NCBI GenBank assembly: GCA_028286685.1
Contig: JAQBRA010000002.1
Location: 1,073 to 65,072 of the forward strand
Origin: Candidatus Adlerbacteria bacterium
Lineage (GTDB): Bacteria; Patescibacteriota; Minisyncoccia; Phycocordibacterales; SBAW01
Length of the DNA stretch: 64,000 nucleotides
Reading direction: 5' to 3'
The notes under the pieces are model-generated. The model made no database searches. It saw nothing but the letters and a program-made list of their open reading frames with translations, and was not told the DNA's origin. The position numbers and the translations under genes were made by a program. Shown one piece after another: positions 1 to 64,000 of the stretch; the first letter of the stretch is position 1; every line of letters begins with the position of its first letter.

Positions 1-2224
1 ATTGCGCGCCGATGTTGCTGGTCATGATAATGATCGTATTGCGGAAGTTGACCCGGCGGCCCTTGGAGTCGGTCAGCGTACCGGCATCAAGCACCTGCAA
101 GAGGATATTGAATACTTCCGGGTGCGCTTTCTCGATCTCGTCAAAGAGCAGCACCGAATACGGCCGGTGGCGCACCAGCTCGGTAAGCGATCCGCCTTCG
201 TCGTGACCCACGTAGCCCGGAGGCGCGCCGATAATCTTGGAGACGCTATGCTTCTCCATGTACTCGGACATGTCGACGCGTATGAGCGAGCGGTCGTCGT
301 CGAACATAAACTCCGCCAAGGCGCGCGTCAGTTCGGTCTTGCCGACACCAGTCGGTCCCAGGAACATAAACGAGGCGATCGGCCGGTTCGGGTCGGAGAT
401 GCCCGCGCGCGAGCGCTTGACCGAGTCGGCAATCTTTTGCACCGCCTCGGGCTGGCCCACTACTCTGCCCTGCAATACTTCCTCGATGCGCATGAGCTTC
501 TGCGCCTCCTCCTCGAGCATGCGCGAGACCGGGATACTGGTCCACTTGGACACCACCGCGGCAATATCGGCCTCGGTTATCTCTTCTTTGAGTATGCGGC
601 GGGTCGACTGCAGCTTCTTGAGCCGCTTCATCTTCTGCTCCAGCTCGCGCTCCATAGCCGGTATCTCGCCGTAGCGGATCTCCGCGGCGCGCGAGAGCGA
701 AGCGGAGGCCTCGGCGGTCTCAGCCTCTATGCGCAGGCTTTCAAGCTCTTTCTTTATTGATTTTATATCGCCCAGGGTCTGCTTCTCGTTCTTCCAGCGC
801 TGCTCGAGCTCGTGCGTGGCCTCCTTAAGCTCGGCTATGTCGCGCTCGATAACTTTGACGCGCGCGGCGGCTTTGCTGCCGGCAGGCGTGCTCTTGCGTC
901 CTGCCTCACCTTCAAGGTCGGCTTCCTTGCGCAAGGCTTCCTTCTCTACCTCGAGGCGCATAATCTTGCGATGCGCGTCCTCGAGCTGGGGCGGCTTGTT
1001 CTCCAGGGAAATGCGCAGCGCGGATGCCGCCTCGTCTATAAGGTCAATGGCCTTGTCAGGGAGAAAACGGTCCGGAATGTAGCGGGAAGAAAGCTCTACC
1101 GCGGCCACCAAGGAGTCGTCGGTAATATGCACCCCGTGGAAGAGCTCGTACTTTTCCTTAAGTCCGCGGAGTATCGCTATCGCATCCTCAACGGACGGCT
1201 CGAGAACATAGACCGGCTGGAAGCGCCTCTGGAAGGCCGGGTCGCGCTCGATGTGCTTCTGATACTCGCGCAGGGTCGTGGCGCCTATCATGTGAAGCTC
1301 GCCGCGCGCCAAGGCCGGCTTGATCATGTTGGAGGCGTCCATGGCGCCATCTGCGGCACCCGCACCCATCATGGTGTGTATCTCGTCGACAAACAGGAGA
1401 ACCTTCCCTTCCGAGCGCTCTATCTCTTTCATGATGGCCTTGAGCCTTTCTTCGAACTCGCCGCGATATTTGGTGCCGGCAATGAGTGCGCCCAAGTCCA
1501 AAGACACCAGCTCTTTGTCGCGCAGGGAGTCCGGCACGTCGCCCGAGGCGATGCGCGCGGCCAGGCCTTCAGCGATCGCGGTCTTGCCCACGCCGGCCTC
1601 GCCGATGAGTATCGGATTGTTCTTGGTGCGGCGCGAGAGTATCTGGATTACACGCTTGATTTCCTCGTCGCGACCGATGACCGGGTCGATTTTGTTCTGC
1701 GCCGCCATTTGCGTGAGCGAGCGCGTATATTTCTGCAGCGCGCGGAACTTCTTGGGCTGCTCGGTCGAGGCCTGCTTGGTGGAGCGCAAGTCCAGGAGCG
1801 CGCGGGTGATAGCGTCGCGCGTGATGCGGAAGCGCGAAAGGAGCTCGCGCGCAGCGCCCGGCACGTCCAAAAGGGCTATAAAAAGATGCTCGGTCGAGAC
1901 GAACTCGTCGTGGAGCTCGGTCGCGATCTTCGCGGATCGCTCCAGCGCCTGCACCAGCTCGGGGGTCAGGTACAGCTGGTAGCTGGGCGAGAGCGTCGCG
2001 CTCGTCGAGGGGCCCTCCAGGGCCTCAAGGGTCGTATCGGTAAGCAAGACGAGGTCTACTTCGAGCTTTTCGAGCACGGAAGCGACCAGGCTCTCCTCTT
2101 GCAAGAGGAGAGCTGCCAAGAGATGCGTCGGGCCCACCTGGTTCTGGCCCCGCTCGACCGCGAGCTCATGGGCCCGGCGGACGGCCTCTTTTGCTTTAGT
2201 GGTGAAGTGATTGAATGGGGGCAT
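1..2224 (-). CDS. clpB: ClpB-type AAA+ chaperone/disaggregase, C-terminus cut by window edge
   Basis: Not in the ORF track because it runs off the left edge. Reverse-strand translation from the ATG at 2224 gives [44 protein letters not shown] (Clp N-domain). Further on are Walker [31 protein letters not shown] and [22 protein letters not shown], with a long coiled-coil M-domain between the ATPase modules. Confidence 0.9.
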
Positions 2225-2238
2225 AGTTTTTATGGAGG

Positions 2239-3033
2239 TTAGCTGGCTGCAGGAGCGATGAGATTTGGATTGGGGACGGTGTAGAAATAGGCTCCGGTTT
2301 GGCGCGAGCCGCCGGTGGCAATACCCACCACTTCGCCAAAGAGCGTCATGAGGATGGAGCCCGGTGTTGCCGATGATACGCTCGACTCGATGAGCCCTGC
2401 GTGAGAATCCGGCAGCGACGCTACGACGCCGGTACCGACTGTGTCGCCGCCACCGCCGCCGATGCGTATGACGGACTGGCCAAGCTGGACTTTCGCAGCG
2501 TCAGCAATCGAGGCTGGGGCAAACCCGGTCGACGTGCCTATGGCAATATCAAGCACCGCTATTGCCTGCCCTTTTGCGGCGGGCCGGAGCGTGGCCGGGT
2601 AGCGCTTGCCGTCGGCCAGTATGGCCTCAAGCTGCCTTGAGGCGGAGCTGCTCAGCGCCTCGCGGTCTGCAAACGCAGTACCGCTGCCTGACACGATAAC
2701 GCCGCGAGTAAGCAGGAGGTCGCTGCCCTTCTGGGTGATGCGCACCAGCGACTTCTGCATGCGGGCTATAGACTGCGCGGCCAGGTCGTCGTCTTTGACG
2801 ACCACGGTGCGCTCAGTGACGGTAGTGGCGCTTGCCGCTGCGGTCGCGCCCTGGGTCGCCGGGACTACCTTTTCCACCGTATGCTCGACTATCTGATTGA
2901 TGGTGCGGGTGACCGACGGCGGCGCCTGATTGACCAGGGAGACCGTTACGATACCGGTCGCAATGGAGGTAACGAAACTCACCAAAAGAGTGAGGAGAAC
3001 TATCTGATGTTTGGTGAGATGTTCGAGGTCCAC
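2239..3033 (-). CDS. Membrane-anchored trypsin-like (S1C/HtrA-like) domain protein, probably non-catalytic
   Basis: 264-aa ORF with an N-terminal TM helix ([21 protein letters not shown]). HtrA-like blocks [28 protein letters not shown] and [20 protein letters not shown] are present. By-eye alignment finds no His or Asp of the triad. Confidence 0.5.
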
Positions 3034-3048
3034 AGCAGCCTTATAATA

Positions 3049-4305
3049 CTACTTTCGGTACCTATTGGCAATTTCAAAAAGTGCTTGTGCAATGCGGCGG
3101 GCCTGGCGCCGGGTAGCATCGGGCAAAAGGGTCAGACGGACCGCTTCTTGGGCCGTTTTCTTGTCGGCGCCAAGCGCCTCTATGACATAGGATGGCTCCT
3201 CGTCGTCGGTACTGCAGGCCGAACGGGTAGAGGCCGCAATGCCTGCGGCATCAAGCGCAATAACGGCCATCTGCCCGTCGAGCCCGGGTATGGAAATACT
3301 GAGGTTGTTTGCGGCCCTATGCTCGCCCGCGGGCCCATGCAGCAAAACATTGGGAATGAGGGCTTTGATTTCCTCGAGCAAGTAGTCGCGCACCTGCGCC
3401 GTTTTTGCCGCGCGCTTGCCCGCTCCCTTCTGCGCGTCGGCCAGAGCGGCGGCAAATGCTGCGGCTGCGGCTGCGTTTTCTGTCCCGGCGCGCTTGCCTT
3501 TCTCTTGTCCGCCGCCCCAGATGACCGGGTCGAGCAAAAGCCCCCGCTTAACGTACAAGCAGCCGATGCCTTTGGGGCCCAAAATTTTCTGCGCATCAAG
3601 CGTCACCATATCGACGCCGAGCTTTTCAACTTTTATATCAAGCCATAGCGGCGCCTGCGACGCGTCGACATGGAAGTACACGGGCAGCTCCCCACCCTTC
3701 TCTTGCCGGTGGGCGCGCAGGCGCCTGACCTCTTTGGCAATCTCGCGCACGGGCTCTACGGCGCCCATCTCGCTGTTTATATATTGCACGGACACGAGCG
3801 CCGTGTCGGGACGGGCAGCTTCCGTGACCGCGTTTGGAAATATAAGACCGTCAGGCTGCACGCCGACAAGCGCAAGCTCGAGCCCTTCGCGCTCAAGCGC
3901 CCGTAGAGGCGCCAGCACCGACTGGTGCTCGATAATGCTCGTTACTGCAGATACTTTTTCCCCGAGACGCAGGCGCGGTCCCAGCGTGCCGGAAATTGCC
4001 AGGTTGTTGGCCTCGGTACCTGAGGCGGTAAAGATTATCTCGTCTGGGTGCGCGCCTATCGAATCGGCGATGCTTTTGCGCGCCGCATCCAGCTCCTTCT
4101 TTGCGGCCAAGGCCTCCTGATGCAGGGCGCCCGGGTTGCCATACAACAGAAGTACGCGCAGCATCTCGCGCCTGGCTTTGCTAGACAGCGGAGTAGCCGC
4201 TGCTGCATCCGCGTAAATTCGCTTCCTTCTAAACCACATGGCTCTACTATGGCCTAGCGAAGCGAGAGAAACAAGCTCGCTTGTTTCCGAGCGAGCGACG
4301 GACAT
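3049..4305 (-). CDS. Cysteine desulfurase (class V aminotransferase, NifS/IscS family)
   Basis: 418-aa ORF with FTASGTEANN, HVDASQAPL, TLDAQKILGPKGIGCLYVKRG (PLP-Lys region) and STRSACS (active-site Cys loop). The start may instead be the ATG at 4239 (MWFRRKR...). Confidence 0.85.
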   Translation of the reverse strand: MSVARSETSELVSLASLGHSRAMWFRRKRIYADAAAATPLSSKARREMLRVLLLYGNPGALHQEALAAKKELDAARKSIADSIGAHPDEIIFTASGTEANNLAISGTLGPRLRLGEKVSAVTSIIEHQSVLAPLRALEREGLELALVGVQPDGLIFPNAVTEAARPDTALVSVQYINSEMGAVEPVREIAKEVRRLRAHRQEKGGELPVYFHVDASQAPLWLDIKVEKLGVDMVTLDAQKILGPKGIGCLYVKRGLLLDPVIWGGGQEKGKRAGTENAAAAAAFAAALADAQKGAGKRAAKTAQVRDYLLEEIKALIPNVLLHGPAGEHRAANNLSISIPGLDGQMAVIALDAAGIAASTRSACSTDDEEPSYVIEALGADKKTAQEAVRLTLLPDATRRQARRIAQALFEIANRYRK

Positions 4306-4333
4306 ATCAGCCCTGCTGTTATATACTGTGTAT

Positions 4334-4861
4334 ATGTCTGCAGCATCTCTTTACCCGTACCTCCTCGTGGCCAAAACGTACCTGACCTTGGCTGCACCCT
4401 ATCTCGCCCTTGCAGCAGCCGTCATGGCATTAGTGCTCTTGGTCATGCAAATTCGGTTGCGTCGCAGGCTTGCCCGGCTCGCGCTGGGCCGCAACGGCTC
4501 TATCGAGGAGACGATCGCGGTACTCATGCGCGACATGAAGGAATTCAAGGAGTTCCGCACCGAGCTTGAGAAATACCTGAAGCTTGCTGAAGGCCGCCTG
4601 CGCGGCACCGTATCGGGCCTGGGGGTCGTGCGCTTCAATCCGTTTACCGGCGAAGGCCAGGGCGGCAACCAGAGCTTTGCGCTCACTCTCCTAGACGAAG
4701 GGGGCCAAGGAGTGGTATTGTCGACCCTCTACGCCCGTGACCGCGTCGGCGTCTACGCCAAGCCCCTTAAGGCATTCGCCTCTACCTACGAGCTGAGCGA
4801 AGAGGAGAAGGCTTCGGTAGAAAAGGCGCGCGAGCAGATGGCTGCGCACCGCAAGGCATAA
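4334..4861 (+). CDS. DUF4446-like membrane-anchored protein
   Basis: Internal ATG of ORF 4238..4861. It has an N-terminal TM segment, then GVVRFNPFTGEGQGGNQSFALTLLDEGGQGVVLSTLYARD, which is typical of DUF4446 as I recall it. Confidence 0.6.
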   Translation: MSAASLYPYLLVAKTYLTLAAPYLALAAAVMALVLLVMQIRLRRRLARLALGRNGSIEETIAVLMRDMKEFKEFRTELEKYLKLAEGRLRGTVSGLGVVRFNPFTGEGQGGNQSFALTLLDEGGQGVVLSTLYARDRVGVYAKPLKAFASTYELSEEEKASVEKAREQMAAHRKA

Positions 4862-4891
4862 ATCAGGTGGAGAGCTTCAACATAAAACCCC

Positions 4892-6400
4892 ATGACCCAA
4901 CCTTCCGCCACATCGGGCTCGCGCCCTCCCATAGTTGCAATCGTCGGCCACATTGACCACGGCAAGTCGACCCTGCTCGACTATATTCGCAACACGAAGA
5001 TTGTGGAGGGCGAGGCGGGCGGCATCACCCAGCACCTCTCCGCCTACCAGGCCGTGCACGAGAACTCCACGGGCAAGCACGCCATTACCTTTCTGGATAC
5101 GCCGGGACACGCGGCGTTTGTGGGCATGCGCTCGCGCGGGCTCGAGGTAGCCGACGTCGCGATCCTCATAGTTTCGGCCGAAGAGGGCTCCAAGATCCAG
5201 ACTCTGGAGGCGATCGAGCTTATCAAGAGCGCAAAGATCCCCTTCGTCGTCGCTTTTACGAAAATAGACAAGCCGGGCGCCGATCTTGAGCGCGCCAAGA
5301 TGTCGCTCTTGGAGCACCAGGTATTCGTAGAAGGCATGGGCGGCGATGTGCCGTGGGTCGGCGTCTCGGGCAAGACCGGCGAGGGCATTCCCGAGCTTTT
5401 GGACCTCATACTCCTTTCCGCAGAACTTGAAGAAATTACTGCAGACCCCACCCTTCCGGGCCGGGGGCTCGTTATCGAAGCGCATACCGAGTCCAAGCGC
5501 GGCAACACCGCGATGCTCATCGTTTTGGACGGCTCGGTTATAAGCGGCAAATACGTTGTCGCCGGCGAATGCATCGCCCCAGTGCGCATCATGGAGAACT
5601 TTTTGGGCAAGCCTATAAAGGAAGCCGTGCCCTCAGACCCTATCCGCATCGTGGGCTTTACCCCGCTGCCGCCGGTCGGCACCCGCTTTGAGGTAGTTGA
5701 AAATAAAAAGCTCGCTGAAGCTGCCGCGGCAGCAAACAAGAACGCGAAGGCCAAGCCCGAGGCCACCGGACCCGCCGAGGCTACTGAGCGCACCGTGCTC
5801 CCCGTCATCATAAAGACCGACGTTGCCGGCACCGGCGAGGCGGTCGCCCACGAGATACAGAAGCTCCCCCAGCACGAGAAGCTCGAGGTGCGCGTGATAG
5901 CGCGCGCCGTCGGAGCTATCAGCGAGGGCGACGTCAAGATGCTCGCCGGCAGCTCCACCCCGGGCATTATCGCTGGCTTTAATGTAAAAATTGAGCCCGC
6001 CGCCCGCGAGCTGGCCGAGCGCCAGGGCGTTACGGTCAATACTTTCGATATCATCTACAAGCTCACCGAGTGGCTCGAGGCCACTATAGAGGAGCGCCGC
6101 CCGCGCGAGGAAGTCGACGAGGTTAAAGTCCGTGCCGCGGTACTTAAGTGCTTCAGCGTGCAGGGCAACCGCGTAGTCCTCGGCGGCCGCGTTGAAGAAG
6201 GTACCCTTACCGAGGGCCAGGAAGTGCGCTTAGTGCGCCGCGAGGAGGAAATCGGCCGCGGCAAGATTATTTCGCTCCAGACCGGAAAGACCCCGGCCAA
6301 GAAAGTCGAGGCGGGCAGCGAGTTCGGCGCGATGCTCAAGACCGATGCCATTCCCGCCTCCGGCGACAAGATCGAGGTGTACACTACGGTCATCAAATAA
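4892..6400 (+). CDS. infB: Translation initiation factor IF-2 (short form, no long N-terminal region)
   Basis: 502 aa with G-domain PPIVAIVGHIDHGKSTLLDYIR, DTPGHAAF and TKIDK, plus C-terminal IF-2 domains. Confidence 0.95.
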   Translation: MTQPSATSGSRPPIVAIVGHIDHGKSTLLDYIRNTKIVEGEAGGITQHLSAYQAVHENSTGKHAITFLDTPGHAAFVGMRSRGLEVADVAILIVSAEEGSKIQTLEAIELIKSAKIPFVVAFTKIDKPGADLERAKMSLLEHQVFVEGMGGDVPWVGVSGKTGEGIPELLDLILLSAELEEITADPTLPGRGLVIEAHTESKRGNTAMLIVLDGSVISGKYVVAGECIAPVRIMENFLGKPIKEAVPSDPIRIVGFTPLPPVGTRFEVVENKKLAEAAAAANKNAKAKPEATGPAEATERTVLPVIIKTDVAGTGEAVAHEIQKLPQHEKLEVRVIARAVGAISEGDVKMLAGSSTPGIIAGFNVKIEPAARELAERQGVTVNTFDIIYKLTEWLEATIEERRPREEVDEVKVRAAVLKCFSVQGNRVVLGGRVEEGTLTEGQEVRLVRREEEIGRGKIISLQTGKTPAKKVEAGSEFGAMLKTDAIPASGDKIEVYTTVIK

Positions 6401-6415
6401 CCCCACCCCTACCCT

Positions 6416-6730
6416 ATGTCCCAACGACACGAACAAATGCAGGAGCGCATGCGCGAAACCGCGGCCGAGTTCTTGGCCCGCGAGTCCAACCGCCAGTCGA
6501 TGGTTACCGTTACTGCTGCTGAAGTGAGCGGCGACGGCAAGCGCGCCCGCATCTACATCACCGTCATGCCCGACGACTACGAGGAGGAGGCGGTCAAGTT
6601 CGCCAACCGCAACAAGCACGAGTTCGGCATGTATCTCCTTAAGAAAGTGCGCGGCATGCGCATCCCGCAGATGGAGTTCGTCATAGACCGCGGCGAGAAG
6701 ATGCGCCAGCGCCTCGACGAGCTTTCGTAA
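6416..6730 (+). CDS. rbfA: Ribosome-binding factor A
   Basis: 104 aa lying directly after infB, the conserved gene order. Contains RbfA-like MVTVTAAEVSGDGKRARIYITV. Confidence 0.85.
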   Translation: MSQRHEQMQERMRETAAEFLARESNRQSMVTVTAAEVSGDGKRARIYITVMPDDYEEEAVKFANRNKHEFGMYLLKKVRGMRIPQMEFVIDRGEKMRQRLDELS

Positions 6731-6761
6731 GCGCCTCTGGTGCGCTAAAGTGTATAAGGTC

Positions 6762-6833
6762 GGCCACGTAGCCAAGTAGAAAGGCGCGGGACTGCAAATC
6801 CTGTATGCGCGGGTGCGATTCCCGCCGTGGCCT
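6762..6833 (+). tRNA. tRNA-Cys(GCA)
   Basis: Cloverleaf by hand: acceptor GGCCACG/CGTGGCC, anticodon stem CGGGA/TCCTG with loop CTGCAAA, T arm GCGGG-TGCGATT-CCCGC, discriminator T. No encoded CCA. The T-loop is atypical (G at position 55). Confidence 0.85.
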
Positions 6834-6837
6834 CAAG
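6822..6837 (+). repeat. Direct repeat DR1 (tRNA-Cys nt 62-73 plus CAAG)
   Basis: CCGCCGTGGCCTCAAG recurs identically at 6990..7005. Confidence 0.9.
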
Positions 6838-7001
6838 GAGAGTATTCGACGCTGGGGCCACGGAGAGAAGCATGGGATGCTTCTCGTCGGGAATCGCAAG
6901 CCGGAGCGGGCCCCATGCCTCTTGGCATGGGAGCGAGGCAGGGCCGTGCGGCACATGATCCAGTGGTATCATGTGAACGCCTGGCCGATCCGCCGTGGCC
7001 T
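6834..7001 (+). ncRNA. tRNA-3'-linked structured element, copy 1 (host tRNA-Cys), full length
   Basis: 22-nt spacer, then GGCCACG (6856..6862, a copy of tRNA nt 1-7) and hairpin 1 at 6865..6885. The 11-mer CGGGAATCGCA (6888..6898) is antisense to tRNA nt 54-64. Conserved blocks follow with hairpin 2 (6912..6931) and hairpin 3 (6952..6975). The element ends GAT+CCGCCGTGGCCT, a copy of tRNA nt 62-73. It has no coding potential, and homologous copies lie at 8003..8133 and 53792..53961. Confidence 0.65.
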
Positions 7002-7005
7002 CAAG
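6990..7005 (+). repeat. Direct repeat DR2 (second copy of tRNA-Cys 3' end plus CAAG)
   Basis: Identical 16-mer to 6822..6837. Confidence 0.9.
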
Positions 7006-7012
7006 TTTATTT

Positions 7013-7096
7013 GCCGGGGTGATGGAATGGTAGACATAGGGGACTTAAAATCCCCAGAGCTAATATCTCGTGTGGGTTCGAGTCCCACCCCCGGCA
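7013..7096 (+). tRNA. tRNA-Leu(TAA)
   Basis: Acceptor GCCGGGG/CCCCGGC, anticodon stem GGGGA/TCCCC with loop CTTAAAA, long variable arm, T arm GTGGG-TTCGAGT-CCCAC, discriminator A. Confidence 0.9.
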
Positions 7097-7101
7097 CCGG
7101 T

Positions 7102-7980
7102 ATGGATTTTTTATACGGAAAGCTAGAGCAAGCACCTGAGGGTTTTTGTCCACCTGAGATGTGGCCTGAGTACGCGATCGTGTCCCAGCCTACCTGGCCC
7201 TGCACAAGCGAAGGTGTAGGCAAGGACCCCAGCGGCGTACGCTGGGGTCTATGGCCCTTTACCTTTGAAGACTACATAAGCGACAAAGAACCAAACCTGC
7301 AGGAGTCGCGCAAAGGCACACTGGCCCGCAATCGCGTTATTACGTGGGAGCGCGTGCGCAAAACCAACATACCCCGGGGATGGATGCAGTTTAGCAGAGC
7401 ACCCTCGCGCATAGATGGCGTTTTATCCCTAGATCAAGATCAGGATTATACCCTTTCATGGAATAAGAATGCCCGCCGCGATTTGCGAATTTTTAAAGAC
7501 AAAGTGGCAAGCGGGCTCTATGCAGTAGTGCCGATTTCAATGGATGCGTTTGCAGGTGCTTACCGACAAAGCCTGATAGCCCAACGTGTTGATCTCCGCC
7601 GCCTCGAGGATCTTGAGCGCAAGTTTGCACATCCAGCCGCGCAAGGACATATAAAATTATGGGGTGTTCGTAACACTCAAACTGATGCCATAGTAGCGGG
7701 CACTGCTATTAATTATTCTCCTACCTATAAAAACTCGACTCATATTGCGCCCTTTATACTTGAGGAAGGGCGCCACCTCTGCGCCGCAACGGGGCTTATT
7801 GACCATTGGTTTGCAGAATCCATAAAACACGGCTGCACTTTTGCAACCACGCTCAACTTTTGGTTTAAGGGCCAGCCCAAAGAGTGGCGCGGGTTTTCTG
7901 AATTCAAATCGCACTTTGGGTTTCAGTTTGTGGCCTATCCACCTCGGCTCTATAAGTTCGTTTTAGGGAAGATTTTTTAA
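7102..7980 (+). CDS. FemAB/CelD-like GNAT-fold (Acetyltransf_6-like) protein
   Basis: The ORF 6805..7980 reads through two tRNAs and the element, so I take the first plausible ATG at 7102 (292 aa). The C-terminal GFSEFKSHFGFQF resembles the x-Y-x-FK-x-x-FG motif of FemAB/BioF2-like acyltransferases. The gene is visibly AT-richer than its flanks. The start is uncertain because no SD is seen. Confidence 0.45.
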   Translation: MDFLYGKLEQAPEGFCPPEMWPEYAIVSQPTWPCTSEGVGKDPSGVRWGLWPFTFEDYISDKEPNLQESRKGTLARNRVITWERVRKTNIPRGWMQFSRAPSRIDGVLSLDQDQDYTLSWNKNARRDLRIFKDKVASGLYAVVPISMDAFAGAYRQSLIAQRVDLRRLEDLERKFAHPAAQGHIKLWGVRNTQTDAIVAGTAINYSPTYKNSTHIAPFILEEGRHLCAATGLIDHWFAESIKHGCTFATTLNFWFKGQPKEWRGFSEFKSHFGFQFVAYPPRLYKFVLGKIF

Positions 7981-8002
7981 ATTTTTAGTATTTCGCACTA
8001 GT

Positions 8003-8133
8003 GGTCAGGCGTTCAACATGCGCCGTCGCACACATTGCCGCACGACCCTGCCTCGCCGTCCTGCAAGCGTAGGACATGGCTCCGGCTCGCACACAAGCAG
8101 AAAGCCTCCCGCAGGGGAGGCTTTCTGCTTGTG
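8003..8133 (-). ncRNA. tRNA-3'-linked structured element, copy 2 (host tRNA-Lys), core-only variant
   Basis: Read on the minus strand after tRNA-Lys, a 22-bp perfect hairpin comes first. Then follow GAGCCGGAGC, hairpin GTCCT/AGGAC, CGAGGCAGGGTCGTGCGGC, hairpin AATGTGTGC/GCGCATGTT and GAACGCCTGACC. It lacks the tRNA-antisense segments and the clear 3' direct repeat. Confidence 0.55.
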
Positions 8134-8136
8134 TGC
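8089..8136. repeat. 48-nt perfect palindrome (22-bp stem, 4-nt loop) abutting the tRNA-Lys 3' end
   Basis: GCACACAAGCAGAAAGCCTCCC GCAG GGGAGGCTTTCTGCTTGTGTGC. The last 3 nt overlap the tRNA-Lys 3' terminus. Confidence 0.9.
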
Positions 8137-8206
8137 GCCTACCTGGATTCGAACCAGGGACAATCTCCTTAAGAGGGAGCTGCTCTACCAACTGAGCTAT
8201 AGGCGC
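8134..8206 (-). tRNA. tRNA-Lys(CTT)
   Basis: Reverse complement GCGCCTA-TA-GCTC-AGTTGGTA-GAGC-A-GCTCC-CTCTTAA-GGAGA-TTGTC-CCTGG-TTCGAAT-CCAGG-TAGGCGC-A. Confidence 0.88.
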
Positions 8207-8335
8207 GAGTGAGGCTGGCACCAGGAATTCGTTCCTGATTGCCCGAACGAGCGGCCTATATGATTTCTCATATAGGCGCATCCGAACAGGAAAAATATAG
8301 CATAAAAATGGCTTTGCGCATAGAATGGCGATATC

Positions 8336-8417
8336 GCTGGAGTGGCGGAATTGGTATACGCGCCAGTCTTAGGAACTGGTCCCGCAAGGGTTGGAGGTTC
8401 AAGTCCTCTCTCCAGCA
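8336..8417 (+). tRNA. tRNA-Leu(TAG)
   Basis: Acceptor GCTGGAG/CTCCAGC, anticodon stem CCAGT/ACTGG with loop CTTAGGA, variable arm CCC-GCAA-GGG, T arm GGAGG-TTCAAGT-CCTCT, discriminator A. Confidence 0.88.
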
Positions 8418-8427
8418 CAATTTTGAA

Positions 8428-8465
8428 AAGCTAAAATCCCCTTTATTTTAAGGGGATTTTAGCTT
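8428..8465 (+). terminator. Hairpin terminator after tRNA-Leu(TAG)
   Basis: AAGCTAAAATCCCCTT-TATTTT-AAGGGGATTTTAGCTT is a 16-bp perfect stem with a U-rich 3' arm. Confidence 0.6.
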
Positions 8466-8491
8466 GACAAACCCATACAATATGATATAAT
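8464..8491 (+). promoter_or_regulatory. Sigma70-like promoter for the SPFH operon
   Basis: TTGACA (8464..8469), 16-nt spacer, TATAAT (8486..8491), about 80 nt upstream of the ATG at 8574. Confidence 0.6.
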
Positions 8492-8573
8492 AGATAGCGG
8501 ACGGTATGGTCTGCCCTAAGGCGACTCGTATCAAAAATTCATCGCACTTCGACAACAGAATAGGGGTCTTAAA

Positions 8574-9734
8574 ATGACACACATGGACGTTGCTCCAGGT
8601 CCGGATATCGTCAGTCGAGATACGGACCGAGTCGACACTTATCCCGCCTACTACTTCCTCGCACTCATTGTGCTTGCGGCGGCCTGGTTTCTGACAGGTC
8701 TCGTATTTTACGGGATACCCGTCGGATACGGCAGCTTAACGATCTACATGAGCACCGTCATCTGGGCTTTGGGAGCCGCGCACTTTGCGACCAGCTTCAG
8801 GATTGTAGAGCCTGACTACTTCGCTGGCGTCCTGGTGTTCGGAACGCCGACCGTTGTCGTGACTGGCAAACCGCTCTTGGTGCCCATGGGAATCTTTAAA
8901 GTCATAGAGATCTCCCGGGGCATCATCCAAATGGAGCTGCCCAACGAGCCGAATCTCATCTTCCGCAAAGAGGATGTAGAGATTGTTCCTCCTGGCATGT
9001 CACCCCCAATCCGGGTGACCTTCAAGAAGGGAGTGGCAGGCGACGATGGCTTTGATCCAAACGATCCGTTTGATGACAGGTCGACTCAAGAAGTGACTCC
9101 TATCATTCGCTTCAGGATTCAAGACGAAGAAGGGTTCTGGACGTTCTTCGTAAGGCTCGGAGGATTCGACGAAGCGCGCAAGCAAGCCGAAGACATGAGC
9201 ATCGCCGTTCTCCAGCAGTGGCTGACAGCACTCACTCTTCGGCAAGCTTTCGCGGGTATCGGAACAATCAACCGACATTACGACGATTACATCCGAGCGC
9301 AGACTAAAGGATGGGGCATCGAGATCGACAGTGCACACATCAAACTTATTGGCCTGTCGCACTCCTTCAATACAGCCATCCAGGATATCCCGCGCGCCAA
9401 AGCCGAAAAACTTGCTCGAACTTCTCGGGCAGAAGCTAAGCAGATTGAGCTCACGCGCGAAGGACTCGGCGAGGCTAATGCCAGAAAAGCACTTCTTTTT
9501 GCTGAAGCCTCTGGTCTTGAAGAGAAAGCGAAGTCACTTGGCGTAACCGGACACGACATGCTCGGTGCCGATACGGCCCGAGCGATCGGAGAGTCCGGCA
9601 ATATGATTATTGTCGGCGCTCAAGGCCTTACGGAAGCCGTTACCGCCGCGTTTGCGGCGGGAAAAGGCATGCAAGGAAAACCCAAACCCACACCCCCTGC
9701 CACTGAACCAGGCACACCACCCACTGGAGCATAG
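8574..9734 (+). CDS. SPFH/Band-7 (stomatin/HflK-like) domain membrane protein
   Basis: 386 aa with two N-terminal TM helices and an SPFH-like core (FRIVEPDYFAGVLVFGTP...PLLVPMGIFKVIEISRG). An Ala/Glu/Lys-rich coiled-coil and a Pro-rich tail follow. Confidence 0.65.
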   Translation: MTHMDVAPGPDIVSRDTDRVDTYPAYYFLALIVLAAAWFLTGLVFYGIPVGYGSLTIYMSTVIWALGAAHFATSFRIVEPDYFAGVLVFGTPTVVVTGKPLLVPMGIFKVIEISRGIIQMELPNEPNLIFRKEDVEIVPPGMSPPIRVTFKKGVAGDDGFDPNDPFDDRSTQEVTPIIRFRIQDEEGFWTFFVRLGGFDEARKQAEDMSIAVLQQWLTALTLRQAFAGIGTINRHYDDYIRAQTKGWGIEIDSAHIKLIGLSHSFNTAIQDIPRAKAEKLARTSRAEAKQIELTREGLGEANARKALLFAEASGLEEKAKSLGVTGHDMLGADTARAIGESGNMIIVGAQGLTEAVTAAFAAGKGMQGKPKPTPPATEPGTPPTGA

Positions 9735-9736
9735 AA

Positions 9737-10642
9737 ATGGAACTGACTTACGGAATCGCTATCTTTGTCCTCGTGGTGTTTTCCGTTTATTTTGGAAGAC
9801 ACTGGGAAAAGAAAGGCTCTACACGTATCAGCAGACCATCCCCCGTAACCCCTTCTACCAGAACACCGGAAGATACCGCAAACGAAGACAAAACTCCTCC
9901 TGCGGCTTCTGGCTGGTGGAAAGCGATAGGGGGCGTATCTGGTCGGTTTGTAACCTATTGGTCGACAAACTGGGCGTATGTTCTTCTGCCGCCCGCAGCG
10001 GTAGCACTGTCCCTTGTCCTGTTTGCATACTCCTTCCCTGAATGGTGGTGGTCATACAAACAATGGAATGGACCGACCTGGCAACTTGTGGTTGCCACGC
10101 TCGCACTCGGACTTATCAAGGTCTCTCCTCTCGCGCCCTCTTGGCGCGGGAGACTTACGGCATTAGTGCTCGTATTCGCGGTCGGAGCCTTTGTGTGGAC
10201 ACTTCTTGTCCGGGCTCCGTTCTTCTGCGCTCCTGGCGACACCGCGTGTCGCCAGGAGGAAGCCCGGGTGGCGAACGAGAAGCGTCTGGCCGTCCTGCAA
10301 GATCAGGCACGGCGCGCTAAACAAGAGCGGCGTGATGCAGTGGCACGAACGGACTGCACCCATGGCGTGTTGGCGACCATAGAGCTCAACCAAGAGCCGG
10401 TCACATTCCCCAACCGCTGCGTGTTTATCTTCGATATTACGGCCGGACCTGTCTGGTTCAAGGGCAGGGACGGCACTGTTGTCGGAGGCAGCACCGGAGT
10501 TACTGCAGGAGCTCGAGTGCCATGGCCCAGCGGGTTTCGACTCCTGGGCGCATGGTCGCGAGGCAACGGCAAGCTCGAAGGCGTCTTCTGCCCGGAAGAG
10601 CGGCCGGTATGGCGCAGCGGAACTTGCTCGCATACCGGTTAG
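9737..10642 (+). CDS. Multi-pass membrane protein of unknown function, SPFH-operon partner
   Basis: 301 aa starting 3 nt after the SPFH stop. It has about 4 TM helices, a charged coiled segment (RQEEARVANEKRLAVLQDQARRAKQERRD) and a Cys-containing C-terminal domain. I recognise no family. Confidence 0.55.
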   Translation: MELTYGIAIFVLVVFSVYFGRHWEKKGSTRISRPSPVTPSTRTPEDTANEDKTPPAASGWWKAIGGVSGRFVTYWSTNWAYVLLPPAAVALSLVLFAYSFPEWWWSYKQWNGPTWQLVVATLALGLIKVSPLAPSWRGRLTALVLVFAVGAFVWTLLVRAPFFCAPGDTACRQEEARVANEKRLAVLQDQARRAKQERRDAVARTDCTHGVLATIELNQEPVTFPNRCVFIFDITAGPVWFKGRDGTVVGGSTGVTAGARVPWPSGFRLLGAWSRGNGKLEGVFCPEERPVWRSGTCSHTG

Positions 10643-10792
10643 CAAACTTAGTTCTTACTGAAATCCCTTCTGGGGTACGCAGGACCAATTGGTCCTGCGT
10701 TTTTCTTTTCCCAAAAACCCTTATAAAAGGCCGTCTTTTGCTCCCCTCTCCCATCACTTGACTTTTATACTCAAGTATGCTACTATTGATAT

Positions 10793-11269
10793 ATGCAAAA
10801 GACCCTTATAACCACTGCCGTGTTGGCCGCGCTTTTTGCTCCTCTATCAGCTATAGCCGCCTCGGTACCCACCGGATACTCTTACGACCCGGGCTATTCC
10901 TACACGCCTGGATACTCATATACCCCTGGCTACTCTATCCCGTCCGGCCACTCTGAAAACTCAGGCACTTCTATATCGTCGGGCCAGTCAATCTCAAGCG
11001 GTTCATCCATACCGTCGGGCCACTCTATACCTTCCGGCTACTCTATCCCCTCCGGACACTCGATACCTTCCGGCCATTCCGTAGAATCGGGACACTCTAT
11101 ATCGTCCGGCCAGTCCATCCAAACCGGCCATTCTATACAGTCGGGTTACTCTATTAGCTCCGGACATTCCATACAGTCGGGCCGCTCTATTCAGACCGGA
11201 TACTCAATACCTTCCGGCCGCTCCATAGAGTCCGGACATTCGATAGAGGGAACAAAGCTCAGCTGGTAA
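10793..11269 (+). CDS. Secreted hexapeptide-repeat protein ((S/T)G(H/Y/R/Q)SI(P/Q/S/E))n
   Basis: 158 aa with signal peptide MQKTLITTAVLAALFAPLSAIAAS, then about 20 tandem 6-aa units (PGYSYT..., SGHSIP, SGQSIS, TGHSIQ...). A strong terminator follows. Confidence 0.7.
   Translation: MQKTLITTAVLAALFAPLSAIAASVPTGYSYDPGYSYTPGYSYTPGYSIPSGHSENSGTSISSGQSISSGSSIPSGHSIPSGYSIPSGHSIPSGHSVESGHSISSGQSIQTGHSIQSGYSISSGHSIQSGRSIQTGYSIPSGRSIESGHSIEGTKLSW
10868..11252 (+). repeat. Imperfect 18-nt tandem repeat array (coding)
   Basis: The DNA periodicity of 18 nt underlies the hexapeptide repeats of the 10793..11269 CDS. Confidence 0.8.
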
Positions 11270-11282
11270 TACCCCGAAAGCC

Positions 11283-11321
11283 AAAACAAAACTCCCGGAC
11301 TTACGTCCGGGAGTTTTGTTT
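11283..11321. terminator. Bidirectional rho-independent terminator
   Basis: AAAACAAAACTCCCGGAC-TTAC-GTCCGGGAGTTTTGTTT lies between the convergent genes ending at 11269 and 11336. Confidence 0.8.
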
Positions 11322-11335
11322 CTGCACTTACTACA

Positions 11336-11617
11336 TTAGCAAGGCAAATTGCCGCCAACCATAGTAGAGATAAGTTTTATGATTGCAATGGCGGAGACCA
11401 TGATAAACATGCCTCCCAGGCCCCACAGCATATGCTGTTTGCCCTCTTCTTTCTTGCCGGCCTCATTGCTTAGGCCCCACAGAAATTCCACAAGCCCCCA
11501 GACGAACACCAAAAGCCCTGCCGCGAATATGAGTGCGAGTAGCGGGTTTATAAACGCCTCGGTCAGCTTGCCGACGATGGTGCAGGTAGCGCTATTTGTA
11601 ACGGCAGCAGATAGCAT
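11336..11617 (-). CDS. TrbC/VirB2-like (T4SS-pilin family) small membrane protein, paralog 5
   Basis: 93 aa with two TM helices and the shared motif LLVFVWGLVEFLWGLS...GKQHMLWGLGGMFIMVSAIAII. Confidence 0.6.
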   Translation of the reverse strand: MLSAAVTNSATCTIVGKLTEAFINPLLALIFAAGLLVFVWGLVEFLWGLSNEAGKKEEGKQHMLWGLGGMFIMVSAIAIIKLISTMVGGNLPC

Positions 11618-11622
11618 GATTA

Positions 11623-12018
11623 TTATGGGGTATACCCGTCTTTACCGAAGAGAGGGCCGCTGCTATTGCCATACTGTATCTGCGGGGCTTTTCCTCGGGC
11701 ATTTTCATCGATACCGAGCGCTTCTTGCATAAGGGCAACAATACCCCAAACCGACACCATAACAAACAAGGTTATAAGGCCCCACTTCATCAGGTCCTTG
11801 CCCTTCTCGTGCCCGCTCTTGCTCGATGCCCCCCACAGGTAGCGCACCAAGCCCCAGAAGAACACGACCAGCGCTAGGGTAATGAGTATCGGTATGAGCG
11901 CTCCTATAAGACTCCCAAAAGCCCCTAAGAGGCTTTCAATAGGCGACAGGTTAAGTCCTTGGGCAGAGGCCCATGCGGGCAAAGCGAACAGGAGCAAAGC
12001 TGCAGACCTTTTTATCAT
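11623..12018 (-). CDS. TrbC/VirB2-like (T4SS-pilin family) small membrane protein, paralog 4
   Basis: 131 aa with a signal peptide and LITLALVVFFWGLVRYLWG...GKDLMKWGLITLFVMVSVWGIV. It is near-identical in its core to the 12019..12372 product. Confidence 0.65.
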   Translation of the reverse strand: MIKRSAALLLFALPAWASAQGLNLSPIESLLGAFGSLIGALIPILITLALVVFFWGLVRYLWGASSKSGHEKGKDLMKWGLITLFVMVSVWGIVALMQEALGIDENARGKAPQIQYGNSSGPLFGKDGYTP

Positions 12019-12372
12019 TTACGGTACGAGTGCTTTAGGAGAGAGGACATCTGCATTGCGCTGGACACCCAAAGCATCCTGGGCCAGGCGGACAATGCCC
12101 CAGACCGACACCATGACAAACAAAGTTACGAGACCCCACTTCATCAGGTCCTTAGCACCGGCGGTGTTTGACTTGCCGCCAGCGCCGTACAAGTAGCGCA
12201 CCAAGCCCCAGAAAAAGACAACGAGTGCCAAGGTGATGAGTATCGGAACCAAGGCGGCAACGAGGCGGCCTACGGCGCCAATAAGATTGGCCAAAGGCTG
12301 TAGGCTCTGAGCCGAAGCCGCAAGCGGCAGTGCTAAAGAAAGGGCTGATAGTGCGGCGAAGGTCTTTTTCAT
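12019..12372 (-). CDS. TrbC/VirB2-like (T4SS-pilin family) small membrane protein, paralog 3
   Basis: 117 aa with a signal peptide and LITLALVVFFWGLVRYLYG...AKDLMKWGLVTLFVMVSVWGIV. Confidence 0.65.
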   Translation of the reverse strand: MKKTFAALSALSLALPLAASAQSLQPLANLIGAVGRLVAALVPILITLALVVFFWGLVRYLYGAGGKSNTAGAKDLMKWGLVTLFVMVSVWGIVRLAQDALGVQRNADVLSPKALVP

Positions 12373-12455
12373 TAAAATAACTTAAACGGGTATGGCTCTA
12401 TTCTAGCAGGCCCCTGCTCTCTTTTGCTTTGCCGTGTGGATAACAAAGGGCCAGG

Positions 12456-12698
12456 TTAGGCCGGCAGGAATATCCCCTGTAGCAATTGCAGTATGCCAAA
12501 TATGGATACCAGCACAAACAGCGCCACCAGGCCCCAGCCCAACAGCTCTTTTTGGCCCTGCTTGTCATGCGAGTCGCCGGACAGGTACAAGAACCGTACT
12601 GCGCCCCATAAAAATATGGCCAGCGCTACCGAGCCCAAGAGAGCCACCAGGACGTTTATAACGCTAATTATCTGGCCAACGAGGACGGAAAAAGTCAT
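12456..12698 (-). CDS. TrbC/VirB2-like (T4SS-pilin family) small membrane protein, paralog 2
   Basis: 80 aa with LAIFLWGAVRFLYLSGDSHDKQGQKELLGWGLVALFVLVSIFGIL. Confidence 0.6.
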   Translation of the reverse strand: MTFSVLVGQIISVINVLVALLGSVALAIFLWGAVRFLYLSGDSHDKQGQKELLGWGLVALFVLVSIFGILQLLQGIFLPA

Positions 12699-12701
12699 AT
12701 A

Positions 12702-13148
12702 TTAGCGGCCACAGAACTGTATCGTACCGCTGGTATCGAGCGTTTGGATAGTTGCCGAAATGATGCTGGCCAAGGTCCAAGCGCCCAGGAATATGGCAAT
12801 GCCTAAAATGACAAACTTAAAGTTCCTTTTAGCGTCGTCGAGCCCTGTCGCGCTGCCACGGGCCAATATAAACCTGAAACCCGACCATACTAAGAACAAG
12901 ACCGCGATCGGCATGCCTATCGCCATAATAATGTTGAGCAGGGCCTTGACCAGGTTGCAGAAATCATCAACGCCCAGCGGGTTACACAACTTAAAAGTAC
13001 CTCCTTGTGATCCGCAATCAGAGCCTGTGGGAACGGAATTTTGATATGTCCCTGTCTGGACAGAGTTTGCCTGCGCCAAAGCAAATTGTGGAATAAGTAT
13101 TATTCCACAAAGGATGAGCGAGGTTGAGATAAATTTATAAAATTTCAT
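12702..13148 (-). CDS. TrbC/VirB2-like pilin-type protein with Cys-containing N-terminal extension, paralog 1
   Basis: 148 aa with a signal peptide and a Cys-rich segment, then VLFLVWSGFRFILARG...AKRNFKFVILGIAIFLGAWTLASII. Confidence 0.55.
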   Translation of the reverse strand: MKFYKFISTSLILCGIILIPQFALAQANSVQTGTYQNSVPTGSDCGSQGGTFKLCNPLGVDDFCNLVKALLNIIMAIGMPIAVLFLVWSGFRFILARGSATGLDDAKRNFKFVILGIAIFLGAWTLASIISATIQTLDTSGTIQFCGR

Positions 13149-14440
13149 TGATTTGGCAAAAGCTGGCGCATAGCCTGGGCGGCATCAAAAACGGCCTGCT
13201 CGGGGTCGGTGCGCCCCGATGAGACAGATTCTATCATTGTTTTAAAGATGTTATTGGTCGCCGAGGCGTTCGGGTCATTCCACGAGCGCGAGATAAGCGC
13301 TGACTGTACGAACACCTCTCCGGCGGCAGAAGCCGAGGTGTCTATGGGCACATCGCGGCGCACCGGCGGCAAGGTGGTCTGCCCCGATACGGCAGCAATG
13401 CCTGCGGCCGAGGTAAGCTTTTGGGCCACCGCCAAAGCTCCGGCCGGGTTCTGCGCCCCGCGAGCAATGGAGAGCCCCGCGATATTGCCGGAGGTAATGC
13501 GGGATGAAGCGCCCATAAGCTGGGGCAGCACCGCAACGCCAAAGCGCAGGTTGGGATTGCGCTCCGCTATGGAGCGGTACTCGCTGGCAAAGCCGAAGTA
13601 AACTGCAACGTCGCCCGAAGCAAATGCGTTGTACGAGTTGGGCAGCGAGCGGTTCCACGAGTAGGTGGTTTTAGAAGGGTTGGCAAAATCGGTATAAAAC
13701 CGCAAGGCTCCGGCAGCCGGCGTGTCGCTCTGGTTTTCAGGCTTGGAACCTAAGACAGTGGTAAGCGCGCCCGCAGCATTGCGACTCGTGACAAAGTCTC
13801 CGGTCTGCATGAACAGGGCCGACAGGACCGCCTTGCCGTTGTTTATGTTGTCCCAGGTGCCCAGCGCCACCGCCGACTTGCGGACCGAGCCGGCAGAGAG
13901 CGAGGTTATCTTGGGCGCCAAGGTAATGAGATCATTCCAATACTGGGGCGGCTGGGCGATGCCAACCCCGGTAAAGGTGTCGCGGTTCCAGTACATGACC
14001 AAGGGGTCTATGGTAAACGGCAAGGCCAAGATGCCTCCCGGGGTCAAAAACAGCTGGCCCTCGTCAACAAAGGACGACATGAACGTGCTTTGCGTCACGG
14101 CGCTGTACGGGATAGGCACTATCTTGTCGGAAAGCCCGCCCATGCTGCTCTGCGAGAGGAAGACCAGGTCCGGACCGGTGCCTGCTGCAATGGCATTTAC
14201 CAGGTCAGACTCGTACGTGGCCGGGCTGTGATAGTAATACTGCACATCCGAGAGGCTCTTATCCGCGCTAGACACCTCGCCTAGGACCGAGTCCATGGTC
14301 GACTGGTCGATAGTGCCCCAGACAATAACCGTGCCTATTCCCCCTTGGCCGCCCACACCCCCAAAAAGAGCGAAGACGCCGATACCGATGACGACAAGGG
14401 CTACGAAAATGCCGGTAACTATGGTTTGGAAGCTGGACAT
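13145..14440 (-). CDS. Membrane-anchored extracellular solute-binding protein (SBP_bac_1-like)
   Basis: 431 aa with an N-terminal TM anchor. SBP-like blocks are IVWGTID..., GTGPDLVFLSQ, DPLVMYWNRDTF and PPQYWNDL. No permease or ATPase gene is adjacent. Confidence 0.65.
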   Translation of the reverse strand: MSSFQTIVTGIFVALVVIGIGVFALFGGVGGQGGIGTVIVWGTIDQSTMDSVLGEVSSADKSLSDVQYYYHSPATYESDLVNAIAAGTGPDLVFLSQSSMGGLSDKIVPIPYSAVTQSTFMSSFVDEGQLFLTPGGILALPFTIDPLVMYWNRDTFTGVGIAQPPQYWNDLITLAPKITSLSAGSVRKSAVALGTWDNINNGKAVLSALFMQTGDFVTSRNAAGALTTVLGSKPENQSDTPAAGALRFYTDFANPSKTTYSWNRSLPNSYNAFASGDVAVYFGFASEYRSIAERNPNLRFGVAVLPQLMGASSRITSGNIAGLSIARGAQNPAGALAVAQKLTSAAGIAAVSGQTTLPPVRRDVPIDTSASAAGEVFVQSALISRSWNDPNASATNNIFKTMIESVSSGRTDPEQAVFDAAQAMRQLLPNQ

Positions 14441-14446
14441 GCGGTA

Positions 14447-14983
14447 TTACTTTTTCCTTAGTATAAGCCCCCAATGGTAGGCGCCTGCGGGGATATCCTC
14501 TGCCTGACTGAATCCGGCGACCTCGAATATTTTCTTAGCCTCCACAGCGGACACTATCTGGTCGGGATGCGGCCCCAAGCCGCCGTGCGAGTCGCCCCAG
14601 TCGATAAGCATGAGGCGGCCGGCACGGCGCAGCACGCGGGCAGCTTCTGCGGCTGCAGCAGCCTTGTCCTCGGTCGAAAAGAGCCCGTTGGCCAAAATGC
14701 AAAAATCCATGGTGCCTTCGGGCAAATGCGTGCCGTTAAGCTTTTCTATCGTGCCGCGCACAACCTCTATGTTGCGCAAGCCCTCGGCCTCGGCCAGATT
14801 CTTAAGCCGCGGGAGCATGTCCTGATGGGCATCTACGGCCCACACCTGGCCCTGGGCCCCTACCGCGCGGGCAGCCGCGCGGGCAAAAAAGCCCGAGCCA
14901 GCGGCCAAGTCGGCCACGCGCGAGCCTTCGCTTATGTGGCACGCCGCCACTGCTGCCTGCGGATTAAGAAACGAACTCTCCAT
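14447..14983 (-). CDS. Class I SAM-dependent methyltransferase
   Basis: Motif I VADLAAGSGFFARAAA, then VWAVDAHQDML and a C-terminal LMLIDW. I chose the start at the internal ATG 14983, because the longer ORF to 15064 would overlap the upstream gene. Confidence 0.75.
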   Translation of the reverse strand: MESSFLNPQAAVAACHISEGSRVADLAAGSGFFARAAARAVGAQGQVWAVDAHQDMLPRLKNLAEAEGLRNIEVVRGTIEKLNGTHLPEGTMDFCILANGLFSTEDKAAAAAEAARVLRRAGRLMLIDWGDSHGGLGPHPDQIVSAVEAKKIFEVAGFSQAEDIPAGAYHWGLILRKK

Positions 14984-15032
14984 TGCGTTCAGTATATATC
15001 CAAAAAAGCGCCGCCCAGAAAGTCTGGGCGGG

Positions 15033-15383
15033 CTAGGCGGCTTGCACTGAAACGATCCGGGCAAGTTTGGGTTTCAATTCCGTTTCTTCCACCCATCTAC
15101 CGCCTAAAGTTTCAGCAACGGGAATGCTGTAAAAACGCATATGGGCTACCGGCAGGATAAAAGAGTCGCCGAGCTCATACTCAATATCCTGGTAATAAAC
15201 CCACCCCTTAAGCAGCGGGCTTATCGCAATTGCAGCGCAACTGAGAGCCTCGGCCTCCGTATCAAAGAGGCTTTTGCATGTAGCGCAAGCGTATTGGACA
15301 TGGGCCTTCCAGACCGCGCAGCACCGGAGAGCCCTGGGCTGCTCGATATAGGCTGTTTCGCACCTCTCGCATTGAAATAACAT
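15033..15383 (-). CDS. Hypothetical protein with two CxxC pairs (zinc-ribbon-like)
   Basis: 116 aa with MLFQCERCETAY...YACATCKSLF. No family recognised. Confidence 0.45.
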   Translation of the reverse strand: MLFQCERCETAYIEQPRALRCCAVWKAHVQYACATCKSLFDTEAEALSCAAIAISPLLKGWVYYQDIEYELGDSFILPVAHMRFYSIPVAETLGGRWVEETELKPKLARIVSVQAA

Positions 15384-15487
15384 CGCTACCTACCCCGCGC
15401 TAGAGCTTGTCTGCTTCAACTCTACACCCGCAAAAAAGCCCCGCTTGAGCGGGGGTGGATAAGTCAGAGGCCGCGCGGGCAGTACCG

Positions 15488-15649
15488 CTACCGGCCAACC
15501 GCCACGGCCTCGGACGGAGTGCCGGAGATGGCAGCCTGGCGTTCTGCAGAGAGCACCGATGCGCCCCACAGCGAGTATGCAACCGTGCAGACCATCGCTA
15601 GGGCGACCACTCCTGCCGTGCCCATTTTATTAGAAACTTTCTCGCTCAT
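15488..15649 (-). CDS. Candidate 53-aa membrane micro-protein
   Basis: Below the ORF-track cutoff. The product is MSEKVSNKMGTAGVVALAMVCTVAYSLWGASVLSAERQAAISGTPSEAVAVGR with one TM helix. This reading is preferred over the Arg/Cys-rich track ORF 15400..15582. Confidence 0.3.
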   Translation of the reverse strand: MSEKVSNKMGTAGVVALAMVCTVAYSLWGASVLSAERQAAISGTPSEAVAVGR

Positions 15650-15743
15650 ATATACATAAACGCACAACCTGCCTGTTTCTTACATGAATTACCCGCCGCA
15701 CGTATGTGCGGCGGGTAATAAAACAGCTTCTTGTCTTTAAAAA

Positions 15744-15857
15744 TTACAGAAGGAACGGCGCACAATACAAAGAAACGCCCACCAATCCCGCAGCCCACAA
15801 CCCCGCCTTGCGACACGCTTCTTTGTTTCTGAAAAACGACACGACCCGCTTCGCCAT
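15744..15857 (-). CDS. Candidate 37-aa membrane micro-protein
   Basis: SD GGGAGG lies 5 nt upstream of the ATG. The product is MAKRVVSFFRNKEACRKAGLWAAGLVGVSLYCAPFLL. A 13-bp hairpin (15689..15718) follows. Confidence 0.35.
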   Translation of the reverse strand: MAKRVVSFFRNKEACRKAGLWAAGLVGVSLYCAPFLL

Positions 15858-15917
15858 GACGACCTCCCAAGATCCAGCCTCTGCCACAAAGGTACTCCAC
15901 CCCGCAGCGCGGTCAAC

Positions 15918-16178
15918 TTACTTATCCCCTTCGACTTTAGAAAATCGCTGCATCTGACTGTCCTCCCACTGCAGGGATTCGCTCCACTCGGCAAGCGGGC
16001 GGGTAAACAGCGGCGCGGCCGCATTGTCATACATCGGCTCGTACACCACCGCCCATTGATCAGTCGAGTCGAGCGCAACGCCGATAATTTTATATAAATC
16101 GCCCTTGTAGTGCTTATATACCTCCCCTGCCTCAGGGGCGTCTGCAGGCAACATTGGTACCGGATCTCCTTTTGACAT
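15918..16178 (-). CDS. DUF1653 domain protein
   Basis: GEVYKHYKGDLYKIIGVALDSTDQWAVVYEPMY...LFTRPLAEW matches the DUF1653 pattern as I recall it. The start is set at the internal ATG 16178. Confidence 0.6.
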   Translation of the reverse strand: MSKGDPVPMLPADAPEAGEVYKHYKGDLYKIIGVALDSTDQWAVVYEPMYDNAAAPLFTRPLAEWSESLQWEDSQMQRFSKVEGDK

Positions 16179-16190
16179 ATCCCTAGTATA

Positions 16191-16228
16191 CAAACAAAAC
16201 GCCCGCGGCACCCAATGGGGCCGCGGGC
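16191..16228 (-). terminator. Rho-independent terminator (GCCCGCGGC...GCCGCGGGC type, copy 1)
   Basis: Minus sense reads GCCCGCGGC-CCCATTGGGT-GCCGCGGGC followed by GTTTTGTTTG. Confidence 0.7.
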
Positions 16229-16234
16229 TCTCAA

Positions 16235-16396
16235 TCAATTCCTATAGCGATAACCGCTGTGGGGGTTCGCGCTGGCAAACTTATTCATCGCCTCTCTGTA
16301 GCTTTTGCCATCTCCGCTCTTGGGAGGAGACGGCGGGGTCCTGACCCCCTTTTTGCGAGCCTTGATCCGCTCACTCTGCCGTTTGGACTTTGCCAT
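16235..16396 (-). CDS. Candidate 53-aa basic micro-protein
   Basis: SD GGAGG lies 7 nt upstream. The product is MAKSKRQSERIKARKKGVRTPPSPPKSGDGKSYREAMNKFASANPHSGYRYRN, and the terminator follows immediately. The overlapping track ORF 16285..16494 is in another frame and less plausible. Confidence 0.4.
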   Translation of the reverse strand: MAKSKRQSERIKARKKGVRTPPSPPKSGDGKSYREAMNKFASANPHSGYRYRN

Positions 16397-16470
16397 TTCG
16401 ATACCTCCGTATCATTTCCGGGCTGGAACTGCGCCGCTGCCGACACCTTACTATGCCACCCTGTCAAAAT

Positions 16471-16510
16471 CAACAAAATAAAAGCCCGCGGCACCCATAG
16501 GGCCGCGGGC
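16471..16510 (-). terminator. Rho-independent terminator (GCCCGCGGC...GCCGCGGGC type, copy 2)
   Basis: Minus sense reads GCCCGCGGC-CCTATGGGT-GCCGCGGGC followed by TTTTATTTTGTTG. Confidence 0.75.
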
Positions 16511-16522
16511 TATTCTTTTCGC

Positions 16523-16843
16523 TTATTTTTTTGTCTTGCGCCTGAGTTTGGTCTTGAGCTTGAGCTTTTTTATCTCACTCAAGACTTTGCGCGGAAGACC
16601 GGAGCTATTGCCTTTCTTGCGGCGCTTATTGTCTTCGGACAGGATTTTTTGGACCCGACGGATCTTCTTTGCATCCTGCGCTTCGATCTTTTCTCGAGCC
16701 ACTATCTCTTCCCGGCGCCGGGTATCGGCCTCGAAGAAAGTCTCCTGATTGGGGCCATAGACCACCTGGGACATCGAAGTTATTCCTGCCGTACCCAGGC
16801 CCCTAAACTTCGCATTAACGTTGCTGTACAGGCGTACTGCCAT
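16523..16843 (-). CDS. Hypothetical highly basic protein
   Basis: MAVRLYSNVNAKFRGLG... with a Lys/Arg-rich C-terminus. GGAG lies just upstream of the ATG at 16843; the track ORF uses a TTG at 16852. Confidence 0.5.
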   Translation of the reverse strand: MAVRLYSNVNAKFRGLGTAGITSMSQVVYGPNQETFFEADTRRREEIVAREKIEAQDAKKIRRVQKILSEDNKRRKKGNSSGLPRKVLSEIKKLKLKTKLRRKTKK

Positions 16844-16926
16844 CTTCTCCAATCCTCTAGAGCTGCTTGTCTGCTCCTATTTTACCAAATTTGACGTTTT
16901 AGTAAATAAATACTCTTATTCTGCCG

Positions 16927-17436
16927 CTAGTTTATCTTGTCGCCGTAATCGAGGTCGTGCTGGGCGTAGCGATGGCGCAGCATGGCCTCGTCGCCGTACT
17001 TGGCAAACGACTGCTCGAAGGGCGACGGCATAAAGCCGCGTTCCTCCAGGTGCGCGATGGCGCAGAAGTAGTTTTGCGTGCGCCCGGCCACGACCGAGGC
17101 GTAGTGCAGCCAGCCGTTTACGTAGCCGCAGTACATGCAGCCGATCTTCTCGTACCAGGTCAGATACGGCAGCCTGGCGCGATCGACAATGCGTATATAG
17201 TGGCTGCGCTTAACCTTGCGGATGCCAAACAGCGGGAAAGCAATTTGATGATAGAGCTCCAAGAAAATGTCTGAGATGACGACCGGCACGAGCATGAGCC
17301 AAACCAGGGGCGCGCCCACCAGGTAGCGCAAAAACTGCGGATATTTGGACTTTGTGTGGGTAATTATCGGTTTAGTCATACTTAAGTTATCCCCAGCGTT
17401 ATCCCCTTTTATGCCATTTTGGGGTGAATTGGTCAA
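16927..17436 (-). CDS. Hypothetical membrane protein (CMYCGYxNG motif)
   Basis: 169 aa with a TM helix LVGAPLVWLMLVPVVISDIFLELY and a conserved-looking YEKIGCMYCGYVNGWLHY. Family not recognised. Confidence 0.55.
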   Translation of the reverse strand: MTNSPQNGIKGDNAGDNLSMTKPIITHTKSKYPQFLRYLVGAPLVWLMLVPVVISDIFLELYHQIAFPLFGIRKVKRSHYIRIVDRARLPYLTWYEKIGCMYCGYVNGWLHYASVVAGRTQNYFCAIAHLEERGFMPSPFEQSFAKYGDEAMLRHRYAQHDLDYGDKIN

Positions 17437-17695
17437 AATGCTATACTGGTGGAAGTAGGTAGGTCAGGAAGCATAGAGGCTTCTACTGATCCTAAAGCGA
17501 CATTGGTTGATCCATTTGATCGCATATTGTGTGGGGCGACCCACTTACCGGGCATGGGCTTACGCCGAGCGATTTCGGATCGAGGGCTGAGGAGTTGCTG
17601 GAGAGTACGCAACATTCTCCACTCAGGCACCAACATTCACTTACCGTTCGGACCCGCCTCCCAAACTCCAGCTTCGGCTCGGAGTTTTTGTATTT

Positions 17696-20167
17696 TTACA
17701 AGCAAACGAAGGAGGCAATTGCGTCGCCTTCGCGGAGTTTCATCACGCGGACGCCTTGGGTGCTGCGGGAGAGGGACGGGATTTCTTTAAGCGCGGTGCG
17801 AATGACCTGACCCTTCTTGGAGACGACAACGATCTCGTCCTCGCCTACGCCTTCTTCTTTTGAAATTACTTTAGACGCAATCAGCGAGCCGGTCTTGGGG
17901 GTCGTATTCATGGTCTTGATGCCCGAGCCGCCGCGGTTCTGGTTCTTGTACTCGTCCACCGAGGTGGTCTTGCCGTAGCCGTTCTTGGACAACACCAGAA
18001 CCTCGAGGTTCTTCATCCCCTTCTTGATAACGTCGGCACCCACGATAATGTCGCCGGCCCCCAGCTTCATACCGCGCACGCCGCCGGCACCGCGGCCCAT
18101 GGCGCGGATGTCGCCCTCCTTAAAGCGGATCGATTGGCCCTTGGCGGTCGAGAGGAAGATCTCGTCGCCCTTCTCTACCAGGAGCGCGGCAATAAGCTCG
18201 TCGCCCTTCTGGAGCTTGATAGCAATAAGGCCCGAGCGGCGCACGTCATGGAAGGCGGTGGCGTCTACCTTCTTGGCAACGCCTTCTTTGGTGATCATGT
18301 ACAAAAACTTCTCGCCCTCCTTCTGGTTCTTGCGCATCGGCAGCACGCTCGATACTTTTTCTGAGTCGGTAAGCTGCAGGAAGTTGACCAGGGCCTTGCC
18401 CTTGGTCGAGCGCTTGCCTTCAGGAATTTCGTAGAACTTGAGCTGGAAGGCGCGGCCTGCGTCGGTAAAGAACAAAAGGTCGCTATGGGTCGAGGTGGTC
18501 AGGAAGGTAGTAACGAAGTCCTCCTCTTTAGTATCAAGGTCGATAACGCCAACGCCGCCGCGCTTCTGCTGCTTGTATTCGTCGGGGTTGGTGCGCTTAA
18601 CGTAGCCGCCTGCAGTCAATACCAAAACCTGCTCCTCGTCGGGCACGAGATCCTCGACATTGATAACGCCGGCGGCGCCTTTCATCACCTTGGTGTTGCG
18701 GTCGTCGCTAAAGCGGCGGGTAAGCTCCTCGATCTCATGCTTAATAAGCGCGAGCATCTTCTTGTCGCTGCCCAAGAGCGCGGTCAGCTCGGCAATAAGC
18801 GCCTGGACCTCTGCAAGCTCGTCCATGACCTTCTGGCGCTCGAGGTTAGCAAGGCGCGAAAGACGCATCTCCAAAATGGCAGTGGCCTGCAAGTCGCTGA
18901 ACTTGTACTTCTTAACGATGTTGGCATGCGCCTCCGGCACATCTTTGGAGGCGCGGATGGTCTTGATGAGCTCATCAATTATGTCGAGCGCCTTGGCGAG
19001 GCCGAGCAAGATGTGCTCGCGGTCCTGCGCCTTGGTGAGATCAAACAGCGTGCGGCGGCGCACGACCTCGCGGCGGTGCTTAATAAACTCCTCGAGGATG
19101 CCTTTGAGTGAAATGGTCTGCGGCACGCCGTCGACAAGCACAACCATGTTGAAATGGAACGTGTCCTCAAGCGCGGTGTGCTTGTAGAGGAAGTTGAGGA
19201 CCTTCTGCGGATGCGCGCCCTGTTTGAGGTCGATAACGACGCGGATGTCCTTGGACGATTCGTCGCGCAGGCCGCGCACGCCCTCAAGCTTCTTGTCGCG
19301 GACCAGGTCGGCGATGCGCATGATGAGGTCGGCCTTGTTGACGCGGTACGGAATGGAGGTAATGACGATCTGGAAGTCGCCCTTCTTGCCTTCTACAATT
19401 TCTGCCACGCCGCGCACGACTACGCCGCCCTTGCCGGTGCTGTAGGCATGCAAAAGCGCTTTCTTATCAAATGCCACGGCGCCCGTCGGGAAGTCCGGGC
19501 CGGTAATAAACTCCATGAGGTCCTCGACGGTTGCGTCCGGGTTTTCTATCAAATGCGTCAAAGCGCCGGAGACCTCGCCCAAGTTGTGCGGCGGAATAGA
19601 GGTTGCCATACCGACGGCGATACCGAGCGTGCCGTTAAGCAGAATGTTGGGCATGCCGGCAGGCAGCACCGTCGGCTCCTTGATAGTGCCATCGTAGTTG
19701 GGGCGCCACTCCACAGTGTCTTTATCAAGGTCGTTTAAGAGCGCCTCGGCTACGCGCGACATTTTCGCCTCGGTGTAGCGGTAGGCGGCGGCCGAGTCGC
19801 CGTCGATGGAGCCGAAGTTACCCTGGCCCAAAATGAGCGGGTAGCGCATAGAGAAGTCTTGCGTCATCTTGACCATCGCGTCGTACACCGACTGGTCGCC
19901 GTGCGGGTGGTATTTACCCAGTACGTCTCCCACGATAGTTGCCGACTTGCGGAAGCGCGCGCCCGGGGTAAGCCCCTGGCGATGCATGGTGTAGAGAATG
20001 CGGCGGTGCACCGGCTTGAGACCGTCGCGCACATCGGGCAGGGCGCGGTCGGTAATGACCGACATGGCGTAGTCGATAAAGCTCTCGCGCATTTCAGCGG
20101 AGATGCTGCGGCCGACGATGCCCGTGCCGCCCTGTTCTTTTGTCTTGTTTTCTTCCTTGTCTGCCAT
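17696..20167 (-). CDS. gyrA: DNA gyrase subunit A
   Basis: 823 aa with [19 protein letters not shown], the active-site region AAAYRYTEA, and C-terminal beta-pinwheel repeats. Confidence 0.97.
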
Positions 20168-20168
20168 A

Positions 20169-20420
20169 CTAGAATCCTGAAGTCGGGGCCGGTATTAACT
20201 GGTTGGGCCCATTGTAGCCGCTTTGCGCCGCCGCCGCAGTAAGCGACGTCTGGTTAGTATCGTCTTGCGCCAGCTGCGTCTCGTCGGAGGAAAGGCGGAA
20301 GCCCAGCGTCGTAATCCAGATAGCAAAGACCCCCGCCGTAACGACGCCCGCGATCTGCATCGCATGCTGGCGGCGCTCGTGGGGCTCTTTGGTCTTTATG
20401 TGATCGAGATACTTCTTCAT
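20169..20420 (-). CDS. Small single-pass membrane protein
   Basis: [41 protein letters not shown]... The start is set at 20420 to avoid overlapping the upstream gene. Confidence 0.45.
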
Positions 20421-20427
20421 ATCTATA

Positions 20428-21048
20428 TTATGCGCCCAAAACGACGACTTCGGCCTCTTTGCCCTCAAGGTCCTTGCGCTTGACGGTCAGTTTTTCCTCG
20501 GCCTTTGTGCCCTCGGCACCCGCCTCCTTAAGGAATGATTTGAGCGCGGCCGCATCGTAGTGCATGGGCACGATTACCTTGGGGCCGAGCTGCACGGCCA
20601 GCTTATAGGCCGCCGCATGATCAAGCACTTCGCCGCCGCCGACCGGTATAAACAGTATATCGACTTCATCAACTTCTTGCTTGGCAGCCGCGGGCAGCTC
20701 GGCCGAGCCCATGGCGCCCAAAAAGCACAGGTTCATGCCCTCGAGCGATATAGAGTAGATAGTATTGATAGTCGCCTGCTTGTCGTAGGTCGTAGGCGCA
20801 CCAAAGCCACGCACTGCTACGCCCTTAACCTCATACTCGCCCGCGCCGCTTATAACGAACGGCTGGCGCTCGCCGAAGGAGGCGTTTTCGGTGCCATTGA
20901 AGTCTTCATGCGGCAAAGAGACAAGGGCGATGTCAGCGCCAAACTTAGAGGTGGCAAGCTTGGAGGATTTGCCGGGCGGGTTGATAGCGATAGTCAGATC
21001 GCCAAAGGTAACCTTAAAGCACTCGCCGCCCAGGTAGCTGATAACCAT
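20428..21048 (-). CDS. Metal-dependent hydrolase, beta-lactamase-fold (UPF0173-like)
   Basis: 206 aa with MVISYLGGECFKVTFGDLTIAINPP..., DILFIPVGGGEVL and IVPMHY. Confidence 0.7.
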   Translation of the reverse strand: MVISYLGGECFKVTFGDLTIAINPPGKSSKLATSKFGADIALVSLPHEDFNGTENASFGERQPFVISGAGEYEVKGVAVRGFGAPTTYDKQATINTIYSISLEGMNLCFLGAMGSAELPAAAKQEVDEVDILFIPVGGGEVLDHAAAYKLAVQLGPKVIVPMHYDAAALKSFLKEAGAEGTKAEEKLTVKRKDLEGKEAEVVVLGA

Positions 21049-21102
21049 GCCTCCATTTTAACATATTTATGAACGCTTTTCCATAAATCGGCTTCTATCT
21101 AC

Positions 21103-21131
21103 TTGACATCTTCATATCGGAAGTTTATATT
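21103..21131 (+). promoter_or_regulatory. Sigma70-like promoter
   Basis: TTGACA (21103..21108), 17-nt spacer, TATATT (21126..21131). Confidence 0.55.
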
Positions 21132-21233
21132 GCCTATACATGTTCGCCTGACGCGGACGCCCTCAAAAGGCGCCCTTTTTGTTCCCCAGGGGGCAGAGTC
21201 AGGATGAGGACGTGCAGCACACAGGAGACGACA

Positions 21234-21401
21234 ATGGGTCAAAACAACAAGCCGGGTCAGGGTCAGAAGGATCAGGACCAGCAGGGCGGCCAAAGCGGCC
21301 AGAAGCCCGGCCAGCAGAGCCAGCAGCCCGGCCAAGGCGGCCAGCAGCAGGGCGGCGCCCACAAGCCCGGCACCCAGCCCGGCAAGGGCTCGCAGCGCTA
21401 A
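21234..21401 (+). CDS. Gln/Gly-rich low-complexity micro-protein (55 aa)
   Basis: AGGAGA lies 5 nt upstream of the ATG. The product is MGQNNKPGQGQKDQDQQGGQSGQKPGQQSQQPGQGGQQQGGAHKPGTQPGKGSQR. The antisense ORFs 21099..21476 and 21199..21597 are mirror images of the repeat. Confidence 0.45.
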   Translation: MGQNNKPGQGQKDQDQQGGQSGQKPGQQSQQPGQGGQQQGGAHKPGTQPGKGSQR

Positions 21402-21670
21402 CGCGCGATCGGCCCACATCCTCGGCGGCGCCGGCGCGCCGTCGAGGACAACCCGGAGGAGTTCCATGAGCATCAAACCAATGCATGGCTTGGGAATTCC
21501 TCAAGCCTTGCAGCAACACGGTGCGGGACCTAAATCCCCGCCTGAACCAAGCGTACTTGGAGTAGTCGGATTCGGGCAACCGATTCCGCCGCTTCAAGGC
21601 GTCACGCCGTCTCTAAAGATCCAAGTCTCTGGGAGGAGAACGCAGAAGCGCCTTTAAGGCGCTCGCAGAA

Positions 21671-21718
21671 GCCCGGTTCGCGCAGCACCATTCAGGTGTT
21701 GAGCGAACCGGCTTTTTT
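21671..21718 (+). terminator. Strong rho-independent terminator
   Basis: GCCCGGTTCGC...GCGAACCGGC with inner pairing CAGCACC/GGTGTTG, followed by TTTTTT. Confidence 0.8.
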
Positions 21719-21849
21719 ATTGCCCTAATTTGCAAAAAGGCCCCTTTCGGGCTATAGTCTGAGCCAATAGAGGGAGTCTCTATTATTAGAAACAGCGCGT
21801 AGGAGTAAAGCCAGATCTTGGCCCCCTACCGTACAAATCAATAAATATT

Positions 21850-22944
21850 ATGGAATCTAACCTTACCGAGGAGAACTTGCCCGCATCCGTGATGGCCATG
21901 TTTGCCGAGCAGGCACACATGCCGCCCAAGGCTGGCGATATTATCGAGGGCACCGTGCTCTCTTTGGACCGCGCCCGCCTCTACGTCGACCTGCCGCCTT
22001 TCGGCACCGGCGTTATTTACGGCCGCGAGTACATGAACGCGCGCGAGGTCATCAAGCGCACCAACGTCGGCGACAAGATCAGCGCCAAAGTCATTTCCAC
22101 CAACACCAAGGACGGCTACATCGAGCTTTCCCTTAAGGAGGCGCGCCAGGCCGCTGCCTGGGCCGAGGCCGAGGATATGGTCAAGAACAAGACCATGCTC
22201 GAGCTTACCGTTAAGGAGGCCAACAAGGGCGGACTCATCATGGAGTGGCAGGGTATTGCCGGATTCCTCCCCGCATCCCAGCTCAAGGCAGAACACTACC
22301 CGCGCGTCAGCGACGGCGACAAGGACCGCATTCTTGATGAGCTGCGCAAGCTCGTGGGCACCAAGCTCCCGGTCTCGATAATCGGCGCACAGCCGAAGGA
22401 GGGCAAGCTCATCTTCAGCGAGAAGGGCGCAGACGATAAGGAGAAGAAGGAGCTCATCGCCAACTACGCCGTGGGCGACGCCGTTAACGGCGAGGTTACC
22501 GGCATGGTGGACTTCGGCGTCTTCGTGAAGCTCGAGGAGGGCCTCGAGGGCCTGGTCCATATTTCCGAGATCGACTGGGGCCTGGTAGACGATCCGCGCC
22601 ACTTCTTCAAGGTCGGCGACAAGGTCCGCGTGAAGATCATCGATATCAAGGACGGCAAAGTGTCCCTCTCAGTGAAGGCGCTCAAGGAGAACCCTTGGGA
22701 GGCTGCCAAGGGCCGCTACAACAAGGGCGACAAGGTTGAGGGCGTGGTCATCAAGTTCAACAAGCACGGCGCACTCGCCTCTATCGAGGAAGGCATTGCC
22801 GGCCTGGTGCACGTCTCCGAGTTCGGCACCGAGGAGAAGCTCCGCGGTAGCTTGGAGCTCGGCAAGCGCTACCCCTTCACCATTTCCCTCTTCGAGCCGA
22901 AGGATATGCGCATGGCATTGAATTTCGCAGGGGATAAGAAGTAA
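21850..22944 (+). CDS. rpsA: 30S ribosomal protein S1 (four S1 domains)
   Basis: 364 aa with repeated S1 motifs (GDIIEGTVLSLD, GFLPASQL, VNGEVTGMVDFGVFVKL..GLVHISE, VEGVVIKFNKHGALASI..GLVHVSE). Confidence 0.9.
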   Translation: MESNLTEENLPASVMAMFAEQAHMPPKAGDIIEGTVLSLDRARLYVDLPPFGTGVIYGREYMNAREVIKRTNVGDKISAKVISTNTKDGYIELSLKEARQAAAWAEAEDMVKNKTMLELTVKEANKGGLIMEWQGIAGFLPASQLKAEHYPRVSDGDKDRILDELRKLVGTKLPVSIIGAQPKEGKLIFSEKGADDKEKKELIANYAVGDAVNGEVTGMVDFGVFVKLEEGLEGLVHISEIDWGLVDDPRHFFKVGDKVRVKIIDIKDGKVSLSVKALKENPWEAAKGRYNKGDKVEGVVIKFNKHGALASIEEGIAGLVHVSEFGTEEKLRGSLELGKRYPFTISLFEPKDMRMALNFAGDKK

Positions 22945-22970
22945 ATCCTGCCGATATCCGCGCAAACAAG

Positions 22971-23001
22971 AAACCGCCTCTCAATTAAGAGAGGCGGTTT
23001 T
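22971..23001. terminator. Bidirectional terminator between rpsA and the receiver gene
   Basis: AAACCGCCTCTC-AATTAA-GAGAGGCGGTTTT. Confidence 0.75.
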
Positions 23002-23353
23002 GCATCAGATTCTTAAGCAGGGCATTGAACTGCTCCCTTGAAATGAACTTGCCCAAAAATAAGTGCGCCCCGCGCTCTTTTGCCTCCTGCTGCACGGCAG
23101 GTATGCCATGTCGCGATATGACAACGATTGCGGGTGTGCCGCAGCGCTTGCGGATAGTGTCGATGAGCACGAAGCCCTCCTCTGCCTGGCTGCTTAGGCC
23201 CAAGAGCAGCACCAAGTCGAACTCCTCGGCTACCTCGACAAGACCCGAAGCACTAACAGTCGAGACAGAGATACATCCGGTCGTAACCAGCTTGCTTTCC
23301 CAGTCCACAGCCTCGATAGAGGTTGCCGTGTGGTTTACGACGAGCGCTCGCAT
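22985..23353 (-). CDS. Orphan CheY-like receiver domain protein lacking the canonical acidic pocket (pseudo-receiver)
   Basis: 122 aa with an REC-like pattern (MRALVVNH..., FDLVLLLGLSS, PAIVVISRHG, FLGKFIS). NH replaces the DD pair, and Leu sits where the phospho-acceptor Asp is expected. Confidence 0.6.
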   Translation of the reverse strand: MRALVVNHTATSIEAVDWESKLVTTGCISVSTVSASGLVEVAEEFDLVLLLGLSSQAEEGFVLIDTIRKRCGTPAIVVISRHGIPAVQQEAKERGAHLFLGKFISREQFNALLKNLMQNRLS

Positions 23354-23414
23354 GGGACGCCTCCTTTGTACTTTGCCCCACTATACGGCATGAGCACCCC
23401 TTGCGCAAAAATTA

Positions 23415-23945
23415 CTACCGCGCATTTATTGCGGTCATTGCGGCTTGGACGCCGTCTTCCAAAACTATTTCCAGCGCCTCCTGCACTATCTTTTTAACTT
23501 TTTTGAGCTTCTCCGCATCGAGAGGCTTGAATTTGCCCAAGACAAAGTCGGTAATCTTCTCGGGCGCGGGCCGCTTGAGCAATCCCTTTGGGGTGGCGCC
23601 CGATATGCCGATGCGGATGCGCACGTAGTCTTTGGTCTTAAGGGCCTTTTCTATCGACTTAACCCCGTTGTGGCCGCCGGCGCTCGAGCCGAAGGAGACT
23701 TTGACGCGGCCCAAGGGCAGATCGAGCTCGTCATGGAGCACGATAAGCTTTTCTGCAGCTTTTTTGCTCGCAATCAGCTTCTTTATGGGGCCGCCCGAGT
23801 TGTTCATATACACGTTAAGCTCGGCGACCTTCGCTTTTTTGGGCAGCTTGTCCTTAAGCGCAGCCAGAAGGTCCTTGCCGACGTTGTGCCGGGTGCCAAT
23901 GTATTCCTTATCAGGGTTCCCGAGCCCCACTACTATCCAAGACAT
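23415..23945 (-). CDS. pth: Peptidyl-tRNA hydrolase
   Basis: MSWIVVGLGNPDKEYIGTRHNVG..., SFGSSAGGHNGVKSI. The start is set at the internal ATG 23945. Confidence 0.92.
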   Translation of the reverse strand: MSWIVVGLGNPDKEYIGTRHNVGKDLLAALKDKLPKKAKVAELNVYMNNSGGPIKKLIASKKAAEKLIVLHDELDLPLGRVKVSFGSSAGGHNGVKSIEKALKTKDYVRIRIGISGATPKGLLKRPAPEKITDFVLGKFKPLDAEKLKKVKKIVQEALEIVLEDGVQAAMTAINAR

Positions 23946-24105
23946 GCAGGCACTATACCACGCAGGCAAAAAACAATAGAAAAATAGTCTGGCCCGAGAG
24001 GGCTCAGAGCCCGATACGGGAGACCCGAGGACTTTTTTCTATTGTTTTTCTGCCGGAGATGTTAAAAAAGCTTGCACTGTTTGCAAAGAGGTATAAACTA
24101 ATGCC

Positions 24106-24663
24106 ATGCCACAGGAGAACAGTGATTCTTTTTTCACCGAACTCCTCAAATTCGTAGTAGTCGCGGCCGTCATCGTGCTCCCGGTGCGCCTTTTTGTCGC
24201 GCAACCGTTCATTGTCTCCGGCGAGAGCATGGATCCGACGTTTAAGAACGGGCAATACCTCATTGTCGACGAGCTTACCTACCGCCTGGAGGACCCCAAG
24301 CGCGGCGACGTGGTTATTTTCCGCTACCCGCGCAACCCTTCCGAGTTCTTTATCAAGCGCATTATCGGACTCCCGGGCGAAACCGTTACGATCCAGGACG
24401 GCACCGTATCGGTAATGGGCGCGGACGGCAGCGCGGTCGCACTCAACGAGCCGTACGTAAAAAACATCGGCAACGGCCGCGACTCATCGTATCCGCTCGG
24501 CGCAGACGAATACTTTGTTATGGGCGACAATCGTCCCGAAAGCTCCGACTCCCGCATTTGGGGCGTACTTCCCCGCGAAAATATGATAGGACGCGCCCTG
24601 GTACGGCTTTTGCCCGTCGGGGACGCAGGCGTCTTCCCCGGCTCGGCTACGTACTCTCAGTAA
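24106..24663 (+). CDS. lepB: Signal peptidase I
   Basis: 185 aa with SGESMDPTF, KRIIGLPGE and GDNRPESSDSR. Confidence 0.92.
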   Translation: MPQENSDSFFTELLKFVVVAAVIVLPVRLFVAQPFIVSGESMDPTFKNGQYLIVDELTYRLEDPKRGDVVIFRYPRNPSEFFIKRIIGLPGETVTIQDGTVSVMGADGSAVALNEPYVKNIGNGRDSSYPLGADEYFVMGDNRPESSDSRIWGVLPRENMIGRALVRLLPVGDAGVFPGSATYSQ

Positions 24664-24664
24664 T

Positions 24665-25807
24665 ATGAGCGCCCCCCAGAAATCCTCCCCGGCCAGCTTC
24701 CTTAAATTGTCCCAGGACGTTGCCTCCTTTTACGGCTTCCGGCCGCTGCGCGAGATAGAAAAGAGCCTTGCCCCCGGCATCTACAAGCGCGGGGCGCACA
24801 ACTTTTCCTCCGCCTCGACCGCGCTGGCGCACAGCTCCGGCGGCGTGCTCCCGGAGCCGGTCATGGCCTACTATGCCAGCGCCTCCCCCTTGCATGTGCC
24901 CGGGGGTTGGCCCGCGCGCGAGGTGGGCGAGTTCGGCTTGCAGGTGGCGGGCGCCAAAGAGAGCGTCGGCGAAGTGTTCCTGCTCAAGACGGTCGCCACT
25001 ATTTTAAGCGAGTGGGGCGGCACCATGACCCGGGTGCGCATCAATGCGCTCGGCGACCGGGACTCCCGGCAACGCTTTGCGCGCGAACTTTCAAGCTACC
25101 TGCGCCGCCAGTCGCACAACCTGTCGCCCGAGTGCCGCGACAAGGCGCCTGAAGACCCTATGGCAGTGTTTGCCTGCGCCGACGAGGCATGCCGCGCGGC
25201 GCTCGAGTCCGGTCCACGCGCGATGAACTTCTTATCGGAGAAGAGCCGCGCCCATTTCCGCGAGGTCTTGGAGCACTTGGAGCACTTGGGGCTCCCCTAC
25301 GAGCTTGATGACATGCTGATGGGCGACGAGCGCGAGCCGCGCGTGGCGTTTGCTATCGACCTCAATGAAGACGCCACGGTCCTGGGCTCTATCGGCGGAC
25401 GCTTTGATGACCATGTCCGCCGGCTCACCGGCCACAAGGAGGCTACGGCAGTCCACGCCAGCCTGTTTTTCCGCAAGAAAGGCCTTACCGCTTCAAACTT
25501 CCAGCTCGAGAGCCCCACAGGGCGGCCCCGCATCTACTTTGTCCAGCTGGGCATGCGCGCCAAGCTGCGTTCGCTCGAGGTAAGCGACATATTGCGCGTA
25601 GCCCGCATCCCGGTCCTGCAATCCTTCGACTCGTCCCGCCTTTCCCCGCAGCTCTTGGCCGCAACTGCGGCAGGAGTCTCCCACCTTATTATTATGGGCC
25701 AGCGCGAGGCTCTGGACGGCACGGTTATCGTCCGCGCGGCCGACAATAGTGCCCAGACGACGCTCGGCCTCTCCCAGCTCCCCCGCTATTTAAAGGCCCT
25801 GCACTAG
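24665..25807 (+). CDS. Histidyl-tRNA synthetase-like protein with degenerate catalytic motifs
   Basis: 380 aa with HisRS/HisZ-like blocks (VRINALGDRDSRQRF..LSSYL, GSIGGRFDDHVRRL). The C-terminal anticodon-binding-like domain has IYFVQLG...HLIIMGQREALDGTVIVR. Canonical FRYERPQ and LVRGLDYY are not recognisable. Confidence 0.55.
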   Translation: MSAPQKSSPASFLKLSQDVASFYGFRPLREIEKSLAPGIYKRGAHNFSSASTALAHSSGGVLPEPVMAYYASASPLHVPGGWPAREVGEFGLQVAGAKESVGEVFLLKTVATILSEWGGTMTRVRINALGDRDSRQRFARELSSYLRRQSHNLSPECRDKAPEDPMAVFACADEACRAALESGPRAMNFLSEKSRAHFREVLEHLEHLGLPYELDDMLMGDEREPRVAFAIDLNEDATVLGSIGGRFDDHVRRLTGHKEATAVHASLFFRKKGLTASNFQLESPTGRPRIYFVQLGMRAKLRSLEVSDILRVARIPVLQSFDSSRLSPQLLAATAAGVSHLIIMGQREALDGTVIVRAADNSAQTTLGLSQLPRYLKALH

Positions 25808-25859
25808 GGCCCAGGGGCAGTTGCAGCCCGTCCTTACCCGTGTTATATTTTCCCCACAC

Positions 25860-26117
25860 ATGGCAACCAACGCAGAGGTAAAAAAGAACGACAACGAGAA
25901 CGCGATAAACCTTATCCGCCGCTTTAGTAAGCGCGTCCAGGGAACGGGCCTTATCCAGGCTACCCGCAAGCGCCGCTACTTTGCCCGCGCAAAGTCCAAG
26001 CTGGTTACCCGCAAGGGCGCCCTTAAGCGCATGGCCCGCCGCGAGGAGGTAACCGAGCTCATCAAGCTCGGCAAGATGGAGGCCCGCGTCCCGGGCCAGC
26101 GCTTCCGCCGCAAGTAA
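25860..26117 (+). CDS. rpsU: 30S ribosomal protein S21
   Basis: 85 aa with NAINLIRRFSKRVQGTGLIQATRKRRYFARAKSK. The start is set at the ATG 25860. Confidence 0.8.
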   Translation: MATNAEVKKNDNENAINLIRRFSKRVQGTGLIQATRKRRYFARAKSKLVTRKGALKRMARREEVTELIKLGKMEARVPGQRFRRK

Positions 26118-26125
26118 ATCTCCGC

Positions 26126-26464
26126 GTGGTACGCATCCCCGCAGTATTTAAGAAGATCCAGGCCGAGATACTCGGCCCCAGCTACGACCTTTCGGTCGTT
26201 TTTTTGGTTGAGAAGGAGATGCGAAAAGCGATGAAGTACCGGTACGAGAAAATAGCCGGAAAGAAGACGTCCAACGTGCTGTCGTTCCCGCTTTCCAAAA
26301 CGTCCGGCGAAATCCTCATCTGCCCCGATGCCGCAAAGCCCTACACCCTTGCCTACCTTTTTATCCACGGATGCCTGCACCTTAAAGGGTCCAAGCATAG
26401 TGATACAATGGAGCGTGAAGAGAACCGGATTTTAAAAAAATTCGGCCTTCGCGCGCATGAATAA
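26126..26464 (+). CDS. ybeY: rRNA maturation endoribonuclease YbeY
   Basis: 112 aa with a GTG start and the Zn motif HGCLHLKGSKH (HxxxHxxGxxH). Confidence 0.85.
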   Translation: MVRIPAVFKKIQAEILGPSYDLSVVFLVEKEMRKAMKYRYEKIAGKKTSNVLSFPLSKTSGEILICPDAAKPYTLAYLFIHGCLHLKGSKHSDTMEREENRILKKFGLRAHE

Positions 26465-27635
26465 TATTGTCACCGGCATAGACATCGGCACTTACCACGT
26501 CAAAGTGGTAATTGCTGAGCGCGCGGACGACCCCCGAGTACCGCCCCGCATTCTGGGCACCGGCTACGCCGAGTCCCGCGGCCTGCGCCAGGGCTACATC
26601 GTCTCCATACCCGAAGTCTCTCGCTCGGTCGCCGCAGCGGTGGCCCAGGCAAGCAAGGCCGCGCGGGTAAAAGTTAAGCGCGCCTATCTGGCGGTTGGCG
26701 GCGTGGGGCTCGACGAGGCCTTCTCGCGCGGAGAGACGGTTGTTGAGCGCGGCGACAGCGAGATTACTGACCGCGACCTGCCGCGCGCCATAAAGGCCAG
26801 CGAAGCGGCGCTTCCGCCATCCGCGACCCTTAACCGCAAGATACTGCACACCATACCGCTCAAGCTCTCCGTCGACGGCACGCGCGTCATGGGCCGTACG
26901 CCCGCCGGCATGAAGGGCGTGCGCCTTTCGGTCGAGACCCTTTTTATCACCTGCCTGGAGCGCCACGTGCATGACCTGGTTGCCGCCGTAGAGGACGCAG
27001 GGCTTGAGGTTGAAGATGTCGTAGCGGCTCCCCTGGCTGCATCGTTTATCGCGCTTACCAAGATGCAGAAGCGCGTGGGCTGCGTCCTCGCCAACATCGG
27101 CGCCGAAACCCTTTCCATTATCGTATTTGAGGACAATGCGCCCACCTCGCTTAAAGTATTTCCCGTAGGCGCATCCGACATCACCAACGACCTGGCGCTC
27201 GGTCTGCGCATCAGCCCCGAAGAGGCGGAAGGATTGAAGTCCGGCGCCGTGCTCGGATCGACTTATCCTAAGAAAAAAGTCGACGACCTCATTGCCCGGC
27301 GTGTCGGGGACATGTTCCGGCTCGTCGAGGCGCACCTGAAAAAGATCGGCAAAGACGAGCTCTTGCCCGCGGGCATCATACTCACCGGAGGCGGCTCGGC
27401 CGTGCAGTCGGTCGCAGACCTCGCCAAAGCAGTGCTGCGGCTCCCTTCGCGCACGGCGGCGCTTGCGGAAGGCACTGCGGCAAAGATGCAGCTGCGCGAC
27501 TCATCGTGGGCAGTAGCCTACGGCCTTACCGTCTGGGGCTTCAGCGAGGGCGGCGAACTGGAGATCCACGAGCCGAGCACCGTTTCTGAAACCCTCAGGT
27601 CGCTGTGGCGCTGGTTTAAGAAATTCTTGCCCTAG
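26457..27635 (+). CDS. ftsA: Cell division protein FtsA
   Basis: 392 aa with the actin-like fold (GIDIGTYHVKVVIAE, VANIGAETLSIIVF, ILTGGGS). It lies upstream of ftsZ and overlaps ybeY by 8 nt. Confidence 0.9.
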   Translation: MNNIVTGIDIGTYHVKVVIAERADDPRVPPRILGTGYAESRGLRQGYIVSIPEVSRSVAAAVAQASKAARVKVKRAYLAVGGVGLDEAFSRGETVVERGDSEITDRDLPRAIKASEAALPPSATLNRKILHTIPLKLSVDGTRVMGRTPAGMKGVRLSVETLFITCLERHVHDLVAAVEDAGLEVEDVVAAPLAASFIALTKMQKRVGCVLANIGAETLSIIVFEDNAPTSLKVFPVGASDITNDLALGLRISPEEAEGLKSGAVLGSTYPKKKVDDLIARRVGDMFRLVEAHLKKIGKDELLPAGIILTGGGSAVQSVADLAKAVLRLPSRTAALAEGTAAKMQLRDSSWAVAYGLTVWGFSEGGELEIHEPSTVSETLRSLWRWFKKFLP

Positions 27636-27641
27636 GCAAGC

Positions 27642-27662
27642 GCCGCCATAGGGCGGCTTTTT
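27642..27662 (+). terminator. Terminator after ftsA
   Basis: GCCGCC-ATAG-GGCGGC followed by TTTTT. Confidence 0.55.
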
Positions 27663-27762
27663 CGATACAAAAGCCAGGTTTGTCAAAATTGCCAAAGGTT
27701 TTAGGAACAAGTAGAGTTGTAGGGCTACACGGCACGCACACCTAAACAACCAACCAATCCTT

Positions 27763-28986
27763 ATGGCACAAGTACATCCTGAAATCGAGGCATTCGCGCG
27801 CATTCGCGTCATTGGCGTGGGCGGTTCGGGCAAGAATGCCGTCAACCACATGGTCGAGGAGAAGGTGCGTGGTGTCGACTTCATCACGATAAACACCGAC
27901 GCGCAGGACCTCCACCACTCCCTCGCCAAGAAGAAAATCCATATCGGCAAGAACCTCACGCGCGGCCTCGGCGCCGGCATGAACCCGGAGCTCGGCAAGC
28001 GCGCTTCCGAGGAAACCAAGGAAGAGATACAGCAGGCCATCAAGGGCTCTGACATGGTCTTTATCGCGGGCGGCATGGGCGGCGGCACCGGCACGGGTGC
28101 AGCGCCCGTCGTTGCGCGCACCGCAAAGGAAATGGGCGCGCTTACCGTCGCGGTCGTTACCAAGCCGTTTGCCTTCGAGGGCCAGGCCCGCATGCGCTTG
28201 GCCGAGGCCGGGCTTGACGACCTGCGCAAGGAAGTAGACGCGCTCATCATCATCCCCAACGACCGCCTCCTCGCTACCGTCGCCAAGGACACTACGCTCA
28301 AGCAGGCCTTCGCCCAGTGCGACGACGTCTTGAAGCAGGCTGTGGAGGGCATCTCCGACCTCATCACCAATCCGGGCATCATCAACGTCGACTTCGCCGA
28401 CGTCCGCGCGGTCATGGAAAACTCCGGCTCGGCCCTTATGGGCATCGGTATCGCCTCGGGCGAAAACCGCTCCGCCATCGCCGCCAAGGCCGCCGTCTCC
28501 TCGCCGCTCCTCGAGCTCTCCATCAACGGCGCCAAGGGCGTCCTGTTCGCCATCGCGGGTGGCGATGACCTGGGCATGCTCGAGGTCCACGAGGCCGCTA
28601 AAATAATCACCGAGTCCGTCGACCCGAACGCCAAGATCATCTTCGGCGCAGTCAAGGACGACAAGCTCAAGAAGGGCGAGGTTCGCGTGACCGTTATTGC
28701 GACCGGCTTCCCCGCCCCGGGTATGGCCGCTCCCCGCGGCACGCCTTTGTTTACGGCATTCGGCCGCGAGACCACCAAAGAAAAGGAGAAGGAGGAGGAT
28801 GTGCCGCCCTTGGGCCAGGCAGGACGCATCTTTAATGCGCCCCAGGCCCCCGCTCCCCGCGAGGAAAAGGAAGAACCTAAAGTAGCGGCACCTTCCTCTC
28901 AGGAGCCCATCAAGATCAAAGTAGACGAGGATGACGACGAGTGGGGCGCGGTACCGAGCTTCCTGCGCCGCCCCAAGATTAAGTAG
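27763..28986 (+). CDS. ftsZ: Cell division protein FtsZ
   Basis: 407 aa with VIGVGGSGKNAVNHM, GGMGGGTGTGAAPV and NVDFADV, plus the C-terminal conserved peptide DEWGAVPSFLRR. Confidence 0.97.
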   Translation: MAQVHPEIEAFARIRVIGVGGSGKNAVNHMVEEKVRGVDFITINTDAQDLHHSLAKKKIHIGKNLTRGLGAGMNPELGKRASEETKEEIQQAIKGSDMVFIAGGMGGGTGTGAAPVVARTAKEMGALTVAVVTKPFAFEGQARMRLAEAGLDDLRKEVDALIIIPNDRLLATVAKDTTLKQAFAQCDDVLKQAVEGISDLITNPGIINVDFADVRAVMENSGSALMGIGIASGENRSAIAAKAAVSSPLLELSINGAKGVLFAIAGGDDLGMLEVHEAAKIITESVDPNAKIIFGAVKDDKLKKGEVRVTVIATGFPAPGMAAPRGTPLFTAFGRETTKEKEKEEDVPPLGQAGRIFNAPQAPAPREEKEEPKVAAPSSQEPIKIKVDEDDDEWGAVPSFLRRPKIK

Positions 28987-29005
28987 TTTACAAAAGGCGC
29001 ATAGA

Positions 29006-29031
29006 GTTGTATCTTAGCGGCGGACCCAATC
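29006..29031 (+). terminator. Terminator after ftsZ
   Basis: AGCGGCGGA-CCCAA-TCCGCCGCT followed by TTT. Confidence 0.7.
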
Positions 29032-29068
29032 CGCCGCTTTTGGCGCACAAACGCACATAAAGGATGCC

Positions 29069-29662
29069 ATGTCTGAACAAGAGGCAGAACTGATCCGGAA
29101 TTCTCTCAGAAAAAAGCCAGGCACCTTTACCGGCAGAGAGATCGAGGGAATTTGCATCCATCGGGCCGCTAGTTCCGACCAGATCTGGCGGCAGATAGCT
29201 GAGCCGAGCCCCAAACTCTACTTGCACCAGCTAAAAGGCCATGCCCGAGCAATGATTCCCCAGAGTATCGAATACCTCAGGTCAGACGAGCCGGTAGCCG
29301 CTGTCGATAGCATAATCATATTTATGGTAAAGGCATGCCAGCGAACCGGACTGATTCTGGGGGACTTTATTCCCCCTAAGGAACTTGCCGGCGTCAGACG
29401 GGCGGCACTACTGCGAGGAGGACGGCTGCCGCTCGATAACCCAAGCCACCCGCTGATAAGGAGCGGCAACGGCAAGGAGATGTTCCGAGCACACGCGGTC
29501 ATCGCCGGAATAAGCCCTCAGGACCTCGGCATCAACAAAAATGAAGCCGAGCGCTGCCTTCGGGCATACTTCTACAAAGGCAGGCCGCGCATGAAAGAGC
29601 ATTGGAAGGCCGCTCAAAAACAGGCTGAGTTCGTCAATAACCTCTTCCCTGCCACCGCTTAG
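29069..29662 (+). CDS. Hypothetical protein
   Basis: 197-aa ORF with normal composition and its own terminator. No family recognised. Confidence 0.5.
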   Translation: MSEQEAELIRNSLRKKPGTFTGREIEGICIHRAASSDQIWRQIAEPSPKLYLHQLKGHARAMIPQSIEYLRSDEPVAAVDSIIIFMVKACQRTGLILGDFIPPKELAGVRRAALLRGGRLPLDNPSHPLIRSGNGKEMFRAHAVIAGISPQDLGINKNEAERCLRAYFYKGRPRMKEHWKAAQKQAEFVNNLFPATA

Positions 29663-29692
29663 CGCGCCAGCAGGCGCTCAGTTTCTCAATAC

Positions 29693-29723
29693 GCCACCGC
29701 CAAAAGCGGTGGCTTCTTCTTTG
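29693..29723 (+). terminator. Terminator
   Basis: GCCACCGC-CAAAA-GCGGTGGC followed by TTCTTCTTT. Confidence 0.7.
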
Positions 29724-29750
29724 GGCCCTTACGCGGTAAAATAGATTTCT

Positions 29751-30677
29751 ATGTACGACCTTGCGATTATCGGCGGCGGCCCTGCGGGGGTTGCCGCCGG
29801 CGTGTATGCGGCCCGCAAACGACTTAAGACAGTTTTTATTGCAGAGACCTTCGGCGGGCAGTCGACCGACTCCCTCGATATCCAGAACTGGATAGGCATC
29901 CCGCATATCCCCGGCCCCGCGCTTGCTAAAGCCCTGGAGGCCCACCTGCGCGAGTATGCGAGCGATATCGTCGACCTTAAGGCTGGCGAGCGCGCCGCAA
30001 CTGTAGAGAAGAGTGCGACAGGATTTGCCATAACGACTCAGAAGGGCTCATACGAGGCCAAGACGGTCCTTATCGCCACCGGCGGCTCGCGACGCAAGCT
30101 CGGCATTCCGGGAGCCGAACAATACGAGAACAAGGGCATTGTCTACTGCGCCTCCTGCGACGGCCCGCTGTTTGCCGGACAAGACACGGTGGTTATCGGC
30201 GCGGGCAATGCCGGGTTTGAGACCGCAGCGCAGCTCTTGGCCTATGCAAAATCGGTTACGCTCCTTAACCGCAGCAGCGCATTTGACAAGGCCGACGCCA
30301 AGACCGTCGAAGCCGTGCGCAATCACCCGAACATGACCATACTTGCCGACACGGAGCCCGTAGAGGTTAAGGGCACGATGTTCGTAAATGCGCTTACGGT
30401 TAAAAACACCAAGACCGGAGAGACTAAAGATCTCCCTGCCGGAGGCATCTTTGTTGAAATCGGTGCCCTGCCCGCCACTGGCCTGGTCAAAGATCTCGTG
30501 GAATTCGACCCTTTCAATCACATAAAGGTCGACCCGCGCACGCAGCGCGCCTCAGTTGCGGGCGTATGGGCTGCGGGCGACTGCACGGACGGCTTGTACC
30601 ACCAAAACAATATTGCCGCGGGAGACGCGGTCAAAGCGCTCGAGGATATCTACTTGTATATAAAGTCGGGCAGCTAG
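29751..30677 (+). CDS. trxB: Thioredoxin-disulfide reductase
   Basis: 308 aa with IIGGGPAGVAAGVYAAR, the redox CASCDG, VIGAGNAGFE and GVWAAGDC. Confidence 0.88.
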   Translation: MYDLAIIGGGPAGVAAGVYAARKRLKTVFIAETFGGQSTDSLDIQNWIGIPHIPGPALAKALEAHLREYASDIVDLKAGERAATVEKSATGFAITTQKGSYEAKTVLIATGGSRRKLGIPGAEQYENKGIVYCASCDGPLFAGQDTVVIGAGNAGFETAAQLLAYAKSVTLLNRSSAFDKADAKTVEAVRNHPNMTILADTEPVEVKGTMFVNALTVKNTKTGETKDLPAGGIFVEIGALPATGLVKDLVEFDPFNHIKVDPRTQRASVAGVWAAGDCTDGLYHQNNIAAGDAVKALEDIYLYIKSGS

Positions 30678-32038
30678 CCTTTTTTAGGGACGTCGAATAT
30701 AGAAGGCTCGACCTTCTCCCCTGCCAAATGGCGGGCAATGATGCGTCCGCCGCAGGCCGAAGGCAGTATGCCTATGCCATTGCAGCCCAGGTTGTATAAA
30801 AGCACCGGGTTTTGCGGCTCGGGCCCGACCATGCGCACGCCGTTTTTGGTGTAGCCCATGAGCCCGTGCCAGGTAAAGATGTATTCTATTTTTTTGTTCG
30901 GATCCGAATCATACGTCTTGCGCAAAAAGTCATCGATCGCCTGCACATACTCCTCCGGAAACTCCTGCTCGTAGGAATACGCGCCTCGCTCCGGGAGCGC
31001 CGCCTCGGGCCCACCTATCGATATAAGGTTGTGGCCCGGGTGAGCTTCGTACTCATACGGGCGGCGAGTCAGGTAAAAGTAAACTTCTCCTGCGCTCGCT
31101 CCGGATTGCGGGAAGTAGCTAATAGCTACGGGAGGCTTATTGAGCTTCTCGAGATAGCCGGACATGTAGCCGATGTGGCCGCTAAGGCCGGCATGAAAGC
31201 GCCCGTTTACCTCAAGCCCGTGCTCGTTGATGATCGTAAAATCCTCGAATCCGTTGGTGCACAAGACGACCCTGTCTGCCGTTACAGTGTGCGTTCCCGC
31301 ATCCAAGAGCGCGTCGGCGTCGCGCAGGATCAGCTTATGGACCGGCGCATGCTCGTACAAGGCCAGGCGGTCGGGATACGTCTTGAGGAGATACGCAAAT
31401 ACCTCCTGGCACAAAAGCGCGCTATTGATGCAGCCTTTTTGATAGGAAAGCGCGGCCACGTACTCCGGCGCCTCGGACTCCAAAAGCGCCAGGACTTTCT
31501 GGTGCGGCACGACTTCGTAGAGCCCCTTGTACTCGGCCGGTATGGCGCTTAAGAAAGCAGCAGTCTCGCTTATTCGCATGCGCTCGAGCGGCAGGCCGGC
31601 CTCCTGGCGCCGGTGATTATTTTTCAAATGGAGCAGGACCTGGGTCTCGCTGGTAAAGCCCGCATGGCCCTCGAAACGTGAGAATGGGATATCGAGCCCG
31701 GCATCAGTGTACATCTCGTCTAAAAGCGCCCAGGCATCCTCGACGGCCCGCTGGCCGCGCGCCGCCATGTCCAGGCCGAACTCCTCTGCCAGGCTCGCAA
31801 AACCGCGCTCAAAGTAGCTCGTAACCTGCCCGGCATTGTGGCCCGTAGCGCCATGCGCCATCTTAAAGCGCTCGAGCACTACAACCCGCTTATCGGTGTA
31901 TTTAAGGGTGAAATACGCCGTGGCCGTGCCCGCGATGCCCGCGCCAATAATGGCCACGTCGGCTGCAAGGTCGCCCGGGAGAGTCTTTGACACCCGGGCT
32001 TGGTCGAGCTGGTAGAGCCAGGGCGAGCGGTTCTTCAT
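30674..32038 (-). CDS. FAD-dependent oxidoreductase (DAO/glycine-oxidase-like)
   Basis: 454 aa with N-terminal VAIIGAGIAGTATAYF and a DAO-family layout. Its stop overlaps the trxB stop within the tetranucleotide CTAG. Confidence 0.7.
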   Translation of the reverse strand: MKNRSPWLYQLDQARVSKTLPGDLAADVAIIGAGIAGTATAYFTLKYTDKRVVVLERFKMAHGATGHNAGQVTSYFERGFASLAEEFGLDMAARGQRAVEDAWALLDEMYTDAGLDIPFSRFEGHAGFTSETQVLLHLKNNHRRQEAGLPLERMRISETAAFLSAIPAEYKGLYEVVPHQKVLALLESEAPEYVAALSYQKGCINSALLCQEVFAYLLKTYPDRLALYEHAPVHKLILRDADALLDAGTHTVTADRVVLCTNGFEDFTIINEHGLEVNGRFHAGLSGHIGYMSGYLEKLNKPPVAISYFPQSGASAGEVYFYLTRRPYEYEAHPGHNLISIGGPEAALPERGAYSYEQEFPEEYVQAIDDFLRKTYDSDPNKKIEYIFTWHGLMGYTKNGVRMVGPEPQNPVLLYNLGCNGIGILPSACGGRIIARHLAGEKVEPSIFDVPKKG

Positions 32039-32111
32039 GACTTAGTGAGTGAGAGAATAAAAATTTGTTTTTAATTCCGAGCGAGTGACAGCCATGCAAG
32101 ACGGAGTTCTT

Positions 32112-32522
32112 TTATCGTATGGTTTTGACGAGCGTAAAGTTGCCGCGGAAACCAGGGTTTCCCGAAGCGCCTTCGTCGACATCGCCGACGCGCACGACAA
32201 CCTGCCCGGGCTCCTCAAAGACGCCTATCTCGTGGCCGCCGCCAGCAAACCAGCAGATGACCTTGGATTTCTCATACTCCAAAAAGTCGGAGTCCATCTC
32301 GGCGCAGCTGCCCTCGTGCGTACCGATGTCGAAGCTCTCGCCGCCTGCCATGAGGGTTACTTGCGTCTGCGGTATGCCATCCTTTTCGCCCCGCTCGGAA
32401 AACTCCCACGAGTAGACAAGGGGCCCGGCCGGGGCTTTTGTGTCGTGCCTAAAGACCGTAAACGCCACGCCGCCCAAAATGATGATGATAAGGCCGAGAA
32501 TTCCCCATGATTTAGGTGTCAT
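32112..32522 (-). CDS. Membrane-anchored hypothetical protein
   Basis: 136 aa with an N-terminal TM (WGILGLIIIILGGVAFTVF) and a soluble domain. No family recognised. Confidence 0.5.
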   Translation of the reverse strand: MTPKSWGILGLIIIILGGVAFTVFRHDTKAPAGPLVYSWEFSERGEKDGIPQTQVTLMAGGESFDIGTHEGSCAEMDSDFLEYEKSKVICWFAGGGHEIGVFEEPGQVVVRVGDVDEGASGNPGFRGNFTLVKTIR

Positions 32523-32551
32523 GCGAATAAGTATAACGTCCTCGCCAGCTC

Positions 32552-33304
32552 TTACAAACGCTCTATAGTGGTCGCCCAGATAACGCCGTCTATGTCGTAG
32601 GGAGTGTTTGCCTCGGCCGGATGCAGCGGGCCCTCAACCTTGACCTTGGCGCCGGTTGGGAAATCGACCGGCGATGCGGACATAAGCGAGGTGTTTATGG
32701 CGTAGTGGCCGTCGCTCTGGTCTATTGCGATGCCGAAGGCGCATTCCATAGTATGTGGGCCGTCACCCTTGTGCGGCAGGCACTCCCAGACGCCCGTAAC
32801 GCTTACCCGCTCAGGCGGTGGCTCTGTGGCGCCCTTTTGCCAGCTGGAGATAAGCCATTGCTCCGCCCGTTTTTCGAGCGCAATAGTTACCGGATACGTG
32901 GCGGCATAGCCTTCTGGATCATCATTCGTTACCTCAACTACCGTGCCCTGCGCGGTCGCGGTCGCATCCTTGTAGCTAACCTCGGCAATCTCGACGCGGT
33001 CGGGCCACGGACTCGAGGTTTGGCGGCCAGGGGCGCTCTTAGGGTCAGCCTGCCATGCCGCAAAAAGTTCCGGGGTTATATAGAGGCCGTACTGCGCGCC
33101 CACTTGCGCCGCAGCATCCGGAGCCAGGAGCGAGACATTCTTCATGTTCGAGCCCAGGCCCTCGATAGCGGCCCGAATAGCTGAGTCCTCGGTATTGGAG
33201 ACCGAACCCTGATCCGGAGCCTTCTGCCCGCCGAACAGCACCAGCATCAGCGCGACCCCAAGTGCCACCGCCGCCCCTATCCCCATGATTGCCTCTTTTT
33301 TCAT
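32552..33304 (-). CDS. Membrane-anchored hypothetical protein
   Basis: The start is set at MKKEAIMGIGAAVALGVALMLVLF (ATG 33304). The protein has an extracytoplasmic domain and no recognised family. Confidence 0.5.
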   Translation of the reverse strand: MKKEAIMGIGAAVALGVALMLVLFGGQKAPDQGSVSNTEDSAIRAAIEGLGSNMKNVSLLAPDAAAQVGAQYGLYITPELFAAWQADPKSAPGRQTSSPWPDRVEIAEVSYKDATATAQGTVVEVTNDDPEGYAATYPVTIALEKRAEQWLISSWQKGATEPPPERVSVTGVWECLPHKGDGPHTMECAFGIAIDQSDGHYAINTSLMSASPVDFPTGAKVKVEGPLHPAEANTPYDIDGVIWATTIERL

Positions 33305-33524
33305 AAACACATTGTAACGCATTTGCGAGTGGCTACTTATTAAGCCGGGCCTAGCCAGAATTTTTCTTCTTGCTCATAATCGTGCCTACGATGCCGGCAA
33401 TGACCGCCAAGAGCCCGAGCAGCTGCGCTCCGCGGTTTAGGAGAAGCCTAGATAGTCTTATGTAGACTTTTTCTGCGTGTCATAGTGCCAGTATGCCAGC
33501 TCCCTACAAATAGGCGCGGAAAAA

Positions 33525-35423
33525 TTACGGCAACGACTGGCGGCCCTGTGTGGCCCCTACGACGGGTATCCCCTTCTGTTTTATATAATTGACTATGCTC
33601 TGGAACATGCTGGGCGTTACGGAGTAGAGACTGTTGTTAGTGTCAATATCGTGGAACGCGAGTATGAGCCACGTACGCGTCTGCGCCGCAGTATCGACCC
33701 ACTGCTTGACCTGGTCGAGCGTCACGGTATTACGCAGCTCCTGGTACTCGAGCTGGTACGGGTCGGAGTTGGTGGACACGTAGCCGCTTATGGTCGCGGC
33801 CGCACTGGTAAAGCCTGCGTCTCGCACGACCTGGAGCGTCGTCGCGTCGTACTCGCCGTACGGGTACGCGAACGAAAGCACCGACCCCACGCTCCACCCC
33901 AAAAGATCCTGCCGCGACCCGGCTATCTCGTCCTGCTCCTGCTGGGGTGTGAGCGCGGTCAAGTGCGCATGCGTGCGGGTGTGCGCGCCTATCTCGTGCC
34001 CGCGAGCCGCCAGGTCCTGCACTTGCGCCTTGGACACAAAGCCCGGAAAGCCATTGTCGGCCGTCTCGCGCGAGATAATATAGAACATCCCCTTGAATCC
34101 GGCCGTATCGAGCATGGGCGCGGCCGCGGAGTACTGGCTGCTTAAGCCGTCATCGAAGCGGAAGGTCACCGCCCCGGTCAAGAATATGCCGCTCGAGGCC
34201 GAAGAGGCGGTTATGGCTACGTTGTCGAGCGATAGCGTACCGTTGCCTTTGATAAGGTGGAAGACTCTCGTCTTGGCCGCAGCAGATGGCACCGAAAGAG
34301 CGGCCGTGGCAGTAGTCCACGACGAGGCGGCAGGCAAGGTCTTGAGGTCCGCGTAGAAAAAGCTGCCGTCGGCGCGCTGGAATTCTGCGGTCAAGATTGT
34401 CGGCACGTTCGCCATATAGCTGTCCGAGTAGGTATACGCGCCCGGTGAGAGCGCCACCTGCTCGTGCACCCACTTGGCGTCGCCGCTTGCGTAGCCCGAC
34501 ATAGCTATCTGCGCGCCATTGCCGCTCTGTCCCGAGACGGGATATGTAAACACGCGCGTATTGCTGCCATAGCCGCCGCGGGCCCAACGCGCTGGGAGCC
34601 CCCCGGAGCCCGCGGTCTCGAAGTCGCCGTTTAGCACCGAGTTCTGGGCGGACGGAGGCGGCGGGGACGGCGGCATGACCTCGCGCAGGACGTAGTCGTC
34701 GGTATCGAGCGTGCCGTTGCTTTTAATAAGATGGAAGATCGTCGCTGACACCGTGCCCGCGGGCGCCGCAAATTGCACCGTGATGTTCGTGTATGCGGCG
34801 CTCGCGGGCAAGGTGGCAACGTCCTTATAAACGAACGTGCCGCCCGAGAGCGCAAAGCGGATAGTGACTATGCTTGCGGCCGTGCTTTTGTAGGTGTCCG
34901 AAAATTCGTAGGTCTTGCCGCCTGTTACGGGCATGTCGTCCGGGTACCACTTGGCGTCGCCGCTTGCGTAATTGGATAGTGCGACCTCAACGCCACTGCC
35001 ACTTTTGCCCGGCACGGGGTACGTAAGCGCTCGCGTGCTGCTGCCGTAGCCGCCCTTGTGCCAGCTGGCTGGCAGGCCGGGCTGACCGGCAGTCTCAAGC
35101 CCGGGATTAGGCACCAGATTGGGGCCAAAGCTGGAAGCTGCCGGAGCGAGCGCGGCGGGAGCCGCCGCGGGCGCTGTCTTGTTGCCGCTCGGCAGCGTAG
35201 GACTCGGTATAGGCGCCTTTCTGTCTATGTTGGGCTCTTGCGCGGTTTCGCGGTGCGGTATGAGTATGGGCCCGGCGCGCTGCAGGTTAGGGTCCGCGGC
35301 GCTTTCTTGGTTTGGGACCGGAGCGCCGAAGGAGACCCCGAGCGGCGCCACCAGCGCCACCATGACAATAAGCGTCGCTATTTTCTTTCGCCCGCGCCAC
35401 CAATTGTTTACATTGTCTTTCAT
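33525..35423 (-). CDS. Secreted polysaccharide deacetylase (CE4/NodB domain) with two N-terminal carbohydrate-binding-like repeats
   Basis: 632 aa with a signal/TM. There are two about 150-aa repeats (GLPASWHKGGYGSSTR.../GLPARWARGGYGSNTR...). The C-terminal NodB motifs are FRFDDG, GHEIGAHTRTH and AYPYGEYD. Confidence 0.8.
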   Translation of the reverse strand: MKDNVNNWWRGRKKIATLIVMVALVAPLGVSFGAPVPNQESAADPNLQRAGPILIPHRETAQEPNIDRKAPIPSPTLPSGNKTAPAAAPAALAPAASSFGPNLVPNPGLETAGQPGLPASWHKGGYGSSTRALTYPVPGKSGSGVEVALSNYASGDAKWYPDDMPVTGGKTYEFSDTYKSTAASIVTIRFALSGGTFVYKDVATLPASAAYTNITVQFAAPAGTVSATIFHLIKSNGTLDTDDYVLREVMPPSPPPPSAQNSVLNGDFETAGSGGLPARWARGGYGSNTRVFTYPVSGQSGNGAQIAMSGYASGDAKWVHEQVALSPGAYTYSDSYMANVPTILTAEFQRADGSFFYADLKTLPAASSWTTATAALSVPSAAAKTRVFHLIKGNGTLSLDNVAITASSASSGIFLTGAVTFRFDDGLSSQYSAAAPMLDTAGFKGMFYIISRETADNGFPGFVSKAQVQDLAARGHEIGAHTRTHAHLTALTPQQEQDEIAGSRQDLLGWSVGSVLSFAYPYGEYDATTLQVVRDAGFTSAAATISGYVSTNSDPYQLEYQELRNTVTLDQVKQWVDTAAQTRTWLILAFHDIDTNNSLYSVTPSMFQSIVNYIKQKGIPVVGATQGRQSLP

Positions 35424-35686
35424 ACCTACATATCGTCTTTAACATACGGACGCGATTTCGCGTAAGTGTAGTGCGTATGCCGTGATAGGACTGTGAACAA
35501 AGGCTATGGACAAAGCACGCATGCCGTAGCACAGCGCAATAATCTGAAGATGAAATATGGCGCAACCGTGCGATATACGATTCTTCATTAAGTTTCATCG
35601 TCCTTTCACTATTGACCATATTCACCGAGTCTTAAAGAATATGCAGGTGCGAAGCTTACCCGTTATGAATTCCAAGATTGCAACCC

Positions 35687-37438
35687 ATGCGTATTACAAA
35701 AGCCGCGCTCGTCGCGACTCTATCCCTCAGTGTGCTACTGCCGACGTTCGCGTCGGCGCAGACAGCTTCGGTCTATTACCCGTTCAACAGTGCGGGCACG
35801 CTCTATCAAGCGAGCTCTGCCGAAAAAAGCCCCAGTTCCTACTTCTGGCTTAAAAGCGGCGCCAAACTCGTCATCAAAGATGGTGTGGGCAACACGATAC
35901 AAGGCGCCCTTCCCGCCGACGATCCGTGGAGAAAGACCTATGCATCGACCCTCGCCACGGCCTCCGACAATGGCGCGCACCCGCAGAACACCTTCCTCCT
36001 GCTAACCCGGGCCGCATACAAGAACACCTCCGCACAGATATATGTGCGCCGTACGGCCGACAACCTTACAAACCCGGCCAATCGACAGCCCTACAACGGC
36101 GAGTCGATCCTCGCGCGGTACCAGAGTGACGGAACCTTCTACTATGCCGGCATCCGAGCCGATGGCACGGTCGTCATCAAAAAGAAATTGAACGGCGCAT
36201 ACCAAACGCTCTCGCAGAAGAAGGTGCTCTCTGGCACGTATAACGCAAGTTCAAATCCTAACCTCATCCCTAAAAACACCTGGATAGGACTTAAGCTCAC
36301 GATTGAAGACACCAGCGCAGGCCCGCAACTTACCCTCTTTACCGATGTGAGTAAGACCGGCGCGTGGAGCAAGGCGCTCAGCGTTATCGACGACAAGGCG
36401 AAATTCGGCAGCCCTATCACGGGCGCGGGTGTCGTCGGCATCCAAACCGATTACGCGGACGCGCAGTTCGACGACTTCCTCTTCTCGGAGATAGCGGCAA
36501 CATCGACCCCAGCCCCGACGCCAGCACCCACACCTACCCCTACTCCCACCCCCACTCCGACCCCGACGCCAGCACCCACACCTACGCCGACGCCTACCCC
36601 CGCACAGGGATATGACGCTACCGTGCTCGGCGGCAAGCCAGTCATGTACCTTGCAATGAACTCGTTCAGCACGGGCAAAGAGTCGGACCTAAGCGGCCAT
36701 AACAACGCCGGCGCCTACAAAGGCGGCACGCCCACGACGGCCGCGCTCCCTAACGGGGAGACGGCAGCCAACTTCAACGGCTCGAGCCAGTACCTGACCG
36801 TGCCGTCGAACGCCTCGCTCTCGATCCCGACTACCGGCAAATTGACGTGGGAGGCGTGGATCCGGCCCGATACGTTCCAGTTTTCCAACGCCAGCAGCGA
36901 TGGCTATGTCGACTGGATGGGCAAATGCGCAAACTACTCGCCGACGTGCGAGTGGGAGGCGCGCATCTACGGCGCATCGACCGCACAAGGCCGCCCCAAC
37001 CGACTCTCAGCCTACGCGTTCAACCCATCGGCCGGTCTCGGGAGCGCGGCCGACTGGCAGCCGCAGGCGGGCCTCCTGCAGGCGGGCAAGTGGCTCCACG
37101 TGGTCGCAGAATACGACCTATCGACGACGCCATCTGGGTGCTCCTCCGCTTACCCCGGATCGATCAACATCTGGGTCAACGGCATCAAGCAGAACTTCGC
37201 CGCACATGCACCGACCGGATGCATGAGCCAGTACAAAATATCCCCCAAAGCCGGCAGTTCGCCGCTTACTATCGGGACGATGGCGCTCGACACCTGGTTT
37301 AAGGGTGCGGTCGGCAAGGTCGCCGTGTACAACCGACTGCTGACGCAGACTGAAATCAATGCGCACTTCACTGCAATGACAGGCGCCAATCCTTCCGGCT
37401 CGTGCGCATCCACCTGTACCGCCGCGCTCGTGCAGTAA
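35687..37438 (+). CDS. Secreted two-domain ConA/LamG-like lectin-fold protein with Pro-Thr linker
   Basis: Signal peptide MRITKAALVATLSLSVLLPTFASA. The N-domain is homologous to the 41769..42605 product. A linker TPAPTPAPTPTPTPTPTPTPTPAPTPTPTPTP follows. The C-terminal LamG-like domain has WEAWIRPD, LHVVAEYD and VAVYNRLLTQTEI. Confidence 0.65.
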   Translation: MRITKAALVATLSLSVLLPTFASAQTASVYYPFNSAGTLYQASSAEKSPSSYFWLKSGAKLVIKDGVGNTIQGALPADDPWRKTYASTLATASDNGAHPQNTFLLLTRAAYKNTSAQIYVRRTADNLTNPANRQPYNGESILARYQSDGTFYYAGIRADGTVVIKKKLNGAYQTLSQKKVLSGTYNASSNPNLIPKNTWIGLKLTIEDTSAGPQLTLFTDVSKTGAWSKALSVIDDKAKFGSPITGAGVVGIQTDYADAQFDDFLFSEIAATSTPAPTPAPTPTPTPTPTPTPTPAPTPTPTPTPAQGYDATVLGGKPVMYLAMNSFSTGKESDLSGHNNAGAYKGGTPTTAALPNGETAANFNGSSQYLTVPSNASLSIPTTGKLTWEAWIRPDTFQFSNASSDGYVDWMGKCANYSPTCEWEARIYGASTAQGRPNRLSAYAFNPSAGLGSAADWQPQAGLLQAGKWLHVVAEYDLSTTPSGCSSAYPGSINIWVNGIKQNFAAHAPTGCMSQYKISPKAGSSPLTIGTMALDTWFKGAVGKVAVYNRLLTQTEINAHFTAMTGANPSGSCASTCTAALVQ

Positions 37439-37537
37439 GGTTACCGACCTAAAAATCGACTCATCCCCCGTTCAGCGCAGTGCAACAGGCCATGGTTCAC
37501 TATCAGTTCAGCGTACTACGGTACAGTACGCCGTGAT

Positions 37538-38923
37538 ATGGAAGCTCAATCTGCGACAGAGAGAATAGCGGGAAAGGACGACAAGAAAGGACCGAAATCC
37601 CGCATCGACAAGCCGCGGAACGGGCAGGAAGATGAGCACCCACCCCCTCGCCTACTGAACGTAGCAGTGGTCGGCGTCGGCTATGTCGGCCTACCGCTCG
37701 CGCTCCTGGCCCGCGCAAAGGGCTACCGGGTGCGGGGCATCGACATCGACGAGCGCAAGCGCGCAGCTGTGCGTGACGCAGCCGTGGCCGACCTGGACGC
37801 CTCCTTTACGGAGGCGTTGCGCGTGCAGCCCTTAGAGGTCTCAGGCCATTTCGGCCCGGTGCGCAGCGCGAACATTGTCATCGTATGCGTGCCGACCCCG
37901 GTCGACGACGAGCATAACCCGGACCTCTCCTTGATCGAGGGAGCTGCACGCCGCGTCGGGCGCAACCTGCACCAAGGCGCACTCGTCATACTGGAGTCGA
38001 CCGTGCATCCCGGCACCTGCGACGAGATCTTTATCCCCATTTTAGAGAAAGCGTCGGGCCTGCGCGCCGGAAAGGATTTCGGCGTAGCCCATTGCCCGGA
38101 ACGCATCAACCCGGGAGACAAGGTTTGGACGATAGAACGCATCCCCCGCGTCGTGGGCGCCACGACCGAAAAGGCGCTTAGCTTGGCGGCCAGCTTCTAC
38201 CGCTCGATACTCAGCGCGTCGGTCCATGAGATGGAGAGCATTAAAGAGGCCGAGGCGGTCAAGGTGGTTGAGAATTCCTTTAGGGACATTAACATTGCCT
38301 TCGTCAACGAGCTCGCGATGTCCTTCAGCAAGCTTGGCATCGACGTCAGCCACGTGCTGAGCGGCGCCGCGACGAAGCCTTTCGGCTTCCTGCTCCATCA
38401 GCCGGGGTGCGGTGTTGGAGGGCATTGCATACCGGTCGACCCGTACTACCTTATACGGTACGCCAAGCGCAACGGATTTTCGCACCGCTTCCTGTCGCTC
38501 GCACGCACGATAAACGAAGGCATGCCCGCATATACAGTCTCGCTCGTCGAGACAGGCCTGCACTCGCTCGGACGCACGTTGAGCAACTCGAGCGTGGCGC
38601 TCTTGGGCCTCTCTTATAAAGCCAACGTAAGCGACCTGCGCGAGAGCCCGTCGTTCGAGATTAAGGAACTGCTTGAGAGTAAGGGGGCACGGGTGCGCAC
38701 CTTCGACGAGCATGCGCCCGACCGATCGACGACGCACTCGCTCGCCGAGGCGCTCGACGGGGCCGATGCCGCAATAGTCGCGACCGCCCATGCGGAGTTC
38801 GCTGGACTGCCCCCCTCGGTGTTCGCCTCGCGCGGCGTGCGCGTGGTGGTCGACGGACGCAACTGCCTCCAAAAGGAGCAGTACCTGCGGGCGGGCATCC
38901 TTTACCGCGGCATAGGCCGCTAA
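37538..38923 (+). CDS. Nucleotide-sugar 6-dehydrogenase (UDP-N-acetyl-hexosamine dehydrogenase-like, TviB/WecC/Cap5O type)
   Basis: VAVVGVGYVGLPLALL (Rossmann), VIVCVPTP and GCGVGGHCIPVDPYYL (catalytic Cys region of the UDP-GlcNAc/ManNAc dehydrogenase type). The N-terminal 40 aa are uncertain. Confidence 0.8.
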   Translation: MEAQSATERIAGKDDKKGPKSRIDKPRNGQEDEHPPPRLLNVAVVGVGYVGLPLALLARAKGYRVRGIDIDERKRAAVRDAAVADLDASFTEALRVQPLEVSGHFGPVRSANIVIVCVPTPVDDEHNPDLSLIEGAARRVGRNLHQGALVILESTVHPGTCDEIFIPILEKASGLRAGKDFGVAHCPERINPGDKVWTIERIPRVVGATTEKALSLAASFYRSILSASVHEMESIKEAEAVKVVENSFRDINIAFVNELAMSFSKLGIDVSHVLSGAATKPFGFLLHQPGCGVGGHCIPVDPYYLIRYAKRNGFSHRFLSLARTINEGMPAYTVSLVETGLHSLGRTLSNSSVALLGLSYKANVSDLRESPSFEIKELLESKGARVRTFDEHAPDRSTTHSLAEALDGADAAIVATAHAEFAGLPPSVFASRGVRVVVDGRNCLQKEQYLRAGILYRGIGR

Positions 38924-38927
38924 GGCA

Positions 38928-40211
38928 ATGGAACCACTACCCACGCAGCGACGGCTCGCATTCCTGCAGGACGCAGGGCCCCTGTTTATGTTCTTCCTCG
39001 TGGTTTACTTCATCATCATTCTGAAGACCGCGACTGTCTCCTCCATCGTCGACCACTGGTTCTTTGGCTTATACAGTCTGCTCATCACGACCTACATCCT
39101 CTCACGCTTCCTGCTGTCGCATTTCCATGTAGTGCCCCGCGCGGACCCCGCCTACCGCCCGACCGTCACTTTCGTGGTGCCGGCCAAGAACGAGGAGGAC
39201 AACATACGCGAGACTATGCGCAAGTTCAGCGAGGTCGACTACCCGCCCGAACTTATCGAGGTGATAGCTATCAACGACGGCTCCACCGACCGGACGCTTG
39301 AGGAGATGCGCGCAGCTGCGCTTGAGATACGTGCGCGCATCGCGCGCGTCGAGGTTATCCACTGGGGCCACAATCGCGGCAAGCGCCACGGCATGGCGGA
39401 AGGAGTACAGCGCGCGCGGCACGAAATCATCATCTTCATCGACTCCGACAGCTTCATCGAGCCCGACTGCGTCACCCACCTGGTAAAGTACTTCGCCGAC
39501 CCGGCAGTCGGCGCGGTCTCGGGGCATACCGACGTCCACAACGACCAGGCAAACTTCCTCACCCGCATGCAGGCCATACGCTACTACCTGGCGTTCCGAG
39601 TCTACAAGGCGGCGGAGTCGGTATTCGGCGCGGTAACCTGCTGCCCAGGCTGCTGCAGTGCATACAAGCGCGCCTACCTTATACCCATACTCGACGAGTG
39701 GCTTACCCAGCGCTTTTTGGGCGGCCAGTGCACCTTTGGCGACGACCGCTCGCTCACCAACTTTATCCTGCGGAAATTCGAGGCGGTCTATGCGCCCGAG
39801 GCGCGAGCGCGCACCGTCGTGCCCGAGAAGTTCGCCACGTACGTGCGCCAGCAACAGCGCTGGAAAAAGTCGTGGATACGCGAGACTTTTATCGCATGCG
39901 GATTTATGTGGCGCAAGCATCCGCTCGCGGCGATATCCTTCTATACGTACGTTTTTTTGGCGTTCGCCTCTCCTATCGTGTTTGCCCGCGCGATGATCTG
40001 GCATCCGCTTACGACCGCAAGCGTGCCGCTTGTGTACCTCGCGGGACTCTTCCTCATGCTCATGCTGCACGGGCTCTACTACCGCCTGTACATGGGCCCG
40101 CGAGCGTGGCTCACGGGGATAATGAGCTTTTGGTTTAATTCCGTGGTGCTTATGTGGCAGCTCCCTTGGGCACTCATCACGCTCAAGGACTCCCGCTGGG
40201 GCACCCGTTAA
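38928..40211 (+). CDS. Processive family-2 glycosyltransferase, hyaluronan-synthase/NodC/chitin-synthase-like
   Basis: 427 aa with INDGSTD, NRGKRHG, IDSDS, CCPGCCSAYKR, GDDRSLTN and QQQRWKKSWIRE (Q-x-x-RW). There are TM helices at both ends. Confidence 0.8.
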   Translation: MEPLPTQRRLAFLQDAGPLFMFFLVVYFIIILKTATVSSIVDHWFFGLYSLLITTYILSRFLLSHFHVVPRADPAYRPTVTFVVPAKNEEDNIRETMRKFSEVDYPPELIEVIAINDGSTDRTLEEMRAAALEIRARIARVEVIHWGHNRGKRHGMAEGVQRARHEIIIFIDSDSFIEPDCVTHLVKYFADPAVGAVSGHTDVHNDQANFLTRMQAIRYYLAFRVYKAAESVFGAVTCCPGCCSAYKRAYLIPILDEWLTQRFLGGQCTFGDDRSLTNFILRKFEAVYAPEARARTVVPEKFATYVRQQQRWKKSWIRETFIACGFMWRKHPLAAISFYTYVFLAFASPIVFARAMIWHPLTTASVPLVYLAGLFLMLMLHGLYYRLYMGPRAWLTGIMSFWFNSVVLMWQLPWALITLKDSRWGTR

Positions 40212-40216
40212 CTCCC

Positions 40217-41767
40217 ATGAGATTCGCACGATTTTCACTGCAAAGGCTCGGCCCGATAGTTTTTGCGGGAGTACTGCTCATGGTCGCGACTGTCTCGACG
40301 TTCACCTGGAAGAGCGCCCACTACGGGCAGACGCCGTTCTTCAACTGGCTGGTCCTCATGGTCGAAGAACGCACGGTAGCGGCGGCGTTCAATGGGTGGC
40401 ACTCCCTCGGCGATCTGTCAGCGCTCCTGGCGCCAAAAAAGACACAGGCGCAGCTCGCGAGAGCTGTCCCCGTGCTGGCCTATCACCGCCTGACGCTCAC
40501 CGAGGAGGCCGGCCAGCTTCCGGTGGCGCGCTTCATGGACCAGATGGAGACGCTGCACCGCGCCGGCTGGCACACCGCCACACTCGAGGAGTACCGGCAG
40601 TTCGTGCAGGGCACGCGCACGCTCCCCGAGCGCACCTTTCTCCTGACGTTCGACGACGGGGCGCAGCAGAGCTACTACCCCGTCGACCCCATACTCAAGA
40701 CGCTCGGTTACAGCGCGGTACAGTACGTCATCGTATCCGCCAGCGAAACGCCCAAAAGCATCTACTACCTATCGCCCGAGCAGATAAGCGCCATGCTCTC
40801 AACCGGGCGCTGGGAGATAGGCTCGCACTCCTTTGACGCACACCACACCTACCCCACCGACCCCGCAGGCGGGACCGGCATCTTTTATACCGACAAACTC
40901 TGGATGCCCACGCAAGGGCGCCTGGAGACCGACGCGGAGTTCCTCGCGCGCGTGCACGACGATCTCTTGCGCGCGCGCCAGGCGCTCGAAGCGCGCTACG
41001 GCGTAACAGTCGACACGTTTGCCGTCCCCTTTGGCGGAGAGACCGGACACCGCGCGGCGGACAACTACGCCGGTGGCAGCGATATAACGCTCGCGGAAGC
41101 GCGCAGGCTCTACGACTTCGTGTGGCTGCAGACCGACCGGCGCGACTTTACCTTCAATTACCCCAGCTACCCCTCTATACTCGGCAGGCGCATACACGTC
41201 GACTACGACTGGGAAGGCGAGACGCTCAAGACATTTATGGAGGGTGGAGTCCCCAAGGCGCTGCCATATAGGGATAACTTTGCCGTCGACAGCGGCTGGC
41301 GGCACTCCTGGGGCAGCGTCCAGCCCATCGGGTCGCTCGAGCTCGGTGCGGGCCCGCAGGATACCAGCGCGGGGAGCGTGCTGGACGGGAGTCTCTTGTG
41401 GAGCGCGTACCAAGCGGAGGCGACGGTCAATTGGGAACACGGGTACGCGGTGATCATGGGCGCGGTGCGCGACGCCCACACATACCGGTCGTGCTCGTTC
41501 TCTCCCGGCGAGGTCGAAATACACGACACCAGCGGCACCAGCATCATCCCGCTTGCCAAGCGCGCGGAGTCTGAGATCCAATACGGACAGGGGGTCAAGC
41601 TGGGTATCCGCGTGGAAGATGCCGCTATCTCCTGCTTGTACAACGGCCATGTCCTGCTCTCCGCGCCGACTGGCCGCAACGAGGGCGGCGTCGGCATACA
41701 GACTTGGGCGCCTGAACCAGGCACGGCGAGCCTCCTGGTGACCAATTTTCTCGCAGACCCGCTGTAA
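40217..41767 (+). CDS. Membrane-anchored polysaccharide deacetylase (CE4) with extra C-terminal domain
   Basis: The start is MRFARFSL... with a TM. NodB motifs are LLTFDDGAQQSY and EIGSHSFDAHH. The ORF track start at 40154 would overlap the GT2 gene. Confidence 0.75.
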   Translation: MRFARFSLQRLGPIVFAGVLLMVATVSTFTWKSAHYGQTPFFNWLVLMVEERTVAAAFNGWHSLGDLSALLAPKKTQAQLARAVPVLAYHRLTLTEEAGQLPVARFMDQMETLHRAGWHTATLEEYRQFVQGTRTLPERTFLLTFDDGAQQSYYPVDPILKTLGYSAVQYVIVSASETPKSIYYLSPEQISAMLSTGRWEIGSHSFDAHHTYPTDPAGGTGIFYTDKLWMPTQGRLETDAEFLARVHDDLLRARQALEARYGVTVDTFAVPFGGETGHRAADNYAGGSDITLAEARRLYDFVWLQTDRRDFTFNYPSYPSILGRRIHVDYDWEGETLKTFMEGGVPKALPYRDNFAVDSGWRHSWGSVQPIGSLELGAGPQDTSAGSVLDGSLLWSAYQAEATVNWEHGYAVIMGAVRDAHTYRSCSFSPGEVEIHDTSGTSIIPLAKRAESEIQYGQGVKLGIRVEDAAISCLYNGHVLLSAPTGRNEGGVGIQTWAPEPGTASLLVTNFLADPL

Positions 41768-41768
41768 C

Positions 41769-42605
41769 ATGCTTATGCAGTTCTATGGCGTACTATCGGC
41801 GATGATCCTTTTAGCCGCAGTGGCGCTCCTTTTTGGCGCGGATCGAGTCGGCACGCCCGTGGCTACGGTCGCCTCGCCGTATGTCTACTTGTTCGGAGGG
41901 AACGGCGCACTGGAAGAGGCCAGGAATACGTCCAGGACCGCGAGCCCCTACTGGTGGCTAAACTCCGGCGGCAGAATCGAGATTGCCGGCTCCCTGGGCA
42001 GCACGATGCAGGGCGACGCGCCGCAAGGTGACCGATGGCGCACGGCCTACGCCGCCTCCAACCCGACCGATACCGACCAGGGTCTCCATCCGCAGAACAT
42101 CTTCCGTCTCGTGACGCGCAGCCTGTGGGGAGACGCGAGCCAGGAGGTCGAGCTGCGCCTGGTTGCCGACCAGAAGAGCCAAAGCCCTAATCGCAACGCG
42201 TCGAACGGGCTCTTTCTTATGAGCCGGTACGTGGACGGCGATACGCTTTACTACGCGGGCCTGCGCGTCGACGGCATGGCCGTGATAAAGAAAAAATACA
42301 ACGGCGCGTATTATACGCTTGCCGAGGCGCCGGCCTTCCCCGGCGCCTACGACCGCGACAAAAACCCCAATCTCCTGCCGCACGGGGAATGGCTCTCGAT
42401 ACGGTCCGAGACCGCGCATACTGACGGCGGCATCGCCATACGCCTATACCTGAAGCGGGAGTCGGACACCAATTGGCTGAAGCTCCTCGAGGCGATTGAC
42501 CGCGGCCAGAGCGGGACGCCCGCCATCAGGGGCCGCGGGCGCGGCGGCATCCGCACCGACTTTATGGACGTGCAGTTCCGCTCGTACCGGATGGAAAATT
42601 TGTGA
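41769..42605 (+). CDS. Secreted ConA-like (DUF1080-like) domain protein, paralog of the 35687 N-domain
   Basis: 278 aa with a TM/signal and PYWWLNSGG...HPQNIFRLVTR...YYAGLRVDGMAVIKKKYNGAYYTL...GIRTDFMDVQFRSYRM. Confidence 0.6.
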   Translation: MLMQFYGVLSAMILLAAVALLFGADRVGTPVATVASPYVYLFGGNGALEEARNTSRTASPYWWLNSGGRIEIAGSLGSTMQGDAPQGDRWRTAYAASNPTDTDQGLHPQNIFRLVTRSLWGDASQEVELRLVADQKSQSPNRNASNGLFLMSRYVDGDTLYYAGLRVDGMAVIKKKYNGAYYTLAEAPAFPGAYDRDKNPNLLPHGEWLSIRSETAHTDGGIAIRLYLKRESDTNWLKLLEAIDRGQSGTPAIRGRGRGGIRTDFMDVQFRSYRMENL

Positions 42606-42762
42606 CCCAAGTGGGAGAAAACTGGAACAACTTCTTTTAGAGCTAGGGGCTTGGTATGCCTTTGGGCGGGCTCTAGAGGCCGAGCGGGTCTAGTACTGAT
42701 ATTGGGGATTAGAAATGAAGAAGTCCCGTGAGAAGTGCGTGACTTCTCCGGGACTTTATCTC

Positions 42763-43200
42763 TTACTCCTTCTTCGGGTATGTTTTGTGTATTTCAAGAT
42801 ACTTCTCTTCCGTTGACGGCAAACCAGCGCAAGTAAAAGCATCTGTGATACTTATCCGGCTCTCAAACAGAAAGCCGAGTTCTGCCATTTCAAACAAGGT
42901 TTGTAGGTCGATGCCCTTGCCGCTCCATTCCTCCGTCTTAATGTAGACAGTCACGTCTTCCTTGTGATAGTAATACTCGATTTCAGTGACTTTCGCCTCT
43001 GAGAAACGAGCAATTGAGTTGAAGGCAATTTCCTTCCCTTCAGCAGGAATAGCATTCACTGGCCAAGGAAGATAGAAAAGCGATGGGTGCGACGGGGAGT
43101 GCAGCCGCACTGCAGTCGCATACTCTTCAGGTAGATCCCAGTCATCCGCAGCAGTAGGAATTTCTACTAAGGCGACGGCTGGCGGTGCCAAGTAGTTCAT
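42763..43200 (-). CDS. Hypothetical protein (AT-richer gene next to tRNA pair)
   Basis: 145-aa acidic protein with no family recognised. A long hairpin at about 42716..42760 lies downstream. Confidence 0.45.
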   Translation of the reverse strand: MNYLAPPAVALVEIPTAADDWDLPEEYATAVRLHSPSHPSLFYLPWPVNAIPAEGKEIAFNSIARFSEAKVTEIEYYYHKEDVTVYIKTEEWSGKGIDLQTLFEMAELGFLFESRISITDAFTCAGLPSTEEKYLEIHKTYPKKE

Positions 43201-43291
43201 ACGACCCTCCTCTTAGATGTTTTTCATCGACGAAAAACTATCGATGTATCCGCAGGCAAAATAACACACTATTTTATTTAAATCAACTCTG

Positions 43292-43363
43292 TGACCCCAC
43301 CGGGAATCGAACCCGGATTAACGGCTTGAAAAGCCGGCGTCCTAACCGTTAGACGATGGGGCC
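43292..43363 (-). tRNA. tRNA-Glu(TTC)
   Basis: Reverse complement GGCCCCA-TC-GTCT-AACGGTTA-GGAC-G-CCGGC-TTTTCAA-GCCGT-TAAT-CCGGG-TTCGATT-CCCGG-TGGGGTC-A. Confidence 0.85.
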
Positions 43364-43393
43364 GCATGCCCGGGGCTTTAACCCTGGGCTTGG

Positions 43394-43480
43394 CGGAGGA
43401 GGTGAGATTCGAACTCACGGTGGAGTTTCCCCCACGCCACATTTCGAGTGTGGTGCCTTCGACCACTCAGCCACTCCTCC
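43394..43480 (-). tRNA. tRNA-Ser(CGA)
   Basis: Reverse complement starts GGAGGAG-TG-GCTGAGTGGTCGAAGGC. The anticodon loop is CTCGAAA, with a long variable arm, T arm GTGAG-TTCGAAT-CTCAC and discriminator G. Confidence 0.85.
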
Positions 43481-43551
43481 GTACCACGCAAAATAACACT
43501 TTTTTAACCTCTTTGCTATACTGGCTGCATTAGCCGCTTACCTGCATATAT

Positions 43552-43974
43552 ATGAACCGAGTAGTACATTTTGAGATACAGGCAGACGATCTGGACCGTG
43601 CGCAGAAGTTTTATGAGACAGCATTCGGCTGGACCTTCCAGCAGATGGGTCCCGAATACGGCAATTACCGAGTTATTACGACCGGCCCTGGCCCGGACGA
43701 AATGGCCGAAGGGGTCAAGATGGAAGACCTGGGCATTAACGGCGGAATGATGAAGCGCAACGCTCCGCTGCCCGCGGACGGCATGTCTCCCAACGCATTT
43801 ACCAGTGTTATGGGCGTGGGCGATATTGAGTCGATAATGCCTAAGATAGAGGCGGCAGGAGGCAAACCCCAGACCGACCTTATGGATGTGCCGAATGTCG
43901 GAAAGATCCGCTACTACAAGGATACCGAGGGCAATCTTTTTGGGATCATACAGCCGACAATGCGGGCGGCATAA
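43552..43974 (+). CDS. VOC (glyoxalase/bleomycin-resistance fold) family protein
   Basis: 140 aa with MNRVVHFEIQADDLDRAQKFYETAFGW and YYKDTEGNLFGI. Confidence 0.75.
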   Translation: MNRVVHFEIQADDLDRAQKFYETAFGWTFQQMGPEYGNYRVITTGPGPDEMAEGVKMEDLGINGGMMKRNAPLPADGMSPNAFTSVMGVGDIESIMPKIEAAGGKPQTDLMDVPNVGKIRYYKDTEGNLFGIIQPTMRAA

Positions 43975-44015
43975 TAATTGAAAAAAGCTCCAAAATGCGC
44001 TAAGGTTTTGGAGAT

Positions 44016-44088
44016 GCGCGGTTAGCTCAGTTGGTAGAGCATCCCCTTGACGTGGGGAGGGTCGCAGGTTCAAGTCCTGCACCGCGCA
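44016..44088 (+). tRNA. tRNA-Val(GAC)
   Basis: GCGCGGT-TA-GCTC-AGTTGGTA-GAGC-A-TCCCC-TTGACGT-GGGGA-GGGTC-GCAGG-TTCAAGT-CCTGC-ACCGCGC-A. Confidence 0.9.
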
Positions 44089-44091
44089 CAA

Positions 44092-44934
44092 ATGAAAGAC
44101 ATAGTCGTTTTATATCATCGCAACTGCCCGGACGGGTTTACGAGCGCCTATTGCGCTTGGAAAAAGTTTGGCGACCAGGCTGACTATATTGCCATGTCTC
44201 ATGGCCAAGAGCCGCCCCAAGGGCTTGAAGGCAAGGAAGTGTACTGCATCGACTACAGCTTTAAGAAAGACATCCTTCTTGATCTGGAGAAAAAGGTTAA
44301 GCGCCTGATAGTGCTCGATCACCACATGGGCGCCCGCGAGGCCGTCGAGGCCGTGCACGAGCACGTGTTTGATAACGACCGCTCCGGTGCCGGCATTGCA
44401 TGGCGATACTTCCATCCGGACGCGAGCGTGCCCCGGCTTGTCGACTACGTCGAGGATAACGATATAAATAAAAACAGCCTGACAAACATACGGGAAATAA
44501 CCACATTTATAAGCATCCAACCTTTCGACTTTAGCCACTTCGACAAGCTTGCGCAGAACATAGAGACCGAAGACGGCTTTAAAAATATTGTCGCGCAAGG
44601 CGGCGCCTATCTCGCCTACCTCGCAAGCCTGTGCGACTACTTGGCAACCAAGGCAGAGGAGGTAGAAATTGACGGACATCGCGTATTTGCCGTAAACGTC
44701 CAGGGCTCGCAGCTGGTGCGCGATGAGATCGGCCACAGGCTCTCGGCGCAAAAAGGCAGGCCGTTCGCCATCATCTGGTGCGAGGACTCGAAAGGCCGGG
44801 GCTTTTCCCTGCGCGGCGACGGCAGCGTAGACCTGTCCCTGCTGGCGCAAAAATACGGCGGCAACGGCCACAAAGGCGCCGCAAGCTTCAGGCTGCCGCA
44901 CGGCAACTCCCTCCCTTTTACGTACCTTGAATAA
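44092..44934 (+). CDS. DHH/DHHA1 family phosphoesterase
   Basis: The start is MKDIVVLYHRNCPDGFTSAY, with LDHH in the middle and a C-terminal GGNGHKGAASF (DHHA1 GGGH motif). The track ORF start at 44047 lies inside tRNA-Val. Confidence 0.75.
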   Translation: MKDIVVLYHRNCPDGFTSAYCAWKKFGDQADYIAMSHGQEPPQGLEGKEVYCIDYSFKKDILLDLEKKVKRLIVLDHHMGAREAVEAVHEHVFDNDRSGAGIAWRYFHPDASVPRLVDYVEDNDINKNSLTNIREITTFISIQPFDFSHFDKLAQNIETEDGFKNIVAQGGAYLAYLASLCDYLATKAEEVEIDGHRVFAVNVQGSQLVRDEIGHRLSAQKGRPFAIIWCEDSKGRGFSLRGDGSVDLSLLAQKYGGNGHKGAASFRLPHGNSLPFTYLE

Positions 44935-44941
44935 AGAAAGA

Positions 44942-44970
44942 GCGCCGACCCGAAGGTCGGCGCATTTTTT
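44942..44970 (+). terminator. Rho-independent terminator
   Basis: GCGCCGACC-CGAA-GGTCGGCGC followed by ATTTTTTG. Confidence 0.85.
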
Positions 44971-44971
44971 G

Positions 44972-46180
44972 TTATAGGAACTCCTTAAGGAACGCGTGCA
45001 CAGAACCCGGAGGAGTCATGCCGGAGTATCGCTCATCACCAATAACGATGCGATTGGGCTTCTTGTAGTAACTCGATTGGAGGTTGAAGGTGTAAACACC
45101 TTCTTCATCCGTACGCTGCAACCGGTCTTCCGGACGCTTGAGGCTCGACCAGAGAAAGTCGAGCGATTCGCTCCCGAAAGACGGCTCCCTATTTTGTATA
45201 TAGGGCGCCACCCGCGAGCCAGTAGCCAGCAGGAAGGTCGTCTGAGCATCGCCGCCGCCCCATAATCCGGCCCGAAGGTCGGTAAGGGTATCTCCGGCAT
45301 AGAAGAGGCGCAGGTCTTTTGTCGGTCGGCCGGCTGCTTTCGCAGACTCCGAAAACAGCCGGTTGATCATCTTCTCCTTTCTTGCTCCCCAAGGAATGAG
45401 GTAGAGCGTGTATTTGCTGTTTTCAGGATTATTCCGGTCGGGCCTGCTTTCATCTACAAGCGCAATACGAAGGGCGACCGAATGCCCTTCGGACTTCTTA
45501 CGTTCAATAGCGGAAACGAGCGCATTCATCTGGGCCAATCCGCTACTTCCTTTGAAGTCGAGCTGGAATCTGTATTCCAGCGGAGCGACGTCAGTCAGGT
45601 CTTGCTCGTAGTTACTCCTATTTTCTAAGGGAGACATGTACTCTCCCGCTTCAGGAAAGGTGTCCGCCAAGAAAGCCAGCATCGACAGGCGCCACGGCTC
45701 AGGCTTCGATGCTCCTTTCTTGGCAGCGTCGTGCTTGAGCAGATCGAAGTAGTTATGATCAACCATGTACCCGTGCCCGTTACGCAGGCAGATGCCGCTC
45801 CCGAAGCCGGCGGAAACATCCCAATCGAGAGAGTGGTCAAAAAACGAAACCCCCTCGAGCGGAACAGGCACGCGCCTGCCCGTTACCTGCTCAACGCCCC
45901 ACTTGGGCTCAGGTTCGAGGAAGCCGAGTTTTTTCGACGCTTGATAGACCGAGCTCGACATAGTGAGCGCAGGCGTACGGGCCGTTACAGCACCCGCCAC
46001 CAACCCTCTGTCCAAAAGCAGCTGGCGAACAGCCGCTCTGTCATTCAACTCATTCGAAGACGGAATCTTATCTCCCGTTGTAAATGTCCCATCAAGGTCG
46101 GTAAGCACCATGATGCCGCTTTCTTTTAACTTGGGGATATAGGAAGCTTTCCCATAAGGATCCCCCACCACGTCCGTCAT
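44972..46180 (-). CDS. HAD-superfamily hydrolase-like protein (large cap)
   Basis: 402 aa with motif I LTDLDGTF, motif II GAVTARTP, and a late YAGDTLTDL. Confidence 0.55.
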   Translation of the reverse strand: MTDVVGDPYGKASYIPKLKESGIMVLTDLDGTFTTGDKIPSSNELNDRAAVRQLLLDRGLVAGAVTARTPALTMSSSVYQASKKLGFLEPEPKWGVEQVTGRRVPVPLEGVSFFDHSLDWDVSAGFGSGICLRNGHGYMVDHNYFDLLKHDAAKKGASKPEPWRLSMLAFLADTFPEAGEYMSPLENRSNYEQDLTDVAPLEYRFQLDFKGSSGLAQMNALVSAIERKKSEGHSVALRIALVDESRPDRNNPENSKYTLYLIPWGARKEKMINRLFSESAKAAGRPTKDLRLFYAGDTLTDLRAGLWGGGDAQTTFLLATGSRVAPYIQNREPSFGSESLDFLWSSLKRPEDRLQRTDEEGVYTFNLQSSYYKKPNRIVIGDERYSGMTPPGSVHAFLKEFL

Positions 46181-46347
46181 TTAACCCCTCCCAAAGAGCA
46201 AGCTGGAATACGGCTACACTCTACCCATTACTTGATACACAACAATATCCGCTTTCAAGCTTACTGGATAGAACCTGTGATCTACATGAAGCCGTTAGAA
46301 TAAGCAAAAACCCTTGAAATAAGTGATTTTTGTGGTATTTTGGTGTT

Positions 46348-47460
46348 ATGAAAGTGCTCGCCATAGAGACCTCCTGCGACGAGACCGGCATTGCCCTGGT
46401 GGAAGGCCGCCGCACTCCGGCAGGCATGGAATTTAGCACCCTCAAGGCGGCATTGGTCAGCCAGGCCGCTCTGCATGCACCGTACGGAGGAGTCTTCCCC
46501 ACTTTGGCCAAGCGCGAACACACAGCAAGTCTGCCAGTACTGTTTGAGCAGTTTAAAGATGAAGATTTTGACGCCATTGCGGTCACCCAAGGACCGGGAC
46601 TCGAGCCGGCGCTCTGGACCGGCATCGAGTTTGCAAAAAAAATTGCAAGCGACTTTAAGAAGCCCCTCTTGCCCGTCAATCATATGGAGGGCCATATTAT
46701 TTCCTCGCTCGCACGGCCGGTTACCAGCCCCGATACTCATTCTAGTATTCTGCAGAACACTAGGGTACTAAGCGATGCGCAGTTTCCAATACTCGCCCTG
46801 CTCGTCTCCGGCGGACACACCGAATTTGTCCTGATGCGCGACTGGTTTCAATACGAGCTTATCGGCCGCACGCTCGACGATGCCGTGGGCGAAGCGTTCG
46901 ACAAGGTGGCCCGCATGATCGGAGTCCCCTACCCGGGCGGGCCGCAAATCTCCAAGCTCGCGCAGGGCGCCCGTGTCCGGTCCTTAAAGTCCGACATCAA
47001 GCTTCCACGCCCTATGCTCCATGCCGACTCCTGCGACGTATCCTTCTCGGGCCTTAAGACCGCGGCACTCTACGCTTTGCGCGACCGCGGCGGCGTACAA
47101 AAACTCTCAGGCGACGAAATATCGGCCTTTGCCGCCGAGCTTGAGGATGCCATTGTCGAAGTCTTGTGCGCCAAGACGCGCCGCGCGCTGGAGCAAACCG
47201 GCGCCAAGACCTTGGTCATAGGCGGGGGTGTGGCAGCCAACCGCTACTTGCGCGAGGAACTGCAGAAAATGGTGCTTGAGGATTTTAACGATGTCGAATT
47301 CCGCCTCCCGGAGCTTTCCATCACCGGGGACAACGCCATTATGATTGCCGAGGCGGCCCTCGCCCACCTCCTTATGGGCGACTGGCAGCTCGACCAGTCC
47401 GGCACAGATCTGGATTTTAAGGCTCAGGGCAACCTTTCTCTAGCCCAAAAAGTGTTGTAA
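46348..47460 (+). CDS. tsaD: tRNA N6-adenosine threonylcarbamoyltransferase TsaD
   Basis: MKVLAIETSCDETGIALVE, NHMEGH, LLVSGGHT and GPQISKLA. There is an about 20-aa insertion before LLVSGGHT. Confidence 0.9.
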   Translation: MKVLAIETSCDETGIALVEGRRTPAGMEFSTLKAALVSQAALHAPYGGVFPTLAKREHTASLPVLFEQFKDEDFDAIAVTQGPGLEPALWTGIEFAKKIASDFKKPLLPVNHMEGHIISSLARPVTSPDTHSSILQNTRVLSDAQFPILALLVSGGHTEFVLMRDWFQYELIGRTLDDAVGEAFDKVARMIGVPYPGGPQISKLAQGARVRSLKSDIKLPRPMLHADSCDVSFSGLKTAALYALRDRGGVQKLSGDEISAFAAELEDAIVEVLCAKTRRALEQTGAKTLVIGGGVAANRYLREELQKMVLEDFNDVEFRLPELSITGDNAIMIAEAALAHLLMGDWQLDQSGTDLDFKAQGNLSLAQKVL

Positions 47461-47469
47461 ATTAAGCCC

Positions 47470-49626
47470 ATGCCGGAGAAATTCCTCAAGCCCTACGACG
47501 CCCAGGCCTCAGAGGCCTCTATATATAAGACATGGGAGGAGTCGGGCTACTTTAACCCCGACAACTTGCCGCCGCTCCAAGACGGCTCTGCGCGCACCGA
47601 GCCTTTTTCCATAGTATTGCCGCCACCTAACGTTACCGGCACGCTCCACCTGGGCCACGCCTCCATGCTGGCAGTCGAAGACATTTTAGTGCGCTACAAC
47701 CGCATGAAGGGCAAGAAGGCGCTTTGGATACCGGGCACCGATTCGGCGGCAATCGCCACCCAGAGCAAGGTTGAAAAGGAAATCCAAAAGAGCGAGGGCA
47801 AATCCCGCCACGATCTGGGGAGAGACGAGCTCCTCAAACGCGTGGACGCCTTTGCCGAAGAGAGCAAAACAACTATCGTCAACCAAGTTAAGCGTATGGG
47901 CTCCTCCCTGGACTGGAGCCGCTATGCCTACACGCTCGACGATAAGCGCTATAAGGCGGTCATGGAGGCGTTCGTGCGCATGTACGACGCTGGGCTCATT
48001 TATCGCGGCAATCGCATAGTTAACTGGGACCCCAAGGGCCAGACGACTATTTCCGATGACGAGATAGTGCACGAGGAGCGCACGGCAAAACTGGTCACGT
48101 TTAAATACTCCAAAGACTTCCCCATCGCCGTCTCTACCACTCGACTTGAGACCAAAGTGGGCGACACGGCGGTCGCGGTGCATCCGGACGATGCTCGCTA
48201 CCAGGAATTTGTAGGAAAAGAATACGACGCGACCTTTTGCGGCGTGCCTTTGCATATAAAAATTATCGCCGACAAGGAAGTCGATCCGGAATTCGGCACC
48301 GGCGCCTTGGGCGTTACTCCCGCGCATTCCCAAACCGACTGGGAGATAGCCGACCGGCATAATATTGCCGCGCGCCCCCAAGTAATAAACGAGTACGCAA
48401 AGATGACCGTCGAGGGACCGCTCAGCGGCAAAAAAGTTCTTGAGGCCCGCGAAACAGTCTTGGAATGGCTCAAGACTGAAGGTCTTTTTATTGAAGAGAA
48501 GGATATCCAGCAAAACGTCTCGACTGCGGAGCGCACCGGCGGCATTATCGAGCCCTTGCCGAAGCTGCAGTGGTTCATAGACGTCAACAAGCCTATAGCC
48601 GAGCGCGGCGACAAATCACTTAAAGAGCTTATGCGCGAGGCGGTAGCATCCGGCGGAGTCATGATCACTCCTAGCCACTTTGAAAAGATTTATTTCCATT
48701 GGATAGAGAATCTGCGCGACTGGTGCATTAGCCGCCAGATCTGGTTCGGGCACCGCATACCCGTCTGGTATAAGGGTACTGAGACCTACGTAGGCATAGA
48801 GGCGCCCGAGGGTGAAGGATGGGGTCAGGATCAAGACACGCTCGACACGTGGTTTAGCTCGGGTCTGTGGACCTTCTCCACCTTGGGCTGGCCGGAGGAG
48901 ACGGAGGACCTAAAAACCTTCCACCCTACCTCAGTCCTTGAGACCGGCTACGACATCCTCTTCTTCTGGGTAGCGCGCATGATACTCATGAGCAGCTTTT
49001 TGATGAAAGAAGTGCCGTTTAAGAACGTATACCTCCACGGCCTCGTGCGCGACGGCCAAGGCCGCAAGATGAGCAAGTCTTTGGGCAACATTATCGACCC
49101 GTTGGATATGATAAATAAGTACGGCGCCGATGCCGTACGCCTTTCGCTTATCGTGGGCGCTGCCCCAGGCAACGATATCCGTCTCGATGAGAACCGCATA
49201 CGCGCCTACAAGAACTTTGCCAACAAGGTATGGAACATTACCCGCTTCGTGCTCGAGAGCGCACAGGAAGCAGATGCCATCGTTGATTCCCCCATCAATC
49301 CCGCAGACGAGAGCCTTATAGCCGAAGCAAAAGTCATGGCCCAAGAAGTTGCCAAGCATATAGACACCTTCCGCCTCGATTTGGCTGCCGATGCCGCCTA
49401 CCAGTTTATCTGGCACCGCTTTGCCGACGAAGTGCTGGAGGAGAGCAAACCGCTCTTGCGCGGGGACGACAAGGTCCGCGCGGCCTCCCGCGCTGCAGCG
49501 CTTCTGCAGTCGCTCGATATACTCCTAAAGGCGCTTCACCCGTTTATGCCGTTTGTAACCGAGGAAATCTGGAAGGACATGCCTTCTCGTAAAGATTTGC
49601 TTATGGTCGAAGCGTGGCCTTCCTAA
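47470..49626 (+). CDS. valS: Valine--tRNA ligase (short form without C-terminal coiled coil)
   Basis: 718 aa with PPPNVTGTLHLGHA (HIGH), an editing domain and KMSKSLGN (KMSKS). Confidence 0.93.
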   Translation: MPEKFLKPYDAQASEASIYKTWEESGYFNPDNLPPLQDGSARTEPFSIVLPPPNVTGTLHLGHASMLAVEDILVRYNRMKGKKALWIPGTDSAAIATQSKVEKEIQKSEGKSRHDLGRDELLKRVDAFAEESKTTIVNQVKRMGSSLDWSRYAYTLDDKRYKAVMEAFVRMYDAGLIYRGNRIVNWDPKGQTTISDDEIVHEERTAKLVTFKYSKDFPIAVSTTRLETKVGDTAVAVHPDDARYQEFVGKEYDATFCGVPLHIKIIADKEVDPEFGTGALGVTPAHSQTDWEIADRHNIAARPQVINEYAKMTVEGPLSGKKVLEARETVLEWLKTEGLFIEEKDIQQNVSTAERTGGIIEPLPKLQWFIDVNKPIAERGDKSLKELMREAVASGGVMITPSHFEKIYFHWIENLRDWCISRQIWFGHRIPVWYKGTETYVGIEAPEGEGWGQDQDTLDTWFSSGLWTFSTLGWPEETEDLKTFHPTSVLETGYDILFFWVARMILMSSFLMKEVPFKNVYLHGLVRDGQGRKMSKSLGNIIDPLDMINKYGADAVRLSLIVGAAPGNDIRLDENRIRAYKNFANKVWNITRFVLESAQEADAIVDSPINPADESLIAEAKVMAQEVAKHIDTFRLDLAADAAYQFIWHRFADEVLEESKPLLRGDDKVRAASRAAALLQSLDILLKALHPFMPFVTEEIWKDMPSRKDLLMVEAWPS

Positions 49627-49659
49627 ATTGCCCCAAAGGGGCTGTGCTATACTTTTTTT

Positions 49660-50346
49660 ATGTCCGGTGTGGCTCTTCTTATCGCCGTTGTGGGCGGGAT
49701 ACTGCCCGCGCTGCTGTGGCTCACGTTCTGGCTCATGGAGGACCGCTGCGACCCCGAGCCCAAGCGCTACATATTCTTCTGCTTTATCGGCGGCATGGTA
49801 GCGGTCCCGCTTATACTCCCTATCGAGCAGTATGTGGCGCATTACCTGGCGGGGACGCAGCTTTTGCTGGCCTGGGCAACGCTTGAGGAGTTGTTTAAAT
49901 TCGCTGCGGCGTACGCGGCCGCACTGCGCTTCAGGGTCTTTGACGAGCCTCTGGACGGCGTTATATACCTGGTTACGGCGGCGCTCGGATTCTCCGCGCT
50001 TGAAAACGTATTCTTCCTCCTCTCACCAGTCGGCGACGGCGATCTTTTGCGCACCATAGTCACGGGTGACTTGCGCTTTATCGGCGCAACGCTCTTGCAC
50101 ACGCTTTCATCTGCAACTATCGGCGTTGCGCTGGCGCTTTCGTTCTACAAGAGCGTGGCGCTGCGGAAATTCGCCGCATTCGCGGGAGTTATCCTTGCGG
50201 TCGCATTGCATACGCTCTTTAATTTTTTTATACTTACAAGCGGCAAGGGGTCGACCTTTATGGTCTTCCTCGCCATCTGGCTTGGCATCGTAGTACTCCT
50301 CTTTACCATAGAGCAGGTCAAGCAGCCGGCGCGCGACTACTGTTAG
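49660..50346 (+). CDS. PrsW-family intramembrane metalloprotease
   Basis: 228 aa, multi-pass, with EELFKF and HTLFNF motifs. Confidence 0.75.
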   Translation: MSGVALLIAVVGGILPALLWLTFWLMEDRCDPEPKRYIFFCFIGGMVAVPLILPIEQYVAHYLAGTQLLLAWATLEELFKFAAAYAAALRFRVFDEPLDGVIYLVTAALGFSALENVFFLLSPVGDGDLLRTIVTGDLRFIGATLLHTLSSATIGVALALSFYKSVALRKFAAFAGVILAVALHTLFNFFILTSGKGSTFMVFLAIWLGIVVLLFTIEQVKQPARDYC

Positions 50347-50367
50347 CTAACTATCCCTATATTATTT

Positions 50368-50880
50368 ATGGCACGAGAAAGGCGATCATTGTTTGAGTGG
50401 CTTACGGGGAGCCAAGGCGAAGCGGACTACTCTTTTGACGAACTCGAGCAAGGCGGCGCCTCTTTTGCCGCAACCCCGGCCCGCGGAGGCCGCGTCCCGG
50501 TCCATTCACCAAGCGCTCCCATGCCCCTGCAGGAGCCCGAGGAGGAACCAGCGGGAGAATTGGCCGTCGATGTCTACCAGACCCCGACCCATATCGTCAT
50601 TAAAGCCATGATAGCTGGCGTTAAGCCTGATGATCTCGACGTTTCCATAACCCGCGATATGGTTACTATCCGCGGCAAGCGCGAGCGCCATACCGAGGGT
50701 ACTGCAGGCGACTTTTTCTTCCAGGAACTCTACTGGGGCGCTTTTAGCCGCACCATCGTCCTGCCCCAGGAGGTGGAGATAGAAGAGGCTGAGGCTTCCG
50801 AGAAGCACGGCCTCCTCATTGTGCGCCTCCCCAAGCTCGACAAGGGCCGCCAGGCAAAACTCAAGGTCAAATCGAATTAG
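50368..50880 (+). CDS. Hsp20/alpha-crystallin small heat-shock protein
   Basis: 170 aa with the ACD LAVDVYQTPTHIVIKAMIAGV...GAFSRTIVLPQEV...HGLLIVRLPK. Confidence 0.85.
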   Translation: MARERRSLFEWLTGSQGEADYSFDELEQGGASFAATPARGGRVPVHSPSAPMPLQEPEEEPAGELAVDVYQTPTHIVIKAMIAGVKPDDLDVSITRDMVTIRGKRERHTEGTAGDFFFQELYWGAFSRTIVLPQEVEIEEAEASEKHGLLIVRLPKLDKGRQAKLKVKSN

Positions 50881-50890
50881 GTTCTAGCCA

Positions 50891-50930
50891 TAAAGTAAAA
50901 GACCTGCCGCAGGGCAGGTCTTTTACTTTA
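50891..50930. terminator. Bidirectional terminator
   Basis: TAAAGTAAAAGACCTGCC-GCAG-GGCAGGTCTTTTACTTTA is an 18-bp perfect stem between hsp20 (+) and tRNA-Phe (-). Confidence 0.8.
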
Positions 50931-51006
50931 TGGTGCTTGGGGCCGGGCTCGAACCGGCGACATCTTCCTCTTCAGGGAAGCGCTCTACCAACTGAGCTAC
51001 CCAAGC
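50931..51006 (-). tRNA. tRNA-Phe(GAA), CCA encoded
   Basis: Reverse complement GCTTGGG-TA-GCTC-AGTTGGTA-GAGC-G-CTTCC-CTGAAGA-GGAAG-ATGTC-GCCGG-TTCGAGC-CCGGC-CCCAAGC-A-CCA. Confidence 0.9.
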
Positions 51007-51049
51007 AATAAGACCAGCTTATCAAAAAGCGGGACTTTAGGCCACTGGC

Positions 51050-51334
51050 CTAGCGGCTAGTCGAAGTCCCGAAATACTGGCCGAAAAAGCTCCGTGCCTG
51101 CTGCTCAAAACCCTGTGCCGAGTCGTACAAGCCTAATACCTGATGAACGTAGGGCTGCACATAGGCGTAATAGGTGTACGCCGAGACGCTGAATATAAGC
51201 ACCCACCATATGACGGCCACAAACGTATGCCAGCGCTGGTTGCGGCGCATGGCATGGACCACCTTGTTGGTGTCCTGGCTTAAGAGCGTATTGCGGCGCA
51301 CCAGCTCTTTAAGCTCCTCTATCTCCGTATCCAT
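51050..51334 (-). CDS. Hypothetical single-pass membrane protein
   Basis: 94 aa with an N-terminal coiled segment and a TM WHTFVAVIWWVLIFSVSAYTYYAY. Confidence 0.5.
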   Translation of the reverse strand: MDTEIEELKELVRRNTLLSQDTNKVVHAMRRNQRWHTFVAVIWWVLIFSVSAYTYYAYVQPYVHQVLGLYDSAQGFEQQARSFFGQYFGTSTSR

Positions 51335-51357
51335 GCCCTAAATTGTATCACGCACAG

Positions 51358-52245
51358 CTACTTGTCCTTAAAAAAATCCTCGAGCCCCAGCTGCGTCGCC
51401 TCGGCCATGGCATTGAGTGTGCTCTCGCGCAGGAGCGGGTCTTGGATGCGGCGCTCGTATATGTAGGAATATTCCACCAACACACTTGCGGCCTCCAGCG
51501 TATTGTATGCGCCTATGGCGATAAGCTCTTGGTCTTCCACCAGACCCGCGCTTTCGCCCGGCAAGGTGCTCGGGTAGGTTACATCCATAAGGCGGTCCCG
51601 CAGGGCCTCTCCGACCGCCCAGGAGCCCCGCGCGTTGCCAAACTGATTCTCGGGCGTGTAGATAGTAAAGCCGGTGTACGGAGCCGGGTAGTTAAGATCG
51701 TAGCGCGCCGTATCGTTGAAATGCACATGCAAGACGAGATCGAACTCCTCGTCATTGGACCACTTATTGATGCCGTAGAGCCTGAGCGCCGCTTCGCTGG
51801 CGGCGGTCCCATGCGGCACGCCGCTCGCAGATTCAAGATTCCCCGACTCCAAATGACGCTCCATGCGGTCCTTGTAGCGCGCGATGAAATCCTCGGTCTG
51901 CTCCCGTCGATCGGTAAAATATTCAAGGAGGTCGGGGTCGTACCCCTCTTCGGTACGCGCCATGCGCACCTCCAAGTTCTTATTATCCCCCAAGAGGTCC
52001 TTAATTTTTTCTGCAAGTTCAAGATTTAGGTCAGCCTCGCGCAGGCCGGCAAAGGAGGTGCCACTAAACTGATCGTCATGCCCGGCAACAATGAGCACCT
52101 TAAAATCGCCCTTGCCCTTCTGTGCATCCTTATATGCCTTATGGAGGATTGCCGGCGTCGAAGTGTCCTTGTAGGCGGCGGCAAAGGCCTGGCCTGCAGG
52201 CAAAATAAGCAGGGCCGCGGCGACCAACACTAACAAGCGCTTCAT
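51358..52245 (-). CDS. N-acetylmuramoyl-L-alanine amidase (Amidase_3-like)
   Basis: 295 aa with a signal peptide, VLIVAGHDDQFSG, READLNLELAEKI and LVLHVHFN. Confidence 0.65.
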   Translation of the reverse strand: MKRLLVLVAAALLILPAGQAFAAAYKDTSTPAILHKAYKDAQKGKGDFKVLIVAGHDDQFSGTSFAGLREADLNLELAEKIKDLLGDNKNLEVRMARTEEGYDPDLLEYFTDRREQTEDFIARYKDRMERHLESGNLESASGVPHGTAASEAALRLYGINKWSNDEEFDLVLHVHFNDTARYDLNYPAPYTGFTIYTPENQFGNARGSWAVGEALRDRLMDVTYPSTLPGESAGLVEDQELIAIGAYNTLEAASVLVEYSYIYERRIQDPLLRESTLNAMAEATQLGLEDFFKDK

Positions 52246-52283
52246 AAAGCCAGTATAGCAGGTGCCTACCTGAAGATTTTATG

Positions 52284-52355
52284 TGCCCTTAGCAGGAATT
52301 GAACCTACATCTTCTCCTTAGGACGGAGTTGCTCTATCCGTTGAGCTATAAGGGC
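52284..52355 (-). tRNA. tRNA-Arg(CCT)
   Basis: Reverse complement GCCCTTA-TA-GCTC-AACGGATA-GAGC-A-ACTCC-GTCCTAA-GGAGA-AGATG-TAGGT-TCAATTC-CTGCT... The acceptor 3' strand is TAAGGGC-A. Arm boundaries are approximate. Confidence 0.8.
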
Positions 52356-52371
52356 TTTCTGTTTTTACGAC

Positions 52372-52393
52372 AAAACCGGCTTTCGCCGGTTTT
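52372..52393 (-). terminator. Terminator after glutaredoxin gene
   Basis: AAAACCGGC-GAAA-GCCGGTTTT in minus sense. Confidence 0.7.
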
Positions 52394-52420
52394 GAGTATG
52401 CTACAGATTCGCCTTTTGGG

Positions 52421-52663
52421 CTACGCCTCGATCCCGAGCTTGCCAGCCACCTTGGCGCGGTCAAAGCCCACCATCATCTCATCGCCGATAACGATAACCG
52501 GGACGCCTAGCTGGCCGGTCATCTGGATCATCTCCTCGCGCTTTGCGGCGTCGGTTGAGACGTCGTAGCCGGTGTACTCAATGCCCTTTTCGGCAAAGAA
52601 ATCCTTGGCCATCTCGCAGAAGTGGCAGGTCGGCGTGCTGTAGATAGTAACGGTCTTTTGCAT
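52421..52663 (-). CDS. Glutaredoxin-family protein (NrdH/Grx-like, CHFC)
   Basis: 80 aa with VTIYSTPTCHFCEMAKDFF and GVPVIVIGDEMMVGFD. Confidence 0.85.
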   Translation of the reverse strand: MQKTVTIYSTPTCHFCEMAKDFFAEKGIEYTGYDVSTDAAKREEMIQMTGQLGVPVIVIGDEMMVGFDRAKVAGKLGIEA

Positions 52664-52714
52664 AAATCCTTGGTTATTTGCTAGTAACTCCAGTATATCA
52701 CGCAGGCTCTTAGG

Positions 52715-53341
52715 CTAGAATCCGAGCTTTTCCTTAACTAAGATCACGTGGATCTTCCGGCCAGTAAAGCCGACATTCTCCTTGTGGAACACGAACACTT
52801 TGTTAACCGCAGTACCTGCCTCGGGGCCGTATACTTTCTTCATGCGCGCATCCTCCAGGGGCACCACATGGTCTAGGAGGCGCTTGTAGGTATCAGCCAG
52901 GGTCGGCACGATCTTTTGGGCACCCACTACGAAGACGACATTGGGCGAGCTATACACGATGTGCGGCAGCTGGCTTCCGGTGTTAGAGGCAATAAGCATC
53001 TCGCCGGTCTCCGAAAGCGCGTGCACCGAGCCTGCGTAATATTCGGAAGTGAGAGCTTGGCGGCGCAACTCCTTCTGCTTTTCAGCATCCGCCTCGGAAA
53101 CAATGCCCGCATGGAGATTGTCCCAGCCATGACCCTCGGCCTTAAGGTGATCGATAAAGCCGATCTCTTCAAGGGTTGCAGACGCGCCGTTCATGACTGA
53201 AGCGCCCTGAGGAATAAGCTCCTTAACCTTTGCCAAAGCCTCTTCCTTGGTAGCCACGACTACCGGCTCGAAGCCGCGCTCCTTAAGCCCTGCGACTGTC
53301 TTAGTAATCGACTCTTCTGATGCCAATTGTGTGTAATCCAT
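52715..53341 (-). CDS. LUD-domain (lactate-utilisation B/C-like, DUF162) protein
   Basis: 208-aa YkgG-like layout with GASVMNGASATLEEIG and VVFVVGAQKIVP. Confidence 0.6.
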   Translation of the reverse strand: MDYTQLASEESITKTVAGLKERGFEPVVVATKEEALAKVKELIPQGASVMNGASATLEEIGFIDHLKAEGHGWDNLHAGIVSEADAEKQKELRRQALTSEYYAGSVHALSETGEMLIASNTGSQLPHIVYSSPNVVFVVGAQKIVPTLADTYKRLLDHVVPLEDARMKKVYGPEAGTAVNKVFVFHKENVGFTGRKIHVILVKEKLGF

Positions 53342-53403
53342 AGATTCAGTATATACCGATACTTTACATTGTAAAGTAGTAGGCGCTGTGATACGATTAT
53401 TTT

Positions 53404-53712
53404 ATGGCTTTGGCTACCCCTCTGGCACACAAAAAAGGCGGCTGTCCCGTACAAAAAACGGCCACTTTGCTGAGCGATACATGGACCATGCTTATCATCC
53501 GGGACCTCCTTGAGGGCCCTAGGCGCTTTTGCGACCTCGAACGCTCGCTTGAGGGCATATCGACCCGCACCCTGACCTTGAAGCTCAAAATCCTCGAGTC
53601 CGAACGGCTTATTAAGAAGCTCAAAGACGGCAGCTACTCGGCGACTCCCCGGGGCAAGGGCCTGCGGGTAGTCGAAAGCGCCATGCGCCGGTATGGAGAG
53701 AAATTTTTATAA
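53404..53712 (+). CDS. HxlR-family winged-helix transcriptional regulator
   Basis: 102 aa with CPVQKTATLLSDTWTMLIIRDLLEGPRRFCDLERSLEGISTRTLTLKLKILE. It is divergent from the LUD gene. Confidence 0.85.
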   Translation: MALATPLAHKKGGCPVQKTATLLSDTWTMLIIRDLLEGPRRFCDLERSLEGISTRTLTLKLKILESERLIKKLKDGSYSATPRGKGLRVVESAMRRYGEKFL

Positions 53713-53715
53713 ACT

Positions 53716-53791
53716 GTGCGGAATAGAAGCTGGGACTTATATTCCTTCCCTCGCTCGCAAATAATAGCGGGCTTTATTTGTCTCACTCGGG
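53716..53791 (-). other. Decayed remnant of a further tRNA-linked element copy
   Basis: Minus sense contains GCGAGCGAGG (block-2 fragment) and ends ...CTTCT-ATTCCGCA-C, a third copy of the tRNA-Gly acceptor 3' strand. It begins with CCGAG, like the spacer after tRNA-Gly. Confidence 0.35.
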
Positions 53792-53803
53792 TGCGGAATG
53801 GGA
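53790..53803 (-). repeat. Direct repeat (distal copy of tRNA-Gly nt 62-73 plus CC)
   Basis: Plus-strand GGTGCGGAATGGGA is identical to 53960..53973. The similarity continues (CTCGG vs CTCGGG) with a 1-nt indel. Confidence 0.85.
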
Positions 53804-53961
53804 ATCGGTCAGGCGTTCGTATAATGCCGTCGCATTATACGCCGCACGACCCTGCCTCGCTCCCGTGCCCGCTGGCACGGGGCCCGCTCCGGCTTTCGAT
53901 TCTCCACACAACCCGCCCCGCGGGTCGTTCATTCCGCACTCTTGTCACTATAGTTCCTCGG
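53792..53961 (-). ncRNA. tRNA-3'-linked structured element, copy 3 (host tRNA-Gly), full length
   Basis: In minus sense a 23-nt spacer comes first. Then follow TGCGGAAT (53938..53931), hairpin 1 ACGACCCGC-GGG-GCGGGTTGT, and GGAGAATCGAA (53905..53895, antisense to tRNA-Gly nt 54-64). The core is the same 99 nt as copy 1, and the element ends GAT+TCCCATTCCGCA. Confidence 0.65.
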
Positions 53962-53973
53962 TGCGGAATGGGA
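53960..53973 (-). repeat. Direct repeat (proximal copy, inside tRNA-Gly 3' end)
   Basis: Identical 14-mer to 53790..53803. Confidence 0.85.
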
Positions 53974-54032
53974 GAATCGAACTCCCGCCCGTTGCTTGGG
54001 AAGCAACTGTTCTACCACTAAACCAATTCCGC
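53962..54032 (-). tRNA. tRNA-Gly(CCC)
   Basis: Reverse complement GCGGAAT-TG-GTTT-AGTGGTA-GAAC-A-GTTGC-TTCCCAA-GCAAC-GGGC-GGGAG-TTCGATT-CTCCC-ATTCCGC-A. Confidence 0.9.
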
Positions 54033-54045
54033 GTACGGGCCTAAT

Positions 54046-54477
54046 TTACCACACGAAGAGCGCCCTGAATATCCTTACGAAAAAGTTGGGCGAGTCGGCC
54101 GACTCGGAGCTTGTGGTGGCCTGCCGCCGCACAATATCTATCTGGCCCTCGCCCGGCCGGGCTACCCCGTAGCGCTCGCGCACGCCCGCCTCCACCCCCC
54201 TATCCGACGACAAAGCGGCTACGGCGGCCCCTACGTGCTTGTGCTGGGACCGGAGCTCTTCCAGCTCGGCGCGAGCGCTCGCATCGGCACCTGAAGCAGC
54301 CACAAACTTGCCGTACATGCCCCAAGTGCCCCGCACCGCTATAAAAGCCACAAATACCAGGAACGCCACGCCGGCCAGGCCGAAACCCGTCTGCATCAAA
54401 TCCTGCCGGCCCGCTCGGCGCTTGCGATAGTCCTGCATGCTCTCATTGTACCCTCTTCCGGGGACCCCTTTATCCAC
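54046..54477 (-). CDS. Septum-formation initiator (FtsB/DivIC-like) protein
   Basis: 143 aa with a TM GFGLAGVAFLVFVAFIAV, a coiled coil ARAELEELRSQHKHV and VRERYGVARPGE (DivIC-like). The start may be an internal Met. Confidence 0.6.
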   Translation of the reverse strand: MDKGVPGRGYNESMQDYRKRRAGRQDLMQTGFGLAGVAFLVFVAFIAVRGTWGMYGKFVAASGADASARAELEELRSQHKHVGAAVAALSSDRGVEAGVRERYGVARPGEGQIDIVRRQATTSSESADSPNFFVRIFRALFVW

Positions 54478-54503
54478 CGCCCTATATGCGCTAGACTAGT
54501 GCT

Positions 54504-54608
54504 ATGTACGGAAAACACCACAGTCGCGTCGTCAAAATCGGCGGATACGTCCTGGCAGTAGTCGTTATTGCCTCGATGGTTATCGCCTACTTCGCTCCGG
54601 CAGTCTAA
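54504..54608 (+). CDS. Candidate 34-aa membrane micro-protein
   Basis: MYGKHHSRVVKIGGYVLAVVVIASMVIAYFAPAV. Below the track cutoff, and its 3' end overlaps the lepA stop. Confidence 0.25.
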   Translation: MYGKHHSRVVKIGGYVLAVVVIASMVIAYFAPAV

Positions 54609-56392
54609 TCGCCTGACTTCACCATCTTAAGGAAGACATCTTCCGGGATGTTTACCTTGCCGCGGCCGAGCATCTTCTTCTTGCCCTTTTTCTGCTTGTC
54701 GCGCAGCTTCATTTTGCGGGTAATGTCGCCGCCGTACATGTGCTGGGTAACATCCTTGGCCATGGCGGACAAGGTTTTGGAAGAAAGTATGCGGCCGGTA
54801 GCCACGCCCTGGATTTTGGTCGTAAACATCTGGCGCGGCAGGATTTTATATAATTTCTCCACAGCAGCAACTGCTTCCTCGTAGGCGCGATGGCTCGCCA
54901 CAATGCGCGTAAACGCGGGAACCGGCTCGTCGGCTACCAAAATATCGAGCCTGGTTACCTCCGCAGGGCGCAGCTCCCCTATCTCATAAGAAATAGAGGC
55001 GTAGCCCGAGGAGGCCGACTTTACCTTGTCAAAGAAGTTGCGCATGAGCTCGCGCAGCGGCATCGACACCTTGAGCATCATGCGCTCCTCGGAAAAGCGG
55101 TCGGTCGAGAGCGTGGTGGCCTCGTGCTCGTACAAAAGCGGCAGGAGATTGCCCAAGTACTCGCCCGGTATCAGAATCTCGGCCTCGACATACGGCTCCC
55201 ATACGTGTGCCACTTCGCCATGGTCCGGAAACAACGGCGGAGAATAGACAATGATGCGCTCGCCTGATTTGGTTTCAACCTCGTAGGTAATGGTCGGCGT
55301 CGTGACAATAAGAGAGATATCGGACTCGCGGCGCAGGCGCTCGGTGATAATTTCCAAGTGGAGCATGCCCAAAAGCCCGCAGCGGAATCCGCGACCCAAG
55401 ACGCCGGACGATTCTTCTTCGTACGAAAGCGACGAATCGGACAAGCGGAGCCGGGAGAGCGCCTGCCGCAGGCCGACAAAGTCGTCCTGGCTCTCGGGAT
55501 AGACGGATGCCCACACGACCGGCCGAGGCTCGGCGTAGCCCGACAGCGGCACGGTCTTAGTACCCTTCGCGCGTACGGTATCGCCGACGCGCGCAAAGCC
55601 CGACTCCTTGATGCCGGTTACGACATAGCCTATCGAGCCCGCGCCCAATTCCGGCACCGGGGTCGGCTGCGGCGAGAATACGCCGACCTCGAGAGCATTG
55701 AAGGTGCGGCCGCTGGCGGAAAACTCCAGAGCATCGCCCTTTTTTATGGCTCCGGCGAAGTTGCGCAAAAAGACGATGATGCCCTGGTGATCCGAGTACT
55801 GGAAGTCGAAGATGAGCGCCTTGGGTTCTTTTTCTTCCGCCTCTTTGGGCGGGGGCACCTTGGCAATGACCGCCTTCAAGAGCTCCTCAACTCCCTCGCC
55901 GGTCTTGCCCGAGCAATGGTAAATTTCGTGCGCCTCGACGCCCAGGAGCCTCATGACCTGTCCCTCTACATCCTCCACGCGCGCCAAGGGAGAGTCTATT
56001 TTGGATAGCGCCGGAACTATCACGAGCCCGAGCTGCTGGGCGCTGCGCAGCACGGTCAGCGTCTGCGCCTGCACGCCCTGGGTCGCATCGACCAGGAGTA
56101 TCGCGCCCTCCACAGCCGTCAGCGCGCGCGACACCTCGTAGCTAAAGTCGATATGGCCGGGAGTATCGATAAGGTTGAGCATGTATTCCTCTCCTTCGAG
56201 GGCGTACTTCATGCGCACCGGCTGCATTTTTATAGTGATGCCGCGCTCGCGCTCAAGGTCCATGGAATCGAGCACCTGCTCGCGCATGCGGCGAGGTTCG
56301 ATAGTCTTGGTGACCTCTAAAAAGCGATCGGCCAGGGTCGATTTACCATGGTCGATGTGGGCGATGATGGAGAAATTGCGTATGCGCTGCAC
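54605..56392 (-). CDS. lepA: Elongation factor 4
   Basis: 595 aa with IRNFSIIAHIDHGKSTLADR, DTPGHIDF and the LepA C-terminal domain. Confidence 0.96.
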   Translation of the reverse strand: MQRIRNFSIIAHIDHGKSTLADRFLEVTKTIEPRRMREQVLDSMDLERERGITIKMQPVRMKYALEGEEYMLNLIDTPGHIDFSYEVSRALTAVEGAILLVDATQGVQAQTLTVLRSAQQLGLVIVPALSKIDSPLARVEDVEGQVMRLLGVEAHEIYHCSGKTGEGVEELLKAVIAKVPPPKEAEEKEPKALIFDFQYSDHQGIIVFLRNFAGAIKKGDALEFSASGRTFNALEVGVFSPQPTPVPELGAGSIGYVVTGIKESGFARVGDTVRAKGTKTVPLSGYAEPRPVVWASVYPESQDDFVGLRQALSRLRLSDSSLSYEEESSGVLGRGFRCGLLGMLHLEIITERLRRESDISLIVTTPTITYEVETKSGERIIVYSPPLFPDHGEVAHVWEPYVEAEILIPGEYLGNLLPLLYEHEATTLSTDRFSEERMMLKVSMPLRELMRNFFDKVKSASSGYASISYEIGELRPAEVTRLDILVADEPVPAFTRIVASHRAYEEAVAAVEKLYKILPRQMFTTKIQGVATGRILSSKTLSAMAKDVTQHMYGGDITRKMKLRDKQKKGKKKMLGRGKVNIPEDVFLKMVKSGD

Positions 56393-56424
56393 TGCACTAA
56401 ACTACCATTTTTAAGGCCTAAAAA

Positions 56425-58095
56425 CTAGCTCGATACATCAGTCGGCTCCAAAATAACCTTAGGCGGCATAAAGCGGTTTTTAAGCGCCAGGTACGTCTCC
56501 GCAATCTCCTTGTTTTTAAGCAGGTAAAGTACCACGGCCGTCACCATAAGCCCCACTGCGCCGCCCACAAAGCCTTGGGTCAAAATGCCGGCAGTAGTAT
56601 TTATATCGACCAAGAGGCCCATGACGGTAAGCGCGACATAAGCCGCGCCGCCGCCCACTATCGAGGCGCCCAGGCTTTCAAACGAGAGCCTCCATAGCGG
56701 CCCCAGGGTCAGCTTGAAGTCGCGGCGCAAGTGCCAGAAGCCGGCCGCAAACCCCGCCAAAGAGCCCAGGGTCATCGCTAGCGCAAGCATGAGGACCGTC
56801 GTGCCCGTGAGGTCGGAAACGCGCAGCATGGCCTCGAGCATGTCGCGCCAGAGGTAATTGCCGTGGAACACCGCAATGAATAGCAGCGCCGAGAGCACCG
56901 AGACGCACACAGTCGTTAATCCGAAATAAAAAGGCTTGGACGTATTGCCTGCCGCATAATACGCGCGGGCAATGAGCATCGATACCGACTGCGCGAGCAG
57001 GGACACGACAAACAGCGCCAGCGCAGCGGCGGTGAGCTTGGTCGCCCCCCAATCGAACGCGCCGGAGCCGAGTATTGCGCGCACCAGCTGCGCGCGCAAA
57101 ACGATTATGAGCACCGTTGCAGGTATGGTCCAGAAGAATATGTGGCGCAGCGCCACCTCAACGTGCCGCGCAAATTCCGAGAGTTCCCCGCCCGCATGGA
57201 GCTTGGAGAGCGTCGGGAATGCCGCGACCGAGTACGACACGCCGATAATAGTCAGCGGCACGGCCTGCAGGTTCCAGCCGAACATGAATACTGCAATGGA
57301 GCCCGGCGCCATAAACGACGCCAGCGCAGTGAGGATGATGAGCGATATCTGCCCGGCGCCCAAGGAAAGCGTGCGCGGCACCGAGAGGCTCAGCACTTTC
57401 CACAGCTCGCGGCGCGACTCGCGCCACGGCATGTGCGTCTGCGGGCGCTCGACCGCAAAGAACGGGAGCTGGACGAGCATATGGAGCGCCGCGCCTATAA
57501 CCACGCCCCACGCGAGGCCCGCAAGCCCCATGCGCGGATACAAAAATACGATACCCGATATGATGCCTAGGTTATATAAAAGCGGCGATATGGAATAGAG
57601 GAAGAACCGGTGCCGCATCTGGGTCAAGTTAGCGAGGATGTTTGAGGCGCCCAAGAATATCGGCTGCAGGAGCAGTATGCGCGCGAGCAGTACCAAGTCG
57701 GGATTTGCAATGCCCGGTGCGATAAGCTGCAGGAGCCAGGGCGCGAGCATGAACACTACCAGCGATATGGCTCCCATTGCCGCAAAGAAAAATAAGAGCA
57801 TCTGCCGCAGGAAGGAAATCATGTGCCCCTCGTCGGTCTCGGCAAGCCTCGAGAGCACCGGCAAGAGCGCATACAGCGACAGGAGCGAAGCGACGGTAGC
57901 AAACAGCAAGTCCGGAATGCGGAATGCCGCATAGTACACGTCGAGTGTATGCGACGCGCCGAACTCCGCCGCCAAGAGCCGGTCGCGCACCAAGGCCAGA
58001 AGCTGGCTGCCCAAGGCAAAAGCCGCCAGCAAGTAGGCGGCCTGATGCATCCCGCGGACCTCGCGCCCTATGACGCTTAAAAAAGCTCGTACCAC
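56425..58095 (-). CDS. murJ: Lipid II flippase MurJ/MviN
   Basis: 556 aa, about 14 TM, with N-terminal LLALVRDRLLAAEFGASHTLDVYYAAFRIPDLLF. Confidence 0.88.
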   Translation of the reverse strand: MVRAFLSVIGREVRGMHQAAYLLAAFALGSQLLALVRDRLLAAEFGASHTLDVYYAAFRIPDLLFATVASLLSLYALLPVLSRLAETDEGHMISFLRQMLLFFFAAMGAISLVVFMLAPWLLQLIAPGIANPDLVLLARILLLQPIFLGASNILANLTQMRHRFFLYSISPLLYNLGIISGIVFLYPRMGLAGLAWGVVIGAALHMLVQLPFFAVERPQTHMPWRESRRELWKVLSLSVPRTLSLGAGQISLIILTALASFMAPGSIAVFMFGWNLQAVPLTIIGVSYSVAAFPTLSKLHAGGELSEFARHVEVALRHIFFWTIPATVLIIVLRAQLVRAILGSGAFDWGATKLTAAALALFVVSLLAQSVSMLIARAYYAAGNTSKPFYFGLTTVCVSVLSALLFIAVFHGNYLWRDMLEAMLRVSDLTGTTVLMLALAMTLGSLAGFAAGFWHLRRDFKLTLGPLWRLSFESLGASIVGGGAAYVALTVMGLLVDINTTAGILTQGFVGGAVGLMVTAVVLYLLKNKEIAETYLALKNRFMPPKVILEPTDVSS

Positions 58096-58131
58096 TCCCC
58101 CATTTTACCTTGGAATATAAGGAAAAGACAC

Positions 58132-58162
58132 AAAACCGCCGCCCGTGATGGGCGGCGGTTTT
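58132..58162 (-). terminator. Terminator between the O-antigen-ligase-like gene and murJ
   Basis: AAAACCGCCGCCC-ATCA-CGGGCGGCGGTTTT in minus sense. Confidence 0.75.
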
Positions 58163-58181
58163 AGTTAGAGCAAGGTCGCGC

Positions 58182-60512
58182 TTATTCCTGCACCGGAGCG
58201 GTGGTGGATTGGGTCGGGGTGGTCGTCGCTCCCTCGAGCGCCGGCTTGCCCGCCTGCATGTTGCTTATGACCAGCTTGATTTCCTGATTGTCCGGATTGG
58301 TGCGAACCAAGTCCTGGAACAACTGCAGCGCTTCTACCTGGCGGCTCTGCGTGTAGTAGCTGAGACCCAGGAAGTACTTGGCGTTCGCATAATCGGCCTG
58401 GATCTTGAGCGCCTGCTCAAGCGGCGCGATAGCCTCCTTCGGGGCTCCGCCTGCGTAGTACAGCAAGCCGAGCTGGAACCACAGGGGCGCTACGCCCGGC
58501 GCCGACTGCACCGCAGCCTGTGCGGCCTGGACCGCCGAGTTAAGGTCGTTGTTGGCGACATTGAGCTGTACCAGGAACAGGATCGCGTCAGTGTAGTTGG
58601 GCTTCTGGGTCAGCGAAGCGCGCAGGTACTCGATAGTGCCCGCCTGATCGCCGTTCATAGCCGAGAGGCGCGACAGCGCGAGCGTAATGGTCGGATTCTG
58701 CGGATTGCGGCTCAGTGCGGCCAGATACGTAGAGCTTGCCTGGGCATACGCGCCCTCTACCTTAAGCGAGGAGAGCAGGTCGTATACGCGCGCCATGGAG
58801 AGGAGCGGCCGGTAATCATCCGGATTTGCGGCGATGGCTTTCTGGCCGGCAGCAATAGTCGACTGCAGAGCGGCGGCAAACTGGGTCTGCAGGTCCGCAG
58901 CAGGAGTGTTTGTATTCTGCGCGAGGCCTGCCAATTTGGTGCCGCCTGCATCTACCTGGAGGCGCAAGGCGTCGCCGATAGACTCAATGCCCTCGGCTTT
59001 GACTGCCAGTGCGAGCGCCTCGTCTGCATTGCCGTTTGCCAAGGCAACGCTTGCCTTGCCGACATACACCTCGGCCAAAGCGCGCTGCGAAGTCTTAGCG
59101 GATGCCACGAGCGCAGCGATAATGATGAGCATGCCGAGCGCCAGCGCGTAGAGCTGCACGGGGCGGCTCGGAGCCTCTTCCGTAACTGCAGGACGCCCCT
59201 GGCGCCACAAGAAGCCGAAGGATGCTCCGGCCAAAGTAAGAGCCAAGAGGATAAGGTTTTGGCTCGGGACATAGAAGATCATGGATGCCAAAAGCAGGAA
59301 GCTGCCTGCGGCGAGCGCCATGGCAAGGCCCTTGTCCTCGCGGTTGAGCACCGATACGCGCCAAGCGCGTGCCAAAGCGGCAAGCACCAGGAGGAACGGC
59401 AGTATCCAAGCCAAGACGCCGAGCACGCCTACGGTGCCGAGCGCAGTCGTGAGCGTCGAGAAGCCGACGTTAAAGTCGAGATTCCAGAACGCGGACTGGT
59501 TAACCTCAGCCGGCTTGTGGGCCAGCCACAACTCGCCAAAGGTGTTAGGGCCCGTGCCGGTAAGTGTGCGACCAAACGAGCCGTCGCGGCCTGCCGAGAG
59601 TACGGCCTGAGTAGACTGGTAGGAAGGGCGGACCTCCAAGGAAGATACGGGGAAGATCGACGTGAGGCCGGTATTGAACAGCGGGCCCCAGAAGATGAAG
59701 GCGATCGAAACCATGGCGGAGCCGATGGCGATCCACGGCATGCGGCCCATAAGGCCGCGGGGCACATGCTGGACTTCGCCCTCCTCGCCGCGATGCGAGA
59801 TAAACGAGTAGAGACCGACGCACAGCGAGGCGACCAGGACCAAGGCCCATGCCAAGCTAAAGTTGACGAACGCCAAGAGGAGTACTAGCGCGACGCCCAA
59901 TACCATAGAGCCGATGCGCATCAGGTTGGACGAGCGGCGCAGCTCTATTTGTACGAGAACAAAGAGGAACGCGAGCGAAGCCAAGAGGCCAAGATCGTTC
60001 CACTTGCCCACGAGGTTGACCGAGCGGTCGGCAAACGTCTGGAACGGTATGACCGAGGTGCCAAAGAGTATGGCGATGAACTGGAATACGACTGCGGCGA
60101 CCAGCGCCCACAGGACCGTCGTGTAGAGCAGGCGTGCGGTGCGCTGAGTGCGGAAGAGCGCCGACGAGAAGACGAAGGCGAGCGCGGCGAGCGTCGTAAA
60201 GAGGACTGTGTCCCACTCTACGCTAAAGCCGCTCCATGAAACGGTGGAGTCGAGCGATAGGAAGGCCGATAATGTATAAGCGGCCGGCAGCAAGAACACG
60301 GCGAGCGTCGCCCAAGCCCCATGCGAACGGACGAACTCGCGCATGCCGCCCCCGGCGACAAACAGCACCGCCGCTCCAAGAAGGAGTGCGGCAAACACGG
60401 CTACCTTTGCTAATTGAAACGGGAACCACGCGGTCGGGATGACCAGCACCAAGGCAAGAACGATACCTGCCAGGTACAGGCCCCGAGACCACGCCTGTAG
60501 TCTTGAGTACAT
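58182..60512 (-). CDS. O-antigen ligase-like (Wzy_C) polytopic membrane protein fused to C-terminal TPR repeats
   Basis: 776 aa with about 12 TM helices in the N-terminal 450 aa and TPR-like repeats in the last about 300 aa (AEVYVGKASVALANGN..., LGLLYYAGGAPKEAIAPLEQAL). Confidence 0.7.
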   Translation of the reverse strand: MYSRLQAWSRGLYLAGIVLALVLVIPTAWFPFQLAKVAVFAALLLGAAVLFVAGGGMREFVRSHGAWATLAVFLLPAAYTLSAFLSLDSTVSWSGFSVEWDTVLFTTLAALAFVFSSALFRTQRTARLLYTTVLWALVAAVVFQFIAILFGTSVIPFQTFADRSVNLVGKWNDLGLLASLAFLFVLVQIELRRSSNLMRIGSMVLGVALVLLLAFVNFSLAWALVLVASLCVGLYSFISHRGEEGEVQHVPRGLMGRMPWIAIGSAMVSIAFIFWGPLFNTGLTSIFPVSSLEVRPSYQSTQAVLSAGRDGSFGRTLTGTGPNTFGELWLAHKPAEVNQSAFWNLDFNVGFSTLTTALGTVGVLGVLAWILPFLLVLAALARAWRVSVLNREDKGLAMALAAGSFLLLASMIFYVPSQNLILLALTLAGASFGFLWRQGRPAVTEEAPSRPVQLYALALGMLIIIAALVASAKTSQRALAEVYVGKASVALANGNADEALALAVKAEGIESIGDALRLQVDAGGTKLAGLAQNTNTPAADLQTQFAAALQSTIAAGQKAIAANPDDYRPLLSMARVYDLLSSLKVEGAYAQASSTYLAALSRNPQNPTITLALSRLSAMNGDQAGTIEYLRASLTQKPNYTDAILFLVQLNVANNDLNSAVQAAQAAVQSAPGVAPLWFQLGLLYYAGGAPKEAIAPLEQALKIQADYANAKYFLGLSYYTQSRQVEALQLFQDLVRTNPDNQEIKLVISNMQAGKPALEGATTTPTQSTTAPVQE

Positions 60513-60620
60513 ATACGATTATGCTTAAGAAGGGCACGATGCCCTCCCCTATTAATACGAACCTCTATCAGTATAAACCCAAGTTTAAAGAAAATATGGA
60601 AAGATGGGGACAGCAAGGCG

Positions 60621-60644
60621 AAACCCCGGCAGTTAGCCGGGGTC
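60621..60644 (-). terminator. Terminator after RNase P RNA
   Basis: Minus sense ACCCCGGC-TAACT-GCCGGGGT followed by TTCGCCTT. Confidence 0.6.
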
Positions 60645-60649
60645 CTCGC

Positions 60650-60942
60650 ATTTAGCGCGCGCGTCTGTAAGCCGAGTTCTGTCGTGGGCTGCAATTTATC
60701 TGGGCCCAGAGTCGCCCCTGGGCTCGAGCGGCACTCCGCAGTTGCCTGCGGCACGGCCTTGCACCCGGGTAGGGATTTTGCCGTTTCACCCGAACTAAAT
60801 CGGTTCGTCACTGTTCGCACCCCTTACGACCGCTAATATCGTACGGCAGGCGTTACCTGCTACCTTGCTACTGCAGTTGCCCGCAGTGGGAGCTCGGACT
60901 TTCCTCTCCGTCTTGCGACAGAGCTGCAACCAAACGCGCTTT
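60650..60942 (-). ncRNA. rnpB: RNase P RNA (bacterial type A, compact)
   Basis: Minus sense contains the universally conserved GAGAGGAAAGTCCGAGCTCC (P4 5' strand) and ACAGAACTCGGCTTACAG (P4 3' strand). The ends are estimated from P1/P2-like pairing and are approximate. Confidence 0.85.
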
Positions 60943-60944
60943 TA

Positions 60945-61424
60945 CTATTGTACCACGATTTTCTGTCCTTCGGCAATGCCGTGCTTTGCGGCAAAGCCGG
61001 CCGGAACTTCAAGCACATAGCGAGCAGGCTGTGTCGGCCTGAACACCTCAGGGAAGCTTTCAGGGGCGACTAGAGGCGCAATGGTGACTATAGTGCCGTC
61101 TGCGGCAACCCAGATGATATCGAGCGGAATGAGCGTATCTTTCATCCAAAAAGCCCACAACTCGTCGGTATCAAATACGAACCACATGCCCCGGCCTTCT
61201 TCCAGACGGTTGCGGCCGCCTAAGCCCCGCTCGCGCAAAGGGTCAGTATCGGCGACCTCGGCCACTACCTCAGTTGAGCCCAGGGAAAGAGTGACGGTTG
61301 AATGCGTGGTCATGGGAGTAGGTACCAGAGCGGGGCGCTGCCCATAAAGCACGAAAGCCGCCCCCAGGGCGGCCGCCAGTGCTAAAAGTATGAGCGGCAG
61401 TTGTAGTGCGGCCCTCACAGGCAA
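60945..61424 (-). CDS. DUF192 domain protein (secreted)
   Basis: 159 aa with a signal/TM, GMWFVFD and IPLDIIWVAADGTIV. Confidence 0.75.
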   Translation of the reverse strand: MPVRAALQLPLILLALAAALGAAFVLYGQRPALVPTPMTTHSTVTLSLGSTEVVAEVADTDPLRERGLGGRNRLEEGRGMWFVFDTDELWAFWMKDTLIPLDIIWVAADGTIVTIAPLVAPESFPEVFRPTQPARYVLEVPAGFAAKHGIAEGQKIVVQ

Positions 61425-61685
61425 TTAGGAGAGGTGCTTGGAGACAAGCTTGGTCATCTCGAACATGTTTACCATGTCCTTGCCGCCGAAGACCTTCTTG
61501 AGGTTCTCGTCAGCGTTGATGTTGCGCTTGTTGGTAGGGTCCTGGAGATCGTGCTTCTTGATGTATACCCAGAGAGCCTTAACGACCTCGGAGCGGGGCA
61601 TAGGGCCCTTGCCCACTACCTCGGCGAGATCATCGCTGATCTGCATCGGCTTCATAAATGCGGAATTTGCTTTTGCGGGTGCCAT
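61425..61685 (-). CDS. SWIB/MDM2 domain protein
   Basis: 86 aa with MPRSEVVKALWVYIKKHDLQDPTNKRNINADENLKKVFGGKDMVNMFEMTKLVSKHL. Confidence 0.8.
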   Translation of the reverse strand: MAPAKANSAFMKPMQISDDLAEVVGKGPMPRSEVVKALWVYIKKHDLQDPTNKRNINADENLKKVFGGKDMVNMFEMTKLVSKHLS

Positions 61686-61783
61686 AAGATTTGTATGTAA
61701 ACTAACTATTTCTAAACGGTTAATAAGACCTGTCTATAGTATACCAGCCCTGCTTAGGCGCAAGGGGGCCTGTTTTACAACTG

Positions 61784-61868
61784 CGGAGGCGGTGAGATTC
61801 GAACTCACGGTGGGTTGCCCCACGCCGCCTTTCCAAGGCGGTGCACTAGACCGCTATGCGACGCCTCC
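61784..61868 (-). tRNA. tRNA-Ser(GGA)
   Basis: Reverse complement starts GGAGGCG-TC-GCATAGCGGTCTAGTGC. The anticodon stem-loop is CGCC-TTGGAAA-GGCG, with a long variable arm, T arm GTGAG-TTCGAAT-CTCAC and discriminator G. Confidence 0.85.
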
Positions 61869-61907
61869 AGTGCTCATACAAAATACCCTTATTTCGGCCA
61901 AAGATAA

Positions 61908-61939
61908 AGGCCGGATTTCTCCTTCGAGGAATCCGGCCT
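61908..61939 (-). terminator. Rho-independent terminator
   Basis: Minus sense AGGCCGGATT-CCTCGAAGGAGA-AATCCGGCCT followed by TTTATCTTT. Confidence 0.7.
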
Positions 61940-61951
61940 GCCGCGTAGCAG

Positions 61952-62275
61952 CTATTTGTGGCGTTTGCCGAAGGTGGTCCGATTCTTCTGGCCGCCCGCT
62001 GACGTCTGATAGATTGTCCGTTTCGGCCTGTCGTCCACCCGAGCCTTCGGCTGCTGGGTCGGCGCCGGGCGCTCATACAGCTTGGCGAAGTCCGACATTG
62101 TCGGGCTTTGTCGAGCCGTAGTTTCGTGCGCGGGCAGAAGCTGCTCGCCTTCCATCCGACCAGAAGGCTCAAACGCCTTCGAAGGCCGCGGTATAAAACC
62201 GGCGTTTCGCGTATTGATGATCGATTTTTCGGTCACGCGGCCGCCGCTGCGCCGTTCAAAAACCACCTGCACCAT
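61952..62275 (-). CDS. Hypothetical basic, probably disordered protein
   Basis: 107-aa ORF bracketed by its own promoter-like site and terminator. No family recognised. The competing track ORFs on this stretch look like frame artefacts. Confidence 0.4.
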   Translation of the reverse strand: MVQVVFERRSGGRVTEKSIINTRNAGFIPRPSKAFEPSGRMEGEQLLPAHETTARQSPTMSDFAKLYERPAPTQQPKARVDDRPKRTIYQTSAGGQKNRTTFGKRHK

Positions 62276-62325
62276 AGTAAGGTCCCCGCTTTAGCCTCTC
62301 CCCCACGGAGAGGCTTACTTCATTA

Positions 62326-62354
62326 ATAGTAGCATATTTGACCCAAAAAGTCAA
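62326..62354 (-). promoter_or_regulatory. Sigma70-like promoter
   Basis: Minus sense TTGACT, 17-nt spacer, TACTAT. A 9-bp hairpin (62293..62315) lies in the predicted 5' UTR. Confidence 0.5.
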
Positions 62355-62377
62355 GCACTACTATAACAGCCTTTCAA

Positions 62378-63268
62378 TTACTGGCTTAGCAGCGCCTTAA
62401 TCCGCTGCTCTACCGGCGGATGGGTCAAAAATAGCCGGGCTAGGCCGCTCATGGCCGCCTTGGGGCCGAATGGGTTTGAGATATACAGGTGCGCTGTGGC
62501 GTTATTGGCGCGGCGCATGGGTGCCTGGTAGCCGCCGATTTTGCGCAGCGCGTTTGCCAGACCCTCCGGGTAGCGGGTTAGCAGTGCGCCCGATGCGTCT
62601 GCCAGAAACTCGCGCTTGCGCGATATCGCAAGCTGAATGAGCGTGGCGACTATGGGAGAAAGAACGATGAGCACCACCGCAACAATCATGAGTATCGGGT
62701 TTTTGTTATCGCGATCGTTGTTCCCTCCCCCAAATAGGGTCGAGCGCAAGAAAAAGTCAGAGGCCAAGGTAACAAAGCCCACCAAGACCACTGCCACGGT
62801 CGACACTAGCATGTCGCGGTTGCCGATATGCGAAAGTTCGTGCGCGATAACCCCTTCAAGCTCCGTGCGTTCCATCATGCCTAAAAGACCTGTGGTAACC
62901 GCGACAGCCGCATGCTCCTTGTTGCGGCCGGTGGCAAAAGCGTTGGGTGCCGGGTCATCAATCACATACACCTTCGGCTTGGGCAGGCCCGCCGTAATAG
63001 CCAGGTTTTCGACAATATTATTGAGCTCGGGATACTGCGCGTCGCTTGCCGGCTTGGCGCCACTCATGGCAATGACCACCTTGTCGGAGCTCCAGTAGGC
63101 CCATACGTTGGTAACAATGGAGAATACAACCGCGATAAGCAGGATCGAGGGATTATTAAAATAGTACGACAGCGCCCAGCCGATAAGCACGACCACGCCC
63201 AAGAACCCGGCCATAAGTATCCAAGTCTTGGCGATGTTTGACTCTTGATGCGTGTATAGCGTTGCCAT
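62378..63268 (-). CDS. htpX: Zinc metalloprotease HtpX (M48)
   Basis: 296 aa with 4 TM and HELSHIGNRD (HExxH). Confidence 0.9.
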   Translation of the reverse strand: MATLYTHQESNIAKTWILMAGFLGVVVLIGWALSYYFNNPSILLIAVVFSIVTNVWAYWSSDKVVIAMSGAKPASDAQYPELNNIVENLAITAGLPKPKVYVIDDPAPNAFATGRNKEHAAVAVTTGLLGMMERTELEGVIAHELSHIGNRDMLVSTVAVVLVGFVTLASDFFLRSTLFGGGNNDRDNKNPILMIVAVVLIVLSPIVATLIQLAISRKREFLADASGALLTRYPEGLANALRKIGGYQAPMRRANNATAHLYISNPFGPKAAMSGLARLFLTHPPVEQRIKALLSQ

Positions 63269-63771
63269 TAGTTTGTTTTATTGAGACGCTCCTCGACCAT
63301 CTCTATTTCATGGTCGATGCCCTGGATAAGCTCGTAGTTTTTAACCTCGCTTGCAAGCACCCAGGCAAACTCGGTTGCATCCTCGTCCAGAACAACCTCG
63401 CCACCCTCGTACTTGCAGTAAAAGCTCAGGACGATTGCCGGAACGCCGTCGGGGCGGATAAAGGTCAGGTCCAAGAGGTACTGCGCATCGGACACCTCAA
63501 TCCCCACCTCTTCCTTAATCTCGCGCTTAAGGGTGTTTTCGACCGCGCCGTACCACTGCGGACTCTCGGAGTTGGCATAGGTAGCCTCCCCGTCCATGTA
63601 GTCCTTGGTCTCAAGACCGCCGCCCGGCACCGTCCACATGTTGGGCCACGCCTTTTTAGTCGGTGCTCTCTTGGTTATAAGGTAGCGGTAGCCGTCCACG
63701 TCTTTGCGCCAAATGATACCGGTTATAGCGATCCGATGAAGATCGGAGTAGATGGGAGTGGGTACCTCCAT
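63268..63771 (-). CDS. NUDIX hydrolase
   Basis: The start is set at MEVPTPIY (ATG 63771). The Nudix box is GGGLE...REIKEEVGIEV. The upstream Ser/Arg-rich extension in the track ORF is unlikely to be real. Confidence 0.8.
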   Translation of the reverse strand: MEVPTPIYSDLHRIAITGIIWRKDVDGYRYLITKRAPTKKAWPNMWTVPGGGLETKDYMDGEATYANSESPQWYGAVENTLKREIKEEVGIEVSDAQYLLDLTFIRPDGVPAIVLSFYCKYEGGEVVLDEDATEFAWVLASEVKNYELIQGIDHEIEMVEERLNKTN

Positions 63772-63775
63772 AGAG

Positions 63776-64000
63776 TTAGAACTTAACTGCGACCGGCTGG
63801 CGGGCAGCCGCATCAATCTCGCCCAACTCGAAGAACTCGCGCGGCTCGAAGCGGAACGTGCTGGCAATGACATTGCCCGGGAAGCTTTCTACCGAAGTGT
63901 TGAGGTCGCGCACATTGGTGTTGTAGAAACGGCGCGCAGCTTGAATTTTATTTTCCGTATCCGAAAGTTCGCGCTGGAGCTCCAGGAAGTTGGTGTTGGC
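63776..64000 (-). CDS. LemA family protein, N-terminus beyond window edge
   Basis: Not in the ORF track. Reverse translation of the window end gives ...NFLELQRELSDTENKIQAARRFYNTNVRDLNTSVESFPGNVIASTFRFEPREFFEL..., which is typical LemA. Confidence 0.8.
   Translation of the reverse strand, partial: ANTNFLELQRELSDTENKIQAARRFYNTNVRDLNTSVESFPGNVIASTFRFEPREFFELGEIDAAARQPVAVKF

Follow-up and report, generated by a model that had tools for sequence, protein, structure and literature searches.

A family of structured RNA cassettes with tRNA-matched arms behind tRNA and tmRNA genes of Patescibacteria

Analysis of a 64-kb stretch of DNA from a Candidatus Adlerbacteria MAG (64,000 nucleotides, hereafter the window) revealed a large, previously undescribed family of structured RNA cassettes that, in Patescibacteria, are attached to tRNA and tmRNA genes at their 3' ends. 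The short direct repeats that accompany these cassettes are an integral part of them, as each repeat is the 3' strand of the helix that closes the structure. Three copies reside in the window, behind tRNA-Cys, tRNA-Lys and tRNA-Gly (Table 1), and a covariance model (CM) search of the window with all filters switched off returned these three known copies only.

Table 1 Features of the three cassettes and of a hairpin-only site in the window.
Feature	Position	Strand	Description
tRNA-Cys(GCA), complete	6762..6834	+	ARAGORN; Rfam tRNA 63.1 bits; U73 = 6833; T-loop UGCGAUU
Cys proximal repeat CCGCCGTGGCCTCAAG	6822..6837	+	tRNA-Cys nt 62-73 plus trailer CAAG; exact 16-mer
Cys spacer, tRNA trailer to 5' arm	6838..6855	+	last 3 nt (UGG) lengthen the pairing by wobble; MFE fold
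Cys 5' arm, outer segment X'a GGCCACGG	6856..6863	+	antisense to tRNA-Cys nt 65-72
Cys hairpin between arm segments AGAGAAGCAUGGGAUGCUUCUC	6864..6885	+	semi-conserved in type-2 cassettes
Cys 5' arm, inner segment X'b CGGGAAUCGCA	6888..6898	+	antisense to nt 54-64 (T-loop and T-stem 3' strand)
Cys conserved core	6899..6986	+	CM R1 94 bits, E ~5e-18; no Rfam match
Cys P1 3' strand	6987..7005	+	GAU, 2-nt gap, distal repeat 6990-7005; C6986 + GAU = T-loop nt 56-59
tRNA-Leu(UAA)	7013..7098	+	starts 7 nt after the cassette
Lys type-1 cassette	7995..8087	-	core 8003-8087, tail ACUAGUGC; CM R1 95 bits
Lys type-1 arm GCUUGUGUGCG	8088-8098	-	hairpin 3' flank; antisense to last 5 nt of the tRNA plus trailer
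tRNA-Lys(CUU) 8133-8206 and long hairpin	8088..8206	-	ARAGORN; sequence
tRNA-Phe 3' end, hairpin-only site	50888..50935	-	21-bp hairpin includes encoded CCA; core absent
Gly P1 3' strand	53790..53806	-	GAU plus distal repeat UCCCAUUCCGCACC (53790-53803)
Gly conserved core	53807..53894	-	CM R1 110 bits, E ~2e-22
Gly 5' arm	53895..53939	-	X'a, hairpin, X'b
Gly X'b GGAGAAUCGAA	53895-53905	-	antisense to nt 54-64
Gly arm hairpin	53908-53929	-	between X'a and X'b
Gly X'a GUGCGGAAUG	53930-53939	-	antisense to nt 65-74
tRNA-Gly(CCC)	53960..54032	-	proximal repeat = last 14 nt, 53960-53973 (nt 62-75)

The initial annotation had reported two exact repeats, CCGCCGTGGCCTCAAG at tRNA-Cys and TCCCATTCCGCACC at tRNA-Gly, both beginning at tRNA nt 62 and reaching in the 3' direction to nt 73 plus CAAG and to nt 75, respectively. 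All of this was confirmed by numbering from the acceptor 3' strand, using the T-stem 3' strand at 6821-6825 and U73 as anchors for Cys and the T-arm GGGAG-UUCGAUU-CUCCC for Gly. CCGCCGTGGCCTCAAG occurs in the window at its two sites only, and two matches with up to two mismatches arose in 0/100 shuffles. TCCCATTCCGCACC is likewise confined to two sites on the minus strand, each of them exact; as two matches were reached in 11/100 shuffles at the same tolerance, the shuffle control for Gly is weak, and what argues against chance at this locus is the presence of two exact copies in the same placement as at the Cys locus. The proposed role of nt 62 as a boundary had to be revised, since the true homology starts at C56 in the T-loop (CGAU) and the tRNA copies of other family members run unbroken from this position, e.g. 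over 20 nt in L018, so that nt 62 does not represent a mechanistic boundary. The gap that follows CGAU, previously given as a 1-nt indel, amounts to 2 nt in both the Cys and the Gly copy. Throughout the family the repeat starts in the T-loop right after ...UGACC, with indels at that very point (-2 in both window copies, +3 in L072, -4 in L037). Repeat lengths of 7, 9, 13, 14, 16, 19/35, 20 and 23 nt were found among the copies, and this variation excludes a target duplication of fixed length. An att-like or target-duplication signature, as had been suggested, is thus at odds with a repeat that ranges from 7 to 35 nt and serves as a helix strand, and the suspected integrase footprint in a tRNA gene lacks an integrase-type island. 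The absence of integrase, transposase and RT domains noted at the outset was borne out by Pfam for the ~60 ORFs of the window.

At the Cys locus, the 152 nt between the repeats contain no genuine ORF. The outer arm segment X'a has the same sequence as the 5' acceptor strand of the tRNA, while the inner segment X'b fits the unusual Cys T-loop, just as the Gly, Ser, Asp and tmRNA cassettes each fit their own T-loop. With both segments engaged, the duplex of the arm with the tRNA 3' region reaches -40.6 kcal/mol (22 WC + 1 GU pairs). The hairpin between the segments is identical in the ortholog L086, differs by one compensatory pair change in L066, and is resembled by arm hairpins (AGCAAAG..UGGGA/CGGGG..CUUUGCG) at other tRNAs. 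Because tRNA-Leu follows so closely, the cassette sits within a tRNA operon; in most relatives the Cys-Leu distance is 0-50 nt. Templating of the distal repeat from the arm was considered for this copy and rejected, as the repeat equals tRNA plus CAAG exactly, while the arm complement predicts ..GGCCCCAG. At the Gly locus, X'a and X'b together form a contiguous exact complement of tRNA-Gly nt 54-74. RNAduplex yielded -36.4 kcal/mol here and recovered the X'b pairing only, because the 50-nt arm window excluded X'a. Inspection of the Gly spacer by eye for promoter elements gave a weak TATAGT only.

The copy behind tRNA-Lys, which had been described as partial, turned out to be a complete member of the commoner architecture, which we designate type 1 (type 2 comprising the Cys and Gly copies). 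Its tRNA-to-core spacing of 80-85 nt is that of ~25 type-1 copies elsewhere (26 scored). In type 1 a long hairpin already takes in the last bases of the tRNA, and its 3' flank constitutes the arm; for Lys the arm-tRNA duplex amounts to -27.2 kcal/mol. The repeat is reduced to the CAC of the tRNA and a few trailer bases, and pairing of arm and tail is no better than non-cognate pairing (-9.2 vs -8.5 kcal/mol), which makes the type-1 direct repeat weak as a general signal. True trailer copies were found at single type-1 loci, namely L013 (ACUAGAAA) and L119 (GACAAGG). In the Phe ortholog L015, a 91-nt core is placed exactly at the 3' foot of the hairpin that stands alone in the window; L164 and L166 are filled as well, and L167 is bare.

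A genome pattern scan yielded 72 loci, about 50 of which are true; since the search pattern fixed parts of the core, the observed core conservation is partly a matter of ascertainment. All true loci belong to Patescibacteria. Where upstream sequence sufficed, nearly all lie 80-125 nt behind a tRNA on the same strand, with at least 13 isotypes represented, and two cassettes are preceded by tmRNA. L012, L020 (after rplL), L064 and L078 are exceptions in that no tRNA was detectable directly upstream. Cassettes that follow a tRNA are on its strand and sited inside tRNA operons, and tandem arrays occur. At least one unrelated core (L162, L048) was found in the same arm-and-repeat layout, and several unrelated cores appear to share this entry route; the motif of a second cassette family was absent from the window. 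Searches against Rfam 15 returned no match to the cassettes at the gathering score for the whole window or at E <= 10 for 6740-8260, and the covariance models for HDV-like, hammerhead, twister, hatchet, pistol, Y RNA and group I/II RNAs were among those left unmatched. A scan of IMG/VR with a 16-base core pattern gave 9 chance matches, all without the other core blocks. Literature on the core sequence and on tRNA-linked RNA motifs in Patescibacteria/CPR yielded only group I intron papers as relevant.

The ~88-nt core is a three-way junction with P1 stacked on S1-S2-hairpin B and with P2-hairpin A as its side arm. P2 (GCC/GGC) leads through a G-GA/GA internal loop into hairpin A, and S1 (GGCCG/UGGCC, including a G.U) is followed by a U.C mismatch, S2 (GCG/CGC) and hairpin B. 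Double changes were observed in 18 of the 29 predicted core pairs. Taking core and P1 together, 95% of cells are paired, compared with 77% in shuffles and 31-40% with a slid partner, and the covariation score with P1 included is 0.47 vs 0.16. P1 itself is paired at 80% across 51 sequences, with both-side changes at all six pairs. Wobble pairs are G.U more often than A.C (22 vs 5), with one G.U being invariant, and this determines the strand. Covariation was also found in P2 and S2 of the B-variant core. The orthologous Cys cassettes of the window, L086 and L066 carry paired substitutions in hairpins A and B as well as in the arm hairpin; because these orthologous copies differ by compensatory changes, the core fold is under selection and the copies are old and selected in place. 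Several likenesses noticed by eye were discarded, namely to a kink-turn (1-nt bulge), to an H/ACA pocket (unpaired target base absent) and to a primer-binding site (PBS; the Gly copy is without CCA complementarity). A Y RNA/Ro60 lead, based on the resemblance of S1 GGUCG/UGACC to GGUCCGA, was likewise dropped, as the motif GNCGAAN0-1G and any Rfam match were absent.

Across the family both strands of P1 relate to the 3' end of the adjoining tRNA, the 5' strand being antisense to it and the 3' strand a copy. The type-2 arm spans nt 54-74 and is split by its hairpin at the boundary of acceptor and T-stem, and the type-2 distal copy starts in the T-loop and extends a few bases beyond the end of the tRNA. 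From the span and split of the arm we concluded that P1 rebuilds the acceptor and T stems of the tRNA, with the core replacing the T-loop. In the resulting minihelix, which includes the discriminator, pairing of X'a to distal nt 66-73 and of X'b to distal nt 61-65 recreates the stems of the tRNA. This arrangement is absent in type 1 and in copies with a decayed distal acceptor part; in the type-2 copies L041, L063-, L030 and L071 that part is lost, so that a complete minihelix is impossible within those cassettes. Their outer arm is still complementary to the tRNA, which agrees better with arm-tRNA pairing or with templating at the DNA level than with a role as tRNA scaffold. The claim that the antisense segment is specific for its own tRNA held when cognate and non-cognate duplex energies were compared (-36.3 vs -22.6 kcal/mol for type 2; -17.4 vs -10.7 kcal/mol for type 1), the arm-tRNA duplexes comprising 572 WC and 14 GU pairs in total.

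Comparison of orthologous loci revealed both filled and empty sites. L083 and L084, whose IF-2 is 76% identical to that of the window, read ...GTGGCCTCAAG followed directly by ATTTACCCGC and tRNA-Leu, whereas the Cys site of the window reads ...GTGGCCTCAAG, 152 nt, CCGCCGTGGCCTCAAG, TTTATTT and tRNA-Leu; L083, with a single 16-mer copy and then directly the spacer to tRNA-Leu, and L084 are therefore empty sites lacking exactly the module and one repeat, as had been predicted. The Cys site is thus empty in L083 and filled in the window and L086, the Phe site is empty in the window and filled in three relatives, the Gly site is empty in L162, and at the Lys site empty loci have a spacer of 3-20 nt before the tRNA that follows, whereas filled loci have hairpin plus core. 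Overall, the Cys site is occupied in 7/69 and the Lys site in 8/42 relatives. The initial annotation had tied its mobile reading to the occurrence of such sites among relatives, and with their existence a mobile or duplicative history stands, any mechanism for it, including mobilisation in trans and RNA-specified targeting, being a proposal. Its further notion of a miniature element held insofar as the unit acts as an insertion/deletion, but the unit is more than a DNA transposon, being a conserved folded RNA or single-strand domain. In one genome the cores of L013 (Arg) and L050 (Ala) are 1 nt apart in sequence, while each arm fits its own tRNA, and mosaic combinations were found in which the same hairpins reappear across loci and genomes. 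In-situ inverted and nested tRNA genes were also observed in relatives.

We favour, with about an even chance of being correct, a family of structured RNA cassettes that is installed by copy-choice without a dedicated enzyme and exerts its function as a processed tRNA mimic. The cassette would spread among tRNA loci by duplicative copying or recombination without a dedicated transposase, using as homology the conserved T-loop in type 2 and the CAC together with the A/U-tract in type 1, and the copying step would duplicate the 3' segment of the recipient tRNA together with some trailer; the match of arm and tRNA may be upheld afterwards by selection or by hairpin-templated correction. We infer this copy-choice model from the junction patterns, which form its basis. 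The cassette is predicted to be co-transcribed with the tRNA and, because it mimics a minihelix, to be excised by RNase P and RNase Z, possibly with addition of CCA; a precedent is YrlA of M. smegmatis, in which RNase P cuts a tRNA-like ncRNA domain to which CCA is added (PMC4201824). The outcome would be a stable small RNA whose core binds a putative partner, while in the precursor the arm could capture the 3' third of the tRNA. A terminator-like hairpin ahead of many cores might restrict transcription of the core. A bolder version, to which we assign a low probability, is a self-propagating RNA element free of protein genes, in which arm and sense copy would be written anew from the recipient tRNA each time and the released RNA would be functional. 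It would land on tRNAs and tmRNA at their universally conserved T-loop and 3' end, writing would occur by template switching in host replication or via an RNA intermediate, and its cellular role would lie in binding a tRNA-handling protein or in capturing the 3' third of the tRNA.

We consider it unlikely that the cassettes are non-autonomous DNA elements of the MITE or att type that are moved in trans by a recombinase or transposase from another part of the genome, with the antisense arm as target guide, comparable to a bridge RNA or to group II EBS/IBS pairing, and the repeat as att core or TSD. Removal of cassette and one repeat from a filled site does give the empty site, occupancy is sparse and patchy, near-identical cores are held by one genome at different tRNAs, and target-specific arms, tandem arrays and a location at the T-loop and 3' end of tRNA/tmRNA genes, the classic sublocations of integrase targets (PMC4383910), are all in line with such an element. 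The 64-kb window, however, is devoid of a recombinase, transposase or RT, the repeat length is not fixed, and the cassette ends differ at every locus, leaving no common terminal site for recognition by a protein. Stem sequences are different throughout among the three copies of the window and the orthologs show compensatory evolution, which indicates old copies under selection in place rather than recent bursts. Moreover, dozens of 20-nt guides in one lineage would demand rewriting of the guide at each move, and at least one unrelated core uses the same arm-repeat arrangement. Quite unlikely, in turn, is an ancient fixed tRNA-like RNA gene without mobility, i.e. a remodelled tandem duplicate of each tRNA that retains the acceptor and T stems as scaffold and has the core in its T-loop, for which empty sites would be simple losses via recombination between direct repeats. 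It would account for the identity of P1 with the acceptor and T stems of the adjoining tRNA, for the trailer in the distal copy, as expected of a tandem duplicate, and for the selected structure, and the IF-2 tree places L083, L082 and L087, which lack the cassette, in one clade with the window and L086, which have an orthologous cassette in common, implying at least two losses. Against it, the Cys site is empty in all outgroups, the inner arm is antisense to the T-loop and no copy of it (AAUCGCA vs UGCGAUU), and type 1 has no tRNA-derived scaffold. Arm hairpin and core are common to cassettes at different tRNAs and hence were not derived separately from each tRNA, and transfer from locus to locus is needed to explain why near-identical or mosaic cores occur across isotypes and genomes; the phylogeny of the core is suggested to be incongruent with both tRNA isotype and host tree.

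A cis-regulatory 3'-end device, in which the arm would switch between pairing with the tRNA end and with the tail and thereby control termination or 3' maturation, perhaps in response to a ligand or protein, would explain why the same arm has two mutually exclusive pairings, of which the MFE fold of tRNA plus cassette picks the arm-tRNA one, and why the arm also pairs with trailer bases present only in the precursor. Conserved bases at the junction and variable stems give the three-way junction an aptamer-like look, and hairpin-only sites contain the tRNA end without a core. We nevertheless regard such a device as very unlikely, as the core lies downstream of the hairpin to be controlled, only a minority of tRNAs has a cassette, in a set that varies among close relatives, tandem arrays and the copies behind rplL are a misfit, and there is no downstream gene common to the loci. 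The regenerated tRNA with a displaced 3' fragment resembles the footprint of an island (PMC4383910), and for the complete Cys and Gly units the MFE fold joins the 5' strand of the tRNA to the distal copy, so that a decayed integrase-island scar or an intron in the T-loop with an alternative 3' exon was also weighed. Both were refuted in practice by the family-wide data and have next to no probability left: an 88-nt core recurring with covariation at about 50 loci is not what a scar leaves behind, and an integrase is absent. For an intron, splicing would be needless because the upstream tRNAs are complete by ARAGORN and Rfam, conservation of the swapped fold is lacking because many distal copies are without an acceptor strand, and neither group I nor group II models were matched.

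Among known systems, MITEs, REP/BIME and Correia repeats are short, non-coding, multi-copy, hairpin-forming and co-transcribed, sometimes in tandem, and variable among strains. The cassettes share with MITEs the polymorphism in presence and absence, seen at the Cys, Lys, Phe and Gly loci, but have neither shared terminal inverted repeats, their ends following the adjacent tRNA, nor a target duplication of fixed length; in addition, their orientation and position relative to the tRNA are strict, and a covarying three-way junction takes the place of a simple palindrome. IS110 bridge RNAs and the EBS/IBS of group II introns are examples of structured RNA segments that are complementary to, and covary with, a flanking target. 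A target-covarying complementary segment was found in the cassettes as well, whereas DEDD recombinase, RT and intron domains are absent from cassette and window, and intron models are unmatched; the cassette moreover has a 20-nt near-perfect antisense segment and a sense copy of the target that closes the structure. The mascRNA downstream of MALAT1 is a tRNA-like domain processed by tRNA enzymes. As in YrlA (PMC4201824), the cassette contains an acceptor/T-stem-like helix within a larger ncRNA; in contrast to both of these RNAs, it copies its particular neighbour tRNA and, since a helix extension plus the core replaces the T-loop, is without an elbow, and in contrast to YrlA it is without the motif GNCGAAN0-1G and without a known Rsr/Ro context. 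HDV-like theta ribozymes, located directly downstream of phage tRNAs with a proposed role in tRNA 3' processing (PMC10879173), are also small structured RNAs immediately 3' of tRNA genes, but the cassette matches no ribozyme model, has target-matched arms, starts its core 45-70 nt after the tRNA and occurs in host genomes rather than in IMG/VR. Group I introns residing in patescibacterial tRNA genes are spliced from the anticodon loop and contain no homing-endonuclease genes (PMC13011429); they resemble the cassettes as RNA elements of tRNA genes that come and go in the same phylum, while the cassettes stand behind a complete tRNA and are without group I features. Finally, tyrosine-integrase islands and prophages in tRNA/tmRNA genes are defined by a displaced 3' copy at their far end (Islander, PMC4383910), and cassettes agree with them in that the tRNA is intact, a displaced 3' part, beginning at the T-loop or the 3' end, marks the far end and the empty site is single-copy. 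They differ by their size of about 150 nt without ORF, nearby integrase or cargo, by their target-antisense arm and structurally selected core, and by the variable length of the identity block.

These observations caution that a repeat of a tRNA 3' fragment need not mean an integrase scar. Patescibacteria possess genomes of about 1 Mb with little spare DNA, yet carry many copies of a ~90-nt fold on the tails of their tRNAs and tmRNA. The cassette family supplies a covariance model for the annotation of these genomes and yields testable predictions on where processing takes place, on a protein partner and on the junctions left by gain and loss. Were the RNA to act in the cell, it would constitute a new abundant class of ncRNA tied to tRNA biology in Patescibacteria and a natural counterpart of the engineered 'tRNA scaffold'. 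Should it spread without an enzyme of its own, structured RNAs would be able to colonise genomes via the T-loop as a universal homology, which would account for the direct repeats and antisense arms as well as for the tRNA genes inverted in situ and nested in relatives; and if the self-propagating reading were true, the cassettes would represent a new class of target-templated mobile structured RNA.

The two direct repeats on which the initial annotation had built a mobile module were recovered exactly as described, CCGCCGTGGCCTCAAG at tRNA-Cys and TCCCATTCCGCACC on the minus strand at tRNA-Gly, each in two exact copies. CCGCCGTGGCCTCAAG has no third copy in the window even at two mismatches, and two matches were reached in none of 100 shuffles. 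For TCCCATTCCGCACC, with two mismatches allowed, 11 of 100 shuffles reached two matches, so that this control is weak on its own; a chance origin is nevertheless disfavoured because both copies are exact and placed as at the Cys locus. With nucleotides counted back from the acceptor 3′ strand, the Cys repeat extends from nt 62 to nt 73 plus CAAG and the Gly repeat from nt 62 to nt 75. The proposed start at nt 62 thus holds for the exact repeats, while similarity already sets in within the T-loop, at C56 (CGAU), and both distal copies then show a 2-nt gap.

Positions of the cassette units, their host tRNA genes and further features in the window
Feature	Position	Strand	Remark
tRNA-Cys	6762-6834	+	complete; ARAGORN, Rfam
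tRNA-Cys T-loop	6814-6820		UGCGAUU, G at position 55
Cys repeat, proximal copy	6822-6837		CCGCCGTGGCCTCAAG
Cys spacer	6838-6855	+	between tRNA trailer and outer arm
Cys outer arm	6856-6863	+	GGCCACGG; antisense to nt 65-72
Cys arm hairpin	6864-6885	+	between arm segments
Cys inner arm	6888-6898	+	CGGGAAUCGCA; antisense to nt 54-64
Cys core	6899-6986	+
Cys GAU + distal repeat	6987-7005	+	repeat copy at 6990-7005
tRNA-Lys	8206-8133	-	third cassette 3′ of it
Three adjacent small ORFs	11623-13148	-	match T4SS pilin / TrbC-VirB2 pilin families
tRNA-Phe	50931-51006	-
Phe hairpin-only site	50888-50935	-	core absent
Gly repeat, distal copy	53790-53803	-	TCCCATTCCGCACC
Gly repeat, proximal copy	53960-53973	-	TCCCATTCCGCACC
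tRNA-Gly	54032-53960	-	complete; ARAGORN, Rfam
RNase P RNA	60652-60942	-	291 nt only; 104.8 bits vs gathering score 100

Read in the sense of the tRNA, the Cys unit is a structured cassette whose split 5′ arm is antisense to the tRNA 3′ end, followed by a conserved core and the distal repeat; tRNA-Leu begins 7 nt beyond it. The Gly unit has the same build, its arm segments GUGCGGAAUG and GGAGAAUCGAA together complementing nt 65-74 and nt 54-64 exactly and without a break. The window repeats are thus the 3′ strand of a closing helix, P1, whose 5′ strand is antisense to the same upstream tRNA stretch. Since the boundary between acceptor and T stem is where the arm hairpin branches off, these two stems are reproduced in P1, with the core occupying the place of the T-loop. 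This split-arm architecture (type 2) has a tRNA-to-core spacing of 100-125 nt. The Lys copy, which had been taken as partial, is a typical type 1 cassette: 80-85 nt separate tRNA and core, a long hairpin takes in the last ~5 nt of the tRNA and the trailer, the core starts at the 3′ foot of this hairpin, and the tail reads ...UGACC-AC plus A-rich bases. The T-loop of tRNA-Cys has a G at position 55 in place of the almost universal U (pseudouridine); G55-type Cys T-loops also occur in several relatives (UGCGAAU in L089 and L100).

A scan with a core-derived pattern returned 72 loci, of which ~50 contain the other core blocks, all in Patescibacteria MAGs (Adlerbacteria, Paceibacterota, Nomura- and Kaiserbacteria, and MAGs labelled Saccharibacteria); the remainder, from other phyla and devoid of these blocks, were discarded as chance matches. 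Where enough upstream sequence was available, nearly all true copies follow a same-strand tRNA (Arg, Ile, Phe, Val, Ser, Leu, Lys, Ala, Asp, Gln, Cys, Glu or Gly, in one case intron-containing), while no tRNA could be detected immediately upstream of L012, L064 and L078. Two type 2 loci lie 3′ of tmRNA (L032 and L043, the latter with two cassettes in tandem at 6303-7039), and their arms match its tRNA-like 3′ end. A single copy, L020 2715-2832 (-) from a lower-GC MAG, was seen 3′ of a protein gene; it lies between rplL and a downstream terminator, and its core is divergent and lacks the GCCGGAGC block. The family further includes a B-variant core and tandem arrays in which A and B cores alternate with no tRNA in between (L024, L038, L052 and L068 1-224); in L024 (3065-3440 and 6306-6893), a B copy is flanked by two identical A copies. 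In the window, a core search with filters off found no cassette beyond the three copies, and none lies 3′ of the RNase P RNA gene, whose product is a reduced form. The window's LepA shares 100% identity with a protein of a Candidatus Adlerbacteria MAG. No Rfam family matches the cassettes, and the literature searched contains neither their core sequence nor any motif like it. As no fitting known family was found, we rate the cassette as categorically new: structured cassettes at tRNA and tmRNA 3′ ends form a new, widespread family.

Alignment of 51 cores yielded a consensus structure composed of P2 (GCC/GGC with a G-GA/GA internal loop and hairpin A), S1 (GGUCG/UGACC, one G.U invariant), a U.C mismatch between S1 and S2 (GCG/CGC), and hairpin B, whose GACG loop is conserved, the search pattern itself having fixed part of the invariant core. 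Double changes occur at 18 of 29 predicted core pairs, and both sides change at all six P1 pairs. With P1 included, 95% of cells are paired (shuffled, 77%; partner slid, 31-40%) and the covariation score is 0.47 (0.16 and 0.05-0.12, respectively), values reached by none of 500 shuffles. The excess of G.U over A.C (22 : 5) indicates that the folded strand is that of the tRNA. In the B variant, P2 (GGC/GCC) shows covariation, and S1 and S2 become one continuous helix. Orthologous Cys cassettes of the window, L086 and L066 share site and arm hairpin; paired changes distinguish them in hairpin A (AUGCC/GGCAU vs AAGUC/GACUU), hairpin B and the arm hairpin, so the structure has been kept up after installation. 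The cassette fold is under selection.

The arms are matched to their own tRNAs. Mean duplex energies with the tRNA 3′ region are −36.3 kcal/mol for own and −22.6 kcal/mol for other tRNAs in type 2 (type 1: −17.4 and −10.7 kcal/mol); with the cassette tail, own and other values are −24.3 and −19.5 kcal/mol (type 1: −9.2 and −8.5 kcal/mol). Arm-tRNA duplexes are nearly all Watson-Crick (572 WC, 14 GU), and the inner, core-side part of P1 always tracks the T-loop variant of its own tRNA (AAUCG/CGAUU, AUUCG/CGAAU, ACUUG/CAAGU, AGUCG/CGACU). In the type 2 loci L041, L063-, L030 and L071, the distal repeat lacks the acceptor part and the outer arm is still tRNA-matched. The Cys distal repeat is an exact copy of tRNA plus trailer; its derivation as a complement of the arm is thereby ruled out, which makes it a true direct duplication.

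Relatives gathered from metagenomes via the upstream IF-2 gene share the order infB-rbfA-tRNA-Cys-tRNA-Leu(UAA)...tRNA-Lys(CUU)-tRNA-Leu(UAG), with tRNA-Cys abutting tRNA-Leu in most of them. The initial annotation had proposed to look for sites lacking the module and exactly one repeat, and such sites exist: L083 and L084 (...GTGGCCTCAAG|ATTTACCCGC|tRNA-Leu) correspond to the window site with 152 nt and a single repeat removed. Cassettes fill 7/69 Cys, 5/58 Leu(UAA), 8/42 Lys(CUU) and 1/37 Leu(UAG) sites. In a tree of IF-2, one clade unites the filled window and L086 with the empty L083 and with L082 and L087, in which tRNA-Cys is inverted in situ and the cassette absent, while all outgroups are empty at the Cys site; this pattern implies either transfer or a gain in the clade and repeated losses thereafter. 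Empty tRNA-Lys sites leave 3-20 nt to the next tRNA, and filled ones hold hairpin plus core. At tRNA-Phe, the window has the hairpin only, L015, L164 and L166 carry in addition a core placed precisely at the foot of the hairpin, a 91-nt indel that lacks a clear duplication, L167 has nothing, and L162 a different cassette likewise flanked by a tRNA-end repeat. The tRNA-Gly site is empty in L162. Downstream of lepA, L163 (4860-5080) and L164 (4885-5100) show a nested arrangement: a complete tRNA-Gly, enclosed by two matching inverted-repeat arms, is preceded by a tRNA-Gly 5′ fragment (nt 1-26) and followed, after a hairpin, by a tRNA-Gly 3′ fragment from the anticodon loop on. Inversion in situ relative to conserved flanks, with the cassette absent, was seen for Cys in L082 (sister to the cassette-bearing L086), L087, L097 and L099 and for Gly in L166 and L167; the first bases of the inverted gene equal the antisense arm minus its hairpin.

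The 21-bp perfect Phe hairpin pairs with the encoded CCA of the tRNA (CCAUAAAG...CUUUAUGG). Further genomes have the same sequence (ACCUGCC-CUGC-GGCAGGU) 3′ of different tRNAs, and the hairpin may therefore spread as a unit of its own. Another conserved cassette, unrelated to the first and absent from the window, lies behind tRNAs Phe and Gln (L162 ~6010-6130, L048 ~2500-2620); it is laid out as GGGGUCGGGAA-hairpin-CCCGUGGAGGAAGG-hairpin-CCCAG, and its closing strands are an antisense arm and a sense repeat of the tRNA 3′ end (CCCCAAGCAC; CCCGUAUUCCCCCAGC). The pilin-like ORFs of the window adjoin a solute-binding protein gene.

How these units should be classed was weighed against several alternatives. 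Reading the cassette as a mobile non-autonomous element holds in part, since it is an insertion polymorphism without a local enzyme; as annotated, no integrase, transposase or RT domain occurs among the ~60 window ORFs, which are housekeeping genes. This reading overlooked the tRNA-mimicking stem and the conserved, selected RNA fold, and the fixed target duplication does not hold, as repeat length varies from 7 to 35 nt across copies. Possible rivals are a transposon moved in trans by RNA-specified targeting and a fixed RNA gene derived from a tRNA; a 3′-end switch and an integrase scar or intron were also considered. The repeat always starts in the T-loop right after ...UGACC, with indels at the joint. 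In the MFE fold of tRNA plus cassette, the arm is bound to the 3′ third of the tRNA proper and the tRNA 5′ strand to the distal copy. The cassettes have been gained and lost. In one genome, the cores of L013 (tRNA-Arg) and L050 (tRNA-Ala) are one base apart with each arm fitting its own tRNA, and identical hairpins occur at different tRNAs in different genomes in mosaic combinations.

For the selected, tRNA-matched cassettes we propose, with moderate to low confidence throughout, that installation would proceed by duplicative copying or recombination, via T-loop homology in type 2 and via CAC plus an A/U tract in type 1, after which the arm may be kept tRNA-matched by selection or hairpin-templated correction. 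At the RNA level, the cassette would be co-transcribed, the Cys cassette having a tRNA 7 nt downstream, and by analogy with YrlA, a precedent for such a minihelix mimic (PMC4201824), it could plausibly serve as a substrate of RNase P, RNase Z or the CCA enzyme.

Follow-up and report, generated by a model that had tools for sequence, protein, structure and literature searches.

Elements that integrate into tRNA genes are bounded by attL and attR sites, and a T-loop sublocation of the target is reportedly found among them. The segment analyzed here (positions 6856 to 6898) resembles such sites in its setting. It belongs to a small module downstream of a tRNA-Cys gene in a 64,000-nt stretch of Candidatus Adlerbacteria DNA (GCA_028286685.1, JAQBRA010000002.1:1073-65072; here called the window), where a direct repeat spans the T-loop through the tRNA 3' end plus a few bases and the tRNA itself is intact. 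Unlike tRNA-integrating elements, however, the module has an insert of ~150 to 200 nt, lacks an integrase, always carries an inverted copy as well, presents one core at the tRNAs of 19 amino acids, and includes local trailer sequence in its repeat.

Group I introns are abundant in the tRNA genes of Patescibacteria (PMC13011429), and group II introns have been reported absent from these bacteria (PMC13011429). The module is like a group I intron in that a single antisense strand has alternate upstream and downstream target copies, as does the internal guide sequence in the P1/P10 exchange. Its core is nevertheless far too small and sits after a complete tRNA, not inside the gene, and Rfam scans of the window and of the arrays at locus L015 (L numbers denote individual loci) gave no match to Intron_gpI. 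Because the first copy completes the tRNA, the element needs no splicing. Class C group II introns, which insert after terminator hairpins, have a parallel in one class of module (type B, described below), whose core lies at the 3' foot of a terminator-like hairpin and whose unit often starts with GUGCG. In contrast to those introns, the module has no domain V/VI and no reverse transcriptase, and its GUGNN start varies (GUGGA, GUGCU, GUGGU). GUGCG was rejected as the 5' end of a group II intron, since the bases differ according to the tRNA end.

Riboswitches and attenuators share with the module an X, X', X arrangement around a conserved folded domain closed by P1. The module differs from them in lying downstream of a tRNA, in having arms that copy the neighboring gene, and in its arrays, decay, and presence/absence variation. 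A likeness to the bridge (seek) RNAs of IS110/IS1111, in which bipartite guide segments surround an internal stem-loop, had been raised in the first-pass annotation of this locus. It goes no further than that outline: both segments of the module pair with the same strand and form one contiguous antisense, whereas bridge guides pair with opposite strands around a core dinucleotide, and there is no donor loop, no Rfam link, and no DEDD recombinase family within 3 kb of ~150 loci. Retroviral and LTR primer-binding sites also show ~18 nt of complementarity to one particular tRNA at its 3' end. Here, by contrast, the complement is that of the gene or precursor (with trailer, and without added CCA unless CCA is encoded), is split by a hairpin, adjoins its own tRNA gene, and is not accompanied by a reverse transcriptase. 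A full-text search of the literature returned no description of the element, only unrelated anticodon-loop group I introns of Patescibacteria. It is apparently of a new kind, set apart by the combination of a protein-free core, inverted and direct tRNA copies, and a spread over nearly all tRNA species.

Three module copies in the window

The first-pass annotation had described two full-length copies, following tRNA-Cys and tRNA-Gly. Both stand, and the count rises to three with a copy on the minus strand behind tRNA-Lys(CTT), which is of type B. The parts of each copy are listed here, with core scores from R1, a covariance model built from 49 copies.

6762 to 6833, plus strand: host tRNA-Cys(GCA) (ARAGORN and the Rfam tRNA model, 63 bits); nt 54 to 73 are the copied sequence
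6834 to 6855, plus strand: linker of the Cys copy, 22 nt, C74 and trailer; its first 4 nt (CAAG) recur after the tail
6856 to 6862, plus strand: 5' antisense segment of the Cys copy, GGCCACG, reverse complement of tRNA nt 66 to 72; GA follows
6865 to 6885, plus strand: hairpin 2 of the Cys copy, GAGAAGCAT-GGG-ATGCTTCTC, 9 bp with a GGG loop; GT follows
6888 to 6898, plus strand: 3' antisense segment of the Cys copy, CGGGAATCGCA, 11 nt, exact reverse complement of tRNA nt 54 to 64, abutting the core
6899 to 6986, plus strand: conserved core of the Cys copy (R1, 96.5 bits; covariation)
6986 to 7005, plus strand: tail of the Cys copy, CGAT-CCGCCGTGGCCTCAAG, direct copy of tRNA nt 56 to 73 plus trailer CAAG
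53961 to 54032, minus strand: host tRNA-Gly(CCC) (ARAGORN and the Rfam tRNA model)
53895 to 53938, minus strand: split antisense segment of the Gly copy, consisting of TGCGGAAT (nt 66 to 73; 53938-53931), GA, a hairpin (53928-53908), GT, and GGAGAATCGAA (nt 54 to 64; 53905-53895)
53807 to 53894, minus strand: core of the Gly copy (R1, 114 bits)
53786 to 53807, minus strand: tail of the Gly copy, repeating tRNA nt 56 to 73 and trailer CCCGAG, with 2 nt deleted
8134 to 8206, minus strand: host tRNA-Lys(CTT) (ARAGORN and the Rfam tRNA model)
8088 to 8135, minus strand: long type-B hairpin of the Lys copy; the 5' strand begins at tRNA C72, and the 3' strand ends in GTGTGCG, antisense to nt 70 to 76
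8003 to 8087, minus strand: core of the Lys copy (R1, 96.8 bits); hairpin and core together span 8135-8001
7993 to 8003, minus strand: tail of the Lys copy, CAC (copy of C72-A73-C74), TA, and GTGCGA, the stump of a further unit's start

As originally described, the 11-mers of the Cys and Gly copies are exact reverse complements of nt 54 to 64 of the adjacent tRNA, with the unusual G55 of tRNA-Cys mirrored in its 11-mer, and the shorter segments complement nt 66 to 72 (Cys) and 66 to 73 (Gly). Two further points of that description are borne out: the predicted fold is a three-way junction, and the module's 3' end duplicates the tRNA 3' end and is able to pair with the segment. In the Cys and Gly copies this repeat runs from C56 to 4 to 6 nt past the tRNA. 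Hairpin 2 of the Cys copy branches at the T-stem/acceptor boundary, and the discriminator of its tRNA is the U at 6833. Past a spacer A, the Cys core comprises a P2 helix (GCC-GGA-GC ... GC-GA-GGC) carrying a variable hairpin and a P3 helix (GGCCG ... UGGCC) carrying a long hairpin. Two nucleotides have been deleted from the T-stem part of the Cys tail, and tRNA-Leu(TAA) starts at 7013, 8 nt past the module. The tail is intact in L130, a close relative of the window's Gly copy. In the Lys copy, the antisense covers only nt 70 to 74 and trailer. Identity between the Cys and Gly cores, first put at about 90%, is 78% over 88 nt; the differences fall in two hairpins and are largely compensatory.

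Scanning the full 64,000 nt with R1 recovered the three known copies only, which places the module at 3 of the window's 11 tRNAs. All window modules fold far better than shuffled sequence (z = -4.4 to -6.7). Within the window, no promoter-like or terminator-like site was found between tRNA and core. The window also encodes a reduced IF-2, RbfA, and a short RNase P RNA; these, together with the record titles of the genome matches, underlie the assignment to Patescibacteria.

Family size and host range

A pattern scan of species-representative genomes gave 53 loci, of which ~47 are genuine. The genuine matches all come from metagenome-assembled genomes of Patescibacteria, labeled in their records as Adlerbacteria, Kaiserbacteria, Nomurabacteria, Paceibacterota, or "Saccharibacteria." Rescanning the species-representative loci with R1 added more divergent copies. 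From metagenomes, the pattern scan yielded at least 120 loci, and R1 confirmed at least 93 copies, at GC contents from 40 to 76%. Together, the pattern and covariance-model searches revealed more than 150 further copies beyond the window. The host tRNAs, among the matches listed, span 19 amino acids. Nearly all copies with enough upstream sequence lie just 3' of a tRNA on the same strand, often between two tRNAs. Loci were gathered through the core motif, and the tRNA statistics are therefore not genome-wide.

Viral contigs contained three pattern matches, none near a tRNA and none confirmed by the covariance model. All-against-all clustering of the 1,505 open reading frames within 3 kb of ~150 loci revealed no linked protein family, only housekeeping or spurious clusters. 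Rfam 15 has no family for the module: at gathering score, the window matched only tRNA and RNase P, and a permissive scan (E ≤ 10) of window positions 6700-7150 and of the L015 arrays gave no module match.

The arms follow the upstream tRNA by a positional rule

A single strict rule, drawn from 106 tRNA-linked copies among the matches listed, relates both flanks of the core to the adjacent tRNA. Just 5' of the core, beyond a single spacer A, the bases form the reverse complement of the tRNA that lies upstream. The tail, which follows ...UGAC, is a direct repeat of the same tRNA, and its start is offset by 2 nt from that of the antisense (counting the shared C). Among the matches listed, the antisense begins opposite nt 54 and the tail at nt 56 in 44 copies (type A), and type B consists of 43 copies that begin opposite nt 70 with the tail at nt 72 and 10 that begin opposite nt 72 with the tail at nt 74. 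The two additional antisense bases (54-55 or 70-71), which the tail lacks, covary with the tRNA: CA occurs against the UG of Cys and Met and AA against UU, with CG, CU, GA, or GU for acceptor ends.

Specificity for the neighboring tRNA was also evident from comparison with other tRNAs. In type-A members, cognate matches at T-stem nt 61 to 65 averaged 4.0 of 5, against 2.7 for noncognate pairs, and at least seven of eight acceptor positions matched in 17 of 46 cognate pairs versus 76 of 1,988 noncognate ones. An exact antisense 7-mer of nt 70 to 76 occurred downstream of 59 of 119 module-bearing tRNAs but only 7 of 127 module-less tRNAs, and several of those seven are degenerate modules. Given this difference and the 106-copy rule, the prediction that the segments always match the upstream tRNA holds; it did so in every informative member.

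The rest of the layout is far less constant. Hairpin 2 and the 5' segment, which had seemed part of a fixed design, are both absent in some members, such as L068, L002, L079, and L137. Type B, to which the Lys copy of the window belongs and which makes up about half of the family, has no T-arm antisense. The far end of the antisense run varies from nt 63 to nt 70, and some members have no gap or an overlap. Since the run can end anywhere in that range, nt 65 is not a conserved unpaired target, and the H/ACA-like pocket proposed at that position does not survive the comparison. The 5' half of the split segment belongs to the foot of the trailer/terminator hairpin: where a long terminator-like hairpin comes after the tRNA, as in L008, L019, L038, L085, and L020, its 3' foot supplies the 5' segment and reaches into the 3' strand of the acceptor. 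The type-B core begins precisely where a terminator-like hairpin has its 3' foot, and GUGCG is a frequent start of the unit. The inverted copy can pair with the tail, forming P1, or equally with the 3' part of the real tRNA.

A decayed tRNA copy was considered as the source of the segment and is excluded, because the segment is truly antisense. It is complementary to asymmetric T-loops (Cys, Gly, Asp, Met, Val-CAC) and does not repeat them in sense orientation; it extends to bases complementary to the discriminator, to +1, or to a CCA where one is encoded; and it has an A opposite U71 in a tRNA-Glu with a G2.U71 pair. Hairpin 2, moreover, is unrelated to the tRNA arms. RNase III-type maturation at a 2-nt offset was likewise rejected: it fits only the nt-72 class, with a cut at 73/74, and would cut inside the tRNA in the nt-70 and nt-54 classes.

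Several loci depart from the standard architecture. A subset of type-A tails (L039 4931-5110; L020, L032, L085, L134, L102, L064, L058) is interrupted directly behind CGA(U), so that an additional small hairpin or GCGUACUCGC-like motif separates the core from the remaining tRNA copy. Other loci (L137 at tRNA-Glu and tRNA-Val GAC, L114 at tRNA-Lys TTT, L037/L031, L147, and L093) have the same architecture, with antisense to nt 54 to 64, an insert, and a copy of nt 55/56 to 73, around inserts that R1 does not match; some of these keep a GACG-capped hairpin, and others seem unrelated. The family, or the mechanism that installs it, extends beyond the core studied here. L072 is a core-deleted remnant.

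A covarying core

The core (~88 nt) is a predicted three-way junction, and its helices covary strongly on the tRNA-sense strand. P1 is formed by the flanks, the inverted and direct tRNA copies, and closes the core. P2 has the consensus G-S-C / GGA / GC ... GC / GA / G-S-C and carries the variable hairpin, while P3 (GGGUCG ... UGACC) has internal loops and a long hairpin that is usually GACG capped. In a MAFFT alignment, 95.5% of core cells can pair, with both-side changes in 23 pairs; in a model-fitted alignment of 106 sequences, the values are 93.1% and 34 of 36 pairs. None of 500 shuffles, and no slid register, reached the observed pairing. Wobble pairs in the core helices are strongly asymmetric, with 69 G.U versus 12 A.C (an invariant G.U pair was left out of the count). 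This places selection for the structure on the tRNA-sense strand, acting on RNA or possibly on single-stranded DNA. The core is conserved across GC contents from 40 to 76%.

Lying directly downstream of tRNA genes, often between two, the core is very probably transcribed with them. Many type-A copies have an intrinsic-terminator-like hairpin between tRNA and element, so transcription may be low. As an observation apart, the trailer and terminator hairpins of many loci (L012, L030, L043, L101, L125, L138, L072, and others) share recurrent sequences and loops, with forms such as GCAAA-CUGC-UUUGC, CCUGCC-CUGC-GGCAGG, UUGA, and GGG, which suggests that they too are a repeated unit.

We compared the core with known structured RNAs and found no match. 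A retron noncoding RNA was rejected, since despite inverted arms there is no linked reverse transcriptase and there are many copies per genome. No known self-cleaving ribozyme class of Rfam matched window positions 6700-7150 or the L015 arrays. 5S rRNA, SRP RNA, 6S RNA, retron, hammerhead, and hairpin ribozyme fit neither by consensus sequence nor by Rfam. A K-turn reading of the GGA/GA loop fails on a bulge of 1 nt instead of 3. An H/ACA guide is disfavored, because no target nucleotide is left unpaired at a fixed place and the core alignments contain no ACA or ANANNA box with conserved spacing. A box C/D guide was also rejected, as CUGA is base-paired inside P3 (CCUGACC) and no C box is conserved.

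Filled and empty sites, arrays, and possible exchange between cores

Orthologous intergenic sites occur in filled and empty states. The site between tRNA-Cys and tRNA-Leu(TAA) is filled in the window and empty in L017, and that between tRNA-Arg(GCG) and tRNA-Arg(CCG) is filled in L049 and empty in L007. At the tRNA-Phe site, L006 has hairpin and core, the window has the hairpin without the core, and L012 is empty, with a different terminator. The window's version (50886-51006, minus strand) is a core-less type-B site, a long hairpin after tRNA-Phe with its foot paired with the encoded CCA. At filled sites, the ancestral downstream flank is continuous with the tail and not with the first copy.

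Cores and their surroundings do not always travel together. Two copies in one genome, at tRNA-Arg (L004) and tRNA-Ala (L033), have cores that are 98% identical in their variable hairpins, and their flanking hairpins are unrelated; core variants do not follow tRNA type. The window's Gly copy and L130 have arms and hairpin 2 in common and differ in P3, and the P3 of L130 is that of unrelated copies, which suggests exchange between cores. Tandem arrays without intervening tRNAs occur in L015, L034, L025, L033, L035, L040, and L016, and there are partial units as well. At the same time, copies at orthologous tRNAs persist across genomes, at tRNA-Ser-GCT in L008, L024, and L046 and at tRNA-Cys in the window, L041, L028, and L139. 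This persistence, together with strong conservation of the core over GC contents of 40 to 76%, argues for some function and is as compatible with a role in the host as with a selfish element.

One locus displays a longer succession of duplications. In L039 (3783-5110), tRNA-Glu is followed by ~1 kb with open reading frames, a decayed second copy of its 3' end, a terminator, antisense, core, and a third copy. The 3' end of a single tRNA-Glu has thus been duplicated in nested fashion, in an order that L020 and L032 share.

Origin of the arms and alternative explanations

Although 87 to 93% of antisense:tRNA positions are Watson-Crick, the mismatches lack a wobble preference (10 G.U versus 17 A.C, small counts), against 69 versus 12 in the core helices, which does not support a selected RNA duplex with the tRNA. 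A wobble bias within P1 is seen only in the three core-adjacent pairs (12 versus 3). In intact copies, the direct repeat extends past the antisense-pairable span into the local trailer: it reaches from nt 56 to +10/+11 in L131, L068, and L124 and to +8 in L103, compared with +4 to +6 in the window, and in L068 similarity goes on for ~14 nt beyond the repeat. Many tails are cut off after nt 63 to 65 or have deletions (as do both the Cys and Gly copies of the window) or insertions. Among the matches listed, ~30 of 46 type-A tails keep the acceptor part, and about a third have lost it. Because the arms lack a wobble signal, the repeat enters the trailer, and the tails are decayed, both arms appear to be copies of the local gene that decayed later. 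The sequence patterns thus indicate that RNA-level selection holds only the core and a short P1.

Based on these results, we favor the view, with a probability of roughly 0.5, that the segment forms the left arm, derived from tRNA, of a structured RNA element of Patescibacteria that is apparently undescribed, multicopy, self-duplicating or mobile, and embedded in tRNA operons, with a P1 made from copied tRNA sequence. Its antisense and direct flanks look like an installation footprint, not a programmable guide. Installation or duplication of the element would include copying the arms from the target at hand, with no base-by-base tuning, and the host tRNA would be kept intact because the element brings a replacement 3' end or leaves the original one. 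Thereafter, the arms would decay while the core and a few adjacent P1 pairs stay under RNA-level selection, and cores would then spread or homogenize between tRNA loci and form tandem arrays. A counterpoint is that type-A arms are split by a hairpin, which simple fold-back copying does not explain. We found no autonomous copy of the element and no installing enzyme or mechanism. More tentatively, a structured RNA without protein genes, perhaps a ribozyme of a new kind or a mobile unit templated by RNA, might install itself at tRNA 3' ends by copying the target once inverted and once direct at the fixed 2-nt offset; it would thereby retarget automatically to any tRNA and leave that tRNA functional. 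With tRNA 3' part, antisense, and spare copy, the precursor would then be a three-strand system that could also allow strand exchange. The constant offset is what would be expected if the core were joined to a duplex end bearing a 3' overhang of 2 nt.

The same features bear on two explanations that assign the RNA a role in its host. We consider it rather unlikely that the module is a stable small RNA riding on tRNA operons, whose core is a trans-acting RNA or RNP component and whose tRNA-derived arms serve as an acceptor/T-stem minihelix, or as a simple P1, for trimming by RNase P, RNase Z, or the CCA enzyme. Placement between tRNAs in polycistrons favors this idea, and so do the purifying selection that acts strongly on the core and the folding of the module alone, in which the 5' segment pairs with the tail; dosage would rise through tandem arrays, and about two-thirds of type-A tails still reach the discriminator. 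The tRNA-like acceptor stem and discriminator envisaged earlier are indeed present in the window's Cys and Gly copies. However, about a third of type-A tails have lost them with the acceptor part, an acceptor mimic is missing from type B altogether, and the 5' segment is mostly degenerate (at least seven of eight matches in 17 of 46). The element also occurs at some tRNAs only, varying between relatives, and the T-loop for elbow recognition by RNase P is replaced by a helix. We give somewhat less credence to a cis-acting conformational switch that gates tRNA 3' maturation, in which X' pairs either with the tRNA 3' part and trailer, hiding the tRNA end, or with the tail, leaving the core folded and the tRNA free, the balance being set by core folding or factor binding. 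The X, X', X layout is classic for mutually exclusive helices, and the antisense reaches 2 nt beyond the span that the tail can pair. Nearest-neighbor folding of the read-through transcript prefers the swapped fold (antisense with tRNA nt 54 to 73, tail with the 5' acceptor strand of the tRNA) by 10.5 (Cys), 13.8 (Gly), and 4.8 (Lys) kcal/mol, a range of 5 to 14 kcal/mol that leaves aside tRNA tertiary structure, modifications, and cotranscriptional order. Exchange is possible by these energies, which do not in themselves mean that it occurs. Yet the X':tRNA duplex has no wobble signature, the tRNA folds ahead of X' transcription, and X' is often preceded by terminator-like hairpins. Decayed tails, arrays, and presence/absence variation would also be odd for a regulator, and only 3 of 11 tRNAs in the window have the module.

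Two further readings are disfavored. It is improbable that the modules are scars of integrase-mediated insertion, with the direct repeats as attL/attR blocks and the core as an arm region left after island loss. Type A has the repeat geometry of an att site, with a span from the T-loop to a few nucleotides past the tRNA end that matches the T-loop sublocation of tRNA-integrating elements, and the nested tRNA-Glu 3'-end duplications around a ~1-kb insert in L039 are also in its favor. But the same core is found at dozens of different tRNAs in an element of ~170 nt, with no linked integrase within 3 kb of ~150 loci; the repeat includes the local trailer and in type B is merely ~3 to 8 nt; and there is an inverted copy in every case, together with RNA-strand covariation in the core. 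Lower still is our estimate for a guide RNA, acting in trans or cis, through which the tRNA would be modified or cleaved at nt 65 in an H/ACA-like, C/D-like, or EGS-like manner. The 18 to 19 nt of complementarity and the hairpin opposite nt 65 in two window copies suggested it, but members do not share the pocket, T-arm antisense is missing from type B, wobble tolerance is absent, and the target region is buried in the folded tRNA; nor is there an ACA box, C/D boxes, or a 3' RCCA after the antisense.

As the arm of a self-duplicating element or otherwise, the segment belongs to a family that would be a widespread, conserved addition to the barely charted noncoding RNAs of the candidate phyla radiation and that explains recurrent unannotated DNA and spurious open reading frames beside tRNA genes. 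Its fixed geometry, with antisense from nt 54, 70, or 72 and a spare copy 2 nt later, points to a copying or insertion mechanism without a described counterpart. A catalytic or mobile core would make this a naturally occurring system able to retarget itself by templating on its target; if the core is a host RNA, it would be a new abundant partner of tRNA operons in minimal-genome organisms.

Other features of the window

Some further features of the window were noted. A bacterial RNase P RNA of class A lies at 60652-60942 (minus strand); at 291 nt and 104.8 bits, near the gathering score of 100, it is a reduced version. A perfect 12/12 match to a sigma-70-type promoter, with an extended -10 TG, lies at 8464-8491 (plus strand), just past the bidirectional terminator hairpin (8438-8455) that follows tRNA-Leu(TAG). 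Most tRNA genes of the window lack an encoded CCA, which is present in tRNA-Ser(CGA) and tRNA-Phe only, and the base after the discriminator is usually C. Open reading frames run through tRNAs and modules at 6805-7980 and 6813-7022 on the plus strand and at 6681-6956, 6745-6972, and 7985-8281 on the minus strand; their tRNA and module parts are noncoding and could be misannotated.

Follow-up and report, generated by a model that had tools for sequence, protein, structure and literature searches.

The gene for tRNA-Lys(CTT) lies on the minus strand of the window (the whole 64-kb stretch of DNA analysed here) and is followed directly, on the same strand, by a long hairpin and a compact structured element. 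The features of this locus, given in the direction of tRNA transcription, and the two sister copies of the element in the window are the following:

8133..8206 (-): tRNA-Lys(CTT), called by ARAGORN and matched by the Rfam tRNA model at 69.9 bits; its last nucleotides, CGCAC, are the hairpin base
8088..8137 (-): class B tRNA-proximal helix, a 23-bp perfect hairpin with loop CUGC; homologous hairpins in 70 loci
8079..8087 (-): block 1, AGCCGGAGC; invariant columns in alignment A1, pairs 14-16:52-54
8055..8078 (-): variable hairpin 2 (P2b + HP2), CAUGUCCUACGCUUGCAGGACGGC; covariation in 7/7 stem pairs
8037..8054 (-): block 2, GAGGCAGGGTCGTGCGGC (RNA GAGGCAGGGUCGUGCGGC); near-invariant G.U pair (75/75, 78/83) and compensatory changes
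8015..8036 (-): hairpin 3, with a conserved GACG loop and the apex GCGACGGC; family alignment and covariation
8003..8014 (-): block 3, GAACGCCTGACC (RNA GAACGCCUGACC); exact match in the alignment
7993..8003 (-): unit-boundary motif CAC-UA-GUGCGA; the same motif, with recognisable second units, in loci L052, L068, L049, L050 and L063
6835..7003 (+): sister copy of class A after tRNA-Cys, 95 bits
53790..53959 (-): sister copy of class A after tRNA-Gly(CCC), 112.5 bits

The initial annotation had described a mismatch-free 22-bp palindrome at 8089..8136 that overlaps the last 3 nt of the tRNA. The two arms (8089-8110 and 8115-8136) indeed pair with 0 mismatches, and no such pair of arms was seen in 100 shuffles of the window. 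The perfect stem is actually 23 bp long, with a 4-nt loop (8088-8137), and the overlap, real in itself, covers the last 5 nt of the ARAGORN call rather than 3. On the tRNA strand, the GC-rich apex is followed by a U-rich 3' arm (UUUCUGCUUGUGUGCG), whose terminus, GUGCG, is antisense to the tRNA end CGCAC. The copy had also been said to lack tRNA-antisense segments: the T-loop antisense and the small hairpin 1 are absent, but this terminal GTGCG is itself antisense to the tRNA. A search for further copies of the palindrome returned only its own arms within 3 mismatches. Its identity as a REP or MITE repeat was rejected, the palindrome being unique in 64 kb and related hairpins elsewhere being always tRNA-linked and different in sequence.

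A single G separates the hairpin from AGCCGGAGC (8087-8079). P2a is built from GCC of block 1 as its 5' strand and from block 2 as its 3' strand, whereas P3a and P3b combine block 2 (5' strands GUCG and GCG) with block 3 (3' strands UGAC and CGC). Block 1 also contributes a junction strand, the GGA side of a tandem G.A internal loop and the start of P2b, block 2 contributes the junction AG(G), and the final C of block 3 opens P1. The GCGACGGC octamer occupies 8022-8029(-) and recurs identically in the Gly copy at 53826-53833(-). All of these parts, blocks 1-3 and hairpin 3 with its apex, are present where they had initially been annotated. The sequence 3' of block 3 reads ACUAGUGCGAAAU; GUGUGCG stands ahead of block 1, and CACUAG behind block 3. 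The CAC of the boundary motif is able to form a 3-bp P1 with the GUG of the hairpin 3' arm, and its GUGCGA repeats the start of a class B unit. The predicted fold of the module strand has an energy of -88.9 kcal/mol (z = -8.9).

On the other side of the gene, a leader of about 95 nt is conserved in six of ten tRNA-Lys(CTT) loci (window 8254-8277, L063, L069, L102, L114 and L142). Its first element is an acceptor-stem mimic, a hairpin in which the 5' arm (GCGCCUAUA) repeats the initial 9 nt of the tRNA and the 3' arm is similar to the 3' strand of the acceptor; CGCUCGUUCGGGG and a second, A/U-rich hairpin follow, and a TGnTATAWT-like -10 element lies directly 5' of the leader. The segment comprising leader, tRNA-Lys, hairpin and module (window 7985-8300) is inverted relative to the Adlerbacteria locus L063 (2667-3100), in which an ORF, tRNA-Lys, the module, a decayed second unit and tRNA-Leu(TAG) succeed one another on one strand. 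Further rearrangements of these tRNA and module units are found in L026 and L069.

A conserved three-way junction RNA behind tRNA genes

Genomes, one per GTDB species, were scanned with the pattern GGCAGGGNCGTGCGG-N18-30-GAACGCC. Around 55 of the matching loci also carried block 1, and all of these belong to Patescibacteria (Saccharibacteria, Adlerbacteria, Paceibacterota, Nomurabacteria, Kaiserbacteria and Parcubacteria), while some 40 further matches without block 1, in GC-rich genomes, are taken to be chance. A scan of JGI/ENA metagenomes yielded 71 more contigs with the core pattern, and a scan of viral contigs yielded 0 copies of the module. A covariance model (R1) was built from 51 copies (alignment A1) and matched 76 times in the GTDB loci and 91 times in the metagenome loci, corresponding to about 154 non-redundant matches. 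The unfiltered search of the window with this model found three copies only (Lys, Cys and Gly). The Lys copy is matched by the full-length model (7990-8099(-), 94 bits, E = 1e-20), so the block similarity noticed initially is significant under a model-based alignment. It agrees exactly with the consensus blocks AGCCGGAGC, GAGGCAGGGYCGUGCGGC and GAACGCCUGRCC. Two copies (L119 2259-2426 and L126 3365-3533) have an insertion of about 60 nt inside hairpin 2, with the remaining model intact.

The module matches no family of Rfam 15 at the gathering threshold. When matches over 6700-8450 were considered up to E <= 10, only tRNAs and sub-threshold chance matches were returned, mostly miRNA precursor models overlapping the hairpin. 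A full-text literature search found no description of the module either, and the family is apparently undescribed, a novelty that rests on this search and on Rfam 15.

The core is a three-way junction of about 95 nt in which the 5' and 3' flanks form P1. P2a (GCC:GGC) leads through an internal loop (GGA/GA) into P2b and the variable hairpin; P3a (GUCG:UGAC) contains a G.U pair in 75/75 and 78/83 sequences and continues into P3b (GCG:CGC) and hairpin 3, which bears the GACG loop. About 96% of cells are paired in each of the alignments A1, A2 and A3, with double changes in 30-31 of the 35 pairs (A2, A3). None of 500 shuffles equalled the observed pairing values, and slid-register controls were 30-41% paired. 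P1 also covaries, and the Cys copy of the window contains a private compensatory change (U>C / A>G, GGGCCG...CUGGCC). Some 45 invariant or near-invariant nucleotides are concentrated at the three-way junction. The structure is under selection at the RNA level, and the core is under strong purifying selection with covariation. A kissing contact between the CUGC and GACG loops was considered and dismissed for lack of complementarity.

The G.U pairs, among them the near-invariant one, are consistent with the tRNA strand being sense. An antisense-strand riboswitch (an aptamer followed by a terminator on the plus strand) was rejected: the near-invariant G.U would turn into A.C, the Cys copy lies between two plus-strand tRNAs, and the orientation to the tRNA is never reversed.

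The 154 non-redundant matches are linked to tRNA genes in a strictly oriented manner. As many as 120 have a tRNA, a tmRNA or another copy immediately 5' of them on the same strand (110 at most 150 nt downstream of a tRNA, 9 behind another unit and 1 behind the tmRNA of L042), and none of the 154 lies behind an opposite-strand tRNA. The rest comprise 12 copies at locus edges and 22 without an ARAGORN tRNA within 150 nt; several of these 22 appear to follow tRNA 3' halves of intron-containing genes (L072, L156) or unidentified RNA. Both the linkage in cis to tRNA and tmRNA 3' ends and the complementarity to those ends are direct observations. Furthermore, the next tRNA can begin very close to the end of a copy: at -2 nt in L011, 8 nt in L073, 27 nt in L085 and, in the window, 14 nt past the Cys-copy model match, where tRNA-Leu(TAA) starts. 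These internal copies abut the next tRNA and must therefore be transcribed with the tRNAs.

In L042 (6303-7041), two units follow the tmRNA gene, and the first closes with a copy of the tmRNA 3' end that is also the upstream partner of the second. Multiple units also occur in L025 (2958-3441 and 6197-6895) and L073. They include tandem arrays of up to three hairpin and core units behind tRNA-Arg(GCG), and an operon, tRNA-Arg(TCT)-unit(s)-tRNA-Val(TAC)-unit, which L011, L025 and L073 have in common and which carries a diverged core subtype (AGGCACAGC ... GAGCCGGGGUCGCG ... UUGUGAC) whose pairs are kept by compensatory changes. One copy is found behind rplL (L019). Units in L032, L048, L120, L141 and L152, and also in L117, L144 and L163, stand behind conserved non-coding sequence (e.g., ...CCACCACGCACGCGGAGCGUGCGA...), in which neither ARAGORN nor Rfam (the latter including L032, L048 and L152) recognized anything. 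These conserved upstream sequences may be divergent stable RNAs or odd tRNAs.

Two architectures and the tRNA-proximal helix

The family occurs in two architectures. Class A, to which both sister copies in the window belong, often has an ordinary terminator first and continues with a sequence antisense to the acceptor 3' strand, a small hairpin, a T-loop/T-stem antisense, the core and, last, a second copy of the tRNA portion between T-loop and 3' end. In the Cys copy, the acceptor antisense precedes hairpin 1 and the T-loop antisense precedes the core, behind which the 3' part of the tRNA is repeated. In class B, the tRNA is followed by a hairpin of 20-24 bp, 1-3 nt, the core of about 95 nt and a CAC... 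sequence that repeats what stands just after the tRNA; GACCAC then AAAAG..., for example, is found behind the core and also behind the tRNA. Class B stands mostly behind tRNAs that end in ...CAC (63/74, as assigned by a crude class regex). A clean split of the classes by amino acid held in the first 58 copies and, with the same crude regex, was reduced to a mere tendency in the larger set.

The Lys copy fits class B. It has a hairpin of the expected length with the CUGC loop and the base CGCAC:GUGCG, it lies 3' of a same-strand tRNA, and its model match starts 34 nt past the end of tRNA-Lys(CTT), with a class B median of 36 and a class range of 31-42 nt. The marks of class A, namely the GAAUCGAA T-loop antisense before block 1 and CGAUUC/CGAAUC with the acceptor repeat after block 3, are missing from it. 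The segment 8137-7993(-) is, in sum, a complete class B member of a conserved structured-RNA family located 3' of tRNA and tmRNA genes of Patescibacteria (CPR), and this membership, together with a likely function as a tRNA-trailer processing module, is probably the best overall explanation of the locus. The initial annotation had seen in this copy a degenerate 'core-only' variant, a reading that does not hold for a canonical class B unit with a family-typical helix; its expectation that comparing Lys with Cys and Gly would reveal the conserved core proved right, as the Lys copy carries that core.

The hairpin is typical of the family. Its base is made of the last 3-5 nt of the tRNA, including the discriminator. 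Among 70 non-redundant class B copies, which represent numerous CPR lineages and tRNA species, 67 have a stem of 20-24 bp. The loop is CTGC in 41 of these 70 copies and TTGA in 15. Most stems contain 2-4 unpaired nucleotides, mainly in the 5' arm (50 on the 5' arm against 21 on the 3' arm across the family), and five of the 70 are perfect. The Lys hairpin is the most stable of the 70 (predicted -46.9 kcal/mol against a median of -30.8). The stem base co-varies with the tRNA end (CGCAC:GUGCG, GACCAC:GUGGU, GAGCAC:GUGCU, GUCCAC:GUGGA), and across nine orthologous tRNA-Lys(CTT) loci the arm sequences differ while pairing is kept in all. The helix is thus homologous family-wide, with a base that changes together with the tRNA end, and the palindrome is therefore a homologue and not a replacement: the proposal that a recent or inserted palindrome had replaced the 5' part of the element has to be abandoned. 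It is the family's own first helix, which in this copy happens to be perfect. By itself the palindrome is ordinary and terminator-shaped, and the RNA family is the object of interest.

The 3' boundary of the Lys copy is to be reinterpreted in a similar way. The sequence ACTAGTGCGAAA had been taken for a degraded direct repeat of the tRNA end, but it reads CAC-TA-GTGCGA, which is the junction between tandem units elsewhere, and the 3' string ACTAGTGCGA is a vestigial unit junction rather than a decayed tRNA repeat. In tandem arrays (L025, L052, L068, L049, L050, L063), a core is succeeded either by the hairpin of the following unit, with its 5' arm, or by a short CAC-NN-GUGCG joint that runs into another AGCCGGAGC, and the orthologue L063 retains a decayed second unit at the position of the Lys boundary motif. 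Judged from these sequence comparisons, the Lys motif is in all likelihood the vestige of a second tandem unit, a unit joint with nothing behind it.

Duplications and repeats of this kind could also suggest a mobile element, non-autonomous and directed at tRNA 3' ends or terminators, with the tRNA-end repeat as a target duplication and the palindrome as an insertion scar. The perfect direct repeats of 20-25 nt in class A, which run from the T-loop to beyond the tRNA end and include unpaired positions (L003, L017), the tandem arrays, and the tRNA and module rearrangements between related genomes would all suit such an element. However, near-identity is not seen among the copies of one genome: conservation is confined to the junction, with covariation in the stems, as in the three window copies, which differ throughout their hairpins around a common junction. 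Moreover, the same tRNA species tend to bear the same class in Saccharibacteria and Parcubacteria, viral copies are absent from the contigs scanned, and the palindrome is single-copy. We regard a mobile origin as highly improbable. A scan of the three neighbouring ORFs (IF-2, an ORF without a Pfam match and an SPFH protein) revealed no transposase, integrase, recombinase or reverse transcriptase.

Several other identities were considered and discarded. A guide or bridge RNA of IS110 or IS200-605 elements was rejected, as there is no adjacent recombinase or TnpB/IscB gene and the 'guide' and its complement pair together. A group II intron remnant was suggested by the GUGCG start and by a post-terminator position like that of class IIC; this start is not fixed, being GUGGU, GUGCU or GUGGA according to the tRNA end, and a hairpin resembling domain V could not be drawn. 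A guide RNA of the box C/D or H/ACA type lacks its box motifs here, and the target pairing is contiguous. Finally, an intron in the T-loop, with the second repeat as the true 3' half of the tRNA, is contradicted by 2-nt deletions in the second repeats of the window and by their truncation at other loci.

Termination and hairpins outside the family

The palindrome may reasonably be suspected, from its sequence, to be a terminator or an RNase III site, as had been suggested in the initial annotation. In its stronger form, the terminator reading holds that the palindrome is a bidirectional intrinsic terminator of tRNA-Lys and of the convergent ORF ending at 7980, and that the core is an untranscribed or read-through relic unlinked to the hairpin. 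The apex GCCUCCC-CUGC-GGGAGGC is followed by UUUCUGCUU, and the bulges in the family fall chiefly on the 5' arm, leaving the U-tract of the tRNA strand intact. Terminator-like hairpins elsewhere in the window are typically perfect palindromes of 12-17 bp with an A-tract, a GC core and a T-tract, and a 21-bp one is found at a tRNA-Phe without a module. Nevertheless, a simple scan with a terminator consensus did not list the Lys hairpin. The fixed length of 20-24 bp and the conservation of loop and arm sequences across lineages also speak against a terminator alone, as does the strong enrichment of the hairpin at module-bearing tRNAs: a long hairpin touches the tRNA end in 46 of 53 of these, whereas 20 of 56 module-less tRNAs satisfy the same size criterion and only a handful of them are comparably stable. 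Internal copies need read-through for the next tRNA to be expressed, and purifying selection and covariation in the core are unexpected for an untranscribed relic. On balance, a terminator with an unconnected relic behind it is unlikely.

The hairpin and the core are not inseparable. The window tRNA-Phe (50931-51006, minus strand) is directly followed by a 21-bp perfect palindrome (50888-50933) with the same CUGC loop and the apex ACCUGCC; its base is formed by the CCA of the tRNA, and no core module lies behind it. The helix can therefore stand alone, and tRNA 3' maturation is not core-dependent. In another genome (L008), tRNA-Phe has both hairpin and module. Conversely, in the tRNA-Lys(CTT) orthologue of L053 (3223-3395), the core is fused straight to the tRNA 3' end (GGGUGCAC|AGAGGAGUG...) without a hairpin, and tRNA-Leu(TAG) begins 13 nt past this unit.

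At 8428-8491 of the window, a 16-bp perfect terminator-like palindrome behind tRNA-Leu(TAG) is succeeded immediately by a 12/12 consensus promoter (TTGACA-16-TATAAT, with an upstream TG; 8464-8491(+)), ahead of an SPFH-domain ORF at 8574.

Candidate roles at tRNA 3' ends

The most likely role suggested by the sequences is that of a co-transcribed tRNA-trailer processing module. The module would be co-transcribed with the tRNA, because many copies sit between two tRNAs with no room for a promoter. The long helix would hold the tRNA 3' end and its trailer directly against the conserved junction, and would at the same time offer a two-turn duplex with a terminator-shaped apex; at 23 bp, the predicted Lys duplex meets the RNase III length criterion of about two turns of uninterrupted dsRNA. 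The duplex would then be cut, either by the core or by a nuclease specific for double strands, for instance RNase III, and tRNA precursor and module would come apart. Next, the freed 3' arm would pair with the trailer copy located downstream (CAC..., or in class A the repeat that runs from the T-loop to the 3' end) and close P1, and the tRNA end would be released for RNase Z or for exonuclease trimming and CCA addition. Taken as a whole, this chain of co-transcription, helix formation, cleavage and P1 closure is put forward tentatively, and its being correct in every step is somewhat doubtful.

Several observations sit uneasily with this scheme. If termination at the Lys apex were efficient, transcription of the core would be rare. 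The tRNA-Phe of the window has the hairpin without the module, and the orthologue in L053 has the module without the hairpin. Moreover, the Lys P1 has only 3 bp (GUG:CAC), to be set against a predicted -47 kcal/mol for the hairpin. Arrays of up to three units (L025) fit a dosage or trans role, or selfish duplication, better than a purely cis role. The processing, terminator, ribozyme, switch and mobile-element readings are, several of them, not mutually exclusive.

One further possibility is that the core itself does the cutting, as a new self-cleaving or tRNA-end-processing ribozyme to which the helix presents the tRNA 3' end, or its downstream CAC... mimic, as substrate. The roughly 45 (near-)invariant nucleotides at the junction with their near-invariant G.U, the many copies per small genome, the identical junctions of tandem units, and the position of the junction, always 1-3 nt from the helix containing the tRNA terminal nucleotides and fused to the tRNA in L053, are all in keeping with catalysis. 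In these respects (a size of about 100 nt, junction-centred invariant nucleotides, many copies and tandems), the module is reminiscent of small self-cleaving ribozymes such as hammerhead, twister, HDV-like and hatchet, although it differs in topology and conserved bases and lacks any Rfam match. Against a ribozyme stand the lack of likeness to Rfam ribozyme families even at E <= 10, a cleavage site that cannot be named from the sequence, and the hairpin-only tRNAs, which evidently mature without a core. This makes a ribozyme quite unlikely. Hammerhead, HDV-like, hairpin ribozyme and ZTP-like folds were threaded by eye and rejected, their topology or G.U position being unsuited.

A riboswitch-like device would exploit the alternative pairings instead. 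The segment just 5' of the junction has two mutually exclusive partners, the tRNA end with its trailer or the downstream repeat, and a ligand or protein at the junction could decide whether the hairpin 3' arm blocks maturation or forms P1. This layout (X - X' - core - X2) with its mutually exclusive helices is present in both classes, P1 covaries, and in the in silico fold of the full transcript the hairpin takes the last bases of the acceptor stem; co-transcriptional folding of the tRNA may prevent this invasion. However, the class B hairpin is far more stable than P1, P1 is absent from several variants (L011, L073), and neither a candidate ligand nor a gene-specific regulatory logic is apparent. 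A switch of this type is improbable.

In a broader formulation, the core would be a new CPR-specific catalytic or ligand-sensing RNA acting in cis on the 3' ends of tRNA and tmRNA precursors, a conjecture from sequence to which we attach some weight while considering it more doubtful than not. Its action would consist either in cutting or releasing the trailer or in gating maturation as the tRNA-end helix gives way to P1 and vice versa, and it would be an RNA substitute for part of the tRNA 3'-processing machinery in reduced genomes.

The processing module shares elements with several known systems. Like rho-independent tRNA terminators, it has a GC-rich apical stem, a tetraloop and a U-rich 3' arm opposite an A-rich 5' arm directly after the tRNA; unlike them, its helix has a fixed length of 20-24 bp, reaches the acceptor end, conserves arm and loop across phyla, has to be read through in internal copies, and precedes a conserved junction RNA. 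The RNase III stems of rRNA operons likewise place a duplex of 20 bp or more beside a stable RNA, whose release could follow from cutting it; in the module, this duplex is a local hairpin confined to the 3' side, not a pairing of leader with trailer, and its cleavage is putative. T-box leaders also base-pair with a tRNA 3' end, but they are located upstream of mRNAs and their target is mature tRNA, recognized in trans through NCCA, whereas the module would pair in cis with the acceptor end of the precursor and its trailer.

Functional RNAs are known to arise from the trailers or spacers of tRNA transcripts, as in 3'ETS-leuZ of E. coli, mascRNA and plant tRNA-snoRNA units, and tRNA-linked small RNAs such as mascRNA and the plant tRNA-snoRNA units are released by RNase P/Z. 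The module resembles all three in deriving from a tRNA trailer or spacer. To our knowledge, they are single loci with neither a conserved three-way junction nor tRNA-specific complementarity, in which the module differs. Within the same phylum, structured RNAs are tied to tRNA genes in another form: group I introns in Patescibacteria tRNA genes occupy the anticodon loop at position 35/36 and are bona fide group I ribozymes (PMC13011429). The module lies outside the tRNA and is not a group I RNA according to Rfam; the module-bearing tRNAs of L072 and L156 seem to be group I intron-containing genes.

The family was found here only in Patescibacteria, where it stands behind a large share of tRNA genes and also behind tmRNA, and genomes of about 1 Mb rarely retain a dozen elements of 100-150 nt without reason. 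Should the core process or gate tRNA 3' ends, tRNA biogenesis would include a new RNA-based step; should it instead be expressed from tRNA operons to act in trans, an uncultivated radiation would have a new and abundant ncRNA. The two architectural classes provide a comparative handle on which contacts matter. The window also encodes an RNase P RNA (class A) at 60652-60942(-), which scores 104.8 bits against a gathering threshold of 100 and spans 291 nt of the 367-position model, being a reduced RNase P RNA.
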